Shown here one piece after another: positions 1-64,000 of a DNA stretch of 64,000 nt; the first letter of the stretch is position 1; the number at the start of each line of letters is the position of its first letter. Source of the stretch: Prorocentrum cordatum (lineage: Eukaryota); the NCBI GenBank assembly GCA_963575745.1, contig CAUYUJ010000122.1, positions 1 to 64,000 of the forward strand. Reading direction: 5' to 3'. A program made the position numbers and the translations under genes. A model generated the notes under the pieces. The model saw only the letters and a list, made by a program, of their open reading frames with translations, was not told the origin of the DNA and ran no database searches.

Positions 1-2539
1 ACCCAAAATCAATGAACGCACTGGAGTCTCAGGGTTGGGTCTCTTGTGAAGGTTTCTTGTGGACTGGCCCCCACTGCAGGGAGGGAGTGGAGCGGGAGGG
101 CCAGGATGACGAGGAGGAGGGGGAGGAGGACGCGAAGCGGAGACGGGGACGGACGAGGGAGGAGGGAGGAAGGTGGGGTCTGTGGCACTGCCAAAGACTG
201 GGCAGAATTGCCGCTCTTGCTGTGGCGCGCCGCCATGGAAACCTGGCCGAAGGGAACGATCCCAGACCGTCGACATCGTGATTTATTCATGACGCGGGCC
301 CCCTCAATCGACTCACATCATCCCCCTGGACCGATTTTGTATGATCTCGGGGCCTGAAAACGGCCACTGGACGACGAAATCACAGCATGAACAGAACAAT
401 TGAAACAGGCAACACAAAACTAAAGAAAACACCCGAATATTGAAAAAAACACGACGTCGGAAGTCTGAAGGCGATCGACGGTGCATCCGTGCCCTTTCTC
501 ACGCCCCAGCCCAACGAGGGCCCAGTGGAGGCATTGATGAAAATCCTGGCTGCGGTGACAAGTTTTCGTCCATGCTCTGCCCTCCTGAGGTGCAGAGTTG
601 AAGGCAGCAGTAGGCGCAGGGATGAAGCGTCGATGCTCAGCCCTAGGATACACGCCCCGTGCGGCTGCCGCGCAGGCGCCGAGATTCGGGCCGCCTGCCC
701 ACCGGTCGTTTATGTACAAGCGGGAGCACAGTAGTGCCCCCAGGAGCCCACTGGAGAAGGAAGGTGGGGAAGAGGAGGAGGAGGAGGACGACGAGGAGAG
801 GAATGAGGAGGAGGAGGAGGCGGAGGGAGAGGAGGGGGAGGGAGCGAAGAGAGGAGGAGAAGGAGGAGGACCAGAGTAAACCCAAGATGCAGCAGCGATA
901 CTGCGATACACCTTCTTGCCCCAAGTCCTCTACTTTCTGTTTCCCATCCTTGAAACTTTGCTATAACGACTGCCCGCTAAAACGAATGTGCGCGGCGCTA
1001 GGGCGCGATCTCCATTTTGATAACCACCCCCCTCCATCAGTGCAACTGTTATTACTTTCAAGCTTCAGCATCATCAGGTTTGTAAGGCATGGGGAAGTCT
1101 CAAGCCAAACGTCTGGCCCGCCCTCTACAGACACGCCTGGGGGCGGGACAGGGAGGAGCAATGTAGAATGAAAAGGGATGGAGGGGGGTGGAGGAGGAGG
1201 TGGAGGGGGAGGGGGAGGAAGAGGAGAACGGGAGGCGAACGAAGACGGCGCGGGGAAAGAGAGGACCACAACGACGAGAAGAACGAAGGGCAAGGGGGTA
1301 GGAAGGAAGGAGAAAGAGCCCACTGGCCAGGAGACCCTGCTCGTCGGCGAGGGCCACGAGGCCTGGGAACGGCCACTGGCCGAGCTCCGCAATACGGCGC
1401 GCCAATCTTCGCCCCTCGCACAGGTACGTGCCCGACGGTTGAAACACTTAAAGCGCTGCTATCTTTCCTGCAGCGTTTGAAAGGCTGCATGCCTAGCTGT
1501 ACCCCCCCCGTCCATCAGCACATACATATAAGGTACACACAGCTCGGGGCAATGATTTGTTGTACCCTCTCCGGCAGTACTGGTGACCGCGGTGGCCGTC
1601 GAATTGAGCGTGCAGCCTGGATGGCGCACCAACAGGGTCAGGATATCCCAACCTGTCGTGCTGGGTCTCGCCGAGGCGGGCCGTTGTCTTCAAACGTTGG
1701 CGGCGCGCAGAAGGGGGTAGGGAGAGGGTGGAAGGCTTCTTAGAAGGAGGCTGCTTCTTAGAAGGCGCTGGCCTTACATCTATAGAGAAGACCCTTACCT
1801 TCTAAGAAGCAGGGGTGTTTCCAAGAAGCCTTCCCGCCTCCCCCTACCCCCCTCTGCGCGTGGCTGAAAACGACTCAGAGCATCAAGTGAATATTCACGG
1901 CCGATGTCTGTGCCACAACGGCAGCCACCGTGGAGGAGGACGACGCCGACGAGCGGAATGGGACAAGGGACACGAAACACGCACGGCTTTCCACAGAAAG
2001 TCTAAGAAGTATTACACCCAGCTGATATATACACACATTGACTGCGCCGGAGGCTTTGAGAAGCACCCCACGAAAAAGTTGCTACGTATTGACAATCGGG
2101 AAGCCATCCGGACGGGTCCTGTGCTTCCCGCAAGGGGCACTCCTCCATACCTCGAGATCCGCTGCTCCAGCAGGGCACGTGCAGGCCGAAAACTGAACTC
2201 ACACCGAAAATGGCACTCGTGAGGCAGGCCCAATCGGCGCGCTCACTGCTCGACAGACACGAGCAGCACGCCGTCACCCGCGGCTCCGCACGACGCCCGG
2301 CCTCGACCTCGCCAAGGCCCCCTGCGCGCCCCCGTAGCCCGGGGGGATGATCTCGCTCAGCAGGGACTGGCCGTGCCTGTGGGATCGAAGGAAGCGGGCC
2401 CTGAAGGAAACGGGCCCTCTTCTTCCATCTCCCTGCTTTCCCCCCGCCCTTGCTTCCCATCCAATCACTGCTTTCATGCCATTGCTGCGCTGTCCAGGGT
2501 CACTACATCATGTACCGCACGCTAGTATACAAAAAAAAC

Positions 2540-2705
2540 GACTGACATAAACGTAAACATTGGGCGCTCCGCGCGGATTTCTTGGATCTGCGCTGGACCC
2601 CCCACCTTGGCGCGCGGAGCGCGCCAGGAGCGGCGCCGACGGGGATGCCCAGCGCAGATCCAAGAAATCCGCGGGGAGCGCCCAAAGTTCATGTTTATGC
2701 CAATC
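2540..2705. mobile_element. Hairpin/MITE-like element with ~55-bp inverted arms
   Basis: TTGGGCGCTCCGCGCGGATTTCTTGGATCTGCGCTGG is the near-perfect reverse complement of CCAGCGCAGATCCAAGAAATCCGCGGGGAGCGCCCAA. A degenerate relative lies at ~12055-12190. Confidence 0.75.
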
Positions 2706-4370
2706 CTCCTTCTTCTTCTTCTTCGATATGAGGGGTACAATGGAGGCCCATGCCAAGAAAAACCCTGCTTGCCTCCAGGGTGCCCTGGGGTTCTTGGGTT
2801 TCGATGGTTTTGCTACGGAAAGCGTGACGTCCCCACCCCAGAACTCCATGGACGTCCTGGGGTCTCAGGGTTGGGTTTCTTGTGGAAGGTTTCTTGTGGA
2901 CTGGACTCCACTGTAGCTTTACGAAGCTCTGTCCGCCACCGAGTGTGCATCAGAAGGCAACGGGCCCTGGAGCCCGGGGCCCTCCCCCAAGGCCACCTTC
3001 TCGCTCGTCCCGAGCCGGCCCCTGACGGCCCCGAGGACCCGGGGAGGCTCCTCCTCCTCCTCCTCCTCCTCCTCCTCCTCCTCCTCCTCCTCCTCCTCCT
3101 CCTCCTCCGCCCTCCTCCTCCTCCTCCTCCTCCTCCTTCCTCCTCCTCCTCCTCCTCCCCCTCCTCCTCCTCCTCCTCCTCCTCCTCCTCCTCCTCCTCC
3201 TCCCCCCGGAGCCCGAAAACAGCGGAAGGAAGCCTGCAGACCCGCCAGGGGAGGTGCTGGCCCCTCCCCCTGGGGAGCAAGAACATTTTTTGTTTGCGTC
3301 GGCGGCGCAGCAGAGGGGCTGCGCTGGCGGATCAAGCGAAACGGGGCGCGCTGGGCGAATTCAACCACCGTGCAGGAGGGAGGGGAGAGAGCGAAAAGGC
3401 GCCGGCCAGGGGAGGAGCAAAGAACATACGAGGAACACACGTGAAGTGAAATGTACAGGAACGCATCGGGGATCTTCTGACCCCGATCAATCCAGACCTG
3501 GGTCAGCAGGAAACGAAAAACTGCAATGCAGGAAAAAAAAATGCAACGCAGGTCTTCGCAAACCCGGGTCAGCCAATATGCGCGGCCGCCTCGCGGCCAC
3601 GAGCGGCTCGCTAACCCGGGTCAGCCAGAGGGAATCTTCGCAGGATCCTGCAGGATCTGGTGCCCTGGCTGACCCCCGCTTGCGTTGACCCCCGTCTCTT
3701 GAGCCCCGAACGCAGACTGCCAACGGGCGTCCAGGCAGTCTGGCACGCCTCGACGGGCCTCTGGCGCAGTGGCGGATCTCGGACCGAGGCGGCCTGCGGG
3801 CGTGCGGCCAGCCCCTCCCCTGAGGGGCCAGCTCAGGGGGGGGAACGTCGAGCTGGAATCGGCGATGCATCGCCGATGGGTCGGCGATGGGCCCCGGGAG
3901 CCCTGGGGATCCTGGGGAGGGCCCCCCAGAGCCCGAAGACGGCAAGAGGAAGCCTCCAGACCCGTCTCGGAAGAGCAACAGCAGGGGGGACCAGCTCAGG
4001 GGGGAAACGTCGAGCTGGAATCAGGTCGGGAATGTCCTGATACAGGAAGATGTTCAAGAAACATCAAGCATAAACAAACAATAATCAAACATGGTCATCG
4101 AAGGAGCGCGAAAATCGTCCCCAGACTGTTTTCCTAATCTGGGTCGCGTCGGGGTCGGTCGATCGATCCCTCGCGCGATCGCCCGCGATCGGGCCGCCCA
4201 GGAGGCCGGGCTCACGCGAGCCGCTCGGTGCCCCTCAGGGGTGAGGCACTCCGTGCCCTGACAGCCTCCCCCCCGGGGCCCGATTGGCGGCCGCGCCGAT
4301 GCATGGCTGCTTGGTGACGGATGAGATGTGTGCCCTGAGGGACCCTCAGCGGCACCCCACACAATACATC

Positions 4371-6375
4371 ATGCAGTCCAAAGCTAAACGCAGATCAATG
4401 AGGAGGCAGCGGCTGGTGGCCTTCAGACAGGCCGTTTTCGACCTTCTCACCCCTGCATGGAACGGCTGGGAACGCTGGAACCCAGACGCTGGATATAGCC
4501 TTGAAGAAGAATGGGCCGATCTCCATCAAGAAAGACGAGCGAACGCAGAGAGCAGCGGCAGCAGACAGTGGTGCAGCCCAACGGAAAAGCCACCATGCGA
4601 GAAGCGGTAGGCGAAGCACGAGCCCGACGGCGTCAGCTACGGTGCAGAGGCCACGACGAAGCCACCGTGCGAGAAGCGGGAGGCGAAGCACGAGCCCGAC
4701 GCCGGCAACTGCAGTGCAGAGGCCACGGCGAAGCCACATAGTGAGAAGCTGGAGGCGAAGCTTGAGCCCGACGCCGGCAACTACAGTGCAGAGGCCACGG
4801 GGAAGCCACCTTGCGAGAAGCGGGAGGCGAAGCGCGAGGCCAAAGCCATCAGCCACAGTGCAGAGGCTACGGCGAAGACACCGTGCGAGAGGCTGGAGGC
4901 GAAGCCAGAGCCCGACGACGTCAGCTATAGTGCAGCGGCCACGGAAAAGCCACCCTGCGAGATGCGGAAGGCGAAGCAACAGCCGACACAGACAGCTACT
5001 GTGCAGAGGCTCTCGAGATCGACAAGGCAGTCGAGATCGACAGGGCCGTATGGGAGAGAAACCTAATCACACCGACAATCCGAAGCCCGTGGCGCGTCTT
5101 CGAGAAGGACCTCGAGGATGAGATCGAGCACGCCACTGACAAGAACGAGGAGAACGTGGCAACCCTGCGAGCGCGCTGGGACACCGTGCAAGCGATGGGA
5201 GCGCTCGCGGTGTACGCGCAGCTCCCCAAGGACCAGCGCAACAACTACGTGGAGACGTCGAACGCCGAGCTGGCCGCCTATGCGAACTTCCTGCGCTACG
5301 GCATGCAAGGCGGCCGCTCGGAGGAGGTGGCAGCGGCGGCCTGGAGCAGCCTCACCTGCGAAGAAATGGCGGACTGGACCACCGAGGACCCCAAGGCAAT
5401 GCTCGCCACGGACCCGCGGTGGGCGCAGCTCCTCAAGAAGGAAGACCCAGAGGGCCCTGGGGAGGCGGAGGAGGAACAGGACGTCGAAGGCGACGACCGC
5501 GAGGACCCAGATGACGAGCAGGAGGACCCAGAGGACGAACAGGAGGACCCAGAGGCTTCGGCGGAGAGCCCAGTGCGAAACAAAAACACCAACGGCGTAC
5601 AGGCAGGGAATGCGGCGGAGGTGCTGGCCGCCTTGAAGGAGGCCGACGCACGCGGCGAGGAGATGGCCCCGCGCCTCCGCAAACTGATCAACCAGTGGCT
5701 GGCGGAGTACGGGACACAAACCGAGAGCGACGAGAAGAGCCAAAGGCGGAAGGCCGATGAGGAGCAGCACCACCCGAAGGAGGAGCTGACAGATAGCTGC
5801 GGCCACTTCCACAAGCCCCTCATCACCACAGGGAAGGAAAAGTCAAACTACGACCTCGACGGCGCGACCGACTGCCCGCCCGTGAAGAACATGCGGTACC
5901 ACCTCGGCGCCTACGCCAGCGAGGACCTGAGCCCCAGCGAGGTCGGCATGCCCGAGGACGACCACCACGTAGAAAGCGACCATCTCGGACTCATCGCCAA
6001 GACGGTGCGCTTCCGTCTTCCCGAGGAGGTGGATGACCTTGGCGACGGCGGCCACCAGCGCAGCTACGGCTCCCAGAACTCCGCGGATGCAGCCGCCCAG
6101 CACCCGAAGGACCGCGCAGGCCACTTCGACGCCACCCCCGCGGGGCGAGGGGGTAGGCCCCAGGCCGCAGCCCACCCCTGCAGGGCGAGGGGTTAGGCCC
6201 AAGGTCGCGTACGCTGTGCTCTGCAACACCTTCGACTGGGTCATCTTCGTCACCCCAGCGGGGCGAGGGGGTAGGCCCCAGGGCACAGCCCACCCCTGCA
6301 GGGCGAGGGGTTAGGCCCAGTCGTGGTGAGGACGAGTTCAGCGAATTCGGCAACCTCCTGAACGACATCCTCTGA
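4371..6375 (+). pseudogene. Disabled intronless ORF of unknown function with 24-aa tandem repeats and an acidic region
   Basis: ATG at 4371. TAG at 4608-4610 where sister repeats have GAG. A 1-bp deletion near 4983 shifts into the GC3-rich 5156..6196 frame. The 3' end is uncertain. Confidence 0.6.
4570..5010 (+). repeat. 72-bp coding tandem repeat, ~6 copies (KPPCEKREAKHEPDxxxYxAEATx)
   Basis: GCAGAGG-type anchor recurs at 4644, 4716, 4788, 4860, 4932 and 5003. Confidence 0.9.
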
Positions 6376-6600
6376 ACGGGTACACCGCTAGATAGCGGTA
6401 TGGACTCGATATTGAAAGATATTGAAAGATCTTGAAAGGAGGAGGAGGGGCAGGGGGAGGAGGGGAGGCGGAGGAGGAGGAGGAGGAGGAGGAGGAGGAG
6501 GAGGAGGAGGGGAAGGAGGAGGAGGACGAAGGGAGGAGGAGGTAGGGGAAGGAGGAGGACGCGGGGGGGGAGGATGGCCCCTGTGCTTCTGGGCGAGCGC

Positions 6601-6806
6601 CTGGAGGCCATCATCCTGTCCAGCGCGGGCGGCTCCAGGAGCTGGCGGCAGGCGGCCTCCAGCAGGCCCCCTCCAGCGGCCGCAGGGCACGCTCGGGCGT
6701 GCGCCGCGATCGTGAAGAGGCGCTGGGTGCTCGCGAAGCCGTGGGCGCTGGCGGCCATCGTCGCCAGGAGGGGCTCCTGCGCCACGATCCGCTCCGCGAT
6801 GTCCAC
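6601..6806 (-). CDS. Pumilio/PUF protein exon (degenerate C-terminal repeats; downstream exons unresolved)
   Basis: CTCAG| acceptor in phase 0 gives VDIAERIVAQEPLLATMAASAHGFASTQRLF...MMAS. Putative AG|GC donor. Confidence 0.75.
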
Positions 6807-7287
6807 CTGAGCGACGAGGAGTCCTCCTCCTCCTCCTCCTCCTCCTCCTCCTCCTCCTCCTCCTCCTCCTCTCCTCCTCCTCTCCTCCTTCCTCCTCCTC
6901 CTCTCCTCCCTCCGCTCCTCCTCCTCCTCCTCCTCCCCTCCTCCTCCTCCTCCACCTCCTCCTCCCCTCCTCCTCCTCCACTCTCCTCCTCCCTCCTCCT
7001 CCTCCCTCCTCCTCCTCCTCCTCCTCCCTCCTCCTCCTCCTCCTCCTCCTCCTCCTCCTCCTCCTCCTCCTCCTCCTCCTCCTCCTCTCCTCCTCCTCCT
7101 CCTCCTCCTCCTCCTCACGGCGGACCTCGCGCGAGATGACGCGGCGGCCTCGCGCTGCGGCTCACGCGGGCCGCCAGCGCGGCACGCCACATCTGGAACG
7201 AGGGCGCTCGCGCGCGGCCTTGCGCGGGCAGCTCACGCGCCAGCGTCGGTGAAGACGAAGACGCACCCGTTTTCCATCGTCGCTCAC

Positions 7288-7470
7288 CTGGTCGTTCCAG
7301 GAGCCGTACGTCAGGATCTTGTCCAGGACCCCGCACGCGGAGACGCCGTGGACGAAGAGCGCGGGGTTCTGCCGGACCACGCCAGCGATGTGCCTCCGCT
7401 GCGCGTCGTCCCCGTGCTCCAACAGGTGCTGGATCACAAAGTTTCCGTACTGGTCGCCGCTCAGGGTCTC
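7288..7470 (-). CDS. Pumilio/PUF protein exon
   Basis: ETLSGDQYGNFVIQHLLEHGDDAQRRHIAGVVRQNPALFVHGVSACGVLDKILTYGSWNDQ, with a canonical 'DQYGNFVIQHLLEHG' motif. AAAG| acceptor, CAG|GTGAG donor. Confidence 0.92.
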
Positions 7471-7697
7471 CTTTGGAGTCCCGAAACGGTGCGGTGACGG
7501 ACCGTGCGGTGACCTCGAAATCCCCCAAGACCTCACCGCACGGTCCGTCACTGCACGGTCTTGGGACCCCAGAGGCCCTGGTCGCCCGAGACGTCCTCGG
7601 AGAACGCCCCCGAGTCCCAAAACCGTGCGGTGACCCCGAATCCCCACCGACGCACCACATGGTGTGGTCACCACCCCGTTTGGTGGCCCCTGGTCTC
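7471..7697 (-). mobile_element. Introner-like dispersed repeat 'family A' forming an entire PUF intron
   Basis: Aligns end-to-end with 56056-56244 plus 56526-56560. Direct repeat GGAGACC at both junctions. Confidence 0.8.
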
Positions 7698-7815
7698 CAC
7701 GTTACCGAGGATGTCCCGGAGCGCGCACTCGAGACGGCCCCTGGGGAAGTGCTCAATCAGGCGCTCGAGGACCCTGCACCCGTAGGGCTGCCGTGCCAGG
7801 TCCGCTGCACTCCAC
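7698..7815 (-). CDS. Pumilio/PUF protein exon (not in the ORF track frame)
   Basis: WSAADLARQPYGCRVLERLIEHFPRGRLECALRDILGNV, with a PUF 'YGCRVLERLIEH' motif. CAG| acceptor matches phase 2 of the previous exon. Donor is GA (or GT three nt earlier). Confidence 0.9.
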
Positions 7816-8049
7816 CTGCGCCCGGAGGAGGGGAGAGGGAGGGGGAGAGGGAGGGAGGGAGGGAGGGGCGGAGGGAGGGAGGGAGGGAGGGAGGGGAATG
7901 AGGCAGAAGGAGGGCGACAAGGCGGGAGGAGGAGGTCCTGCGCATAACACCCTGGCCTGACACGCTAACACCATACCCTGCCCAGACGACCACACTTTGG
8001 GAGATAAGGAGGTTGTGGGGGGGGAGAGGGGGGGAACCAACATCTGACT

Positions 8050-8440
8050 CAATCGATCTCACTATCGATCTCACTCAACGGGACACCACGGGACACCATG
8101 GGACACCACGGGACACTTGTCGGTCTCATTATCGATCTCATTATCGATCTCACTCAACGGGACACCATGGGCCACCACGGGACACCACGGGACACCGGAG
8201 GACACTTCTCGATCTCAGTATCGATCCCAGTATGGATCTCACTATCGATCTCACTCAACGAGACGCCATAGGACAGCATTGGACACCTCGGGACACCACA
8301 TCGATCTCACTATCGATCTCACTATCGATCTTACTCAACGGGACACCACGGGACATCACGGGACACCTGTCGATCTCACTATCGATCTCACTATCGATCT
8401 CACTCAACGGGACACCACGGGACACCAGCGGGACACAGCG
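8050..8440. repeat. Composite minisatellite of alternating ATCGATCTCACT (12-bp) and GGGACACCAC (10-bp) blocks
   Basis: Both motifs are directly visible in repeated alternating runs. Confidence 0.9.
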
Positions 8441-10980
8441 GGCCACCGGCCGCCGGAGGAGAAACGCTTGGTCCGGCCGCGGACCAGCCACAGGAGGATT
8501 TCGGGACACCCGCGGGACACCGGCGGGACACCGGCCGCCGGAGGAGTTACATTTGGTCCAGCCGCGGCCCAGCCACAGGAGGATTTCCTCTCGCCCGCCC
8601 ATGCAGCTTCGCCTCGCCCGCACGCACGCACGGCACGCACGACACGAACCCGAAACCGAAATCGATTTCCCTGTAGGGGGGGTCTCCGTTCCACGTCGGA
8701 CTCACCCCCCGATCACCCGAACCCTAACCATAATGCCGTAAACTTAGCACCTGGGACCTAACCATGCAACCCTACTCCGAACACCCCAACAGTCTCGCTA
8801 ACATGTCAACCCTGGCACCCTAACCCAGGAATACGATGTTCAGAGGGCGAACGATAGAGGTTGCGGGAAAACGTATGTGTATCACTTAGGACGCGCGTGG
8901 AGCTGGCCAAACGCAAGTGACACTAGCACTGCATCATCCGAACCATCTGCCACAATCAAAAGCGAACGAATGTAAATGTGGGAACAGCTGACAAAGTGTA
9001 AAGAATAACAGCAAAGGTTTCTTGTGCACTGGATTCGACTAGTGGGTCGTTAGTAGAAGGGGCGGTCCGCCACAAGAAGGAGGGAGGGAGGGAGGAGAGG
9101 GCAGGGGAGGGATGATGAAAATGGAGGAGGGCGTTCTGGGTTCTCTTGGGACTCGGGCGTCCCAGGTTTCTCGGGGGACTCTCGGAGCGTCGTCGGGAAT
9201 GCCTGGCGTGTCTGGCGCGTCTGGCGTGTCCTGGGTGTACGGCGTGTCCGGGGTGGAGGAGGAGGAGGAGGAGGAGGGGGAGGAGGAGAAAAAGGAGGAG
9301 GAGGAAGAGGGGAAGGAGGAGGAGGAGGAGGAGGAGGAGGAGGGAGAGGAGGAGGAGGAGGAGGAGGCGGAGGAGGAGGCGGAGGAGGAGGAGGAGTGTC
9401 CGGGGTGTCTGGGGGGTGCCAGGGGACCTGGTGGGGACTCCACTGGAGCGTTCCAGATGTTTACCTCGATGGCCCGTGTGTGGCCGCCGCGTCGAAGCTG
9501 CGCGCACGTGCCGTGCTACATCTCCAGGCGGGGTGGCAGACGTTTGGCGGCAGCGAGGCTACATGGTGAAATGAGGCTGTGCCCGAAGGCGCTGCAATGT
9601 ATGATGCCCTGGCCCGTCAACGGGGCCAAGGACAGCGGCATAAAGCATTGATCCTTCCACATTCGCCACTTCCTGCTTGTCCTCCTCGTCCTCCTCCCTC
9701 CTCATCACTTCCCCCACCCACCCCTTCTCAAACTGCGATGAGCCCTGCTGCGCTCGCCGCTATGGTAAAGAAAGTCCTTACAGAGTCAGTTGCTCAGTGA
9801 GCTATCTAGCTCTTGCAAAGCATGATGGCTGATCTTGCTTAGAAGGGTTCCGTCCTTCTGTTGCTGGTGGAGTTCCTTCTCCAACCTCCTCCTCCCCTGT
9901 CTTCATCCCTCCGCTTCCTCCCTCTCCGCCTCTTCCACTCTACTCCGAATTCCTCTGCCTCCTTACATTCCCCCTCCTCCTCCTTCTCCATCTTCTCCTC
10001 CTCCTCCTCTTCCTCCTCCTCCTCCTTCTCCTCCTCCTCCTCCTCCTCCTCCTCCTCCTCCCCTCCTCCTCCTCCTGTTCCTCAACCTCCTCCTCCTCCT
10101 CCTCCTCCTCCTCCTCCTCCTCCTCCTCCTCCTCCTCCTCCTCCTCCTCCTCTTCCTCCGGCCCGTCAACATCACTAACACCGTTAATTCTCTCCATCAT
10201 CAACATCGTTTGTGGTTTGTCATGAGGAATATGTCCAAAAAAATTGCCAAATGCCCACGGCACCTCTGGACATCCAACAGCCTCCCCACCCCTTCCGTTC
10301 CCTCCTTTCTTTTTTGTGGGAGCCTTGTGGAAACCTCCTGGGACCTCTGGAAGCCTGTGACAACATTCCAATGTTAACCAGCGTGGAATCCGAACAATAC
10401 GTCATTGCCGAGTGGATGTGCAAGCTACGTGGTGCAAGATATGTTGTGCTATGTCAATATGTGATTCATAAAAGCAGGCGGGGCGCGTGATTAAATAAAT
10501 GGTTCCCTGCTCGGGCGAATCGCAACGGGGGGCGCTCGCCGAATGGGAACACACGGCGGATGCATCGGTGATTAGCGCCGACACCAAGTTGACAGCTAGA
10601 GGACGATACGCGCGACTCAAGCGGCGCTACTTCAGCAGAGGGGACCAAAATGGCTACAGACAGGAGAGAAAGAGGAGGCGGGGGGAAGAGGCGCCTCAGC
10701 TGGCGAGCGGTGCCGACAGAGCCGCAAACAGAAAAAGGAAGAAGGGAGGAGGAACGGCGGAGGCGGGCGGAAAGGGTTCCTCTTTGTATTTCCACCCCTC
10801 CCTCCTCCCTCAACTACAGTATGTCCGACGACGACGTCGCCGTCGTCGACGACGACGGCGAAGACGGCGACGAAGACGGCGACGGCGACGGCGACGGCGA
10901 TGGCGACGGCGGACGACGACGCAACGCCAATGCTCCATGGGGGGGCGGGGGGGCTGCGCATGCCCGCTGTAGTCGTCGAA

Positions 10981-11028
<48 letters not shown>

Positions 11029-11323
11029 GACGACAACGACAACGACAACGACAACGACGCACTGCGGATGCCCCATAAGGGGGGGCGAGTGGGGATGCTG
11101 CGTAGCCCCGCTGACGACGACGACGACGGCGACGACGACGAATGACGTTGGATGACGACGCACTGCGGCTGCCCCAAGAGGAGGTCACTGCGATGCGAGC
11201 TCCGCTGCATTCGACGACAACGACGACGATGACGATGACGACCACAACCACGACGACACCGCAATGCGGATGCCCAACGGGGTGCTGCGTAGGCCCGCTG
11301 AGTCGACGACGACGACGACGTTT

Positions 11324-11355
<32 letters not shown>

Positions 11356-11453
11356 TACGACGACGACGACGACGACGATGACGACCACAACCACGACGAC
11401 GACGCAATGCGGTTGCCCCACGGGTGCTGCGTAGGCCCGCTGGGTCGACGACA

Positions 11454-11484
<31 letters not shown>

Positions 11485-13173
11485 CTACGACGGCGGCGAC
11501 GACTGTGGCACGTCAGAAATCGGCCTGAGAGGCCGCCTCGGATGTATACGATCCCTACAACAAGTTCTCTACGAAAGGCAACAATTTTGAGGCTGCCGTG
11601 CAAGGGGAATGCACGATCCCCTCGGCTGCGCCCGCGACGACCCCCAGGCGCGCGAGATTAAAAAAAGATGTCGCGCCCCGCGGGGTCTACTCATCAGCCC
11701 TACGGAGAGGGGGAGCCATCATGTATTCATCACAAGCTGACGTCAAACTGAAGTGCACCATACTTGGTGTAAACTCTGAGCGGCAACGGCGCGGCCACGG
11801 GCGGCAAAGTGACGAAATTTCGCCAGACCCACCCAGCGCAGGGGGTGGCCACGAGGCGGCCTTGGGCGGCAACGTGGCGAAACCTCGCCGGACCCATCCT
11901 GCGTACGAGGCGGCAGCCACGACGCGGCCACGGGCGGCCCCTCGCAGGACCCACCCACCGCACAGGGCGGCCGCGAGGCGGCAGCGGGCGGCAGCGTGGC
12001 GAAACCTCGCCAGGCGCTCCCAGCGCATGCGCTCTGAGAAGAAAGAACGCATCAGCATAAACTTGCGGAGGTCCGCGCGGATTCACGAGATCGGCGCTGG
12101 ATGCCTTCTGGCCGTGCCCCCAGCGCCGCCCCCGGCGCGCTCCGCGCGCCCAGGAGAGAGAGCCCATCGCCGATCCAAGAAATCCGCGACGACCTCCGAA
12201 AGCCTATAGTGCAGCAGCAAGGTCCGATCGCGCGCGGATGGTCGCGCGCGCCCCGCAAGTGGAGACGGCACTGAAAAATCATGCAACTGTACACACCCCT
12301 CCAAGAACGAACTTGCCGGCAAGCTACTAGTTATGTTCGAAAGTTCCCAAACCAAAGACCCGAGTGCCATGGAGTACTTTTGAGAATGACGTAGCATGCT
12401 TGTGCTGCCTGTTCTTTTCTTCGAGCTGTGGTCCTGTCAAAGCCCCTCCTCCTCCTCCTCCTCCTCCTCCGCCTTTTCCCCCTTTTCCTCCTCCTCCTCC
12501 TCCTCCTCCTCCTCCTCCTCCTCCTCCTCCTCCTCCTCCTCCTCCTCCTCCTCCTCCTCCTCCTCCTACTCCCTCCTATCGGACGGGAAGCACTTGAGAC
12601 CACGGCCCCGCCGCACAGAGCTGCTCCACAGTCGGCGCCCCTCCTAGGGCCCTCCTAGGGCCCGACCCAAATTTGGCCGTCGCGACGAGAAGCCTCCAGA
12701 AAACCCCCCAAAAAAATACGGAATACGGTCGAAACGCTGTCACAGGCAACCCTGAATCAGGAACGAGGCCCCTCTTTCCACAGGGTAAACTTCGATTCTC
12801 CTGAGAAAAACCAAGAAAACCCTTAGAAAAACAATAAAGCCATTGAGGAACACTGAGCCCCTCCCCGACGAAAGGGGTTCCTCCTTCAGCGGCCCGACTT
12901 TAGCGCCCAAGAAGAACCACCGTCTGTCTCAACCAGCCCTCTTCCGATCCTCCACAGAGAGGGAGCGACGAGGGGGCACCAGCTCGAGGGAGGAAACGTC
13001 GACCTGGAATCGGCGATGCATCACCGAAGGATCGGCGGCAGGCTCTTCGATGGCGGACACGCGCCTTCCTGGGCGGCGTGCACCAGGAGGCCTCTATCGA
13101 AGGTGGGTGGGCGATTGGGGGTCGATGCATTTCCCACTAAGCCCCTCCCCCCCGAAGGTTGCCCCTGATTCAC

Positions 13174-13307
13174 CTCTGCAGGATCTCGCTACACACGAAG
13201 TCGACGGCGTCCGGCGGCAGGAGCTCCACCGCCAGCTGCAGCACGTGGTTGCCATGCGGGGACTCCAGCAGCTCGCAAACGTGCCCCTTCAGCTCGTGGA
13301 CGATCGC
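13174..13307 (-). CDS. Pumilio/PUF protein exon
   Basis: AIVHELKGHVCELLESPHGNHVLQLAVELLPPDAVDFVCSEILQ(R), with a classic PUF 'SPHGNHVLQ' motif. Acceptor GGAAG|, donor AG|GTGAA. Confidence 0.9.
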
Positions 13308-13522
13308 CTTCCCAGACGGCAGTGGGGCAGAGGGGGGAATGAGGAGGAGGGGCACGAAAAGAAGGGGGAGGGGGCGGAGGAAGTAAGAAAGGAGGCGGTT
13401 TAGGAGCAGATGGAGATGGATGAGGACGGGGGGTGAAAAGGAGGCTGCACTGGAGTAGGATCAGGAGGAGTGGGAATCCAAGGAGGATGCGGTTCCCCCG
13501 TCCTCCTCCTCCTCCTCCTCCT

Positions 13523-14743
<1,221 letters not shown>

Positions 14744-15010
14744 TCGGTCCCGTGCACCACATCACCACGGCTCAACCGCCTTGGGAAGAGCGTCCTTGTG
14801 GCTGCCTCACTTCCTGTATGTAGCGAGCACCTTTTCTGGGTGAAAAGGCGGGTCTGACGTGCACGCAGCGGCGGGCGCTCATCCGAGGGCAGCTGGCCCC
14901 TACGGCCCAAAGTAAAGCGACAGCGGCGGCGCAGCAGCACACGGGGCGACCACAGTGCCGCCATCGAGGCCAACTAGCGCAAGTAGGCGCGAGAAGAGGC
15001 CAGGATGGCA

Positions 15011-15146
15011 AGCCAAAATGGCTAGGCGCCCAGCGGCGTCGCGGCAGCACACGGGGCGACCCCAGCACCGCCAGCGAGGCCCACGAGCGCAAGTAGGCGT
15101 GAGAGGAGGCCAGGATGGCAAGCCAATTGGCAAGCCAGAATGGCTA
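15011..15146 (-). other. Two dinoflagellate spliced-leader-like relics inside a ~110-120-bp tandem duplication
   Basis: Minus strand TAGCCATTTTGGCT (15011-15024) is a 14/14 match to the core of DinoSL DCCGTAGCCATTTTGGCTCAAG. TAGCCATTCTGGCT (15133-15146) is 13/14. Confidence 0.55.
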
Positions 15147-15289
15147 GGCGCACAGATGACCGCGCGAAGAGCGGAGGCTTAAGCAACAGGAGCCGCGGCG
15201 CGAGGGGAGCACCACTGCGGGCACACCCGCGCTCGCTGGCAAGGCGGCGCTGCTACAGCTGGGGCTGGGGCGCAAGCAAACCAACAGGT

Positions 15290-18287
15290 TCAGCATCTTT
15301 GAGAGTGGCAGGCTCGGGATCTTAACATGGACTCACGTAGCCTCCCCGAGGGCTTAGAAGTATTCGATGCTGCGGGCCTGCAGGGTTTCATCATTCCGGC
15401 GGACTGGCCTGCTCCTTGCGCAATGGCTGCAAAGACCTGCGACGGCAGAGCTTGCACTTCTCCCCCGAGGTCGAGCCCGCCGCCCGCCTGCCCTGAGGGC
15501 CCGAAGATCTGGCGCTCGAGATCCTGGCCGAGGGCCACGTTCAGGGCGGCAACATTAGGGATCTGCTGCGGGAGCGGGTCCGTCGGCGGCGGCGGCGCCA
15601 CGGGGGGCGCCGTCGGCGGCGGCGGCGGCGGGGCCATGACGGCCGCTGGCGGGGCCCCAGCAGGCGGTGGCGGCGGGCCCTGGTTGCCGCGGGCCGCGCC
15701 CGCTGGAGGGGCGCTGGCGGTGCGGACGGGAATGGCACGCGGGGCGACCCCGGTGCCACCCCCGCCGCCCGTGAGGCTGCCCGCCCGAAGGTTGTGGCGG
15801 CGTTCGTAGAGCGCCAGTTCCTCGTACGCAGTCGCCAGGCGCTGCCTCTTGGCCCTATTCCGCTGCTTCTTGGCGTAGCCCGCCCACTCTGGATCGTTCA
15901 GCCCCCAGGCGACCTGCGAGCACAGGTCAGTCCACTTGAACTCGGGCAGGCTGTCCCAGGAGAGCCCCTCCATTAGCACGCAGTGGCCCTCCCACTGCGG
16001 CTGCTGCGGAGCGTAGCGCTTGAAGACGGTGCCCACCGCCAACGGCTCGACCTTGGGCAGGTGCTTCAGGAGGTCCACAGCGCTGAGCACCGCTACCCCC
16101 TCCTTCTTGAGCTTGTCGTAGCGCAGCAGGGCCTTCAAGTCGCGGATGTCCTCCTCGGGGAAGTCCGCGTGCATGTGGTACGCACGAGGCGGGTTCTGCT
16201 CTTCCTCTATCATCTCGATGCAAACGCCGTAGGAGGTCGCGTAGCGCGCACCACAGTGGCAGCACCATCGCTGGCCCGTCTCCCCCGCCGCCTCCTGCGC
16301 GCAGGTGAGCAGTTGCGCCCAGCGATCCGAGAGGATCACCGAGCAGCATCCCTCGGGATTGTCCCAGGTCTTGTTGGCCGAGCACTTGTAGTACATGTTG
16401 AACGCGAAGCCCTTGCCACGGTAGAGCTGGTCCGTGTAGTCGCCCATCCGTCGGTACGCCTCCTGCGCCATGGCGTTGCCCTGGCACCCCTCCTTCCAGG
16501 CATGTTTGCGTCCCAGGTGTGCGTCCGCGACCCCCGAGGCTTCCAGGAAGCCCTTCTTCAGCCTTCCCACATCATCCTCTGCCTCCGCATTCAGCGCGTC
16601 GGGACACTTCTGGACCCCGCCCTGCACCTCTGCGCCCCTCACCATGTCCTCTTCCCTCTCCAGGATGGGCCCCAGGCCTCCCAGCATGCGGGCGCGCATG
16701 GTCTCGAATTTGAGGACACCATAGGCCCGCGCCATACGCTTCAGCGATTTCTTGGAGAGGCCGAGCCGCAGCAGGGGCCCGATATCCGCGACCTCCTCCA
16801 CGGTCTTGGCGCTGGTCAGCTGGCGCCCCTGGTCCTCAGCATCGCTGTCGGGCGGGGGGTCGCTCTCATCGCCACGGGGAGGGTCTGCGGGGCCAGGTCC
16901 ATCCTCGAGGGGTGGAGGTGGCGCGCGGGGCGGCCCCGGCACCACCTCCACCGCCATCGGGCGACCGACCTCCTCCGCCACCGTTTCCGTGGCTGGGGGG
17001 GCGCCCGTGCTCTCGGGATCGATGCCCACCCCGACGCCTTCCGTTGACCTCCGCAGGGCTAGCAAGCCGTCGTCGGAGAGCGCGAACCCCACCAGCACGT
17101 CCATGCCCTCCTTGATGTGGTCGAGGCTCGCGCGGAACTTCGCCGCCCTCTTGGCGGCGTGGTCGATGGAGCCAGCGCCCTTATTCAGGCGCGCTGCGCG
17201 CGTCACGGCCTCGTGCTCGGTGATGTTCTGCGCCGCCGCCACGCAGTGCGAGCACGTGTACAGCTTGTATTGGCCTTGAACACCCTTCCGCAGCTTGGGG
17301 CATTGCGGGTTGCGCTCTGAAGCCTCGGCGTAGCGGCGCATCTCACCACAGCTGAGCTCGTCCACGCACTCCACCATCATGATCTCCCAGTCATCCAGCG
17401 CTGAGCACACCCGACACCAGCCCAGGCGCTGCGGCGGGACCCAGCACGCACCCACGCAGTGGACGTAGCCCGCCTCGACGTAGTCCTCGTCCGCCATCAT
17501 CTCGGCGCCCTCGAGCGCGGCAGCCGTGCCGCCGCTCGGTGGGGGGGGCTTTGCCGTAGGCGGCCGTGTTGCTGCGACGGCGGTGGCGTTCGCCGCCATG
17601 CCCGCTGAGGGCGCCCGTGGTCGCTGCACTCGGGGCCTCGCTGGCGGTCTCATCTTCCATGGAGCGGCCGCCATCGGCGTCGCTGCGCACACCTCGGCCA
17701 CCGCGGCCGCTCACAGCCTGTCCCCGCAGCTGGAGGTTGTGTAGCGCGAGGGTGATCGCGCCCAACCCGCGGCGCTGCTCCGCGGCGAAGTTGGAGTAGG
17801 TGGCCGCCGCTGCCAGGGCAGCCCTCGTCACTGGCACCACCGCCGACGCGGGCATCGCGGAGGCCTCAGCAGGCGCCTCGGCCGTCGCCGCGGGGCCTCC
17901 GTCCGAGGCACCTTCAGAGGCAGCGGCACTGGGGGCGGCCCCCGCACCGCTGCCTCCGTCGGCGCCCTCGGCAGGCGTCACTGATCCTGTGGGCAGTGTC
18001 GGCGCCGTCCGAAAGGTCGCCGCCTCAGACATCACGTCGAACCCCTCGCCCGAGGCATCTTCGCTCTCCGACGCGCTCACCTGCTGGCCAGGGCGCTGCG
18101 CAGGCCCCGCTTTGGGAGTGGGCGCGTCGGCCGCGGTCGCACCACTGGCCTTCGCGCGTGCCTCGGCCTTCGCCTTAGCCTTCGCCGCCAACGCCTCGCG
18201 AAGAGGCGCCGCATCGTGACTGGGCGAGTCGGCACGCGTCACCGCAGGCCACGGCATCGGCGCGGGCTTCGAGAACTTGGGCGCCAT
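15290..18287 (-). CDS. Intronless ~1000-codon Cys-rich protein of unknown function, split by one frameshift near 17600-17700
   Basis: MAPKFSK... ORF (ATG 18287) overlaps the 803-aa ORF 15290..17701. GC3-rich coding texture, CxxC/CxC clusters (WCRVC, TCSHC, WCCHCG), Pro/Ala-rich termini. Confidence 0.7.
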
Positions 18288-18360
18288 CACTTGGTCGGAA
18301 GGATGGCACGGGAGGTGCAGCTCAAGAGATCGTGCGAAGCGAGACCTCACGAGCCAAACA

Positions 18361-21850
<3,490 letters not shown>

Positions 21851-23271
21851 CCTGCGTGCATTATTACTGCTACTAAAGAAAGAACGAGAAAAAAAAGAAA
21901 ATAAAAAAAAAAGAAAAACGGCGCCCCTCGCTGGGGTAGAAGCCAAGCGTCGTGTTGTCTCCTCCTCCAGTCGTGTTAGTGCGCCAGACGTCCACCCCTG
22001 AGGCTCTCAGGAGTTTCCACAAGGCTCGCAGGTGGTCGGAAAAATTCCCCGAACATCGAAGACTCAATTATTCAAGGTTTCGTCTTCGACTCCGTTCCCA
22101 GAGCCCCGACGTGGTGTCTGTTCATCGTGTCGGCACCCTTGTTGTCGTGAAATTATCCTCGGAGGGCCTCTTTGTGACGCTCCCGAGAGAGGGGACCAGG
22201 GAGGAGGGAGGAAGGAAGGAGGAGGGCGGAGGGAGCACGGATGGGGAGGAGGCAGATCTCGCGCACGGCGCTATCGGAGCCATCGAGGCTACGGATGAGG
22301 GAGGAGGAGGAGGAGGAGGAGGAAAGGAGGAGGAAGAAGAGGAGGAGGCGGAGAAGGAGGAGGAGAAAGAGGAGGAGAAGGAGGAGGAGGGGGAGGAAGG
22401 ATTAAAAGCAGGACGGATGAGGAGGCGGATGGCGACGACGAGCAGGAGGAGGAGAGGGAATGACGCCCGTCCTGGAGCCTCTTGGTGTCGCCTTGACTCT
22501 CCTAGAGCGTGCTGGGGGTCCTGTGGCCTGTTTGGGCTCTTCGGGGCCTCTTGGGGCCTCTTGGAGCCTCGTGGGCCCTCTAAAGCTCCGTGAGTGTGAT
22601 TCAAAGTGGTTTCTCCGGGGGGCTCTTGAGATCTCGTGGGCTCTCCCGGGGCCGCCATGGACCCTCCTGGAGCCTCCGTGGGCCCTCCAAGAACTCTCTC
22701 GCGGGGGCGGGATAATAAAACAATTTCGCGCATAGGGGCCTTTCCGTTGAGAAGGGGGGCGCGTTGCAGAGTGGGTCCTCCTGGGGCCCTCCGGAGATCT
22801 CCTGGGCACTCCCGGGGCCGCCATTGGCACTCCTGGAGCCTCTGGGGGCCTCTCAAAAGCCTCTCGCGGGGGCTGAAAAATGACGACAGTTTCACGGATG
22901 GGAGCCTTTCCGTTGAGAAGGGGAGCGCGGTGAAAGGTAATAAAGTGACGACAGTGTCGCATTTGAGGCCCCAAATCGTCCTTGGGCACCTCGGGCGCGA
23001 ATCCCCCTCCCGCATAGTACGGTGCGATTTCCCCTCCCCCCGCTGTCCCGCCGGACCCCGGGAGGGTGATTTTTGTGGTTTTCGCTTGTAAGAAACACTT
23101 CCCCCCCCCTCTCGACGGTGACGGAGGGCAGGCGGCGGGGGTGGGCGGGTTGGCGGGGTGGCGGGTTGGCTGGGGTTGCGGGGTGGCTGGTTGGGCTGGT
23201 TGAGCCGGTTGAGTTGTTTGGGTGGCTGGTTGGTTGGGTTGGCTGGTTGGGCTGGCTAGGGCAATTGGTTT

Positions 23272-25680
<2,409 letters not shown>

Positions 25681-25749
25681 AAAATACTGATAGTGCTCCC
25701 GATCCTTCTCCTAATCCTACTCCTACTCATTTTCCCACTCCTAATCTGA

Positions 25750-25774
25750 CTCATCAGCATCATCATCATCATCG

Positions 25775-25812
<38 letters not shown>

Positions 25813-26167
25813 GTCATCATCATCATCATCATCATCATCACCATCATCATCAGCATCACCATCATCATCATCAGCATCATCAGCATCATAATCAGCATCA
25901 GCATCATCAGAATCATCATGAGAATCAGCATCGCCATAATCATCATGATCCTCATCATTATCATCCGCATCAGCAACATCATCAACATCATCGTCCACAT
26001 CATCATCCAATCAGCATCATCATCAGCACCAGCATCATCATATCCCCATCATCATCACCACCGTCACCACCACCAGCAGAATCACCGTCAACGTCAGCGT
26101 CAGCGTAAGAGCGGTCATCATCATCACCACCACCATCATCAAATTCATCAGTATCATCATCATCACC

Positions 26168-26201
<34 letters not shown>

Positions 26202-26850
26202 TCATCATGACAACCATCGTCATCATCCCCATCGTCATCATCATCATCATCAACAGCAGCATCATCATCCTCATCATCGTATTCATCATCATCATCATCA
26301 GCATCGTCGTCAGCATCATCATCAACACCTGCATCATAGTTCTCAGCATCATCATGATCATCGTCATCATCATCCTCATCACCACCACCACCACCACCAT
26401 CTGAATCATGACCAGCAGCATCATCAGCAGCATCATCATCATCATCACGGTTCATCTTCAACATCAGCATCAACAGCATGAGCATCATAATCACTTCCAT
26501 CACAATGATCATCATAATCATCGTCATCATCAACATCATCATCAAACCATCAACGTCATCATCATCATACTCCGCCTCCTCCTCATCCGCCTACTCCTCC
26601 TGCTCCAGATCATCGCCACCACCACCATCATCACCATCATCATCAACATCTTAAGCAGTAGTAGCATCCGCGTCATCATTGTAATCATCGTCATCTTCAC
26701 GATCATCATCAGCATCATCATCAATAGCAGCATCACCATCACCATCATCATCAGCATCGCATTCACCAGCACCTTCATCATCATCACCATCATTCTCGCC
26801 TTCCCCCACGTCATAATCGTCATGACGGCACAATCATCACCATCACCGTC
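25750..26850. repeat. (CAT)n degenerate microsatellite
   Basis: Directly visible. Confidence 0.95.
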
Positions 26851-27328
26851 CGATACTGGATAAAACCCGCGTCGCCACGGCTGCTTGCGGATCAGGAGGC
26901 AAGGGGGTCTGGGGATCCGTTTCGATCGCATCCTGGCTGAGAGGGTGGGAGCAGGAGGCAAGGGGGGCGGGAGCAGGAGGCGTAGGCGGAGGAGGAGAGG
27001 AGAAGGAGATAGGAGAAGACAGGAGGGGGCTACGCCCAGATCACCTCGGGGGCTCGAGACGAGGAAGGAGGGAGGGGGGAGGGAGGAGGGAGGAGGGAGA
27101 TAGGAGGGAGGAGGGAGGCGCAAGGAGGAGGAGGAAGAGGAGATAGGGGAGAAAGAGGAGAAGGAGGAGGAGGAAGAGGACGACGACGACGAGAATGAAA
27201 AGCGGAAAGAGAGAGGAGGGGTGTGGGCGGGAGTGGAGGAGGGAGAGAAGAGAGAGGGGGGGCAGTATGAGCAGGAGGGGGGAGGAAGAAACTGCCCGTG
27301 CCCAGCGCCCGCGGAAGCCACCCGTGAC

Positions 27329-27470
27329 CTTCTGATCTGGCTTGAGGGCGCTCTTCAGGGCGCCCTGCACCCGGCGGCAGCCATCGGCCGTCTTCGACAA
27401 CACCGCGACCTGCCCTGCTGCCTGCTCCACCTGCTCCTGCCCCCCAGCCTCCTGCCTCCGCCGAGTACTC
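27329..27470 (-). CDS. Pumilio/PUF RNA-binding protein, exon (first PUF repeat; upstream exons unresolved)
   Basis: Translates ...GQVAVLSKTADGCRRVQGALKSALKPDQK, a PUF-repeat-like L..x.GCR.VQ pattern. Ends AAG|GTCAC (GT donor, phase 0) and joins the 13307 exon in frame. The 5' boundary is tentative. Confidence 0.7.
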
Positions 27471-27629
27471 CTCGGCAGACCCATCATCAGCAACACCATC
27501 ATCTACACCACCAGCACCATCTACACCTCCGAATTCTCATCCTCCTCCACTCCATTTCCTTACAGATACCTCATCCATGTCGCACACCGAGGCCAGTCGA
27601 AGAGGCGGGCTGGGCGATTCGACTGAGAC

Positions 27630-28150
27630 GTCCTCAAAATGTACGATCCTGACGCTGAAAAATTGACCAACATCTTCACAGACGGAGGGCGAATGGTTTT
27701 CAAAAATGTGGCTCCCGCCCTAGCGCCCCGCGCACAGTCGTCTTCACAATGTACAATTAATTCACATATTCAGGGCGGGTCGTTTTCAAAATATGGATAT
27801 CGCCTTAGCGCTGGCACGTTCTTTTGCAAAAATGCAAGAGTTTCATGGGTCCGCATGGTAAACGTACCAGAACTAGTGTTTGGAACGGTTCAAGGCTATC
27901 AAGGCGCAACAGTTACGTGGACTCGCGGTGTTGAAATCACAAGAGTGACCCTCTGGCACCATTTAGAACCGTCACGCCACAACAGTCAGGTTGATTCGTG
28001 GCGTTGGAGTCCCGAGAATGGTGTTTTCGCACGCGTTAGGATCTTCAAACGGTTGTCCCTCCACGGGGCACTTCCCTGACCAAAAATTAATCCGTGTAGG
28101 GGCCTATGAACAGGGGGCTTGGAGGGAGGGTGTAGTTCAACATCGTCGAT
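27630..28150. repeat. Dispersed repeat, with an inverted relative at ~61710-62400 and a fragment at ~960-1100
   Basis: CATGGTAAACGTACCAGAA...CGCGGTGTTGAAATC matches the reverse complement of 61930-62015. Confidence 0.7.
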
Positions 28151-28199
28151 GAGCCTTGAGTTTACATTGGTCCCCCTCCTCCGCTTCCTCCTCCTCCTC

Positions 28200-29010
<811 letters not shown>

Positions 29011-30159
29011 TAATCCTCATCATCCTGCCGTCCTTCGCCCATCTCTTCCCCTTCTCACAGCTCCACTCCGGTCTCCCTCCTCCTTCTCCTCCTCCCTGCT
29101 CGTCTTCCTTGTCGTTGGCCAAACTCTGAGCAACGGAGCTCGCAGCGTGTAGATGGTAGCGAAAAAAAGACAACCGTTCCAGGCAACATGGCTGGCCTGA
29201 GTTCGGCTGCAAGAAAGTGCGGGCAAAAAGAGAAGGCAAAAAACATTGGAAAAGACGAGGAGCCCCCAAGGGCGTAGAGGAACTAAGCGAGCAGATAGTG
29301 AAGTACGAGGGAGCGCACGGCCATAATTAACTGGAGGAAGACACCGAAAAAGCAGGAAACGATTTGATAAACGGCATGCGGGCGGCAGCTGTGTTGGAGC
29401 GTATGTGTTGTGAGAAATACTGCCGGAAGTCCACTGTGGAATTCTGCAAGTGTGACCGTCCTCCTCCTTCTCTTCCTCCTCCTCCTCCTCCTCCTCCTCC
29501 TCCTCCCCCTTCTCCTGATCCCCCTCCTTCCTCCTGGTCTTCCCCCTCCCTCTCCCCCCCTTCCTCCTCCTCCGCGGCCTGCCCAAGCAGCGACTGCAGG
29601 GAGCTCACACCTCCCAGGGCGAGCGGCTTCGTGGGGGCATCGACGTGCGACGCGCCGGAGGGCTTCCGCCCTGGGGGGCCGCAGGCCACGCCGCCTTCGG
29701 ACCAAAGGAGTCTCAAGAGGAGGAGGAGGGAGGAAGCGCCATCCTCATCTCTTCCTCCTTGTGGTCCTCCCAGTGTTAGGTCGGGCATGTCATGTCCTCC
29801 TACAGGCGGATGTTGAAGGCAAACAAACAATCATCAACAAGGCAACAGAAACAAAGAAACAAAAAAAAAAAAAAAAAAAAAAATCCTTTCAAGACTGTTA
29901 GCTCTTATCTGCTCGCGTGTCATTCAACATGCATATCCCAAACCCTGGATATCCGCCCTCTTCGTCTTCGATCGTACCCCCTTTTGTGAGGTATATTCAT
30001 TCCCTGCCACGTGTGGTTGCTGAAGCCCTTGAAATCGAAGGGTAACATATAACAGGGGAGAATGAGGACGAAGGGATCGGAGGCAGGGAGGGGAGGGGCA
30101 AGAAGGAGGGAGGACGATGATTTGCGCTGTCGCCGTTGGCCAGAACACAACATGTCGCA

Positions 30160-32070
30160 CCGTTGTTGGCGCGGGCCACAACGGGCGCGAACGACCGGGG
30201 GGCTCAGCAGGGCATACGTATAGGTGGCCGCAGAGGGCAGCGACGGAGCCGCTGAGGGCAGAAACGGGGCATGCATATGGGGCCACGACGGGCGCGAACG
30301 AGCGGGGGCCACGAAGGGCATGCATATATGGGGCCAGAAAAAGCGACAGCGGGGCCACTGAGCGCAGAAACGGGGGCACGAAGGGCAGCGAGGGGGCCAC
30401 GAATGGCTACAGCTGGGCGACGGAACGCATGCGTATGGGACCACGAAGGGCGCGAGCGAGCGGGGGTCACGAAGGGCATTTAATCCGGGGCCACAGAGGG
30501 CAGCGACGGGGCCGCTGAGGGCAGAAACGGGGCCACGAAGGGCAGCGAGGGGGCCACAAAGGGCGACAGCGGGGCCAAGAAGGGCATGCTAATGGGGCCA
30601 CGACGGGCGCGAGCGAGCGGGGGCCACGTAGGGCATTCGTATATGGGGTCACAAAGGGCGACAGCGGGGCCACTGAGGGCAGCAAAGGGGCCACGAAGGG
30701 CAGCGAGAGGGCCACGAAGGGCGACAGCGGGGCTACGAAGGGCACGCGTATGGTTGCGAGGAAATCCAAAGCGAGAGCGTGATTCTCCAATAAACTGTGA
30801 GGAAGTATCAAGCGGGAGCCGCGATTCGGTGATAACTTGCAAGGAAGTCCCAAGCGAAGCGCGATTCTTCAATAATTTGTAAGGAAATATCAGGCGGTAG
30901 CCGTTGTTGGCGCGGGCCACGACGGGCGCGAACGAGCGGGGGCCCCGAAGGGCATACGTGTAGGGGGCCGAAAAGGGCAGCGACGGAGCCGCTGAGGGCA
31001 GAAACGGGCCCACGAAGGGCAGAGAGGAGGCCACCAAGAGCGACAGCGGGGCCACGAAGGGCATGCATATGGGGCCACGACGGGCGCGAACGAGCGGGGG
31101 TCACGAAGGGCATGCATATATGGGGCCAGAAAAAGCGACAGCGGGGCCACTGAGCGCAGAAAGTGGCCCACGAAGGGCAACGAAGGGGCCACGAATGGCG
31201 ACAGCGGGGCGACGAAGGGCATGCGTATGGGACCACGAAGGGCGCGAGCGAGCGGGGGCCACGAAGGGCAATTAATCCGGGGCCACAGAAGGCAGCGACG
31301 GGGCCGCTGAGGGCAGAAACGGGGCCACGAAGAGCAGAGAGGGGGCCACGAAGGGCGACAGCGGGGCCACGAAGGGCATGCATATGGGGCCACGACGGGC
31401 GCGAACGAGCGGGAGCCACGAAGGGCATTCGTATATGGGGCCACAAAGGGCGACAGCGGGGCCACTGAGGGCAGCAAAGGGGCCACGAAGGGCAGCGAGA
31501 GGGCCACGAAGGGCGACAGCGGGGCTACGAAGGGCATGCGTATGGGGCCACGACGGGCGACTGCGAGCGGGGGCCACGAAGGGCATATAATGCGGGGCCA
31601 CAATGGGCAGCGACGGGGCCACTGAGGGCAGCAACGGGGCCAAGAAGGGCAGCGAGCGAAGGCGACCGCGGAACCAGCACGGGCATCTAGGGGCATCGAA
31701 GGCGGGCGAAGGGCAGCGAGCGGCGACTGCAGTCCCTAACGGGCTGGTCGGGCGGGCAGGCCCAGACGGGCGGGTCGAGCGGGCGGGTCGTTGAAGCGTA
31801 AATTCTGCTTGAACCGCCAGGCAATATGTAGCGGGAGCGCGAGTCCTGACTGTCGAGGAGCGGCATCTGAATAAATTGTAAGGAAGTATCCGGCGGGAAC
31901 CGCGATTCGGTGGTACGTTGCGAGGAAGTCCCAAGCGAGAGCGCGACTCTTCAATACAGTGTGAGGAAATATCAAGCGGGAGCCGCGATCTGGTGGTAAA
32001 TTGCAAGGAAGTCAACAGCGAGAGCGCGATTCTCAATAAATTGTGAGGAAGTATCAAGCAGGAGCTGTTG
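30160..32070. repeat. GC-rich satellite (GGGGCCACGAAGGGC-type monomers) with a ~790-bp higher-order duplication and interleaved GCGATTC/AGGAAGT blocks
   Basis: Diagnostic variants recur ~792 bp apart (30331/31123, 30481/31274, 30631/31423). Confidence 0.85.
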
Positions 32071-32232
32071 TTGTTGTAAACCGGGGGCCAACAGCACAGT
32101 TTGACCCTCAAAACTTTCCCTGATAAAAAACTAGGTGCGAGCCCCGGGAAGGGAAGGGCACTTCAATCGAAAAAAACAATGTGCACCGGACGGGGGGGAT
32201 CAATCATAATTATTCTTCAGAAGTGAGAGTTC

Positions 32233-32285
<53 letters not shown>

Positions 32286-32286
32286 C

Positions 32287-32386
32287 NNNNNNNNNNNNNN
32301 NNNNNNNNNNNNNNNNNNNNNNNNNNNNNNNNNNNNNNNNNNNNNNNNNNNNNNNNNNNNNNNNNNNNNNNNNNNNNNNNNNNNNN
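32287..32386. other. Assembly gap (100 N) after a (CAA)n tract
   Basis: Run of N. Confidence 1.
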
Positions 32387-35300
32387 GGAGACCCCCGGGT
32401 TCCGGAGGAAAAGGTTGGCAATTTTCCACAGTAAAGCGGCGGTGGATCACGCTCTCTCGAAGATGAGCAAGCGCTGCTCTTTTTAGGTGGGCAGGTGCTT
32501 GTGCCCAGGAAACAAACCTGGCACCGCATGTTTTCAGCGGTCACGCACCTGTTCGAGAACGCATTGCCCAATCCCTCGTCAGCATCCTTTCGCGAAGGTG
32601 GACGCCGTCGCGAAGGGTGTGGCACCGACGGGATTGCAACATCATTGCTGGTTTCTTTGCTTGTTTTTGCAGGCGAACTCAAGATGCAGCGGAGGCATTG
32701 CTGAAGCTCAGCCCGTGGAGGAAATCTGGTATTCGGGGACGCTCGTCAGTCAGGCCGTGGTGTTGACGTGAATTCTTGTTCTACTGCCAGGTGAGTCGTG
32801 GAAGAGACCACCGCAGTAGATCTGTGTCTTTGCTCGTTCCTTGGCATGCCGTGCCGAATGTCATTTGAGTGGCAGAGGCAGAAGGGGCTGAGGCTTTGCA
32901 TGCCCTGCATCTGGTCCGTGATGCCCAGCTTCCCTCTGTGCCGCCCGCACGTGCAGGTCCAGGGCGTCTTGCTGTCGTCGCCCCTGACGCCGCCGCGAGC
33001 CGCCACCCTCACTGATGAGGCGCCGTGGTGGCCACCCTGGAGGCTGGCGCCCTCCGCCAGCCGTTCCTGGAGCCTGTCCTGCTTGCCCACGCCGCCAGCA
33101 GCAGCCGAGCCCGCTCCCACTGTTGAGCCGAGCGTTCCAGAGCCGTCCACGGCGCTCCCCGTTGAGCTGGCTGCGGGGGCACCACCGCCCGCGCCGGCGA
33201 GGCCTGCCCCGCCGGCGCCTGGAAGAGAAGGAGGAGCACCGGCCTCCCAAGAAGCGACAGCTGCCTCTTCGGCGTTGGCTGTGGCTGCGAGGCGCACCGG
33301 CTTTCTCGACCGCCGCTGCCCAACTCGGCCACCTCTTGCCCGTGGAACTGCGGGCGCAGGACCGCCGCGCACCAGGCTCCCCAGGGGGACTTGCGCCATA
33401 GACTGCTTCTCCTCCGAGTTTGACTGCTTCTTGCTTCTCCTCCGAGATGTGGTTCGGCGCCTCGGGCTCCAGGCCCGCGCCCTCGACCTGGCGGACCCCC
33501 TCCAGCGCCTCCTGCGTCTCGTTGGAAGCCGTCTGCGCCAGCATGCACTCGCTGTGCGCATGGACCCAAGTGGCCTGGGCGTCGGCGAGCGCGTCCGCGG
33601 CCGCGTCGGTCACCTTCCTGCTCTTGTCGAGTTTCTGCTGCGCCTTGGAATCGCGCCACGTGGCCGTCTGCACCACCGAGTGGTGAGTGTTGGCCTTGGG
33701 CACGGCCGCGTCCGCGGCGGGCTTGTTGATATTTTCCCGTTCCGTCTTGGCGATGCTGCTGCCCATGTCCAGGCTCCAGGATAGCCAGCGCCGCGGACGG
33801 GCCGATGTTGGGAGCTGTTGCTTTCGAGTCCTTCGGCTGCTGCACATTCTCGCCACCAGCGGTGCCCTCGGAGCCCTTCTTCTTCTTGTCGCCTTCTCGC
33901 CACCGCCAGTGGCCGAAGGATCGAACCCAGTGGCCGCCGTGAGCGCGCGCTGGCGGTTTGCCAGCGGGGCGCCCTTGCCGCATTGGCGGACACATGGAAG
34001 GGGGGCGGTCTCGCCCTGGGTGCCTACCATCCGCTCTCGTCTCGTCTCTCGCTCATACCTCCGCCTAGCTCCTCCTCCGTCCTCCTCCTCCCTCACTCCT
34101 CCTCCTCCCCCCGCCCCCTCCCCCTCCCCCTACCTGCCTCCTCCTCCTCCTCCTCCGCCTCCTCCTCCCTCCTCCTCCTCCTCCTCCTCCTCCTCCTCCT
34201 TATCTTCCTCCGCACCCCCAGGGGCGAGCTGCGAGGCCCTGCGAGCACGCTGCTCCCGGAGGCCTGCCACGGCGGTGGCCGGCCCCACGGGTGGCCGCCT
34301 CCACCGCTGCGAGGCTGGCAGCCTGGGCGACGGGCGGCGGGCCATCGCAGCGGCTTCCTTCCACGAGGGTCAGAGAGGTGGTTCTTGCAGCCGGAGTCCT
34401 TTCGGACCATGCTTGCAGGAACTCTTGGGCCGCAGCCTCAGGAGCCAGAGCGGCTCTCCTCCTCCTCCTCCTTCTCCTCCTTCTCCCCCTCCTCCTCCTT
34501 CTTCTCCTCCTCCTCCTCCTCGATCAGGAGGGGCGGAGAAGCGAGGATGTTGGCCGGGCTCACAGTATAAGGGACAATGCTGTATGCGGTCTTGATCAGT
34601 CTGGCGCGCGCCCCTCGCGTACAACTGGTCGCGGGCCTCCTTTCTCCTCCTGCCTGGGCCCATGCTTTCGCCCATCGGCAGCGCGGAGACGACCGAGGGG
34701 GGGGAGAACGAGGGCGGAGCGGGGGTGCCATCGGAGGAAGCCCGTGGCGTTATTTTTTAGTGTTTTTGTTGCTATTAGTATTCTGCTTCGTCTTCTTCTT
34801 CTTCTTCTTCTTATTCCTCCTCCTCCTCCTCGTCCTCCTCTTTCCTCCTCCCTCTCCTTCTCCTCCTGCTCCCCCTCCTCATTCTGCAATCACACGGGTG
34901 GAAAGCGGCTCCTTGTTTGAAATGGGGCTGCCGATCCAGACTTCCGCGTGCGTTATGGCCAGACCTTTTTAGAGTGAGCAGCGCTTCCACGGATATAGAG
35001 ACCCTACCATTGTCCAGAACAATCGGGGCTGTCGCGGGACGCTTCTTCGAGCTGACCGTGACACTCCTGTCCCTCTGTGTCGCTTCCTAGCTGCAATCAT
35101 GGAGGTGGATCGCTCGCAAACTTTTAGTGCGGTCATCACTGGAGTGGCATGTCCACCGGGCGCTCACCATTCAAGGGGGTGGGGGGCGCTTCCCGCCGTG
35201 GAAAGGGATACTTCTCGGGGGCTTTATATGGTGAGGGGGCTTGGGACGGGATGCATCCTGGATGTACTCTGGTCCTCCTGCTCCTCCTCCTCCTTCATCC

Positions 35301-37443
35301 TCCTCCTCCCACTCCTTCTCCTCCTCCTCCTCCTCCTCCTCCTCCTCCTCCTTCTTCATCCTCGTCCTCCTCGCACTCCTCCTCCTCCTCCTCCTGTTTC
35401 CTGCAAGCATGAGAGTGCGCCGCACGCTGCCGCTCTCCTCCTCCTCTCCTCCTCCTCCTCCTCCACCACCTCCTCCTCCTCCTCCTCCTCCTCCTCCTCC
35501 TCCTCCTCCCCTCCCCTCCTCCTCCCCCTCCCCCTCCTCTCCTCCTCCTCCTCCTCCTCCTCCTCCTCCTCCTCCTCCTCCTCTCCTCCTCCTCTCCTCC
35601 TCCTCCCCCTCCCCCTCCTCCTTCTCCTCCTCCTCCTCCTCCTCCTCCTCCTCCTCCTCCTCCTCCTCCTCCTCCTCCTCCTCCCCCTCCTCCTCCTCCT
35701 CTCCCAGGGAACGAATGAGGGAGGGAGGAGCGAGGACGGGAGCAGCGGGGAGACGAAGAGGGTGGTTGCGGCAATAGGGTCCACACCCCAGGTGGAAGCC
35801 TGGTGCCTGCACGGCGGAGGCCTGCCGCCTGGGATGTCAGAACGACGGCCTTCCTCGTCCTCGTCATCGTCCTCGTCGATCGAGGGTCGCGCTTTGCTCG
35901 GTCTCCTGGAGCAGCTACGGCGGGAGCCGCCTCCGGATTCGGGTCCGAGCGCCTAGGAGTCGATCGCGGGCGGAGGACTCAGACCTCGGGCGTCGCAGCA
36001 GAAATGGTGACGGTGGGTCTCCGTTCGGTTCTGGCATCGGGAGACCCGTTGTGGGCCTCGGGCCCACGAAGCAAAACTGGATGTCGGATGTGAGGGTCCC
36101 TCTGCCTTCCCGCTTTCTGTTTCTCCGATGAAGCTGCTCATTCTGAATATTGCCGGCCCCTCTCGCCAGACGACGTGTTGTCTCGTTGTTCTTGCACAAA
36201 GGTTCCCAGGCTGTCCGTAACTCTTCTTGGGTGGTTGCTTCTGGTAGCACTTGCGTTTTGAGAAGTGTAACTCTTCATTGGCAGAATGGTATCTATAGTG
36301 CGCTTCGGCTCAACCCGCCAACGTGCTCGGGTGGTGGACCAGGGGTCTCTTGGGACGCCTCTTGATGGTTTACTTGGGCCAATTGGGATCTCGGTGGCCA
36401 CGGCGGGGTACAGCGCTCGGAATGTCAGGTCGGGCTCCTACTCTTGGGCTGCTCTCGGGGCCATGGGAGGCCTCTCTGGCCCTCTTGGGTGCCTCTGCGG
36501 CCGACTTGGGAGGAGGAGGAGGAGGAGGAGGAGGAGGAGGAGGAGGAGGAGGAGGAGGAGGAGAAGGAGGATGAGCTTGCCCAAATCATCAACAAATGTC
36601 TAAAGCCTCTTGGGCTGGCCCCCCCAGGGGCCTCCCAGACGGCCCAAGCAGGCCCTCAAGAAGGCCCCTATGACGGTGCCATTGGGGCCATCGCACGGCG
36701 GGTGGGAGGTGTGGACGGCCAGCCGGGATCCCGACACGCGCGAACGTGCGACAGCCTCTGGTGGATGGTGTCTTCTGGTCGCGACGGGCCGCCTTCTCGT
36801 GGCGCCGGAGGTCTGGGCGGCTTGCGCGCCTCGCGCTGCTGGTCATGGGAGGATGGCGTCGGACGGGGCTCGGACGAGGACAAATCCGACGCTGAGCCCA
36901 CGCTGGAAGTCCGAAAACAACAGCATCCAGAGGCCAGGTCGCGCCAGACCTCCCGACCGCTCGTTGGCGGCTGCGGGGCTCCACCCGCAACAGAACGGGG
37001 TTGAAGGCAGAAGATGCGACGATTGGCGCACACGTCGTCGGAACACCTCCGACACAGGCAGGGTGGGCGCCAAGGTCATGCGCCCAGGGTCCGTTCCAGA
37101 GCGTTCCCGAACGAGGAGGAGGAGGAGGAGGAGGAGGTGGAGGAGGAGGAGGAGGAGGCGGAGGAGGAGGCGGAGGAGGAGGAAAGGAGGAGGAGGAGGA
37201 AGAGGAGGAGGAGAGAGGAGGAGGAAGAGGGAGGAGGGGAGGAGAAGGAAGAGGAGGAGGAGGAGGAGGAGAGAAGGAGCGAGAGGAGGAGGAGGGGAGG
37301 AGGAGGAGGAGGAGGAGGAGGAGGAGGAGGAGGCTCTCAGAGCGTTCTGGAACTCCTTGAGGAGGCCGCGGCGCGAGATGCATCCTCCAGAGCCGCCAGA
37401 CCTCAGAGACCCTCGACTCATCCTCGCCGAAGTTTGCCCTCGT

Positions 37444-37553
37444 GCTGGATTCCCTTCGGGGATCATCCGTTAACATCGGAACGATACAGAGAGGATTAGC
37501 ATGGGCCCTGCGCAAGGATGACACGCACACATCGAGAAGTGTATACAAGTTTC
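37444..37553 (+). ncRNA. U6: U6 snRNA copy (diverged, probably retroposed/pseudogene) with an A-rich tail at 37556-37593
   Basis: GGAACGATACAGAGAGGATTAGCATGGGCCCTGCGCAAGGATGACACGCA matches the conserved U6 core (ACAGAGA box, AGC triad, ISL) with a few substitutions. It has a 5' CTTCGG stem-loop and no long 3' T-run. Confidence 0.93.
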
Positions 37554-37932
37554 CCAAACAAATAAAAATAAAAATAAAAAAAAACATAAAACAGCTTAGC
37601 CTCGTCCTGGCTCCGTCTCCTGGCGCGCTCGCGAGCTCGTGGCTCGCGGGCCGGGGGGGAGGCCTGCCGAGACCCGCCGGGCTGCTCGCGCCCCCGAAGC
37701 CTGGCCAGGGGCGCCCAGACCTCCCCGCGGCTCGTGGCAACCATCGCCTCGGCACCCTTCGGCCTCTGGTCAGGAGAGGAAAAAAGCACACAGACACAAT
37801 TAATCTTCGATTCCCCAGAAAACATGGGAAAATATGGGAAGTGGGGGGGAAGACAAACACCCAGAAAATATGAGAGAATATGGGGAATATCATTATTTGT
37901 GTGTATTTATTGGTGTGTCCTGGGGCCCCTTC

Positions 37933-38115
37933 ACTCTGGGGGTGGACAGAACCCCCAACAGTGACACGTCGATTAGTGAACTGTCCGTTTTCGGTTCTCG
38001 AGAGGGCGCCGCGGCCGCTATCTTCCAGGCTGGCGCCCGCCAGGTTTGGGCCCGAGGTCGTTTTCACGAAACCACGTTTTACTGAAGGGAGGTCTGTCCA
38101 TCCCCGACTCTGGGG
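37933..38115. mobile_element. Dispersed repeat 'family B' with short terminal inverted repeats and a 9-bp direct repeat
   Basis: Body ACACGTCGATTA...GAGAGGGCG...GTTTTCACGAA is shared with 56908-57058. TGGACAGA/TCTGTCCA inverted ends; ACTCTGGGG at 37933 and 38107. Confidence 0.7.
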
Positions 38116-38704
38116 AGCCCTCGCCGGGCTCCGGGGCCGTCCCAAGCGGCTCGGAAGGAAAAACCGGCCCCAGGGGAAGGGGTCGGGACCATGGGGTCCT
38201 CGGGAGCGGAAAAGAGGGGGGGGGGTGGATATCATGGCGGGGGCTATGATATTTCCCCAGATTTCATGGCGCCTCTTCTCATTTCATTACGTCCCTGGCC
38301 CCCCCGCTGGGCCGCGCACATGCCGCCGGTCATGATTTGCACCCACCCCTCTTGGACACCCCCCTCTTGGCCGCTCCCGGGCTCCCGGGGGGTGGCCGAA
38401 ATATTACCACCAACACCGAAAGCTGGGATCACCTTCCCCCTGTGGAGGCACCCCCCTGTGTTGGTGTTGGTGCCCATTTCCAGGCCTCCAGGAAGGGGTC
38501 GGGACCATGGGGTCCACGCCGCGACGAAAATCATGACGTCGGAGGTCTGAGGGCCTGGGACGTCGTGCTGTCCCCCCCTCGGCGGCAGGCGGCGGACTGG
38601 CGGCGGAAGCTGGCGGAGGCAAGGCGGCGTCTCCGCCGGCAGCAGCCGGCGGACGCCTGCGGAAGCAACGAAAGTGCGCCCCCAATATATTACGGTATGT
38701 TGTC

Positions 38705-38945
38705 GACTCGGGTTTCTTTGGGCGCCCGAGTTATCAGGGGTAACTCGGGTCAGGGCTAACTCGGGCTCGTTTTTCGGGAATCCGAACCCGAGTTGCCCCG
38801 GGCCCGAGTTACCCCAGAGAACTCGGGCGCCCAGAGCCCCGAATCATCAGGGGTAACTCGGGTCAGGGCTAACTCGGGTTCGTTTCTCGGGAATCCGAAC
38901 CCGACTTACCCCCGGCCCGAGTTACCCCGGATAATTCGGGCGCCC
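38705..38945. repeat. ~112-bp tandem duplication rich in AACTCGGG/CCCGAGTT inverted motifs
   Basis: GGGTAACTCGGGTCAGGGCTAACTCGGG at 38738 and ~38851. Confidence 0.8.
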
Positions 38946-39347
38946 AAGGTTCTGGAGGGGCCACACGGCTGGAGGCAGTTCGAGTACGTACAAATTTGCG
39001 GATAAAGCGAATGTTGGTTTCGACAGGGGCTCGATATTGCTCGGGTCCTGCCTGCCTTTGTTTCTCCTCTTTTGAGCTCTTCGTGCATCTGGGCGCAACT
39101 GGGGCCCCAAAGGGGCTCAGTTCCTCATCCATGTTTCCTCATAGCAGACCTGTGCCGGTGCTAACGCTATGCGAGCCCAATCTCTGCCGAACATGGCGGA
39201 CTCTTTTTGTTTTAATTCCGGCCTCAGGGGGCCCACCTCGAGGCCACAGGTCGGTCGACAACCGACCTGGGATGGAACTCTGGCCAGCAAGACCGACTGC
39301 GGGACGATCGAGAGCAGCAGCGTCAACAAGAGGGGGGTAGAAGTAAA

Positions 39348-41442
39348 TCGGGCATGTCCCTCTACAGGAGGAAAACCCCAAATCGTCAAGAATGGTCTCG
39401 GGACGACTTTTTCAAGGACTGCTTTTTTTGTCTATGTTTGAGTCTGTTTCGAGTATTCTTGATTTTTCGCCCAACCTCCGCCTGTAGGGGGACATGCCCG
39501 ACCGAAGGGCAGAAGGCGTCGGCGGCCTGCTTGCAGAGCTCGGGCCGGACGAAAGGGGCGGATAGGGAAAGGGGGTGTTACGAAATCTGCTGCTTGCAGC
39601 TGGTTTCGGCCCCGCCGCCGGGCCCATCCCTCGATACATGGGCGCCTCCCGGCGCCGGGAGGCGCCGGGAAAATCAGCTATAGGTGAGCTGATTCTCACC
39701 CCCCGCCTTTGCTATCCCCCCCTTTCGCCTGGCCCGAAGAGAGCGGTGGCGCGCGCTGCCTCGAGGCGCACAGCGCCCTGCGGGGGGGCCCTCCCAGGGG
39801 GGGCCTCGGGGCTGCGAGGGTGCGCCGGGGACTCGCACCTCCGACGCCGTGACTTTTTCACAAGGAGGAGGAGGAGGAGGAGGAGGAGGAGGAGGAGGAG
39901 GAGGAGGAGGAGGAGGAGGAGGAGGAGGAGGAGGAGGAGGAGGAGGAGGTTTTTTGTCCTTGTCGGCCTCTCGGGGCCCTCGCCGGGCCTCGGGACCGTC
40001 AAGAAACAACTCGGGATGAGAAACGGGTCCCGGGGAAGGTGTCGGGAGGTCGGGGGCCCGTGTCTCGAAAAAGTCGAGACGTCGGATGTCTGGGAATGTC
40101 GACCCCCAGAGGTCCAGACCCCTTCCCCGGGGCCGGCTTCTCGTCCCGAGTTGTTTTCTGACGGTTCCGAGGCCCAGTCAGGGTCCCCGCAGGCCGAACA
40201 TAGTGAAAAACGCGTCGCCGTGTCTTTTTCACAGCGCGATGAGGGTCTGGGTATCAGGCCAGCGCGGTCCACATGCGCGTGGGCATCCGCTGTCACGTCG
40301 GGACCGTCCGCGGAGGCGAGAGAGAGAGCGGTGCTCACCCGGGTCTGAGGCCTTGCTGTGGCCAGGGACCTGGCTGGAGTCGGCGCCCCCCTCCCCCAAC
40401 CAAATCAATTACCGACCACGGCATCCCCCCAAACCCAAGTCGACCTGAGTTTTCGGGCCGAATGTTCGGCCCATCCTCCCCTCGGACCACGGCATCCCCT
40501 CCTCCTCCTCCTCCTCCTCCTCCTCCTCCTCCTCCTCCTCCTCCTCCTCCGCATCAAGTTGACCCCGGGAAAACCGGCGTCCGCCCAGGTGAGCTGCTGC
40601 TGGGTGCCGCGCCGCTGTCCGGCGAGCAGCTATGTGGCTTCCTGCGCGGCTGCGAGGACAGGGGCGGATGGGGAAACGCCCCCGATGGCTTACCGAGAGC
40701 ACGAGGGCGATGAGCAACACCAGCTTTGGAAGGGTGCCGTTTTCTTCGTGTTTGGGCTCTCCGCCTTGGAGTGTCGTTCGCTTTGGGTGCCTCCATGCGA
40801 GAAGTCGGGCCTCTCCCCCTACAGGGGGATTTTCGACGAAAAATCAAAAAACACCGCAAACATACCCCCAAACATTAAAACAGATTCGACAGATAGGCCC
40901 CAGACTATTTTTTGACTGTTCTTGGGGTCTTTTTTTATTTTTTTTGTTTTTCGTCGAACATCCCCCTGCAGGGGGACACGCCCGACTGGGGCCTACGGCG
41001 AAGGAGCTCATGTTCTCCTCCTCCTCCTCCTCCTCCTCCGTCGCCCTCCTCCTCCTCCCCCTCCTGCTCCTCCACCTCCTTCTTCCTCCTCCTCCTCCTC
41101 CTCCTCCTCCTTGACCCACGTTCTCGTGGCAATGCTTCGACCGTGGCCAGGGGCAGGCTCACGCACCGCTCGGTGCGTGCTCGTGGCTCGTCCAGGACGC
41201 CCCGTGGCTCTGCGCCTCCCCGTTCCCTGGCAGGGAGATCGTCCCCAGGATTACGTCGGGCCTGTCCCCCTACAGGGGGATGTTCGACGAAATATAAGAC
41301 ATGCCCCCAAAATGATCCAAAAATGCTGCAAAAATAGTCCGGGGACTGTTTTGTTGACTATTTGTTGATCTTTTTGGTGTATTTTTTGTTTGGTATTTTT
41401 AATTTTTCGTCGAAGATCCCCCTGTAGGGGGACACGCCCGAC
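39348..41442. mobile_element. Three copies of MITE 'family C' (39348-39502, 40804-40986, 41255-41442)
   Basis: Each has ~22-bp terminal inverted repeats of the form GTCGGGCNTGTCCCCCTACAGG...CCTGTAGGGGGACAYGCCCGAC around variable AT-rich interiors. A further copy is at 57114-57425 and a half copy near 29780. Confidence 0.85.
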
Positions 41443-44400
41443 ATAACACCAGGACTGCCCGCTTCAGTGTGAAGCCTCTGAAGGAGGGGACCCGCTGGAG
41501 CCTCCATCTGCCCCCACTGTCGCCAAGGTGCCGCTGAGGGAGTTTGAGTGGACCAGGGATTCCTCGACAACTGTGGCGCTGCATTGTCAACGCGCAACCT
41601 CGGTATGTGGAGCCGCTTTCGTGAAGCCCTGTTTCTTGAACTGTTTGCGTGCAACCTTGTGTATTGTAGTGCTTACTTGTGAACTTACTTGTGTTTTGCA
41701 GCTTGCACGTGCGGCTGCATCCTGTACCGCACCCGTGCAAGCTGTAACCTTGCACTGTTGAGCTGTACTCTTGTGTCTTGTAACGCTGGCGCCAATAAGG
41801 CCTTCAAGACTGTAAGATATCATATGCCAGGGTACGGGGGGGCCGGGACGGGGGCCGGCCTACCCTGCTGGAATTCCCCGCCCCCCCCTTCTGGTCCACG
41901 ACATCTTCGACCCGCCAACACAGCTCTGGAGGCCGCCAAAAAGCAGCCAGAGCGGCCCCACACGTTCGCTTGTGAGGTCTTAACATCGTCCTAGACGGCC
42001 GAGGAGGCCCCCAAGATCGCCCCAAGAGGGCCCAAGAGGCTCCCAAGGGGGCCCCAGGACGGCCCAAGCGTGTCTTAAGACGGTCCAGACGCACCCAGAA
42101 CTGCCCAAGAGGGCCTTAAGAAGGGTCCAAGAGGGGGAGCTCCAACTGATATTTCGAGCCCTCCGCTAGGACCCAGGAAGCTTCAAACTCGCTACACGAA
42201 GCGCCCGAGAAGCATGCCAATAGACCCATAATTCCAGGTATCCAATAAGACTCTGACCCAAACCTCAGGCACTCAGGCTTCAGATCCGCCGCCCCCTGTC
42301 CTAGACTTCAGGTGGTTTCTGATTCTTTTTGAGACTCCCCCTGGGGCTTAGGTCCATCGCGCCGGCCACCTGGAAAGCTTGCCAGGTTACATCTCCCGTC
42401 GCCTTTTTCCGCTTAAGATGGCCTCCGAGACGGCCAAGATAGCCTCCCCGACGGCCACGTTGACGGCAACAGAGCCGAAGATATGCCCAGCATGGCTTCC
42501 GAGATGGTCCGAAGATGCCTCCAATACCGCTCAGATGGTCGAAGAGAGCCCAAGACTACCCAAGATTCGTCCAAGAGGCTTCCAGGATGGCCAGAAGGCA
42601 TTTAAAAGCTCCTCCAGGGCAGCCCGAAGAGGCCAAGATCATTGAATTCTGTTAGGCTTTTGAAGGATCTTGGTATTTGCTTCGAAATAGCCTTCCGAGT
42701 GCCCAAGACGACCCAAGAGGTCCCCACGATTGCCCCTCGCCCAATAGGCCTCCAAGATGGCCCAAGAACTAGCTGCCCCAGGGGCTCCCAAGACGGCCCC
42801 CGAAGGGCCACCAGGTAGCCTCCAAGACGCCGAAAGGACGACCCTATGCGCCCCGAGGGGGTCCCAAGAGCTCAGAGAGGCTCCGAAGACGGTTCCCGAT
42901 GGCGTCGGACGGGCCAGGAACGCCGTAAGATTGCCAAAGAGAGACCCAAGAAGCCCCCAAAGGCCCCCAAGAGGCCCAAGGAGGCCCCAAGAGGCCTCCA
43001 AGAGGCTCCCAGCAAGCTCCCAGGGGGCCCTAAGAATGTCCGAAGAAGCTCCCAAGAGGCCTTCTCATCATCCTCCTTTCTCCTCCCTCTCCTCATCCTC
43101 CTCCTCCTCCTCCCTCACGTACTCCCCGAAGGGCTTTCACAAATGCTGGTTGAACGCATGGTCCAATAGCGTGGCCAAGCTTTGCCCAAACGTTTGGCCA
43201 CATAGGCGTATCCTAAAAGGCAGGGGGCGGCGGTGATTCGCCGTAGGCGTCTTCGATAAGCAAGCTCTTGGCCTGGCCACATACCCATCCCAATGCAGTC
43301 ATGTGTAGCGTGAGGCGCGGGCCTCTCTTCATATACTGCGCGCCGCGCGGTAATGCGGAACGCGGGCTGCTGTGGAGCACGCGCGCACGGGCGCGCAGAA
43401 CTCCTTGTGGGGCACGGTCCGCGTGAAGGGTGTGCCGAGTGACTCGGATGCCCCCGCGCGAGCACGCCCACTGAGGCCGCAGGTGGAGCTCCTCTGGGCA
43501 CGACCCGCTGGAGGCATGTGCCGACCTGGGCGGGGGGACGCCGTGCGAAGCTGCCCATGGGTGCCATGATAGGGAGTTCCTTCTGGGGCACGAGTTGCGC
43601 GACGGGTGTGCCCGGGTCTCTGGGCCTGTATGTAGTCTTCTTTGTTGGCACGATCCGCGTGATTGGGTGTGCCCCAGTGAGCGGGGGGTCGCAATGCGAC
43701 ACCTGCCCCTTGCGCCGTAGGTCCAGATCCCTGTGGGCCACGGTCCGTGTGAGAGGTGTGCTGACGTAGGCGTGGAGCCGGGATGCTATGACTCTGGGGC
43801 CGTCGGAGAAAACTCCCTGCGGGCCATGATCCGTGTGAGAGGTGTGCAGAAGGGAGCGGGGCTACGCTTTGAAGCTTGCCTCTGGTGCAGCAAATGCAGT
43901 TACTTGAGTGGCACGAGTGCCACTGTGCGAATTTTGGCCCTGGCGAAGTAGATGGAGCTCCCTGTGGGGCGCGATCCTTGTGAGGGGTTTGCCCGAGTGG
44001 GCGGGGGGACGCTAAGCCAAGTCTGTTTCTATGGCCGTCGGTGGAGCTCCTTGATGGCCATGATCCGTGTGACACTGTATGTCCTCCGACGCCGAGCACC
44101 TTAGACTACAACCACAGCTTGTTAGAACCTAAGCGCGCGAAGCGCTCGAATGGTTTTAGTGTATTGCTCGATTGTTTACGTGCAATTTTGCGCGTTGTAT
44201 GGTCAAGCGTGTAACTTTGTGTGCGGTACCGTTTGCGTGCAACCTTGCGTCTTGTACAGCTTACGTGTAATGACAAACTGAACGGTTTGCGTGCGCCATT
44301 TGTGCACTGTATCGCTAACGTGTAAGGTAAGACCGCGCCTCGTACCGGTGTAGTTTCTCGTCAACAATTTCTTGCAGGGCGGTCGGGCGAGTCTGGAGGT

Positions 44401-45250
44401 TGTTCTATCAACGATACTATATTGGAGGTTGGGGGTTTGAGACCGACGTGACATGTGCCATGCCCCAACAGGGAAGTCGTTTCGTTTCGCTCGTGTCGTC
44501 CGTGACCTGTGCGCGGGCGAGGCGAGGCAACGTTGCGCCAGTTCTGGGCCCAGCAGGGCCAGGTCAGGAGACAACTGGCCTCTCGGGGGGGGGCGCTCCT
44601 GGGGTCCTTCGGGGACCCCCCCCAAGGGCTTCTTGGGAGCTTCTTGAGGGTACGTTGGGGTCTTCGGGGCCATGATGTGGTGGGGGGGGGGGGCTCCCGG
44701 GGTCCCTGCGAGTTGCCCGTCTTGGGTTCCTCTTGGGGGCCTTTTTGGCCGGCTTCGGGGCCGTCTTGGGCCGTCTTAGGGCCCTCTGGGGGCGTCTCTG
44801 GGTACTCTTGGGGGCGTCTTGCATCGCCTTAGGTAAATCTCGGGTCGTTTCTATTTTCAGACCTCCGAGAAAAACATGGCAGACCAACGTTTTCTGAATC
44901 TGGAGGCCCTCGTGGGGATCCTTTTGGGGTTCGATTGAGGCGTCTTGGGCTGTCTTGGGCCATGTTGGGTGTTCTTGAAGCCTCTCCGGAGTGTTGACGC
45001 CCGTCTGGAGACACAGCAGAAGATATTCGGGACACTTTGGCGGCCATGGAGTGTGGATTTGGAGGCCGCGGGGGCCACGGAGGCGCGTTGTTTTGACGAG
45101 CCCGTGTCCCCCCGCCCGTCCACCCCGCCTCTAATGGGATTTTGGACCCCAGGGAAGGAGGGCAGGGGGAGGCGCACACCAAAATGTCTCACCGCCGGCG
45201 CCGCCGGCGCCGCCGCCGCCATCGTGGCCGTCGCCATCGTGGTCGCCGCT

Positions 45251-45298
<48 letters not shown>

Positions 45299-45499
45299 AT
45301 CGAGGTCGTCGTCGTCCTCGTCCTCGCCGCCCTTGTCGACGTCGACGTCGTCGTCGTGATCGTCGCCGACACATCGTCGACGTTGCTCCTCCTCGGCGCC
45401 CTTGCCGCCGCCGCTGGCGCTTGCGGCGACGTCGTCGCCGCTGTCCCGGGCCCGTTCGCTCTGGAGTGCCCCCCCCCCCCCGCGTGGGCCGCCCCTTCT

Positions 45500-45930
45500 C
45501 GCGATCGCTCCTCGCGATCGCCCCCCCTCGAGATCGCCCCCCCTCGAGATCGCCCCCCCCTCGAGATCGCTCCTCCTCGAGATCGCCCCTCCTCGAGATC
45601 GCCCCTCCTCGAGATCGCCCCTCGAGGTCGCCCCTCCTCGAGATCGCCCCTCCTCGAGATCGCCCCCGCGCGCGCGCCGCGGGCGCGAGGCCGAGGAGGG
45701 CGCGCTCTGGCGGCCTCGGCTCCCGCTGCGCGCCGCGCGGCCGGGGTTCGCTGGGGGGGGCTCCTCCTCGCCATCCTCGCCTTCGATCCTCCTCGCCCTC
45801 CTCGCCCTCCTCGCCCTCCTCGCCCTCCTCGCCCTCCTCGCCCTTCTCGTCCTCCTCGCCCTCCTCGCCCTCCTCCTCGCCCTCCTCGCCCTCCTCCTCG
45901 CCCTCCTCCTCGCCCTCCTCGCCCTCCTTT
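45500..45930. repeat. CTCGAGATCGCCCC(T) minisatellite followed by a (CCTCCTCGC)n 9-bp repeat
   Basis: Directly visible. Confidence 0.9.
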
Positions 45931-47599
45931 GTGAACAGCTGCCCCCTGTCGCTCAACCAGGCGTGTCGTGAGGGCGGGACAGGCGTTCCGCACGATACCT
46001 TCTTCCCGTTGATGATCCGAGATGAAGAACTGACCTGGATACCTTCAGAGGGGTCCGAGGACTGGTTCTGAATTGTTTTCGGATGCGGAGGAGGAGGGGG
46101 CGGAGGGGAGGAGGAGGAAGAGGAGTTGGAGGAGGATCGACCGATGTGATGTGTGGATATGTTTGGACTTCATGGGCTCTGCCAGAGAGCCCTCGTGGCC
46201 ACGGCTGGGTCGGCTTCGAAGTCATTGCCAAGGCGCGTCCTGGGTTTTCGAGGGGGGGCGGCCTCGAGTCCTGGGGCTTAGAATTTTGGCGATTCGACAA
46301 GTCGCGCCACCGATCCCAGGGCCACTGCAAAAACAATCCGGGGCGAAACGCCAGCTCGAAGGGGGCCGAGCGCTCTGGGGTGCCCACGGATGGAAACAAG
46401 TCAGCCTCTGAGGCTCGTGGTAGGGATGGGGGCAGGTTCAACCACAGGGATTGGTGTCCTGTCTCGCCTAGCTCTGAGTCGATGGTGGAGGTTCTCCGTG
46501 TTCCCGAGGCCTCAGTGGGTGCCCGCGCTTCCTCCACCCCAAAGAGAGCCGAGACCGCCAGGCTTTGTCTTTTCGTGAGGTCGCCGTGCCGAGCTTCGGA
46601 TGTTCTCGAGCAGCGCATGGTTTCGTTTGTTCCCAGCCATCCTGTGGTGTTGGGTCCTCGTTTTGAAGAGACAGCGCCCCGCGTCTCCTCTTCTCTCCTC
46701 TCCTGTCCTCCTCCTCCTCCTCCTCCTCCTCCTCCTCCTCCTCCTCCCTCTTCCCATCCGCCTCGTCATCGTCATCGTCATCGTCATCATCGTCATCATG
46801 ATCGCCATCGTCATGATCCACATCATCATGACCATCAACATCGCCATCGTCAGCGCCGCGCCCCTCACACGGTTTGTGGCACCACACGGAGATCCACCGA
46901 AGGCCAAAGTGGCAGCGGTTGCATGCGTCACCGCCGCCCCGAACTGGTTGGTGGGACACCCTAGCTCTGGAGTAGACCCACTAAAAGAAATGGCTACTCA
47001 ACATATGGAAACATATGCGGCAGCGTTGAAAAAGGATCAGTAGCAGCCCCAGCGGCACACCCGTGAAGAAGGTGCCCGTGAAAACGGCGCTGGGTGGAAA
47101 ACGCGGTGCCCCCACGCCCCCGCTGGCAAAACTCCCCAGAACGACAATCAACAGAAACCCGCAACGGCCTAAGCGCCGCAGTGGCCGGCACCCACGGAGC
47201 CCGTCCAACAACCACGCAGAGAGAGGACTTTTACCATGTTTCCACTCGTCACCGAGTCGTTGCCTCAATCCGCAGTGGTGCCGTAGGGGTGATCCTAGGG
47301 GCGACCTCCGCGACCCGTCGACCTTTGCGGTCCCTGCCGATGGCCACTCCAAAGAGCTGGCAGCGGCAGCGGGTGGCGGTGCGAAGTCATGCCTCTACCG
47401 TCGCGTCGATAGGCACTCTTATGATGCCGCTTTGTAAAGCCGCTCATTGGCGACAGGTCACTCTTACAGGTCATCAGAAGACGACGCATGGTGCCGCGTA
47501 GTGCCTACTAGGTTCGCCTCGGCCGCGGGAACGGCCGACCCGTTGACCCCGAGCAGCGTGTCCAGGGACAGCTGCAGGAGGGTGTAGGCTTCGTCAACG

Positions 47600-48020
47600 T
47601 CACCGCCGCCCCATTTTGGCACATCCCTTATACAGTTCGTGGCACCGTAGGGAGCTCCACCGAAGGCCCCAGCGGGAGCTTCCATGGCACCGCCGCCCCA
47701 GTTCGGTACGCACCTCACACGTTTCGTGGCCCCAGAGGGGGCTCCGCCGAAGGCCCCAGCGCGAGCGTCCGCATGGCACCGCCGCCCCACGTTTCCTGCC
47801 CCCCATCATATGGAGCTCCGCAGAAGGCCCCAGCGGGAGCGTCCGCATGGCGCCGCCGCTTCATTTCGGCACCCCCCCTCGCACGGTTCGTGGCCCTGGG
47901 GGAAGCTCCACCGAAGGCCCCAGTGGGACAATTCGCATGGCACCGTCGCCCCATTTCGGCACACCCCTCACACGTTTCGTGGTCCCATGGGGAGTTCCAC
48001 GGAAGGCCCCAATGGCGACG
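47600..48020. repeat. ~88-bp tandem repeat (GGAGCTCCACCGAAGGCCCC), ~5 copies; solo copy near 46860-46930
   Basis: Anchor at ~47651, 47739, 47812, 47903 and 47991. Confidence 0.85.
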
Positions 48021-48439
48021 TTTGCAAGAGTCTATACCGCGTGCGCTACTCGGAGTTTGCACGTCCCCCTCCTTCGTCTCATCTCCCTCGCGGCACTCGC
48101 AGCTGCATATGGTTTGGTCCTTCGTCAGGCGAATTTGTTTGGTTTCCAGGTCGAAAGAAGTAGTCCCACGAGGAATGTTCGAAGTCAGCTGGCGCTGAGA
48201 TCAGAGGCCGTGGCAGACAGACCGTATCACATGAGCCGCACGGAGGTTGCGGTCGTAGACTCGCCCATCCGACAGAGAAGCGGGTGTTATGTGTATACGC
48301 TCTTGTTCTCTCTCAGGAACACTTACTCACTGCGTGGAGCTCCCATATGTGCATCCTTTTTAAAAAGTGGGGTTGTATTTGAGATATTTTAATGAGCGTC
48401 TAGCCATATGAGCCATATGTGCATCTCATATGTGCAGAG

Positions 48440-49165
48440 CACCCTTGGCGGCTCCCCTCAGGTAGCTGAAACCAGCGCACCGCCCGAGACATCCTCACAA
48501 TCTGCTCTCCAAGCGAAGGGTGTTGAGACAGAAAGCAAGCAAACCGCTTGAGACATCCCCACAGAACGGCCGCGAACGGGACCGTGTCATACCCCTCGGC
48601 GGCTCCCTTTAGGGGTTCAGAATCCAGCGCCCCGCCCGAGACATCCTCACAATTTGCTCTCCAAGCGAAGGATGTTGAGACAGAAAGCAGGCACATCGAT
48701 TGAGACATCCCTACAAAACGGCCGCGAACGGGACCGTGCAGTACCCCTTGGCGGCTCCCCTTAAGGGGTGCTGAAACCAGCGCCCCGCCCGAGACATCCT
48801 CACAATCTGCTCTCCAAGCGAAGGATGCTGAGACAGAAAGCAGGCAAACCGCTTGAGACATCCCTACACAACGGCCGCGAACGGGACCATGCAAAACCCT
48901 CGGCGGCTCCCTTTATGGGGTGCTGAAACCAGCGCCCCGCCTGAGACATCCTCACAATCTGCTGTGTGTTGAATAAGTCAGACATTGAGAAGGTCTCAGT
49001 ATGAGTAAGTCCGGGTATGAGTGAGTCTGAGCATGAGTAAGTCTGAGTATAATAGGTCTGAGTATGAGTAGGTCTGAGTATGAGTAAGTTAATATGATCA
49101 TGATCAGGTCTGAGTATGAGTAAATCTGTGTATGAGTAAGTCTGTGTATGAGTAAGTCTAGGTAT
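48440..49165. repeat. 152-bp tandem repeat (~3.4 copies) followed by a TCTGAGTATGAGTAAG-type minisatellite
   Basis: GAGACATCCTCACAAT at 48486, 48638, 48791 and 48943. Confidence 0.92.
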
Positions 49166-49630
49166 GAGGAGGAGGATGAGGAGGATGAGGAGGAGAAGAA
49201 GAGGAAGGAGGAGTAGGAGGCGTCCAAGTAATAACAATAACCCCATCTTAGGATATGGGAAGTATGGGAGATTGCATGACGTTCCATGGCGACTGGGTAT
49301 ATGATGGCCGTGTGCAATCTGATCGGCAGGAAATCGGAATGGCTCCAGGTGCATCCTTTCCTATTTCAGCTGGGCCTGTTGCATTGGTCAACTGACTGCA
49401 GGCGTCAATGGTGTTGCGCGTCATCCCCTCTGTTCCCCTCCTTCTTCTTCCTCAACGCTGCGCTGTGAAGAAACATATCCGAAGCAATATCGATAGTCAT
49501 TATTATGTGATTGCTTTGTGATGTGTGTGTGTCTGCGCAGGAGTTATGTCCAAATGTTATGGGCTTCAGTTGTCTTAGCGCACACAGGAAGTCGTTCCGT
49601 CCGCTGTGCTGGCGCAGCTACTATTGTAGC

Positions 49631-50653
49631 ATGCCGCGATGGGCACGCTCCGGCGGTGGAACCGGCAGTGCTCGCGCCGACGCTCCGACGAATTGTTTGC
49701 CGCTGTGTCGCGAGGCGGAGGGCGCGATGGGAGGCGATGGACTGGTTAGCGATCTCAGGATCGACCCCGACGGTCTCACGCCGCCTGGGAAGCAGCTGCT
49801 GCCAGGCTTCGTCCACTACCCTGGCGTCCTGTCGCCCGAGCTACAGCAAGCCCTGCTCGACGTGGCTGTGTCGGTGACGTCTAGGGCCCGGGACGAGGGG
49901 GTGAGCGGAGGCTGGCACCGCAAGGACGATAACGGAAGATGGTCTCTGAACGACGGGACCAAGGCGCGGTTTTGGGACAGGATCGACGGCATCTTCCCCA
50001 AAGGCTTCCGGGAGCTCGGCCAGGACCTCGCGAGGCTCTCCGCCAGGGACTTCCCGAGGGATCTGGCTGCGCCAGTGGCAGCCTTCGAGCCGCAAGTGGG
50101 TGCCGTGAACTACTACACTGGGAGGGGCCGCATGGGCTGGCACGCCGACGACTACAACTTCGCGAAGAAGGACCGGCCCATAGTCATGGCCAACCTGGGC
50201 GATGCCGCGGAGTTCGGCTACCGGGCACCGGTGGCCGCCGCGGCGACGGGCGCAGAGCGCTCCGTGCGCCTGGAGTCGGGCGACGTGGTCGTGTTCGGCG
50301 GCGAGGCTCGGGACCTCGTCCACGCTGTGCTCCGGGTGTACGAGGGCACGACGCCCACCAACCTCCGCGGGGGCCCCGGCGGCCCCGGCCCGCTGGTCGG
50401 CCGCGTGTCCGTCACCTGGCGCGACTGTGGCCCAGAGGACGGGCTGACTTTCAACTCGGACGAGCGGCTCGGCCTGACGGTCACCGAGAACACGCTGCCG
50501 CGCTACCTGGCGAAGCGCCGCGGTGGCGGCGGCGGCGGTGGCGGCGGTCGGGCCAGGTCCGCCGCATGCTGGGGCTGCGGGGGCGCCGTCGAGTCCAGCG
50601 GACGGGCTGGCCAGGGGTATTGTCAGGCATGCTGGGATTCTTGGCGGAGATGA
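49631..50653 (+). CDS. AlkB-family 2OG-Fe(II) dioxygenase (AlkB/ALKBH1-like) with a C-terminal CxxC-x12-CxxC motif; intronless
   Basis: VNYY...MGWHAD (HxD), PIVMANLG, LESGDVVVFGG.AR...HAV (distal His) and RVSVTWR (RxxxxxR). Start is ATG 49631 or 49727. Confidence 0.92.
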   Translation: MPRWARSGGGTGSARADAPTNCLPLCREAEGAMGGDGLVSDLRIDPDGLTPPGKQLLPGFVHYPGVLSPELQQALLDVAVSVTSRARDEGVSGGWHRKDDNGRWSLNDGTKARFWDRIDGIFPKGFRELGQDLARLSARDFPRDLAAPVAAFEPQVGAVNYYTGRGRMGWHADDYNFAKKDRPIVMANLGDAAEFGYRAPVAAAATGAERSVRLESGDVVVFGGEARDLVHAVLRVYEGTTPTNLRGGPGGPGPLVGRVSVTWRDCGPEDGLTFNSDERLGLTVTENTLPRYLAKRRGGGGGGGGGRARSAACWGCGGAVESSGRAGQGYCQACWDSWRR

Positions 50654-50669
50654 GGTGGGCGGCGGTTTG

Positions 50670-50827
50670 TTACCAGCCTCGGACTTATCCCTATCCCTAA
50701 GATTGACACGCCAAGAGGCGATGACAATCTTAGGGATGCGCCCTCAAAAATTACGGGAATCCCTAAGATTGGCATCGTGATGAGGAGATGCCCAGCATAG
50801 GGATAGGGATATGTTCCAGGCTGGTAA
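50670..50827. mobile_element. MITE-like element with ~30-bp terminal inverted repeats
   Basis: TTACCAGCCTCGGACTTATCCCTATCCCTA ... TAGGGATAGGGATATGTTCCAGGCTGGTAA. Confidence 0.75.
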
Positions 50828-51555
50828 GTGTGGGCTAATCATCTTTTCCTCCCCCACCCGTGTGGGGCGTGTGCAGCACCAGCTGTTGATGCGGGTGTCT
50901 GCCGCGCAGTGCAGAAGGGTACACTTCCGTGGCTCATCCAGGTGCGCAGATGGATGCTTTTGTTAGGATTTTTCGCACGCTGTGGGCCATCGATCCCCTG
51001 GAATTTCGAGACTGCGCATTTTTCCGATTCGTTTCGTGCCGTTTTTTCAGTGGTAGCACGAGCGTCGGGTCTGACTAAAAATCTTTCCACCCATAGCTTG
51101 GTTTCTTCCCCTCTGAATCGAACCGTGAGAAATCCCGCACCTTCAGTCGTTGACCGCGGCCTCCCCTCACTGAGGGAGGGCCCCCCTCACAGCTCAGAAA
51201 TGTTCGGATGCAACTCCTGGGAGGTCAAATTCTGACTTTGCCCTGGCTCGAAACCTGGTTGAACCCCTCTTGCTCCAGCTTAATCCCGCAGGATCCGCGG
51301 CCCAATCCGGCGTAGCAGCCCTTCAATTGGCCTTCATCCTCCTTACTCTTTCCGACGAAGACCCTCCAGTAGCTGCTCCCTAAGACATGCTGCGCACTCG
51401 GAGGTGGTCATAGTCTGAGGCCGCGGCGGCAACCAGGCTGCATGCAGGCTCCGCGCAGCAGAGCGGTGCGCCCTGGCTTTGGTCTCGTTGGTTGAGGCGG
51501 GTCAACTTTCCCATGCCTCCGACGTTTTTTTTCTTCGGTTCAATTTATGTATACA

Positions 51556-51637
51556 TCTGTCTGTCTGTCTGTCTGCCTGTCTGTCTGTATGTCTGTCTGT
51601 CTGGATGGATGGATGCACGGATGCATGGATGCATGGA

Positions 51638-51686
<49 letters not shown>

Positions 51687-51690
51687 GCAT

Positions 51691-51737
<47 letters not shown>

Positions 51738-51833
51738 TGCATGTATGTATGTATTTATGCATGTATGTATGCATGCATGCATGCATGTCTGTATGCATGC
51801 ATGCATGCATGCATGCATGTATGTATGCATGTA

Positions 51834-51886
<53 letters not shown>

Positions 51887-51915
51887 GCCTGTATGTATGT
51901 ATGTATGTATGTGTG
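51556..51915. repeat. Compound tetranucleotide microsatellite (TCTG/GGAT/GCAC/GCAT/GTAT)
   Basis: Directly visible. Confidence 0.95.
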
Positions 51916-52437
51916 TATACACAGAGATACCTCTCATACGGGATCCTCAGGAGTCGCGACCTCTTCCCCGGGCCGCTTCTGTTCCATCTCGTATCGAGAA
52001 GGCCCGACGGTGCCGCCGACCCTGAAGACGGGACTGCCCCGAGACCCCCGCTGGCGACCCCTCCGACCCGGATCCCCCCACCCCACCCCACCACGGGCTG
52101 GACCTCCCCCGGGACCCCCGCCGGCGGCACCCCTTGGAAACCCGCCAGGACCCCGCGGGGGGAGAGGCCCCCCCCCCTTCCCCAACCACAGGCGGGACCT
52201 CTCCCTGGATCGCCGCTGGCGACCTCCCCCCTCCCAGAGGACGCGCCAGACCCCCGGGCGGGGGCGAGATCCTGACCGGGGCGGGCCCCCCACCCCCCCA
52301 CCCCTAATACCCCTCCCCCTTGTGTCAGGGAAGGGGAAAGGGGGCCGGAGTCGACTGAATCACGACCTTCATTTTCCTTGTTCCTCGATTTCTTTGTGAC
52401 TGACGACGACGGCGACGGCGACTGCGACGGCGACGGT

Positions 52438-52488
<51 letters not shown>

Positions 52489-55184
52489 AACGACGACGAC
52501 GACGACAGTGTCTCATACACGCCGAAGGGTTTTTTACGGACGGTCTGGGGACCCGAAGCTGGTCTCCAGAGACCGAAGCTGAGGACAAGACGCCGGGATT
52601 GAGCAAGTCACAGCGTCGGAGGTCTGGATCCAGCGTTCTGGCCAGAATTCCGAAGGGAATCCAGCCGTAGCAAAGAGGAAGCCGCACGAACTCAACAAAG
52701 ACGCAATAAAACGTTTCAGCGCCTCGATGTTGCAATTATCCCCTACAACATCCCAGAGCAAGGTTACCCTTGCAACCGCCTCATGCACCTGTAGGGCTTG
52801 CAGATTCACATTATGGTTCAGTCGGGTATGTCCTTCTAAATGGGGGATATTCAAGAATAGTAAGAAATGGTCTGGTGACGATGTTTCGTGCTCTCTTGAA
52901 ATGTTTGATTTGTTGATTATTTTCAAAATTTGTATTCCAAAATCCGTCTGTAGGAGGACATGCCACCCTAACATTAAATATGGGCGCGGGCGGAAACGTC
53001 AGAGAGCTCTGTCGTTTTAGGGAGGCGTCCCAAGACCTCAGACGCTTGGAATCACACGCTGAATTTCGTTGTGCTGCCGTGTTCGGTGTCTCTTGGGGCT
53101 GTTTCTGGGCCGCGAGGTTGGCCGAAAGGGAGTCAGGACGAACAGCCGCGGCCCGGTGAGAGGGGGGAGTAGATTGTCAAAGAGGCCTGCGCTGGTCCGC
53201 CGATCCCCAGATACAAAGGCGAAGATGTTTGTGTGGCTTCCGGTGCCTTCTATGTGCTGTGCCGCGTTTTGTCGTGCTGCCTGCTTGTCGGTGTTCCTGG
53301 CTTGGCCTCTCTTCCTCCGCGTCTGTTGCGGGGCCTCTTGGGTGCCTCTTGGAGGCCTCGGGGGCGGCCTCGTTCGTGGGTTCTTGTTGGGGCAGTCAGA
53401 GGGCCTTTCATTGGTGCATGATCGGGGCACGTTGAGCGCCCAGGGGCCACGCACGGCCCTGGGGCTGAAGATGGCGGTTCGGCTTCCGTGCCGCGCTCAC
53501 CACGCGAGCGATGTCCTCGAGCGCGAGGTCGTTCGCCCGCAGGCTGCAAACTTGAGGTCGCGCGCACGTGCCATCGCCGCCACCGCGCGAGGCAGCCGCG
53601 CACTCGCGCCAGCCTCCTTCTGCCCTCATCGCTCACCCTGCGCTGCCCACAGCAGTGGCGGAGCAGAAATGATGGGCACATGCTCCACCACCACTACCAC
53701 ATGTAGGACGGGGGAGAAGGGAGGATGAGGAGGTCCTCCTCTTCCTCCTCCTCCTCCTCCTCCTCCGTCCTCCGTCCTCCGTCCTCCGTCCTCCGTCCTC
53801 CTCCTCCTCCTCCTCCTCCTCCTCCTCCTCCTCCTCCTCCTCCTACCTATGGTAGTGGTGGTGGACAACGGGCCCATCAAGGGGCGGGCAGCCCTCTGCC
53901 CCGCGCTCCGGCGACCCCTGCAGCGCGTCGGCTCGAGGGCCGCCGCTGGGGGTCGGCGCCGCCCCTCGACGCGGCGCCTGGCCGTCCCATGCAGGTGTGC
54001 GGCGACGGTGGCCTCTCCAGGCGGGCGCAGGCGTCGAGCCAGCCGTGCCGGGCAGGAGTGCCCCAGTCGGTGGTTCGGCGAGGGGGCCCTGGGGGACGGG
54101 GCGCTTTCGGCTGCCTTCGTGCAGTCTCTTCGTCCCTGGGCGAGGGCTCCCTATGGGGTGGGATCGGCTCCAGCGCTCTGGACGCTCCCTCGGCCTCTCG
54201 CGCCCTCGAGGAGGAGGAGGAGGAGGAGGAGGAGGAGGAGTAGGAGGAGAGGAGGAGGAAGGAGGAGGAGAAGGAGGCGAGGAGGGGGAGGAGGAAAGGG
54301 GGAGGAGGAGGAGGAGGAGGAGGGGAGGAGGAGGAGGAGGAGGAGGAGGAGGAGGAGGAGGAGGAGGCGGAGGAGGCGGGGAGGGGGAGGAGGAGGAGGA
54401 GGAGGAGGAGGAAGAGGAGGAGGAGGAGGAGGAGGAGGAGGAGGAGGAGGAGGAGGAGGAGGAGGCGGGGGAGGGGGAGGGGGAGGGGACGAGGAGGAAG
54501 GGCGTCCAGGTTGAACTTGCAAGGCTTCCGCGCCCGAGGGCCCCATGTCTCAGGGCCCCATCTAGCTGGCATAGGGCGGCATGGTGCGCGGCAGGAAGTG
54601 CTTCTTCAGTGTCTCCACCCGAAGGTCCAGCAGGCCGCCTAAACTCGTCGGCGAGCGAGGGGGGGAAGTGAGAAGGACGAGGCCTTCCCAGAAGGCTCGG
54701 AAGTCCTCCAGCCTTCCAAGAAGTTTCCTAAGCCTTCCGCGACGATACAGAACACCCCTCAGAAGGCATGATGATGGTTTCTGAAAAGTCCAGCCGTTTT
54801 GTGAGAAGGCCATCTTCTTCTCACTTCCCCCCTTCGCTCGCCGTCGTTTTGCGGGACCAGAACAGGCGGGGACGGAGGATCGCGCCGCATCGCTGGTGCA
54901 TTGACGATTCGACGCTATCCTAGGCCAGATTTGTTCAACCCCGACGTCGTCGATGCACCGGCGATGCGGCGCGATCTTCTGACCCCATCCGCTCCACTCC
55001 CATTCCAAATGATCCGACGTCAGGAAGAACATACAACATTATGATAAACACGACAGGATCCGTTGACCACGCTTTTCCGGGGCATCTTTCAGACCAGATC
55101 ACTCTGCGAGGGCCCCAGGGCCCGAAACAGAGGGAAAGCGCCAAGCGTGCAGAAAAAGCGACGCCTGGATCTCTGGGCCTGAAC

Positions 55185-55330
55185 TCGGCCACGCGCAGAG
55201 GTGGGTAGGGGGAGGGGGGAAGGCTTCTCAGAAGCACTTGATCTTCTCAGTAGGCGCGGGCCTGATCTAGAGACGTAAGGCCAGCGCTTTCTAAGAAGCA
55301 GCGTCCTTCTAAGAAGCCTTCCCTCCTCTC
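55185..55330. repeat. Dispersed repeat, inverted copy of ~1725-1870
   Basis: CCACGCGCAGAGGTGGGTAGGGGGAG...CTTCTAAGAAGCCTT matches the reverse complement of 1731-1865. Confidence 0.8.
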
Positions 55331-55964
55331 CTGACCCCCTTTGTGCGCGCCGCCAATCCCAGACCCCCGACGTCGTGAGTTTTCCGCAACGTCGACCCCC
55401 AGAGGTCAGGACCCCTTCCCTGGTTCTGCGTCGTTTTCTGACGGTCCCGGGGCCCAGGAAGCACCCCAGAGGCCGAAACGGGCGAACGACCTCCCGTCGT
55501 GATTTTTCGCAGCGCGAGGGGGTCTGGGCCTTTTTCGCGCGCCGACCATGAGCGGCCTCCACAAGGGTGCCTCCTGGGGTCGGAGTAGCTGGGGTCGGAG
55601 GGTCGCGCCGCATCGCCGATGCGTCGCCGATGCGGCGCGATGCGCAGCCCGACTCTCTCCATGCCGACGTCGCTGGTGCCTCGCCGACGTCGCCGGGGCA
55701 TCGCCGCTGCATCGGCGATGCGGCGCGAGCCTCCGAAGCCAGGTGCTCGGACCCCACCTGGGAGGCCTCTACAGTCGGGGCCCTGAAGAAGGAACTCTTT
55801 TGGTTGGGGAGGGGCTCCGCGTTCCTTAAGTGTTTCGCAGCTTGCCTCAGGCTTTCCTTATGTTTTCGACAGGAAATCGAAGGTTAACTTATGGAAAAAA
55901 GGGGCCTCGTTCCTTATTTAGGGTTCCTTAGGTCAACGCCCCGGCTGTAGTTTGCGCGCCGCCA

Positions 55965-57525
55965 ATGGGCGGCCTCCGCCAAAGGTGCCTCCTGCTCTCC
56001 CTCCTGGCCCTCGCGGTCCTCAGCGGGCTCCGGCTGGCCCTCGTGGGCGCGCCAGGCCCGGGGGCCCCCGAACGGGGTGGTGGCCACGCCGTGCGGTGAG
56101 TCGGCGGGGATTCGGGGTCACCGCACGGTTTTGGGACTCGGGTCGTTCGCCGAGGACGTCTCGGGCGACTGGGGCACCCGAGGTCCCAAGACCATGCGTT
56201 GACAGACCGTGCGGTGAGGTCTTGGGGGATTTCGAGGTCACCGCCGCGCCCCAAGCTCCTCCTCCTCCTCCTCCCTCCTCCTCCTCCTCCTCCTCCTCCT
56301 CCTCCTCCTCCTCCTCCTCCTCCTCTCCCTCCTCCTCCTCCTCCTCCTCCTCCCTCCTCACTCCTCCTCCTCCTCCTCCTCCTCCTCCTCCTCCTCCTCC
56401 TCCTCTCCTCCTCCTCCTCCTCCTCCTCACTCCTCCTCCTCCTCCTCCTCTCCTCCTCCTCCTCCTCCTCTCCTCCTCTCTTCTCCTTCTCTTCTCCTCC
56501 TCCTCCTCCCCCCCTCCTCCTCGGGGGTCCGTCACCGCGCCGTTGCGGGACCCCAGCCAGGCCGCGCCCCAAGCCCACCGCCGCCCGAGCCCACGGGCGC
56601 GGCGCAGCTGGCCGGGGAGGCGCCCGCGGGCCCCACGGCGCCGGCGGGGGGCCCCGCGGGCGGCCGCCCGGCGCCGCGCGCCCTCGCCCTCGACAGCGAG
56701 CAGGGGCGCGAGGCGTCCCGGCTTCGGGGGTGGACGGACCTCCTACCCGCGCCGCGGATCTCCTCTGCCGCGCCGCGACGGGCAGAGTCTGCACGCTGCC
56801 TGGCTCGCCCCTCTGACGTTCAGCTCGTCCTCGCCCCGCGCCGGACAAGCCGCACACCCGAGCCGAGGTCTGAGACGTTGTCCCGTTGCCCCCCAGAGAT
56901 GTCGGAGGTTGATAGACCTCCTACTAGTACCCTGACACGTCGATTAAGGAATTGGCCGTCTTCGCTTCGCGAGAGGGCGTCGCGGCCGTCCTTTTTGCGG
57001 GTCCGGGTCCGTCGGTTTCGGTCCCAGGCCGTTTTCACGAAGGGGAGGTCTACTAAAGGGAGGTGTGTCCATCGCCGATGGCTCGCCTGGAGGCCAACCA
57101 AAGGAATGTGTCAGTCGGGCCTGTCCCTCTAGCAGGAGGAATACAGTCAAAAACCCTAATCAGGACTCTCAGGGTACCCTTGCGTCCTTGCTCTTCCTTG
57201 CTCTTGCGTCCTTGAGGTTTTCGTCGTCCGCCGCCCCAAAAATCCCAACTTCGGCTTCCAAGGGTCTTGCGTCCTTGCCGCGCGTCCTTATTAGGGTTTT
57301 GACTGCATTCAGAAATAGCAGAAAAATAGTCAGGGGACGAGTTCGTGTTGTAGTTTTGGGCATTATTTGCGTATGTTTCGCGTGTTTTTTCGTCCAGGAT
57401 CCCTCTGTAGGAGGACATGCCCGACCTAAGGCGAGGCGTCCTGGCTCGCCTGGAGGCCCAGCAACGAATGTCCTAAACACCTTTTGTGGTCTGCACGAAG
57501 TGCTTTTGGAGCAGTTCTGGCCGAG
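55965..57525 (+). CDS. N-terminal exons (55965-56055, 56561-56907, 57059-57103, 57431-57525) of a signal-anchored protein
   Basis: MGGLRQRCLLLSLLALAVLSGLRLALVGAP hydrophobic anchor. The frame stays open across GC-AG, GT-AG and GA-AG junctions, giving a Pro/Ala-rich stem. Probably continues into the 58084 ORF. Confidence 0.6.
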
Positions 57526-58083
57526 GCTGTCTCGGTTTAGCACCTCGGATGTATGTTCTAAGATCATTGCTTTTGTTCTTCGAATATGAGGAGGAGGAGG
57601 AGGAGGAGGAGGAGGAGGAGGAGGAGGACGAGGAGGAGGAGGAGGAGGAGGAAAAGGAGGAGGAAAAGGAGGCTTAGGTTCCGAGAACGTCTTGTGGCAG
57701 GCCTGTAGGAATGCTGGGACGGCCGGCCCCTGCTCAACGCCAGCGGAGGCCCGGGAAGCCGCACGAGAGGAGGAACACTTCGGACCTCCGCGGAGGCTGT
57801 GCGCCAGACCCCCTCCCCACAGCTGCGCACCCCTTGCTTCGGTGGTGCCTCCAGCGTCGACGATGCGTCTCGACGTAGAGCCGTGCTTCCCCACGCCGAC
57901 GTCGCCGATGCATCGCCGACGTCGCCGATGCTTCGCCGATGCATCGGCGATGTGGCGCGATCCTCCGACCCCATCTACTCCGACCCCATCTAGGAGGCCT
58001 CTAGTGCCTCCAGTTCGCCGCCCCCGGCGCGGGGTCTATCACTGGCAGGCAGTCGCTCGCGGACGTCTGGAGTTCCGGTTCGT

Positions 58084-59229
58084 GTGTGGCTTCCTGGCCC
58101 TCCGGGCATGGTGGGTATGTCGCTGTGGGCGTCCCCCAGCCGCGACGTGTGCAATCCGAAGGGCCACGACGAAGAACGCCGCCCCCCCTCCGGCTCGAAG
58201 GCGTTCGCCAGGAGGCTGGCTGCATGCAGGGATCCAGTCGATTTCGTCGTCTTTGCCAACCGCACCTTTGACGTCGTGAAGCCGGCGCGCTGCGCACAGA
58301 CCCGAGCGAGTGCAAGCGAAGACCCGATGCGCCTGAGCGTGTTCTGGACGGTGGGCCCAGGGCTCTACTCGGACGAGGTGATTCGCGAGCAACTGGCGCT
58401 GCTGGACTCGTCCGGCCTGGCTGCCAGAGCGCAGGCACTGAGAGTCGGCGCGCACGACTACTACGGGGCCTCGTGGCAGGACGACGTCGGCCGAGATCTG
58501 CGGCAGAACGCCAGCAGGGCTTACCCGTGGTCTCCCAAGCTCCAGGCCATCAGGCTCGGCTCTGCTTCGGAGGCATGGTGGAGCCAACAGGAGAAGTTCT
58601 TCGAGTTTTATACGCTGGAGGGGCTCTGGTCGCACTGTCAGCAGGCTCGGCAGCCTGACAAGGAGGCTGTGCTGTACATTCACACCAAAGGCAGCACCAA
58701 CGGTAAATCTGCGTGGCGGCACATCATGTCGCATTTCACCGTCCAGCATTTCCAGGATTGCGTCGACCAGCTCCAGTGCGGCGCTAGCACATGTGGATCA
58801 AACTTAGCGAACCCTCTTGGCAAGGCAAAGTGGAACTTCCCACACTACAGCGGCAACTTCTTTTGGGCGCGGTGCGACTACATTCGTTTGCTTCCCAATC
58901 CGCAGCCGAAAAGCAGTGATTTGAGCTTAGCAGGTGGCGGTTGCCCCTATGGGGACCCACCCACTGGACGATACTTGGCTGAATGGTGGCTCATGGGGAG
59001 CAACAGAGACTATACCCAAACTCGTGTCTACAAGAACTGCTGGGGATCTCAGTCCTCGGTGCGGTTCTGCAGAGATGCGCCTTTCAAGGATGTCTGGGCA
59101 TCAGGAAGTCAAACGTGCAATCTCGGACGGAACACTCAGATGGCTCCGTGGGCTTCCCCTTGCTTGGGAGAAGATGGAGTGGTGGAGGGGGGGAAGAGGT
59201 CGAGCTGGAGGAGGAAGAGGGGAGGATGA
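58084..59229 (+). CDS. Large exon encoding an uncharacterised, possibly glycosyltransferase-like domain (YIHTKG ... HYSGNFFW)
   Basis: Non-repetitive 381-aa ORF with FEFYTL..LW, VLYIHTKG, WRHIMSHF, CGSN, HYSGNFFWARCDYIRLLP and RYLAEWW. The function is an inference. Confidence 0.7.
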   Translation: MWLPGPPGMVGMSLWASPSRDVCNPKGHDEERRPPSGSKAFARRLAACRDPVDFVVFANRTFDVVKPARCAQTRASASEDPMRLSVFWTVGPGLYSDEVIREQLALLDSSGLAARAQALRVGAHDYYGASWQDDVGRDLRQNASRAYPWSPKLQAIRLGSASEAWWSQQEKFFEFYTLEGLWSHCQQARQPDKEAVLYIHTKGSTNGKSAWRHIMSHFTVQHFQDCVDQLQCGASTCGSNLANPLGKAKWNFPHYSGNFFWARCDYIRLLPNPQPKSSDLSLAGGGCPYGDPPTGRYLAEWWLMGSNRDYTQTRVYKNCWGSQSSVRFCRDAPFKDVWASGSQTCNLGRNTQMAPWASPCLGEDGVVEGGKRSSWRRKRGG

Positions 59230-62200
59230 TCGGACAGTGCAGGGCGGAGGGGGGAAGATGCACTCTTAGAGTACTTAGGCTGCTTCCCTTACGTGGCCCA
59301 TACTCTGGCTTTGTGGACTGTCCTCAGGACGTTCCACGTTGTGCTGCATCGAGCTGAAGAAGGACCCCTTCATGACCGTGAGTGCATGGCGCCATCCAGA
59401 TTCCGATATGTGAGTGAAGTGGCGCAGGAGGTCAGATATTGTGATCGCCGAGTTCGTCGGCCGTGCACGCCATCTTCAGCCGCTTGTTCACCCGCCAGCC
59501 ACGGACAGGTCAACGTACGACGGTGGGCTGTTCGTTTCAGTGTCTCTCAGCCGGAAGCCGTCGACATTCCGTAGTGCCCCACGAGTGCATCCATGCTTCA
59601 CCTACGCGTAGATGTGTTTCGTGTGCCAATCCAGGCCGCACATGCACGATTACTATTCGTGCGGCCGCCCAGCAACGCCGATATCATACCAATGGGAACG
59701 ATGGGAAGTTGGTCATGCCAAGTCTGATGCGTTGCGTGGGCCAGCAGTGCCTGAGGTGTTCCTTCGTAGGTGAGAGGCGCGCGTCACGAGGCAGAGAAGC
59801 TCCCTCTCATGGCACAAGTGGAATCATGCCTCCTCGTTCCATCTTGCCCTTCTCATCCCCCAGCTTCCTACGTGGCGGTGGGCGCATTGTCCTGCTTCCT
59901 CATTGCCCCCGTCGCCCATTCCCTCGCGATGCGACCGGCACGATCCCACGCAGACTCCTTACCGCGAGAGATGTTCTGGGTAACAGCACGTGCCTGCGAA
60001 GCTCCTCAGCCCCAGCGGTTTCGATCGCAGCTTTCCGTTTAGCCTATCTGGCACGGATCAGCAAATCAATCTTTCTGGCCAAAATGGATTGAACCGCTGT
60101 TCACTGTTCGAGGTCCAGAAATCCAGCTGCCTGCGGCAATTCCCGCCACTGAGCCCAGCACTCGGGGTGGCGATTGGCCAAGAAGAGCACAAGAAGCCGT
60201 AACGTGTGACACCTCGTGCCACGAGGCTGTGTGTGTGGGGGGGGGGCGGTAGACTGTGGTACGCTCTTCCACGTTGTGTCGGGGTGTCTCTCCTCGTGTT
60301 CGTCGTCGTCGTCCTCCCTTCCTCTTCTTCCGTCCTCTCTTGGGGCCTCTTGGGGAATCTGGGGGGCCCTCTGGGCGCATCTTGGGGCTCCTTGGGCTGC
60401 CTTAGAGCGAACTTGGGCAGTCTGTCGCCTTCGAAGTCAGTCTTGGGGTCTTCTGGGCAGCCTTGGGGCCCTCTTGGGACTCTGAAGGGTCGTCTTGGAG
60501 GTCACGTGGGCCTACGTGGGCCCTCTTGGGGAGTCTTGGGGCCGTCTGGAAGGCCGCTTGGGGCATCCTGAGGGCCTCCTTGGGCCATCTTGGGGCCGTC
60601 TTGAAGGCCGCTTGGGACATCCTAAGAGCCTCTTGGGCCGTCTTGGGTTTCTCTGGGACCCCTTGGGCCGCCCTGAGGACGTCTTGGAGGTTTCGTGAGC
60701 CGCCTTGGGCTTACAGAAGTCCGAGAAGGTGAGCACGCGAACATCCGCCAACATCCAACACATCAAGAGTTGTCATGACCTCTGGCTCTGCACGTAGGAC
60801 CCACGAGGGTGATCACCAATGGGTCAGCGCTTAAACCCTCTCCCCCCCCTGCGAGCCGCAGCCCCTGACCCAAGCCGAAGGGAAAACAGGCCGCTGATGG
60901 TCACGCCTGGCCGCCTTCGCGGGCGGGCGCGCGCAAGGCGACGACGCTGCAGTGCAGAGGGGAGGAGGAGGAGGATGAGGAGGAGGAGGAGGAGGAGGCG
61001 GAGGAGGAGGAGGAGGAGGAGGAGGAGAAGGAGGAAGAGTAGGAGGGGGAGGAGAGGAGAGGAAGTAGAGGAGGAGGAGGAGGAGGGGAGGAGGAGGAGG
61101 CGGAGAGGAGGAGGAGGAGGAGGAGAAGGAGGCGGAGGAGGAGGAGGAGGAGGAGGGGGAGAGGAGAGGAGGGAGGAGGAGGAGGAGGAGGAGGAGGGGA
61201 GGAGGAGGAGGAGGAGGGAGGCGGAGGAGGAGGAGGAGGAGGAGAGAGGAGAGGAGGAAGGAGGAGAGAGGAGGAGGAGGAGACGGGGAGACGAAGAGGG
61301 CGCCCGTCAGCGGCAATATCTGTGCCCTAGGCCTCACGCAAAACGCAATTGAATGCACGGTCTCGGAGGAAGAGGGGGAGGACGAGGAGGAGGGAGCAGG
61401 AGAGAACCGGACGACGGAGGAGGTCAGTACGCGGTCGTGGAGTGTGAGCTACCCGACCCCACCGTTGGGCGCACGAGCATTGGCCTGAGGCAAGGAGCGG
61501 GGAAGGAGCGGGGCAGAGAGGGGAGAGAAGAAGAGGAAGTGAAAGAAACGCTACGGGGTCACATCGACGAACGTGACTGCAGAGCACAGAAGGGACAAAG
61601 AGGAGGAGGAGGAGGAGGAGGAGGAGGAGGAGGAGGAAGAGGAGGATGAGAAGGAGGAGGAGCAGGAGGAGCAGGAGGAGGAGGAGGAGGCGGAGGACCA
61701 GTGTAAGCCCCAAGGTCATCAACGATGTTGGCATACACCCTCCCTCCGAGCTCCCTCTTCGCAGGCCCCTACACGGGTTCATTTCCACTGAGGGAACTGC
61801 TTTTTTGGAAGACAACCGATTGAAGATCCGGGAGCATGCCAAAACATTATTCTCGGGATTCCAACGCCACGGATCAATCTGACTGTTGCGTATTCACGAT
61901 CCAGAATTGTGCCAGAACACCATTCTGGGATTTCAACACCGCGAATCAACGTGATTGTTGTACCTTCATAGTGTTGAATCTTTCCAATACGCAAATTCTG
62001 GTACGTTGACCATGGGATTCCGTGACAATCTTGCAATGTTTAAGAAAAATGCGCCGCGCGAAGGCGAGTATCACACTTCGAAAACGAACCGCCCTCAGTC
62101 GGTGAACCCCCTGCAAATTTTGAAAACGAATGTGCGTGGCGCTAAGGCGAGATCCACATCTTGAAAGCGAGCTGAATTCAATCCTTGAAAGTCTAGCACT

Positions 62201-62759
62201 GAAGAAAAATGTGTGCGGCGCTAAGGCGAGAGCCGCATTTTGAAAACGACTCACCCTCAATCCGTGACGCTCCTGAAAATCTGCAAAACGAAAGTGCGCA
62301 CGAAAGTGCGCGGCGCTAAGGCGAGAGCCCCATTTTGAAAACGACCCGCCCTGCATCTTTAAAGCAGTTGCCAACTTTTGAGCTTCAGAGTCATAAATGG
62401 TGAGGCAGTCTCAGGCGAAATGCCCGGCCCGCCCTTTCGACCGGCCTCGGTGTGCGACAGGGAGAAGTTATTTAGAAGGAAATGGAATGGCTGATGGCGG
62501 CCGACAGCTGCTGGAACAGGCGCTTCGCTCTGGTGCCTGGCTCCTCGCCCAGCCGCGCGTCGCGGGCCTGTGCCAGACGTCGGACACTCTCGGCCCCCGT
62601 CGGGCCTCAGCTGCCCGAGGCCTGGGCACAGAGGGGGATGAAGAGAGCCCCCTGCTGCCCACAGAGGGCCTCCGCGTCGAGGTGGTTGCGCTTTTTTGCC
62701 GCCTCGTGCTCGCTGGCAGCGCGCCCCCTCCCTCCGAAAGCTGAGCCCCGGGCAGCCTG

Positions 62760-63969
62760 CCGGAGCAGCAGCAGGCGTGCCTAGGTGCCAGCTCGGGATG
62801 TACACGTCGGTGGGCTCCTCTGGCTCGAACAGTAGCCCGAGCTTGTCGTTTTGCGCCGCCTCCAGGAAGTCCGACGCGCCCGGGAGCTGCTCGGACAAGA
62901 TGTCCGCGCGATCGGTAGCACCGAGGCCCTCGTAGAAGTGACTCTGCCAGTACTCGTCGAGGGCGGCGGAGAAGTTCTTCTTCTTCTTCGTCTTCTTCTT
63001 GGCCCCCTCGAGCGTTTCTGGGGGCTGGGAATGGTAGGCGGCGAGGGCAGCTCCGGCCCGTGCGCGGTCGTCCTCCAGCGCCCAGGTCTACGCCGAGTCC
63101 AGCTTCGCTCAGAGGCGCCGCGTGGCGTCGAGGCTGGCCAAGTATAGAAGCGCCGGCCGAGTGGGCATCCAGCCGCCGCAGCCCCAGGCCGGCGCACGCG
63201 AGCCCCCGAGAGGCCTGGTGCCACTGGGCCTGCGTCAGGTCCGCGGCCAGCAGGCCTCCCGAAGCGGCCCTCGCGTCGTCGTAGCCGCGGAGAGCGCCTG
63301 GGGGGGGGGCGAACAACACAACACAACATCCGAGGGAATCCTTGGGGAATCCTTGAGAATCCCTAGGGGATCCTTAAGAATCCCTAGGGAATCCTTAGGG
63401 AATCCCTAGGGAATCCCTAGGGAATCCTTAGGGAATCCTTAAGGAATCCTTAGGGAATTCCCTAGGGACGCGCTGTAGACAATCTTGCAGGAGGATGGCA
63501 CTGCGGGTGGAGGGCTTCCTGCGTGGCCCAGGCCGGTTCGGCTTTGGAGGCGCGGCGCTCAGTGAACGCCTCCGTGAACGCCGGGTCCCGACTGGCGCCC
63601 CGAGGAGCCAGAAACCGCCCCGCAAGGCCACGCGACAGGCGCTGGTGTCAGAGTCCGTCAGCAGCGGCGCTGGGAAGAGTCGGGCCAAGGCGTCCAGCGC
63701 CCTCTTTAGTCCCTCGCCAGCTCCTCCAGAACAGGGTGCACGGCCAACGAAAAGAAGAGCTGCCCCAGCGGGTCCCTCTGCTGAGCGCCAGCCTGGGGGG
63801 ACAACGCGTGTGAGCCGAAGTGGAGCTGCGAATGTTCCGCGTAGGTCCAGCTCGCCCACTGCTCCAGCTCTGGGAGGCGACCATCCACAGCTCGCAGCTC
63901 TTCGTCCCGCCGCAAGGTGCTGAAGGCGCTCGCAACATCCAGCTTGAGTACAGTGGAAACCCACGCCAA
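62760..63969 (-). mobile_element. Decayed non-LTR retrotransposon (RT plus restriction-like endonuclease type, CRE/R2-like), internally deleted
   Basis: Ordered fragments KLDVASAF, GAQQRDPLGQLFFSLAVHP, LLGAPVG, AGLGLR and PTDVYIPSWHLGTPAA. No YxDD segment, with frameshifts and stops. Confidence 0.85.
63330..63467. repeat. ~11-bp GGGAATCCCTA/GGGAATCCTTA minisatellite interrupting the retroelement
   Basis: Directly visible. Confidence 0.9.
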
Positions 63970-64000
63970 GTCCAGTTTGAGTACAGTGGAAACTAGGAAA

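Follow-up and report, generated by a model that had tools for sequence, protein, structure and literature searches.

What is a copy of the spliceosomal RNA U6 doing between two short, nearly identical repeats in the DNA of the dinoflagellate Prorocentrum cordatum, and how much should be made of the fact that the opposite strand of the same insert can be read as a short intron? In this article, I will discuss one such locus, which lies in a window of 64 kb (the whole stretch of contig CAUYUJ010000122.1 that was analysed, 64,000 nucleotides), and argue that it is probably a processed, that is retroposed, U6 pseudogene in repeat-rich dinoflagellate DNA. Under this explanation, a U6 small nuclear RNA (snRNA) molecule would have been reverse-transcribed and then inserted into the dinoflagellate genome, the passage through RNA being suggested by the form of the insert, and the most likely agent would be a non-LTR retrotransposon of the LINE type, acting through its endonuclease and reverse transcriptase, its enzyme being deduced from the putative product. 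That product would comprise three parts, the U6-derived body, a tail rich in A and a target site duplicated over 11-18 bp, and the insertion site would be repeat-rich DNA without detected coding signal, either intergenic or within a long intron.

The U6 copy and the repeats that frame it

The original prediction described a U6 copy with an A-rich tail between near-identical 11-bp direct repeats, and this description was confirmed position for position (Table 1). The Rfam model of U6 (RF00026) matches the plus strand with 90.1 bits (E 9e-22) over model positions 1-105 of 105, this is the sole Rfam match over the gathering score in the 64-kb window, and relaxing E to 0.1 leaves the number of U6 copies there at one. 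The copy retains the ACAGAGA and AGC motifs, and its core has two mismatches at upper-case (highly conserved) positions of the consensus, at both of which the U6 genes of two relatives (L001 and L003) keep the consensus. Directly 3' of the U6-derived part, and within the direct repeats, follows an A-rich stretch from about 37556 to 37594, which is not pure poly(A), being interrupted by T and C and separated from the core repeat by 5-8 non-A bases. The core repeats, CCTCGTGCTGG and CCTCGTCCTGG, are identical at 10 of 11 positions and their extended forms at 14 of 18; they abut both ends of the U6-plus-tail unit, and the last G of the left core repeat (37448) is also the first base of U6.

Table 1. 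Positions of the features discussed, in coordinates of the window (a slash in a motif marks the splice boundary).
Feature	Position	Strand	Remarks
Left TSD-like direct repeat	37431..37448		Core CCTCGTGCTGG at 37438-37448; weaker extension back to 37431
U6 snRNA-derived body	37448..37559	+	Rfam match 37448-37553; similarity to L001/L003 extends to AAAC at 37556-37559
A-rich tail	37560..37599	+	About 12-nt periodic AAATAAAAATAA pattern, terminal CAGCTTAG; inside the direct repeats; the final 7 nt may belong to the extended right repeat instead
Right direct repeat	37593..37610		Core CCTCGTCCTGG at 37600-37610; extension from 37593
Hypothetical 162-nt GC...AG/G unit	37439..37600	-	Candidate; donor GAG/GCTAAG, acceptor CACGAG/G; sole G[TCA]..AG register in the repeats
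Dispersed-repeat-derived DNA	37781..38107		Right flank, from about 170 nt off the insert

The direct repeats beat chance moderately. When the two flanks were shuffled 5000 times, a repeat of at least 11 nt with at most one mismatch arose in the same geometry 9 times (0.18%); random placements without tandem repeats gave it in 77 of 4000 (1.9%), and over all random placements in the window the rate is 16.5%, owing to the tandem repeats that make up 38% of the window.

A metagenome scan, with a 23-mer of the U6 5' end as the query, gave four loci; each is a U6 copy, gene-like or degenerate, that belongs to a 5S/tRNA cluster in another organism, and none of the four represents the same locus or the same element or has such an A-rich tail. 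The U6 genes L001 and L003 score 93-94 bits and stand beside 5S rRNA genes, and when the copy is aligned with them, the similarity begins at 37448 or 3 nt before it (three extra matching bases that are possibly due to chance) and stops at 37559. The DNA up- and downstream of the copy is unrelated to the flanks of these genes, in a comparison across species where flanks diverge anyway. No T-run that could serve as a Pol III terminator stands next to the copy, the nearest TTTT 3' of it on the plus strand being at 37988, some 430 nt off, and this argument is weaker than it would be in animals because L001 and L003 also have no T-run right after U6 and a T5 only about 47 nt downstream. Since the terminator is missing and conserved core positions have changed, the copy is most likely inert, as far as its sequence can tell. 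A role in splicing is probably absent as well.

Taken together, the locus has the features expected of a processed snRNA pseudogene, namely a copy of the mature RNA only, an A-rich 3' tail inside the duplications and a flanking target-site duplication (TSD); and the claim that the copy was retroposed is upheld by the tail, the TSD-like repeats, the absent terminator and a similarity to relatives that covers the RNA-coding part only. A LINE enzyme of the L1 type is not implied, since the duplicated site begins with CCTCG (AGTTTG when extended), has no leading A's and departs from the TTTT/A preference of L1, the consensus used for comparison being that given in the portion of PMC4476161 drawn on here. 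The TTTT/A signature, which is absent at this target, marks L1-mediated events only and not retroposition by other LINE clades.

The minus-strand GC...AG register and its surroundings

The original prediction went on to propose that the insert may act as an intron, which raises the question of whether an exon of some minus-strand gene received a U6 retrocopy, which is now removed as a 162-nt GC-AG/G intron, its splice sites being drawn from a duplicated AGG and from the insert's first base. I consider this unlikely, even though the register itself was correctly recognised: on the minus strand the unit reads GC...AG from 37600 down to 37439, then G, and exactly one register does so, just as the proposal would have it. 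The proposal also draws on the habits of the lineage, since in the sequenced P. cordatum genome GC stands at 51.4% of donor sites and AGG at 79.7% of acceptor sites (Table 2 in PMC10666404, as excerpted here), and dinoflagellate introners take one or both splice sites from TSDs such as AGGH (Roy et al., bioRxiv 10.1101/2020.10.14.339549). The same habits, however, make the boundary easy to obtain. When the same insert was placed into random 11-mers of the window as targets (20000 trials), GY..AG boundaries appeared on the minus strand in 9.5% of cases and on either strand in 28%, and with dinoflagellate donors (G[TCA]..AG) the rates for random 11-bp targets were 15.1% on the minus strand and 45.2% on either strand. 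The GC...AG boundary of the 162-nt unit is no better than chance, because GC donors and AG/G acceptors are the norm in this lineage, and the GC...AG/G reading would be a side effect of insertion at a site where AGG chanced to be present. An intron or introner role is left unsupported by a pattern that is the commonest of the lineage and arises in 15-45% of simulated insertions, and the label 'antisense' presupposes a minus-strand gene that is itself hypothetical. Terminal inverted repeats are not found either: 37300-37750 has 13 inverted-repeat pairs, of which none connects the two ends of the unit.

An exon would have to be sought in the flanks. The 160 nt adjoining the insert have a GC content of 78%, a pyrimidine tract plus CAGAG/G precedes this block on the minus strand, and just downstream of the unit 18 of 20 codons in one minus frame end in G or C, four of them from a TCC repeat. 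These features might be hints of a minus-strand gene, and in the same direction point the length of 162 nt, a multiple of 3, and the fact that two of the three minus frames are open across the junction. Yet the best-scoring minus frame of the right flank meets a stop six codons past the junction, the best frames to the left and right of the unit disagree, and no frame reaches the codon score of the window's real gene: codon usage in all six frames of the flanks is at most 0.137, against a minimum of 0.235 for the verified gene and a null 95th percentile of 0.160, in a model trained on one gene. GC content by codon position is.72/.77/.85 in the right flank and.65/.53/.71 in the left, compared with.71/.51/.88 in the window's one verified gene, and the flanks have no codon periodicity.

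Homology gives a similar picture. Among 94 ORFs of 75-169 aa in 30-45 kb there were no Pfam matches, those of the flanks included, and among the 94 of the window's 157 ORFs of at least 170 aa that were scanned there was one real match, 12 kb from the insert; no reverse-transcriptase ORF was seen in either set. The sole verified gene of the window, a 2OG gene, lies on the plus strand, whereas the putative intron calls for a gene on the minus strand. An ESM Atlas look-up of this 2OG gene yielded no clue to taxonomy; protein matches indicate a dinoflagellate, probably Prorocentrum-like, and on their account a haptophyte resembling Emiliania, which the GC-rich DNA and GC-AG introns had brought into consideration, was given up as the host. 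In the right flank, minus frame A had one match among proteins of 124-398 aa, which is repeat-derived, and none among those of 399-2000 aa, while minus frame B, compared with 1.84 billion representatives, had three weak matches, of which the best is repeat-derived and falls outside the 170 nt adjoining the insert and the next (P0055) is a repetitive, unrelated protein; among the matches inspected, neither frame has a non-repeat homologue. Dispersed repeats begin only 170 nt from the insert, with 37781-37864 showing 68% identity to P0054 (translated, 28 aa), 37930-38016 showing 83% identity (29 aa) to P0001, an 'unnamed protein product, partial [Prorocentrum cordatum]', and 37962-38107 showing 76% identity to 56933-57078 of the window itself. 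The flanks that had been called exon-like thus lack periodicity, codon-usage and Pfam signals, as well as a homologue in the frames tested. Finally, introns in P. cordatum average 4709 bp and intergenic distances 26 kb (PMC10666404, in the portion used here), so that a random insertion is far likelier to fall into intron or intergenic DNA than into an exon.

Other origins for the same arrangement

Could the insert instead belong to a multi-copy retroelement headed by U6, with members spread through the genome, such as a SINE, or a chimera in which U6 is joined to the 3' end of a LINE or an mRNA? The question is invited by the 40-nt stretch that leads from the U6 body to the right repeat, which is not pure poly(A), has a period of about 12 nt and ends in non-A bases, and animals have both snRNA-headed SINEs (PMC4494074) and U6/LINE chimeras (PMC6789731; Group IV in PMC4476161). 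These 40 nt, however, contain no LINE-like or other recognisable 3' module, and no second copy of U6 plus tail occurs in the 64-kb window or in the four related metagenome loci (tail in 0 of 4), both of them small samples. I consider this origin very unlikely, and the SINE that the original prediction had entertained is left without backing. Considered as a group, the intron, introner and SINE roles are unsupported here, and I regard them as improbable.

A U6 cDNA or RNA may also have been captured as filler while a staggered double-strand break was being repaired, with no LINE endonuclease involved, and would have left the same product. Break repair has been held responsible, in Daphnia, for newly gained introns with short direct repeats on either side. 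The start of the target site, which is not A/T-rich, differs from sites of the L1 type (by the L1 consensus in the part of PMC4476161 used here) and agrees with such a capture. Against it stand the A-rich tail exactly at the 3' junction, which is what target-primed reverse transcription predicts, and the fact that many LINE clades are without strong site preference. I hold capture during repair, too, to be very unlikely.

Very unlikely, again, is that the copy functions as a U6 gene or did so until recently, or that it arose by duplication of such a gene at the DNA level, with the repeats and the A-rich stretch a coincidence: its full-length, high-scoring match, the ACAGAGA and AGC motifs it has kept, and the finding that the L001 and L003 genes likewise have no TATA-like element upstream and no immediate T-run speak for such a gene, and they are outweighed by the want of a T4 for 430 nt, the two altered core positions, flanks dissimilar to those of related genes, the precision with which the repeats frame the U6-plus-tail unit, and the missing 5S/tRNA linkage of the relatives (the 64-kb window has no tRNA genes and no 5S rRNA genes over the Rfam gathering score).

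What the locus means and how it compares with known systems

A processed U6 pseudogene is an ordinary kind of genomic fossil, here in an unusual host. The retroposition of mRNA is already well known in dinoflagellates. A limited search of the literature found no account of snRNA retropseudogenes in this group, and the locus would serve as a minor sign that Pol III transcripts, too, are retroposed by LINE-type machinery in dinoflagellates. More would follow if the retroposed U6 lay in an exon of an unannotated minus-strand gene and were spliced as a 162-nt GC-AG/G intron with sites from the duplicated target, which I think quite unlikely. It would then be an intron born by retroposition, and once excised its RNA would be antisense to U6, which is the spliceosome's catalytic RNA; if the same held genome-wide, a retroelement class of introner would stand alongside the DNA-transposon ones. 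Should such retrocopies become introns, intron gain in the intron-rich genomes of dinoflagellates could use any retroposed RNA with an AGG target site.

The U6 pseudogene favoured here can be set beside several systems that resemble it in part. SINEU elements have heads from U1 or U2, a LINE-related tail and many copies. They share with the U6 copy a spliceosomal snRNA head (Kojima, 2015; PMC4494074, as excerpted), and differ in that the U6 copy has no LINE-related tail and no further copies in the 64-kb window or the four metagenome loci. Dinoflagellate introners likewise have direct repeats with AGG as potential splice sites, but in the portions of the two sources used here they occur in many copies, for the most part resemble DNA transposons, with terminal inverted repeats and TSDs of 3-8 nt, and are defined by splicing from genes (Roy et al., bioRxiv 10.1101/2020.10.14.339549; PMC10666404), whereas the U6 copy is single in the 64-kb window, has no terminal inverted repeats, and has an 11-18-nt repeat and a signature of retroposition. 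The U6/LINE-1 chimeric retrocopies (Group IV in PMC4476161; PMC6789731, both in the parts used here) also have U6 at the 5' end, an A-rich end and flanking TSDs, and the present copy differs from them in having only about 40 nt of A-rich sequence after U6 and no recognisable LINE or mRNA segment. Finally, compared with the Group II, or poly(A), processed snRNA pseudogenes of mammals (Doucet et al., 2015; PMC4476161, in the sections drawn on here), the copy has a dinoflagellate host, no TTTT/A signature, a short and interrupted tail, and repeats with one mismatch in 11 or four in 18. What it has in common with them is a full-length snRNA copy and an A-rich 3' tail, TSDs of at least 10 nt, flanking gene sequence that was left uncopied, and a presumed lack of function.

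A U6 copy and its relatives

The original prediction of a U6 copy with an A-rich tail lying between near-identical 11-bp direct repeats is borne out at the coordinates tabulated below, with a full-length Rfam match (model positions 1-105 of 105, 90.1 bits, E 9e-22) that is also the sole family above its gathering score in the 64-kb window. A laxer E of up to 0.1 gave no second U6 in the window, the extra matches being only sub-threshold ones to hairpin and miRNA models. The first base of U6 is also the last base of the left repeat, the right repeat begins 5 nt past the A-rich tail, and a weaker extension of both repeats (14/18 identical, starting at 37431 and 37593) would, if real, place the right repeat immediately after the tail.

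Coordinates of features in the window and at two metagenome loci carrying related U6 genes
Feature	Position	Strand	Detail
U6 copy	37448-37553	+	
A-rich stretch	37556-37594	+	directly 3' of U6; ~12-nt period
Left direct repeat	37438-37448		CCTCGTGCTGG; 10/11 identical to right repeat
Right direct repeat	37600-37610		CCTCGTCCTGG; 10/11 identical to left repeat
AlkB-like gene	49559-50650	+	intron-less
Dispersed repeat family	37781-38107, 56933-57078, 39955-40047		
Tandem hairpin copies	38716-38947		113-nt spacing
Long hairpin-forming elements	40803-40987, 41245-41452, 1696-1869, 55201-55339		
Trinucleotide satellites	13539-14744, 18362-21845, 23274-25666, 25751-26793, 28210-29024		kilobase-scale; CTA/ACT/TCA/CAT units
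Other A-rich runs	29849-29883, 21889-21918	+	
Assembly gap	32287-32386		100 N
L001	335-440 / 1001-1122		U6 / 5S rRNA
L003	1050-1155 / 368-489		U6 / 5S rRNA

A scan of metagenome contigs using a 23-nt probe from the U6 5' stem-loop turned up four loci. In L001 and L003 a U6 scoring 93-94 bits has a neighbouring 5S rRNA gene at about 560 nt, a linkage typical of dinoflagellates; in L002 and L004 the U6 is degenerate (73 bits) and lies amid tRNA and 5S genes. In an alignment with L001 and L003, the first 27 nt of the window copy match throughout, the likeness stops at AAAC (37559), the DNA on both outer sides is unrelated, and the copy departs from the upper-case Rfam consensus at two core positions where both loci retain it. 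Both loci have a T5 run ~47 nt past U6 and no T-run directly at the Rfam 3' end; the first same-strand TTTT downstream of the window copy comes only at 37988. That delayed T5 hints that in this lineage U6 may be 3'-extended or its terminator unusual. In the window itself no 5S rRNA match reaches the Rfam gathering score, and no tRNA gene was found.

Since this is an RNA-length copy with an A-rich tail inside duplications, lacking a terminator, bearing core substitutions and sited away from Pol III clusters, the element is a retroposed U6 pseudogene (a processed snRNA pseudogene), which is a known kind of element, and no published description of a dinoflagellate snRNA retropseudogene was found in the narrow literature consulted. 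The U6 RNA was likely reverse-transcribed at its target (target-primed) by a LINE-type element. The target site is without the L1 TTTT/A signature, and no reverse-transcriptase ORF occurs among those scanned with Pfam (94 of the 157 of at least 170 aa in the window, and a further 94, each of 75-169 aa, in the 30-45 kb region). A minor alternative to LINE-type insertion is that a cDNA was captured while a break was being repaired.

Chance levels and the repeat-rich surroundings

Direct repeats with a match of at least 11 nt, at most one mismatch and the geometry seen at the U6 unit arose in 9/5000 shuffles of the two flanks, in 77/4000 random placements avoiding tandem repeats, and in 16.5% of all random placements in the window, the last because TRF masks 24,072 of its 64,000 bases (38%) as tandem repeat. 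The repeats around the unit thus moderately exceed chance expectation.

GC content in the window is about 60%, simple repeats are very numerous, and the trinucleotide satellites show an extreme C-over-G skew. A protein search with the right flank matched P0001, "unnamed protein product, partial [Prorocentrum cordatum]", at 83% identity over 29 residues; the matching segment is also repeated elsewhere inside the window, and short "proteins" such as P0001 and P0054 are probably spurious gene calls on dispersed repeat copies. The two tandem hairpin copies, 1.1 kb from the U6 copy, are 91% identical, each unit being itself palindromic, and jointly form a near-perfect hairpin of ~230 nt (RNA fold -185 kcal/mol, z -15.3 vs shuffles) that is MITE- or introner-like. 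On both strands the four long hairpin-forming elements match models of plant miRNA precursors at scores far under the gathering score, and they are probably further palindromic transposon-like repeats. The two other A-rich runs, of which one contains 23 consecutive A's, could mark the 3' ends of further retroposed sequences, with no element recognised upstream of either.

The window's only clear gene encodes an AlkB-like 2OG-Fe(II) oxygenase (81 bits to PF13532 in Pfam), whose best named relatives are in Polarella glacialis (60% identity) and in a Symbiodinium-clade-B gene set. A protein of 308 aa that is 100% identical occurs on six contigs, the longest of 1416 nt, and the gene may therefore be expressed. 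Taken with the Prorocentrum match above, these relatives mark the window as dinoflagellate DNA, probably from a Prorocentrum-like species.

The proposed intron and dinoflagellate introners

It was also proposed that the unit is removed as a 162-nt intron of a minus-strand gene, bounded by GC...AG/G in exon-like flanks. Exactly one such register does exist within the repeats (37600 to 37439), but its boundary is no better than chance: when the insert was kept and its target site replaced by each of 20,000 random 11-mers drawn from the window, a GY..AG unit could be formed in 9.5% of simulated insertions on the minus strand and 28.0% on either strand, rising to 15.1% and 45.2% with the dinoflagellate donors GT, GC and GA, and the G following AG comes free because it is the same duplicated-site base as the donor's first base. 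Table 2 of PMC10666404 lists P. cordatum donors as GT 24.7%, GC 51.4% and GA 23.8%, with AGG acceptors at 79.7%, genome GC of 59.7%, and means of 240 bp per exon, 4709 bp per intron and 26 kb between genes; on those figures GC...AG/G is the commonest pattern in the lineage, and the boundary therefore holds little information.

The flanks did not prove exon-like in the frames tested. The 160 nt adjoining the insert are admittedly 78% GC, this block being preceded on the minus strand by a pyrimidine tract and CAGAG/G, and downstream one minus frame has 18/20 codons ending in G or C, four of them from a TCC repeat. However, GC by codon position (.72/.77/.85 in the right flank,.65/.53/.71 in the left) is unlike that of the AlkB-like domain (.71/.51/.88), and codon-usage log-odds in all six frames of both flanks are at most 0.137, against 0.235-0.760 in the AlkB-like gene's own windows and a null 95th percentile of 0.160, under a model that is weak because it was trained on that gene alone. 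The 300-nt windows around the insert show no periodicity except at a GGA repeat, and none of 94 ORFs encoding 75-169 aa in the 30-45 kb region has a Pfam match. As homology queries, right-flank minus frame A has no homologue besides the dispersed repeat, and minus frame B has three weak matches, the best lying in another dispersed repeat at 37781-37864, beyond the 170 nt adjoining the insert. Across the proposed junction the best-scoring minus frames of the two sides do not fit together, frame B meeting a stop six codons past it, and the sole verified gene in the window is on the plus strand.

That the unit is an intron, an introner or a SINE is, all three taken together, quite improbable; the idea is based on a boundary pattern that chance readily supplies in this genome. 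Splice sites of dinoflagellate introners can be taken from target duplications such as AGGH, as described in a preprint (bioRxiv 10.1101/2020.10.14.339549), which speaks for an introner; unlike those elements, however, the U6 unit is known from one copy only, is without terminal inverted repeats and is flanked by a much longer duplication.

Follow-up and report, generated by a model that had tools for sequence, protein, structure and literature searches.

The 2.5 kb preceding a PF27674-type gene of Prorocentrum cordatum are best read as a transposon dump with a separate, low-level transcript from which one element (family A) is removed, and not as a chain of introns; we put the probability of this reading at about 60%. 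Within the 64-kb stretch of DNA analyzed in this study (the window), the region 55.5-58.0 kb contained five short elements with inverted repeats, unrelated to each other (A, B, C, D, and E), as well as two arrays of trinucleotides. It appears that non-autonomous DNA transposons of at least five unrelated families, all short and with inverted ends, piled up on the 5' side of the gene. The initial annotation had described five elements as consecutive introns of one gene leading to the open reading frame (ORF) near 58084. An RNA joint was found for one of these five introns (56056-56560), and proposed introns 2-5 had no joint in any of the four RNA runs.

Repeats were mapped by comparing 55500-59500 with the window in a dust-filtered self-BLAST and by pairwise alignments, and all repeat copy numbers given here refer to this 64-kb window of P. 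cordatum. The RNA data consisted of three runs available as contigs (X13, X1, and X5) and one run of raw reads (X19), which was thin, with approximately 1x over the downstream gene. The summed depth over repeats reached up to 684-1089 in X13, indicating that the families are abundant in the RNA contigs.

The first copy of family A (plus strand, element 56059-56555) would form a GC..AG intron at 56056-56560, and its RNA joint, 56050>56556, lies exactly where the initial annotation had predicted it. This joint skips 505 nt with 8 ambiguous letters and was identified in one X13 contig of depth 3.7 (one of the four runs), with a side of 34 nt. The exact 8-nt duplication GCCAGGCC surrounds the copy (56051-56058 and 56556-56563), and the cut falls inside it (GCCAG|GCC); when 200,000 placements were drawn at random, 987 had an abutting exact 8-nt duplication, most of them within microsatellites. 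The segment 56058-56244 matched 7693-7506 on the minus strand (88% over 188 nt). Additionally, a (CTC)89 array found by TRF (56256-56522, plus strand) swells the first copy and is missing from the second.

The second copy, 48 kb away on the minus strand (7471-7697), constitutes a GA..AG intron within a Pumilio gene according to the annotation of P0051, a public Pumilio protein from the same contig. Its flanks are the 7-nt GGAGACC (7698-7692 and 7471-7465), so that the junctions read G|GAGACC...AAAG|GAGACC. Across this copy, P0051 reads ILGNV|ETLSG (...RDILGNV|ETLSGDQYGNFVIQHLLEHG...); the relatives P0052 and P0053, which are protein or transcript homologues from other sources, are uninterrupted at this position, and a PUF repeat is encoded by the flank. 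The four termini of the two copies could be aligned as inverted repeats with 22 of 42 columns invariant, and both copies in the window (2/2) have the same orientation relative to transcription. Moreover, the summed X13 depth over the element was 128-168 versus 2.7-3.7 for its flanks, an excess that implies further copies at 95% identity or more.

Family A is multi-copy, has inverted ends and a target duplication, and in both copies forms a whole intron with its splice sites in the duplication. It behaves as an introner with splice sites supplied by the duplicated target, and because the target supplies them, the donors differ between the two copies (GC and GA). The idea that insertion into a duplicated target creates an intron therefore holds for family A, as supported by the RNA joint and the Pumilio copy. 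We suggest that the insertion duplicated 8 nt of target (GCCAGGCC), and that the spliceosome would take the GC of the left copy as donor and the AG of the right copy as acceptor, restoring the pre-insertion sequence. The joint of the first copy was observed directly in the RNA contig; from it we infer an origin by splicing.

Family B (56904-57077, plus strand) was delimited by alignment and has the inverted ends GGAGGTTGATAGACCTCC ... GGAGGTGTGTCCATCGCC; 56904-57078 matched 37938-38107 at 128 of 176 positions, giving two copies in the window. The segment 56908-57058 had been proposed as an intron consisting of this repeat. Its repeat nature was confirmed by the copy at 37938-38107 and by the motifs TAGACCTCC (56913-56921) and GGAGGTCTA (57044-57052), but its intron status was not, with a junction off the end of the element. 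In particular, the homology and the inverted end, which reaches 57077, extend 19-20 nt beyond the proposed acceptor at 57058.

Family C, a miniature element (MITE) at 57115-57424 on the plus strand, has inverted ends of approximately 24 nt and, nested within them, another inverted pair (57139-57166/57284-57310). Complete copies were present at 57115-57424, 39348-39501, 40805-40985, and 41256-41441, together with two lone ends. For the proposed intron 57104-57430, the MITE was confirmed and AAGG was found at the places claimed (57101-57104 and 57428-57431), but the proposed junctions do not coincide with the inverted ends, which are set inward by 11 nt from the donor and by 6 nt from the acceptor. 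AAGG was rejected as a target duplication of the family, being 10 nt and 3 nt off the inverted ends; TA is possible as the duplication at four of eight ends. Thus, the junctions of neither family B nor family C fell on repeat boundaries as had been claimed. RNA joints at 56908/57058 (family B), at 57104/57430 (family C), and around 57845-58013 (family D) were found in none of the four runs, at a coverage of the weak upstream transcript too thin to prove such joints absent.

Family D is represented by a full, CATCGCCGATG-rich copy at 55567-55766 on the plus strand, with 59-nt arms (55575-55633/55698-55756) that are 85% complementary, and by a copy with an internally shortened 5' half at 57845-58003 on the same strand, identified by alignment, where other copies in RNA end at 58003 as loose ends. 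The segment 57854-58003 matched 55621-55771 at 80%, and weaker matches were found at 54868-54995, giving three copies in the window. As the initial annotation had noted for 57856-58000, the CATCGCCGATG family has other copies and GTGCCTCCAG occurs twice (57845-57854 and 58004-58013), but the proposed intron found no counterpart in RNA. The GTGCCTCCAG 'direct repeat' is the 5' end motif of family D itself, which recurs behind the 3' end of the element. Three instances of the combination GGCCTC-N(2-8)-GTGCCTCC were present in the window, all of them in the cluster region.

Family E (55767-55949, plus strand), which the first reading had missed, has the ends CTACAGTCGGGGC ... GCCCCGGCTGTAG. Positions 55764-55949 matched the reverse complement of approximately 12724-12908 at 136 of 187 positions (two copies), and its borders are marked by RNA loose ends at 55766/55770 and 55941/55949. 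The segment from 57526, described as containing a GAG tract, does carry a (GAG)28 array, found by TRF at 57588-57672 on the plus strand.

Families B, C, D, and E have the features of MITEs, being short and non-coding, with terminal inverted repeats and several copies in the window. They resemble ordinary MITEs in size (150-310 nt), inverted ends, and copy number, and also in that no ORF with a Pfam match was identified among those scanned; they differ in that their copies in the RNA contigs are very abundant, with summed depths in the hundreds. No consistent target duplication was found in their flanks, based on two to four copies of each family in the window. These four families are here most likely plain insertions into non-coding transcribed or intergenic DNA. 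Long direct repeats flank the first copy of family C (17-30 nt) and the first copies of families D and E taken together (43 nt). Such repeats were rejected as a family property, since they occurred only at these places among 13 flanks (12 element copies plus D and E taken jointly), with p ~0.1 under a null inflated by microsatellites.

The long ORF at 58.1-59.2 kb showed 100% identity with P0002, a 336-aa 'unnamed protein product' of P. cordatum from a 117,958-bp contig. P0002 mapped to 58108-59094 and an end segment, 100% identical, and the first codon of the public model is ATG 58108. PF27674 is a precomputed label on all 46 of the relatives listed, including P0002; a local Pfam scan of the protein gave no match. 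The first exon as seen in RNA spans 58093-59088 on the plus strand (record 14 of X13 from 58093, record 7 of X1 from 58107), with coding from ATG 58108. The X13 contig covers 58093-59086 and 59326-59780 at a depth of 19.8, and the X1 contig covers 58107-59086 and 59326-59731 at a depth of 16, both with no extra 5' letters; the X5 contig of this gene begins at 58358 (depth 7.2). Coverage of 58046-58092 was nil, and the X13 and X1 contigs fully explain the bin depths of 58046-58192. Further upstream, none of the four runs had any depth in 57458-57604, and the depth in 57752-57898 did not exceed 0.8.

As far as the contigs show, the transcript begins at the ORF (58093 and 58107) without the proposed upstream exons, with the proviso that contig ends cannot prove a transcript start and that a rare long isoform would escape such assemblies. 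To this extent, the contigs gave the very outcome that the initial annotation had named as speaking against its model. Judging from the contig ends, the mRNA probably starts at or shortly upstream of 58093 and would be translated from ATG 58108. Only one intron was verified in this gene, a GA..AG intron at 59089-59327 (plus strand) with the joint 59086>59326 and AGGA at both junctions. This joint skips 239 nt with 4 ambiguous letters and was found in all three contig runs, with 0 reads in the thin raw run. Removal of 59089-59327 yields the C-terminus FKDV|PRCAASS, matching P0002, and a check of the intron for transposon hallmarks found none, inverted ends included. The last exon (59328-59794, plus strand) contains nine codons and the stop at 59355-59357, followed by the 3' untranslated part, and the contigs reach 59731-59794. 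The downstream gene has a single, ordinary GA..AG intron, as its RNA joint shows.

The comparison with homologues gave nothing upstream of 58177 that matches them. In a tblastn search of nine relatives against the window, homology was found only from 58177, and their N-terminal 60-120 residues matched nothing upstream. No longer annotated isoform of the protein was present among entries of 205-653 aa or 654-2000 aa, and an exact-pattern scan of metagenome contigs for the 5' end of the ORF and for proposed exon 1 returned 0 loci each. Third-position GC was coding-like in the ORF (0.74 versus 0.51 at position 2), and this signal was absent in proposed exons 3 and 4 and in 57994-58107. The homologues P0003, P0004, P0006, P0007, and P0010 have hydrophobic, signal-peptide-like N-termini, and the 336-aa model has none. 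These N-termini, together with the similar character of proposed exon 1, fit a missing upstream coding exon. As a separate observation, the frame upstream of ATG 58108 (RVWLPGPPG...) bears a faint resemblance by eye to the FLPW region of the homologues, which was not significant in tblastn.

The RNA contigs of the upstream region leave the genome sequence at 55982 (record 2 of X1 and record 9 of X13). This point lies in a 43-nt segment (55953-55995, plus strand) shown by alignment to duplicate 55535-55577. The start codon proposed for the single gene, ATG 55965, is also inside this duplicated segment, upstream of the break, and is therefore not in the contigs. The most likely start of the exon is the acceptor AAAG|G (55984/55985), and the exon piece seen in the RNA contigs, 55985-56055 on the plus strand, corresponds to proposed exon 1 without its ATG. 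Record 2 of X1 (280 nt, depth 7.3) matched 55982-56056 with 0 other letters, and record 9 of X13 (226 nt, depth 3.7) matched 55982-56050, likewise with 0 other letters, and then 56556-56589. Both records also contain 123-205 letters with no resemblance to the window sequence upstream of 55982. Proposed exon 1 is a signal-peptide-like, codon-periodic stretch with a third-position GC of 0.93 versus 0.50 at position 2.

Proposed exon 2 (56561-56907, plus strand) is a weakly transcribed, GC-rich, possibly coding segment. X13 contigs cover 56556-56589 and 56660-56825 (record 11, depth 2.7) at depths of 2.7-3.7, and its third-position GC signal is weak. When its translation in the proposed frame (115 aa) was compared with 1.84 billion representative proteins, neither an identical nor a close one was found, the only hit being weak (36% identity). 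Overall, the depth of the upstream pieces was 2.7-7.3 versus 16-20 for the downstream gene. These results suggest a separate transcript of several-fold lower depth, which would run through 55985-56055 and then from 56561 to at least 56825, and which, given the break at 55982, would come from an exon further upstream than 55400 or from another locus. The joints 55633>57430, 57078>57955, and 57451>57712 were rejected as local splicing: their sides measure 21-22 nt, and their depths (4.9-6.6 in X13, and 43.9 for 57451>57712 in X1) equal or exceed that of the weak local transcript, so they are read as other repeat copies.

Other explanations of the locus have to be weighed against this reading. 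A single gene from ATG 55965 to the stop at approximately 59.3 kb, with five introns each derived from a different mobile family, is very unlikely. It can claim that intron 1 has its RNA joint exactly where predicted, that exon 1 is signal-peptide-like as are the N-termini of homologues and the annotated model is not, and that the frame stays open through three proposed junctions. The open frame was confirmed (0 stops in 192 codons) but carries little weight: in DNA this rich in GC, stops are missing from 10 of 12 exon-by-frame combinations in any case. Against a single gene, ATG 55965 lies outside the RNA contigs, which break at 55982; introns 2-5 lack joints in all four runs; the ends of elements B and C miss the proposed junctions; and exon 2 is absent from the 1.84-billion-protein representative library. 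Moreover, the depth is zero at 57458-57604 and 58046-58092, the contigs of the gene end at 58093 and 58107, and there is no homology upstream of 58177. Dinoflagellates transcribe genes polycistronically and use trans-splicing, which would favor a minor long isoform in which upstream non-coding leader exons are sometimes joined to the 58.1-kb exon, with the main mRNA formed by spliced-leader addition upstream of 58093. The upstream pieces are on the same strand (GC..AG is correct only on the plus strand) and have approximately one-fifth of the depth of the downstream gene. However, the two parts are linked by no contig or read, and 57458-57604 and 58046-58092 have no depth; we consider such an isoform unlikely.

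A different doubt concerns the family A joint itself, which might represent RNA from an empty-site allele or paralogue that lacks the insertion, with no splicing involved. RNA from an empty site would read identically to the first-copy joint, as the target duplication contains the cut. The joint occurs in only one contig, the same contigs diverge from the window upstream of 55982 in a paralogue-like manner, and the break falls at the repeat-type motif GGCCTC..GTGCCTCC, with its three occurrences here. On the other hand, the matching parts show 0 other letters over 69-75 nt, 55985-56055 and 56561-56907 have no second copy in the window, the depth is low, as expected of a single-copy locus, and the second family A copy is an intron in the public annotation. 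We consider an empty site improbable as the source of the joint, and the transposon dump with a separate transcript from which family A is spliced is the preferred reading.

The features of family A resemble introner-like elements described in another dinoflagellate. In Polarella glacialis, 15 classes of such elements with target duplications of 3-8 nt have been reported; their splice sites are recruited from the duplication, and the 8-nt classes make introns in several registers (Roy et al., 10.1101/2020.10.14.339549). As that report describes them, they share with family A a short length, inverted ends, and, for family A, a 7-8-nt duplication that gives both splice sites. As a further likeness, the sites of family A, GCCAG|GCC and G|GAGACC, pair a GC or GA donor with an AG|G acceptor. 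Among recently gained introns, GA donors were reported to be commoner (Roy et al., 10.1101/2020.10.14.339549). The species and the sequence family are different, and the two systems were set side by side by description, with two copies of family A in the window.

In P. cordatum itself, the genome paper reported introner elements in 2.4% of all introns and recognized GC and GA donors; to be counted there, an intron had to carry inverted repeats (8-20 nt) and direct repeats (3-5 nt) no more than 30 nt from its ends (Dougan et al. 2023, PMC10666404). This survey of the same species was pattern-based and not sorted into families. It may have missed family A, which is perhaps uncounted because its 7-8-nt duplication exceeds the 3-5 nt searched. 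We found no family-level introner catalogue for P. cordatum in the part of the literature on introners of dinoflagellates and Prorocentrum that was consulted. The general inference drawn by the initial annotation is already in print, as earlier publications describe introners in dinoflagellates and, in a general way, in P. cordatum. What is new here is one described example of an introner family in P. cordatum.

Several unrelated intron-making transposons per gene, as the initial annotation had pictured them, are the situation described for Amoebophrya, with diverse introners and 'tens of introns in a single gene' (Gozashti et al. 2025, PMC12130899). The present locus differs from that account, since the RNA shows the removal of a single element, and the data do not support reading the locus as one gene. 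Where a dinoflagellate genome is very rich in GC and in repeats, open frames and AG|G on both sides of a repeat come cheaply and do not make an intron. Many introners of diverse origin in Amoebophrya genes were also reportedly found by Farhat et al. in 2021. The present locus corrects a tempting over-reading, and what remains, family A, is a clean textbook introner of P. cordatum. What share of the introns in the 4.75-Gb genome originated in this way would become clear from a catalogue of its introner families.

We also considered, as a rather improbable interpretation, that the cluster is an 'intron nursery' located in spacer RNA that is non-coding and co-transcribed, where family A is spliced without interrupting conserved coding sequence. 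If this were true, splicing competence would be made by the insertion itself via a duplicated AG|G-type target, independently of any gene, and elements pre-tested in this manner could later seed introns in coding exons, such as the one in the Pumilio gene. The unusually long direct repeats, of 43 nt at D and E and of 17-30 nt at C, would in that case suggest a way of insertion or repair in which long duplications are produced.

Additionally, a Pfam scan of 110 long ORFs of the window gave four matches at E <= 0.001, two of which passed Pfam's own cut-off: a PUF domain at 7165-7701 on the minus strand and a 2OG-Fe(II) oxygenase at 49511-50650 on the plus strand.

Around the adjoining D1 and E1 copies (families D and E; 55567-55766 and 55767-55949), we found a 43-nt direct repeat (55535-55577 and 55953-55995) with 36 identical positions. 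Another, exact over 17 nt and imperfect over about 30 nt, flanked C1, a copy of the family C MITE at 57115-57424 (57079-57109 and 57442-57471). Comparable long direct-repeat flanks were absent from the other copies of families C, D, and E in the window. The long direct repeats around D1 plus E1 and C1 could represent either a local duplication or the product of an unusual insertion or repair event. Additionally, C1 contained a second inverted pair (57139-57166 and 57284-57310) with 17-nt arms that were 88-94% complementary, suggesting an element within an element; this nested pair would also account for the length of C1, which is about twice that of the other three copies.

The motif GGCCTC-N(2-8)-GTGCCTCC was identified three times in the window, always on the + strand and in the cluster region (55554-55574, 55971-55992, and 57996-58011). 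It resembles a D 3' end running into the 5' end of a D element, and the middle site is the point at which the RNA contigs depart from the genome. In the contig-level RNA run X13, summed contig depth reached 458-1089 over families E, B, and D (segments 55694-55987, 56870-57016, and 57899-58045); the neighbouring gene stood at 20. In the stranded raw-read run, the first mate mapped to the minus strand for nearly all family E reads (6.7-10.6 vs 0-0.2); therefore, the RNA seems to contain family copies in a single orientation.

The closest clearly coding same-strand stretch upstream was an intact 380-codon ORF with a match to the 2OG-Fe(II) oxygenase superfamily (49511-50650, plus strand; PF13532, E 1.5e-22). 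In the downstream PF27674-type gene, the verified GA..AG intron at 59089-59327 lacked transposon hallmarks and had AGGA at each of its two junctions; without its splicing, the ORF would extend 47 codons further, to 59229. The relatives of this gene carry a C-terminal cysteine-rich tail unlike that of the local copy, whose C-terminus therefore looks remodelled. Five of them (P0003, P0004, P0006, P0007, and P0010) have hydrophobic, signal-peptide-like N-termini, whereas the local model starts at 58108 without one; either this gene is a truncated paralogue, or its first coding exon is still to be found.

The Pumilio (PUF) gene encoding the 522-aa public protein P0051 spans 27 kb on the minus strand (6603-33847), with introns of several kb each packed with trinucleotide arrays (13-29 kb region). 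The second copy of the family A introner constitutes one short intron of this gene. Deep inside a different intron of the gene is the second copy of family E (about 12724-12908).
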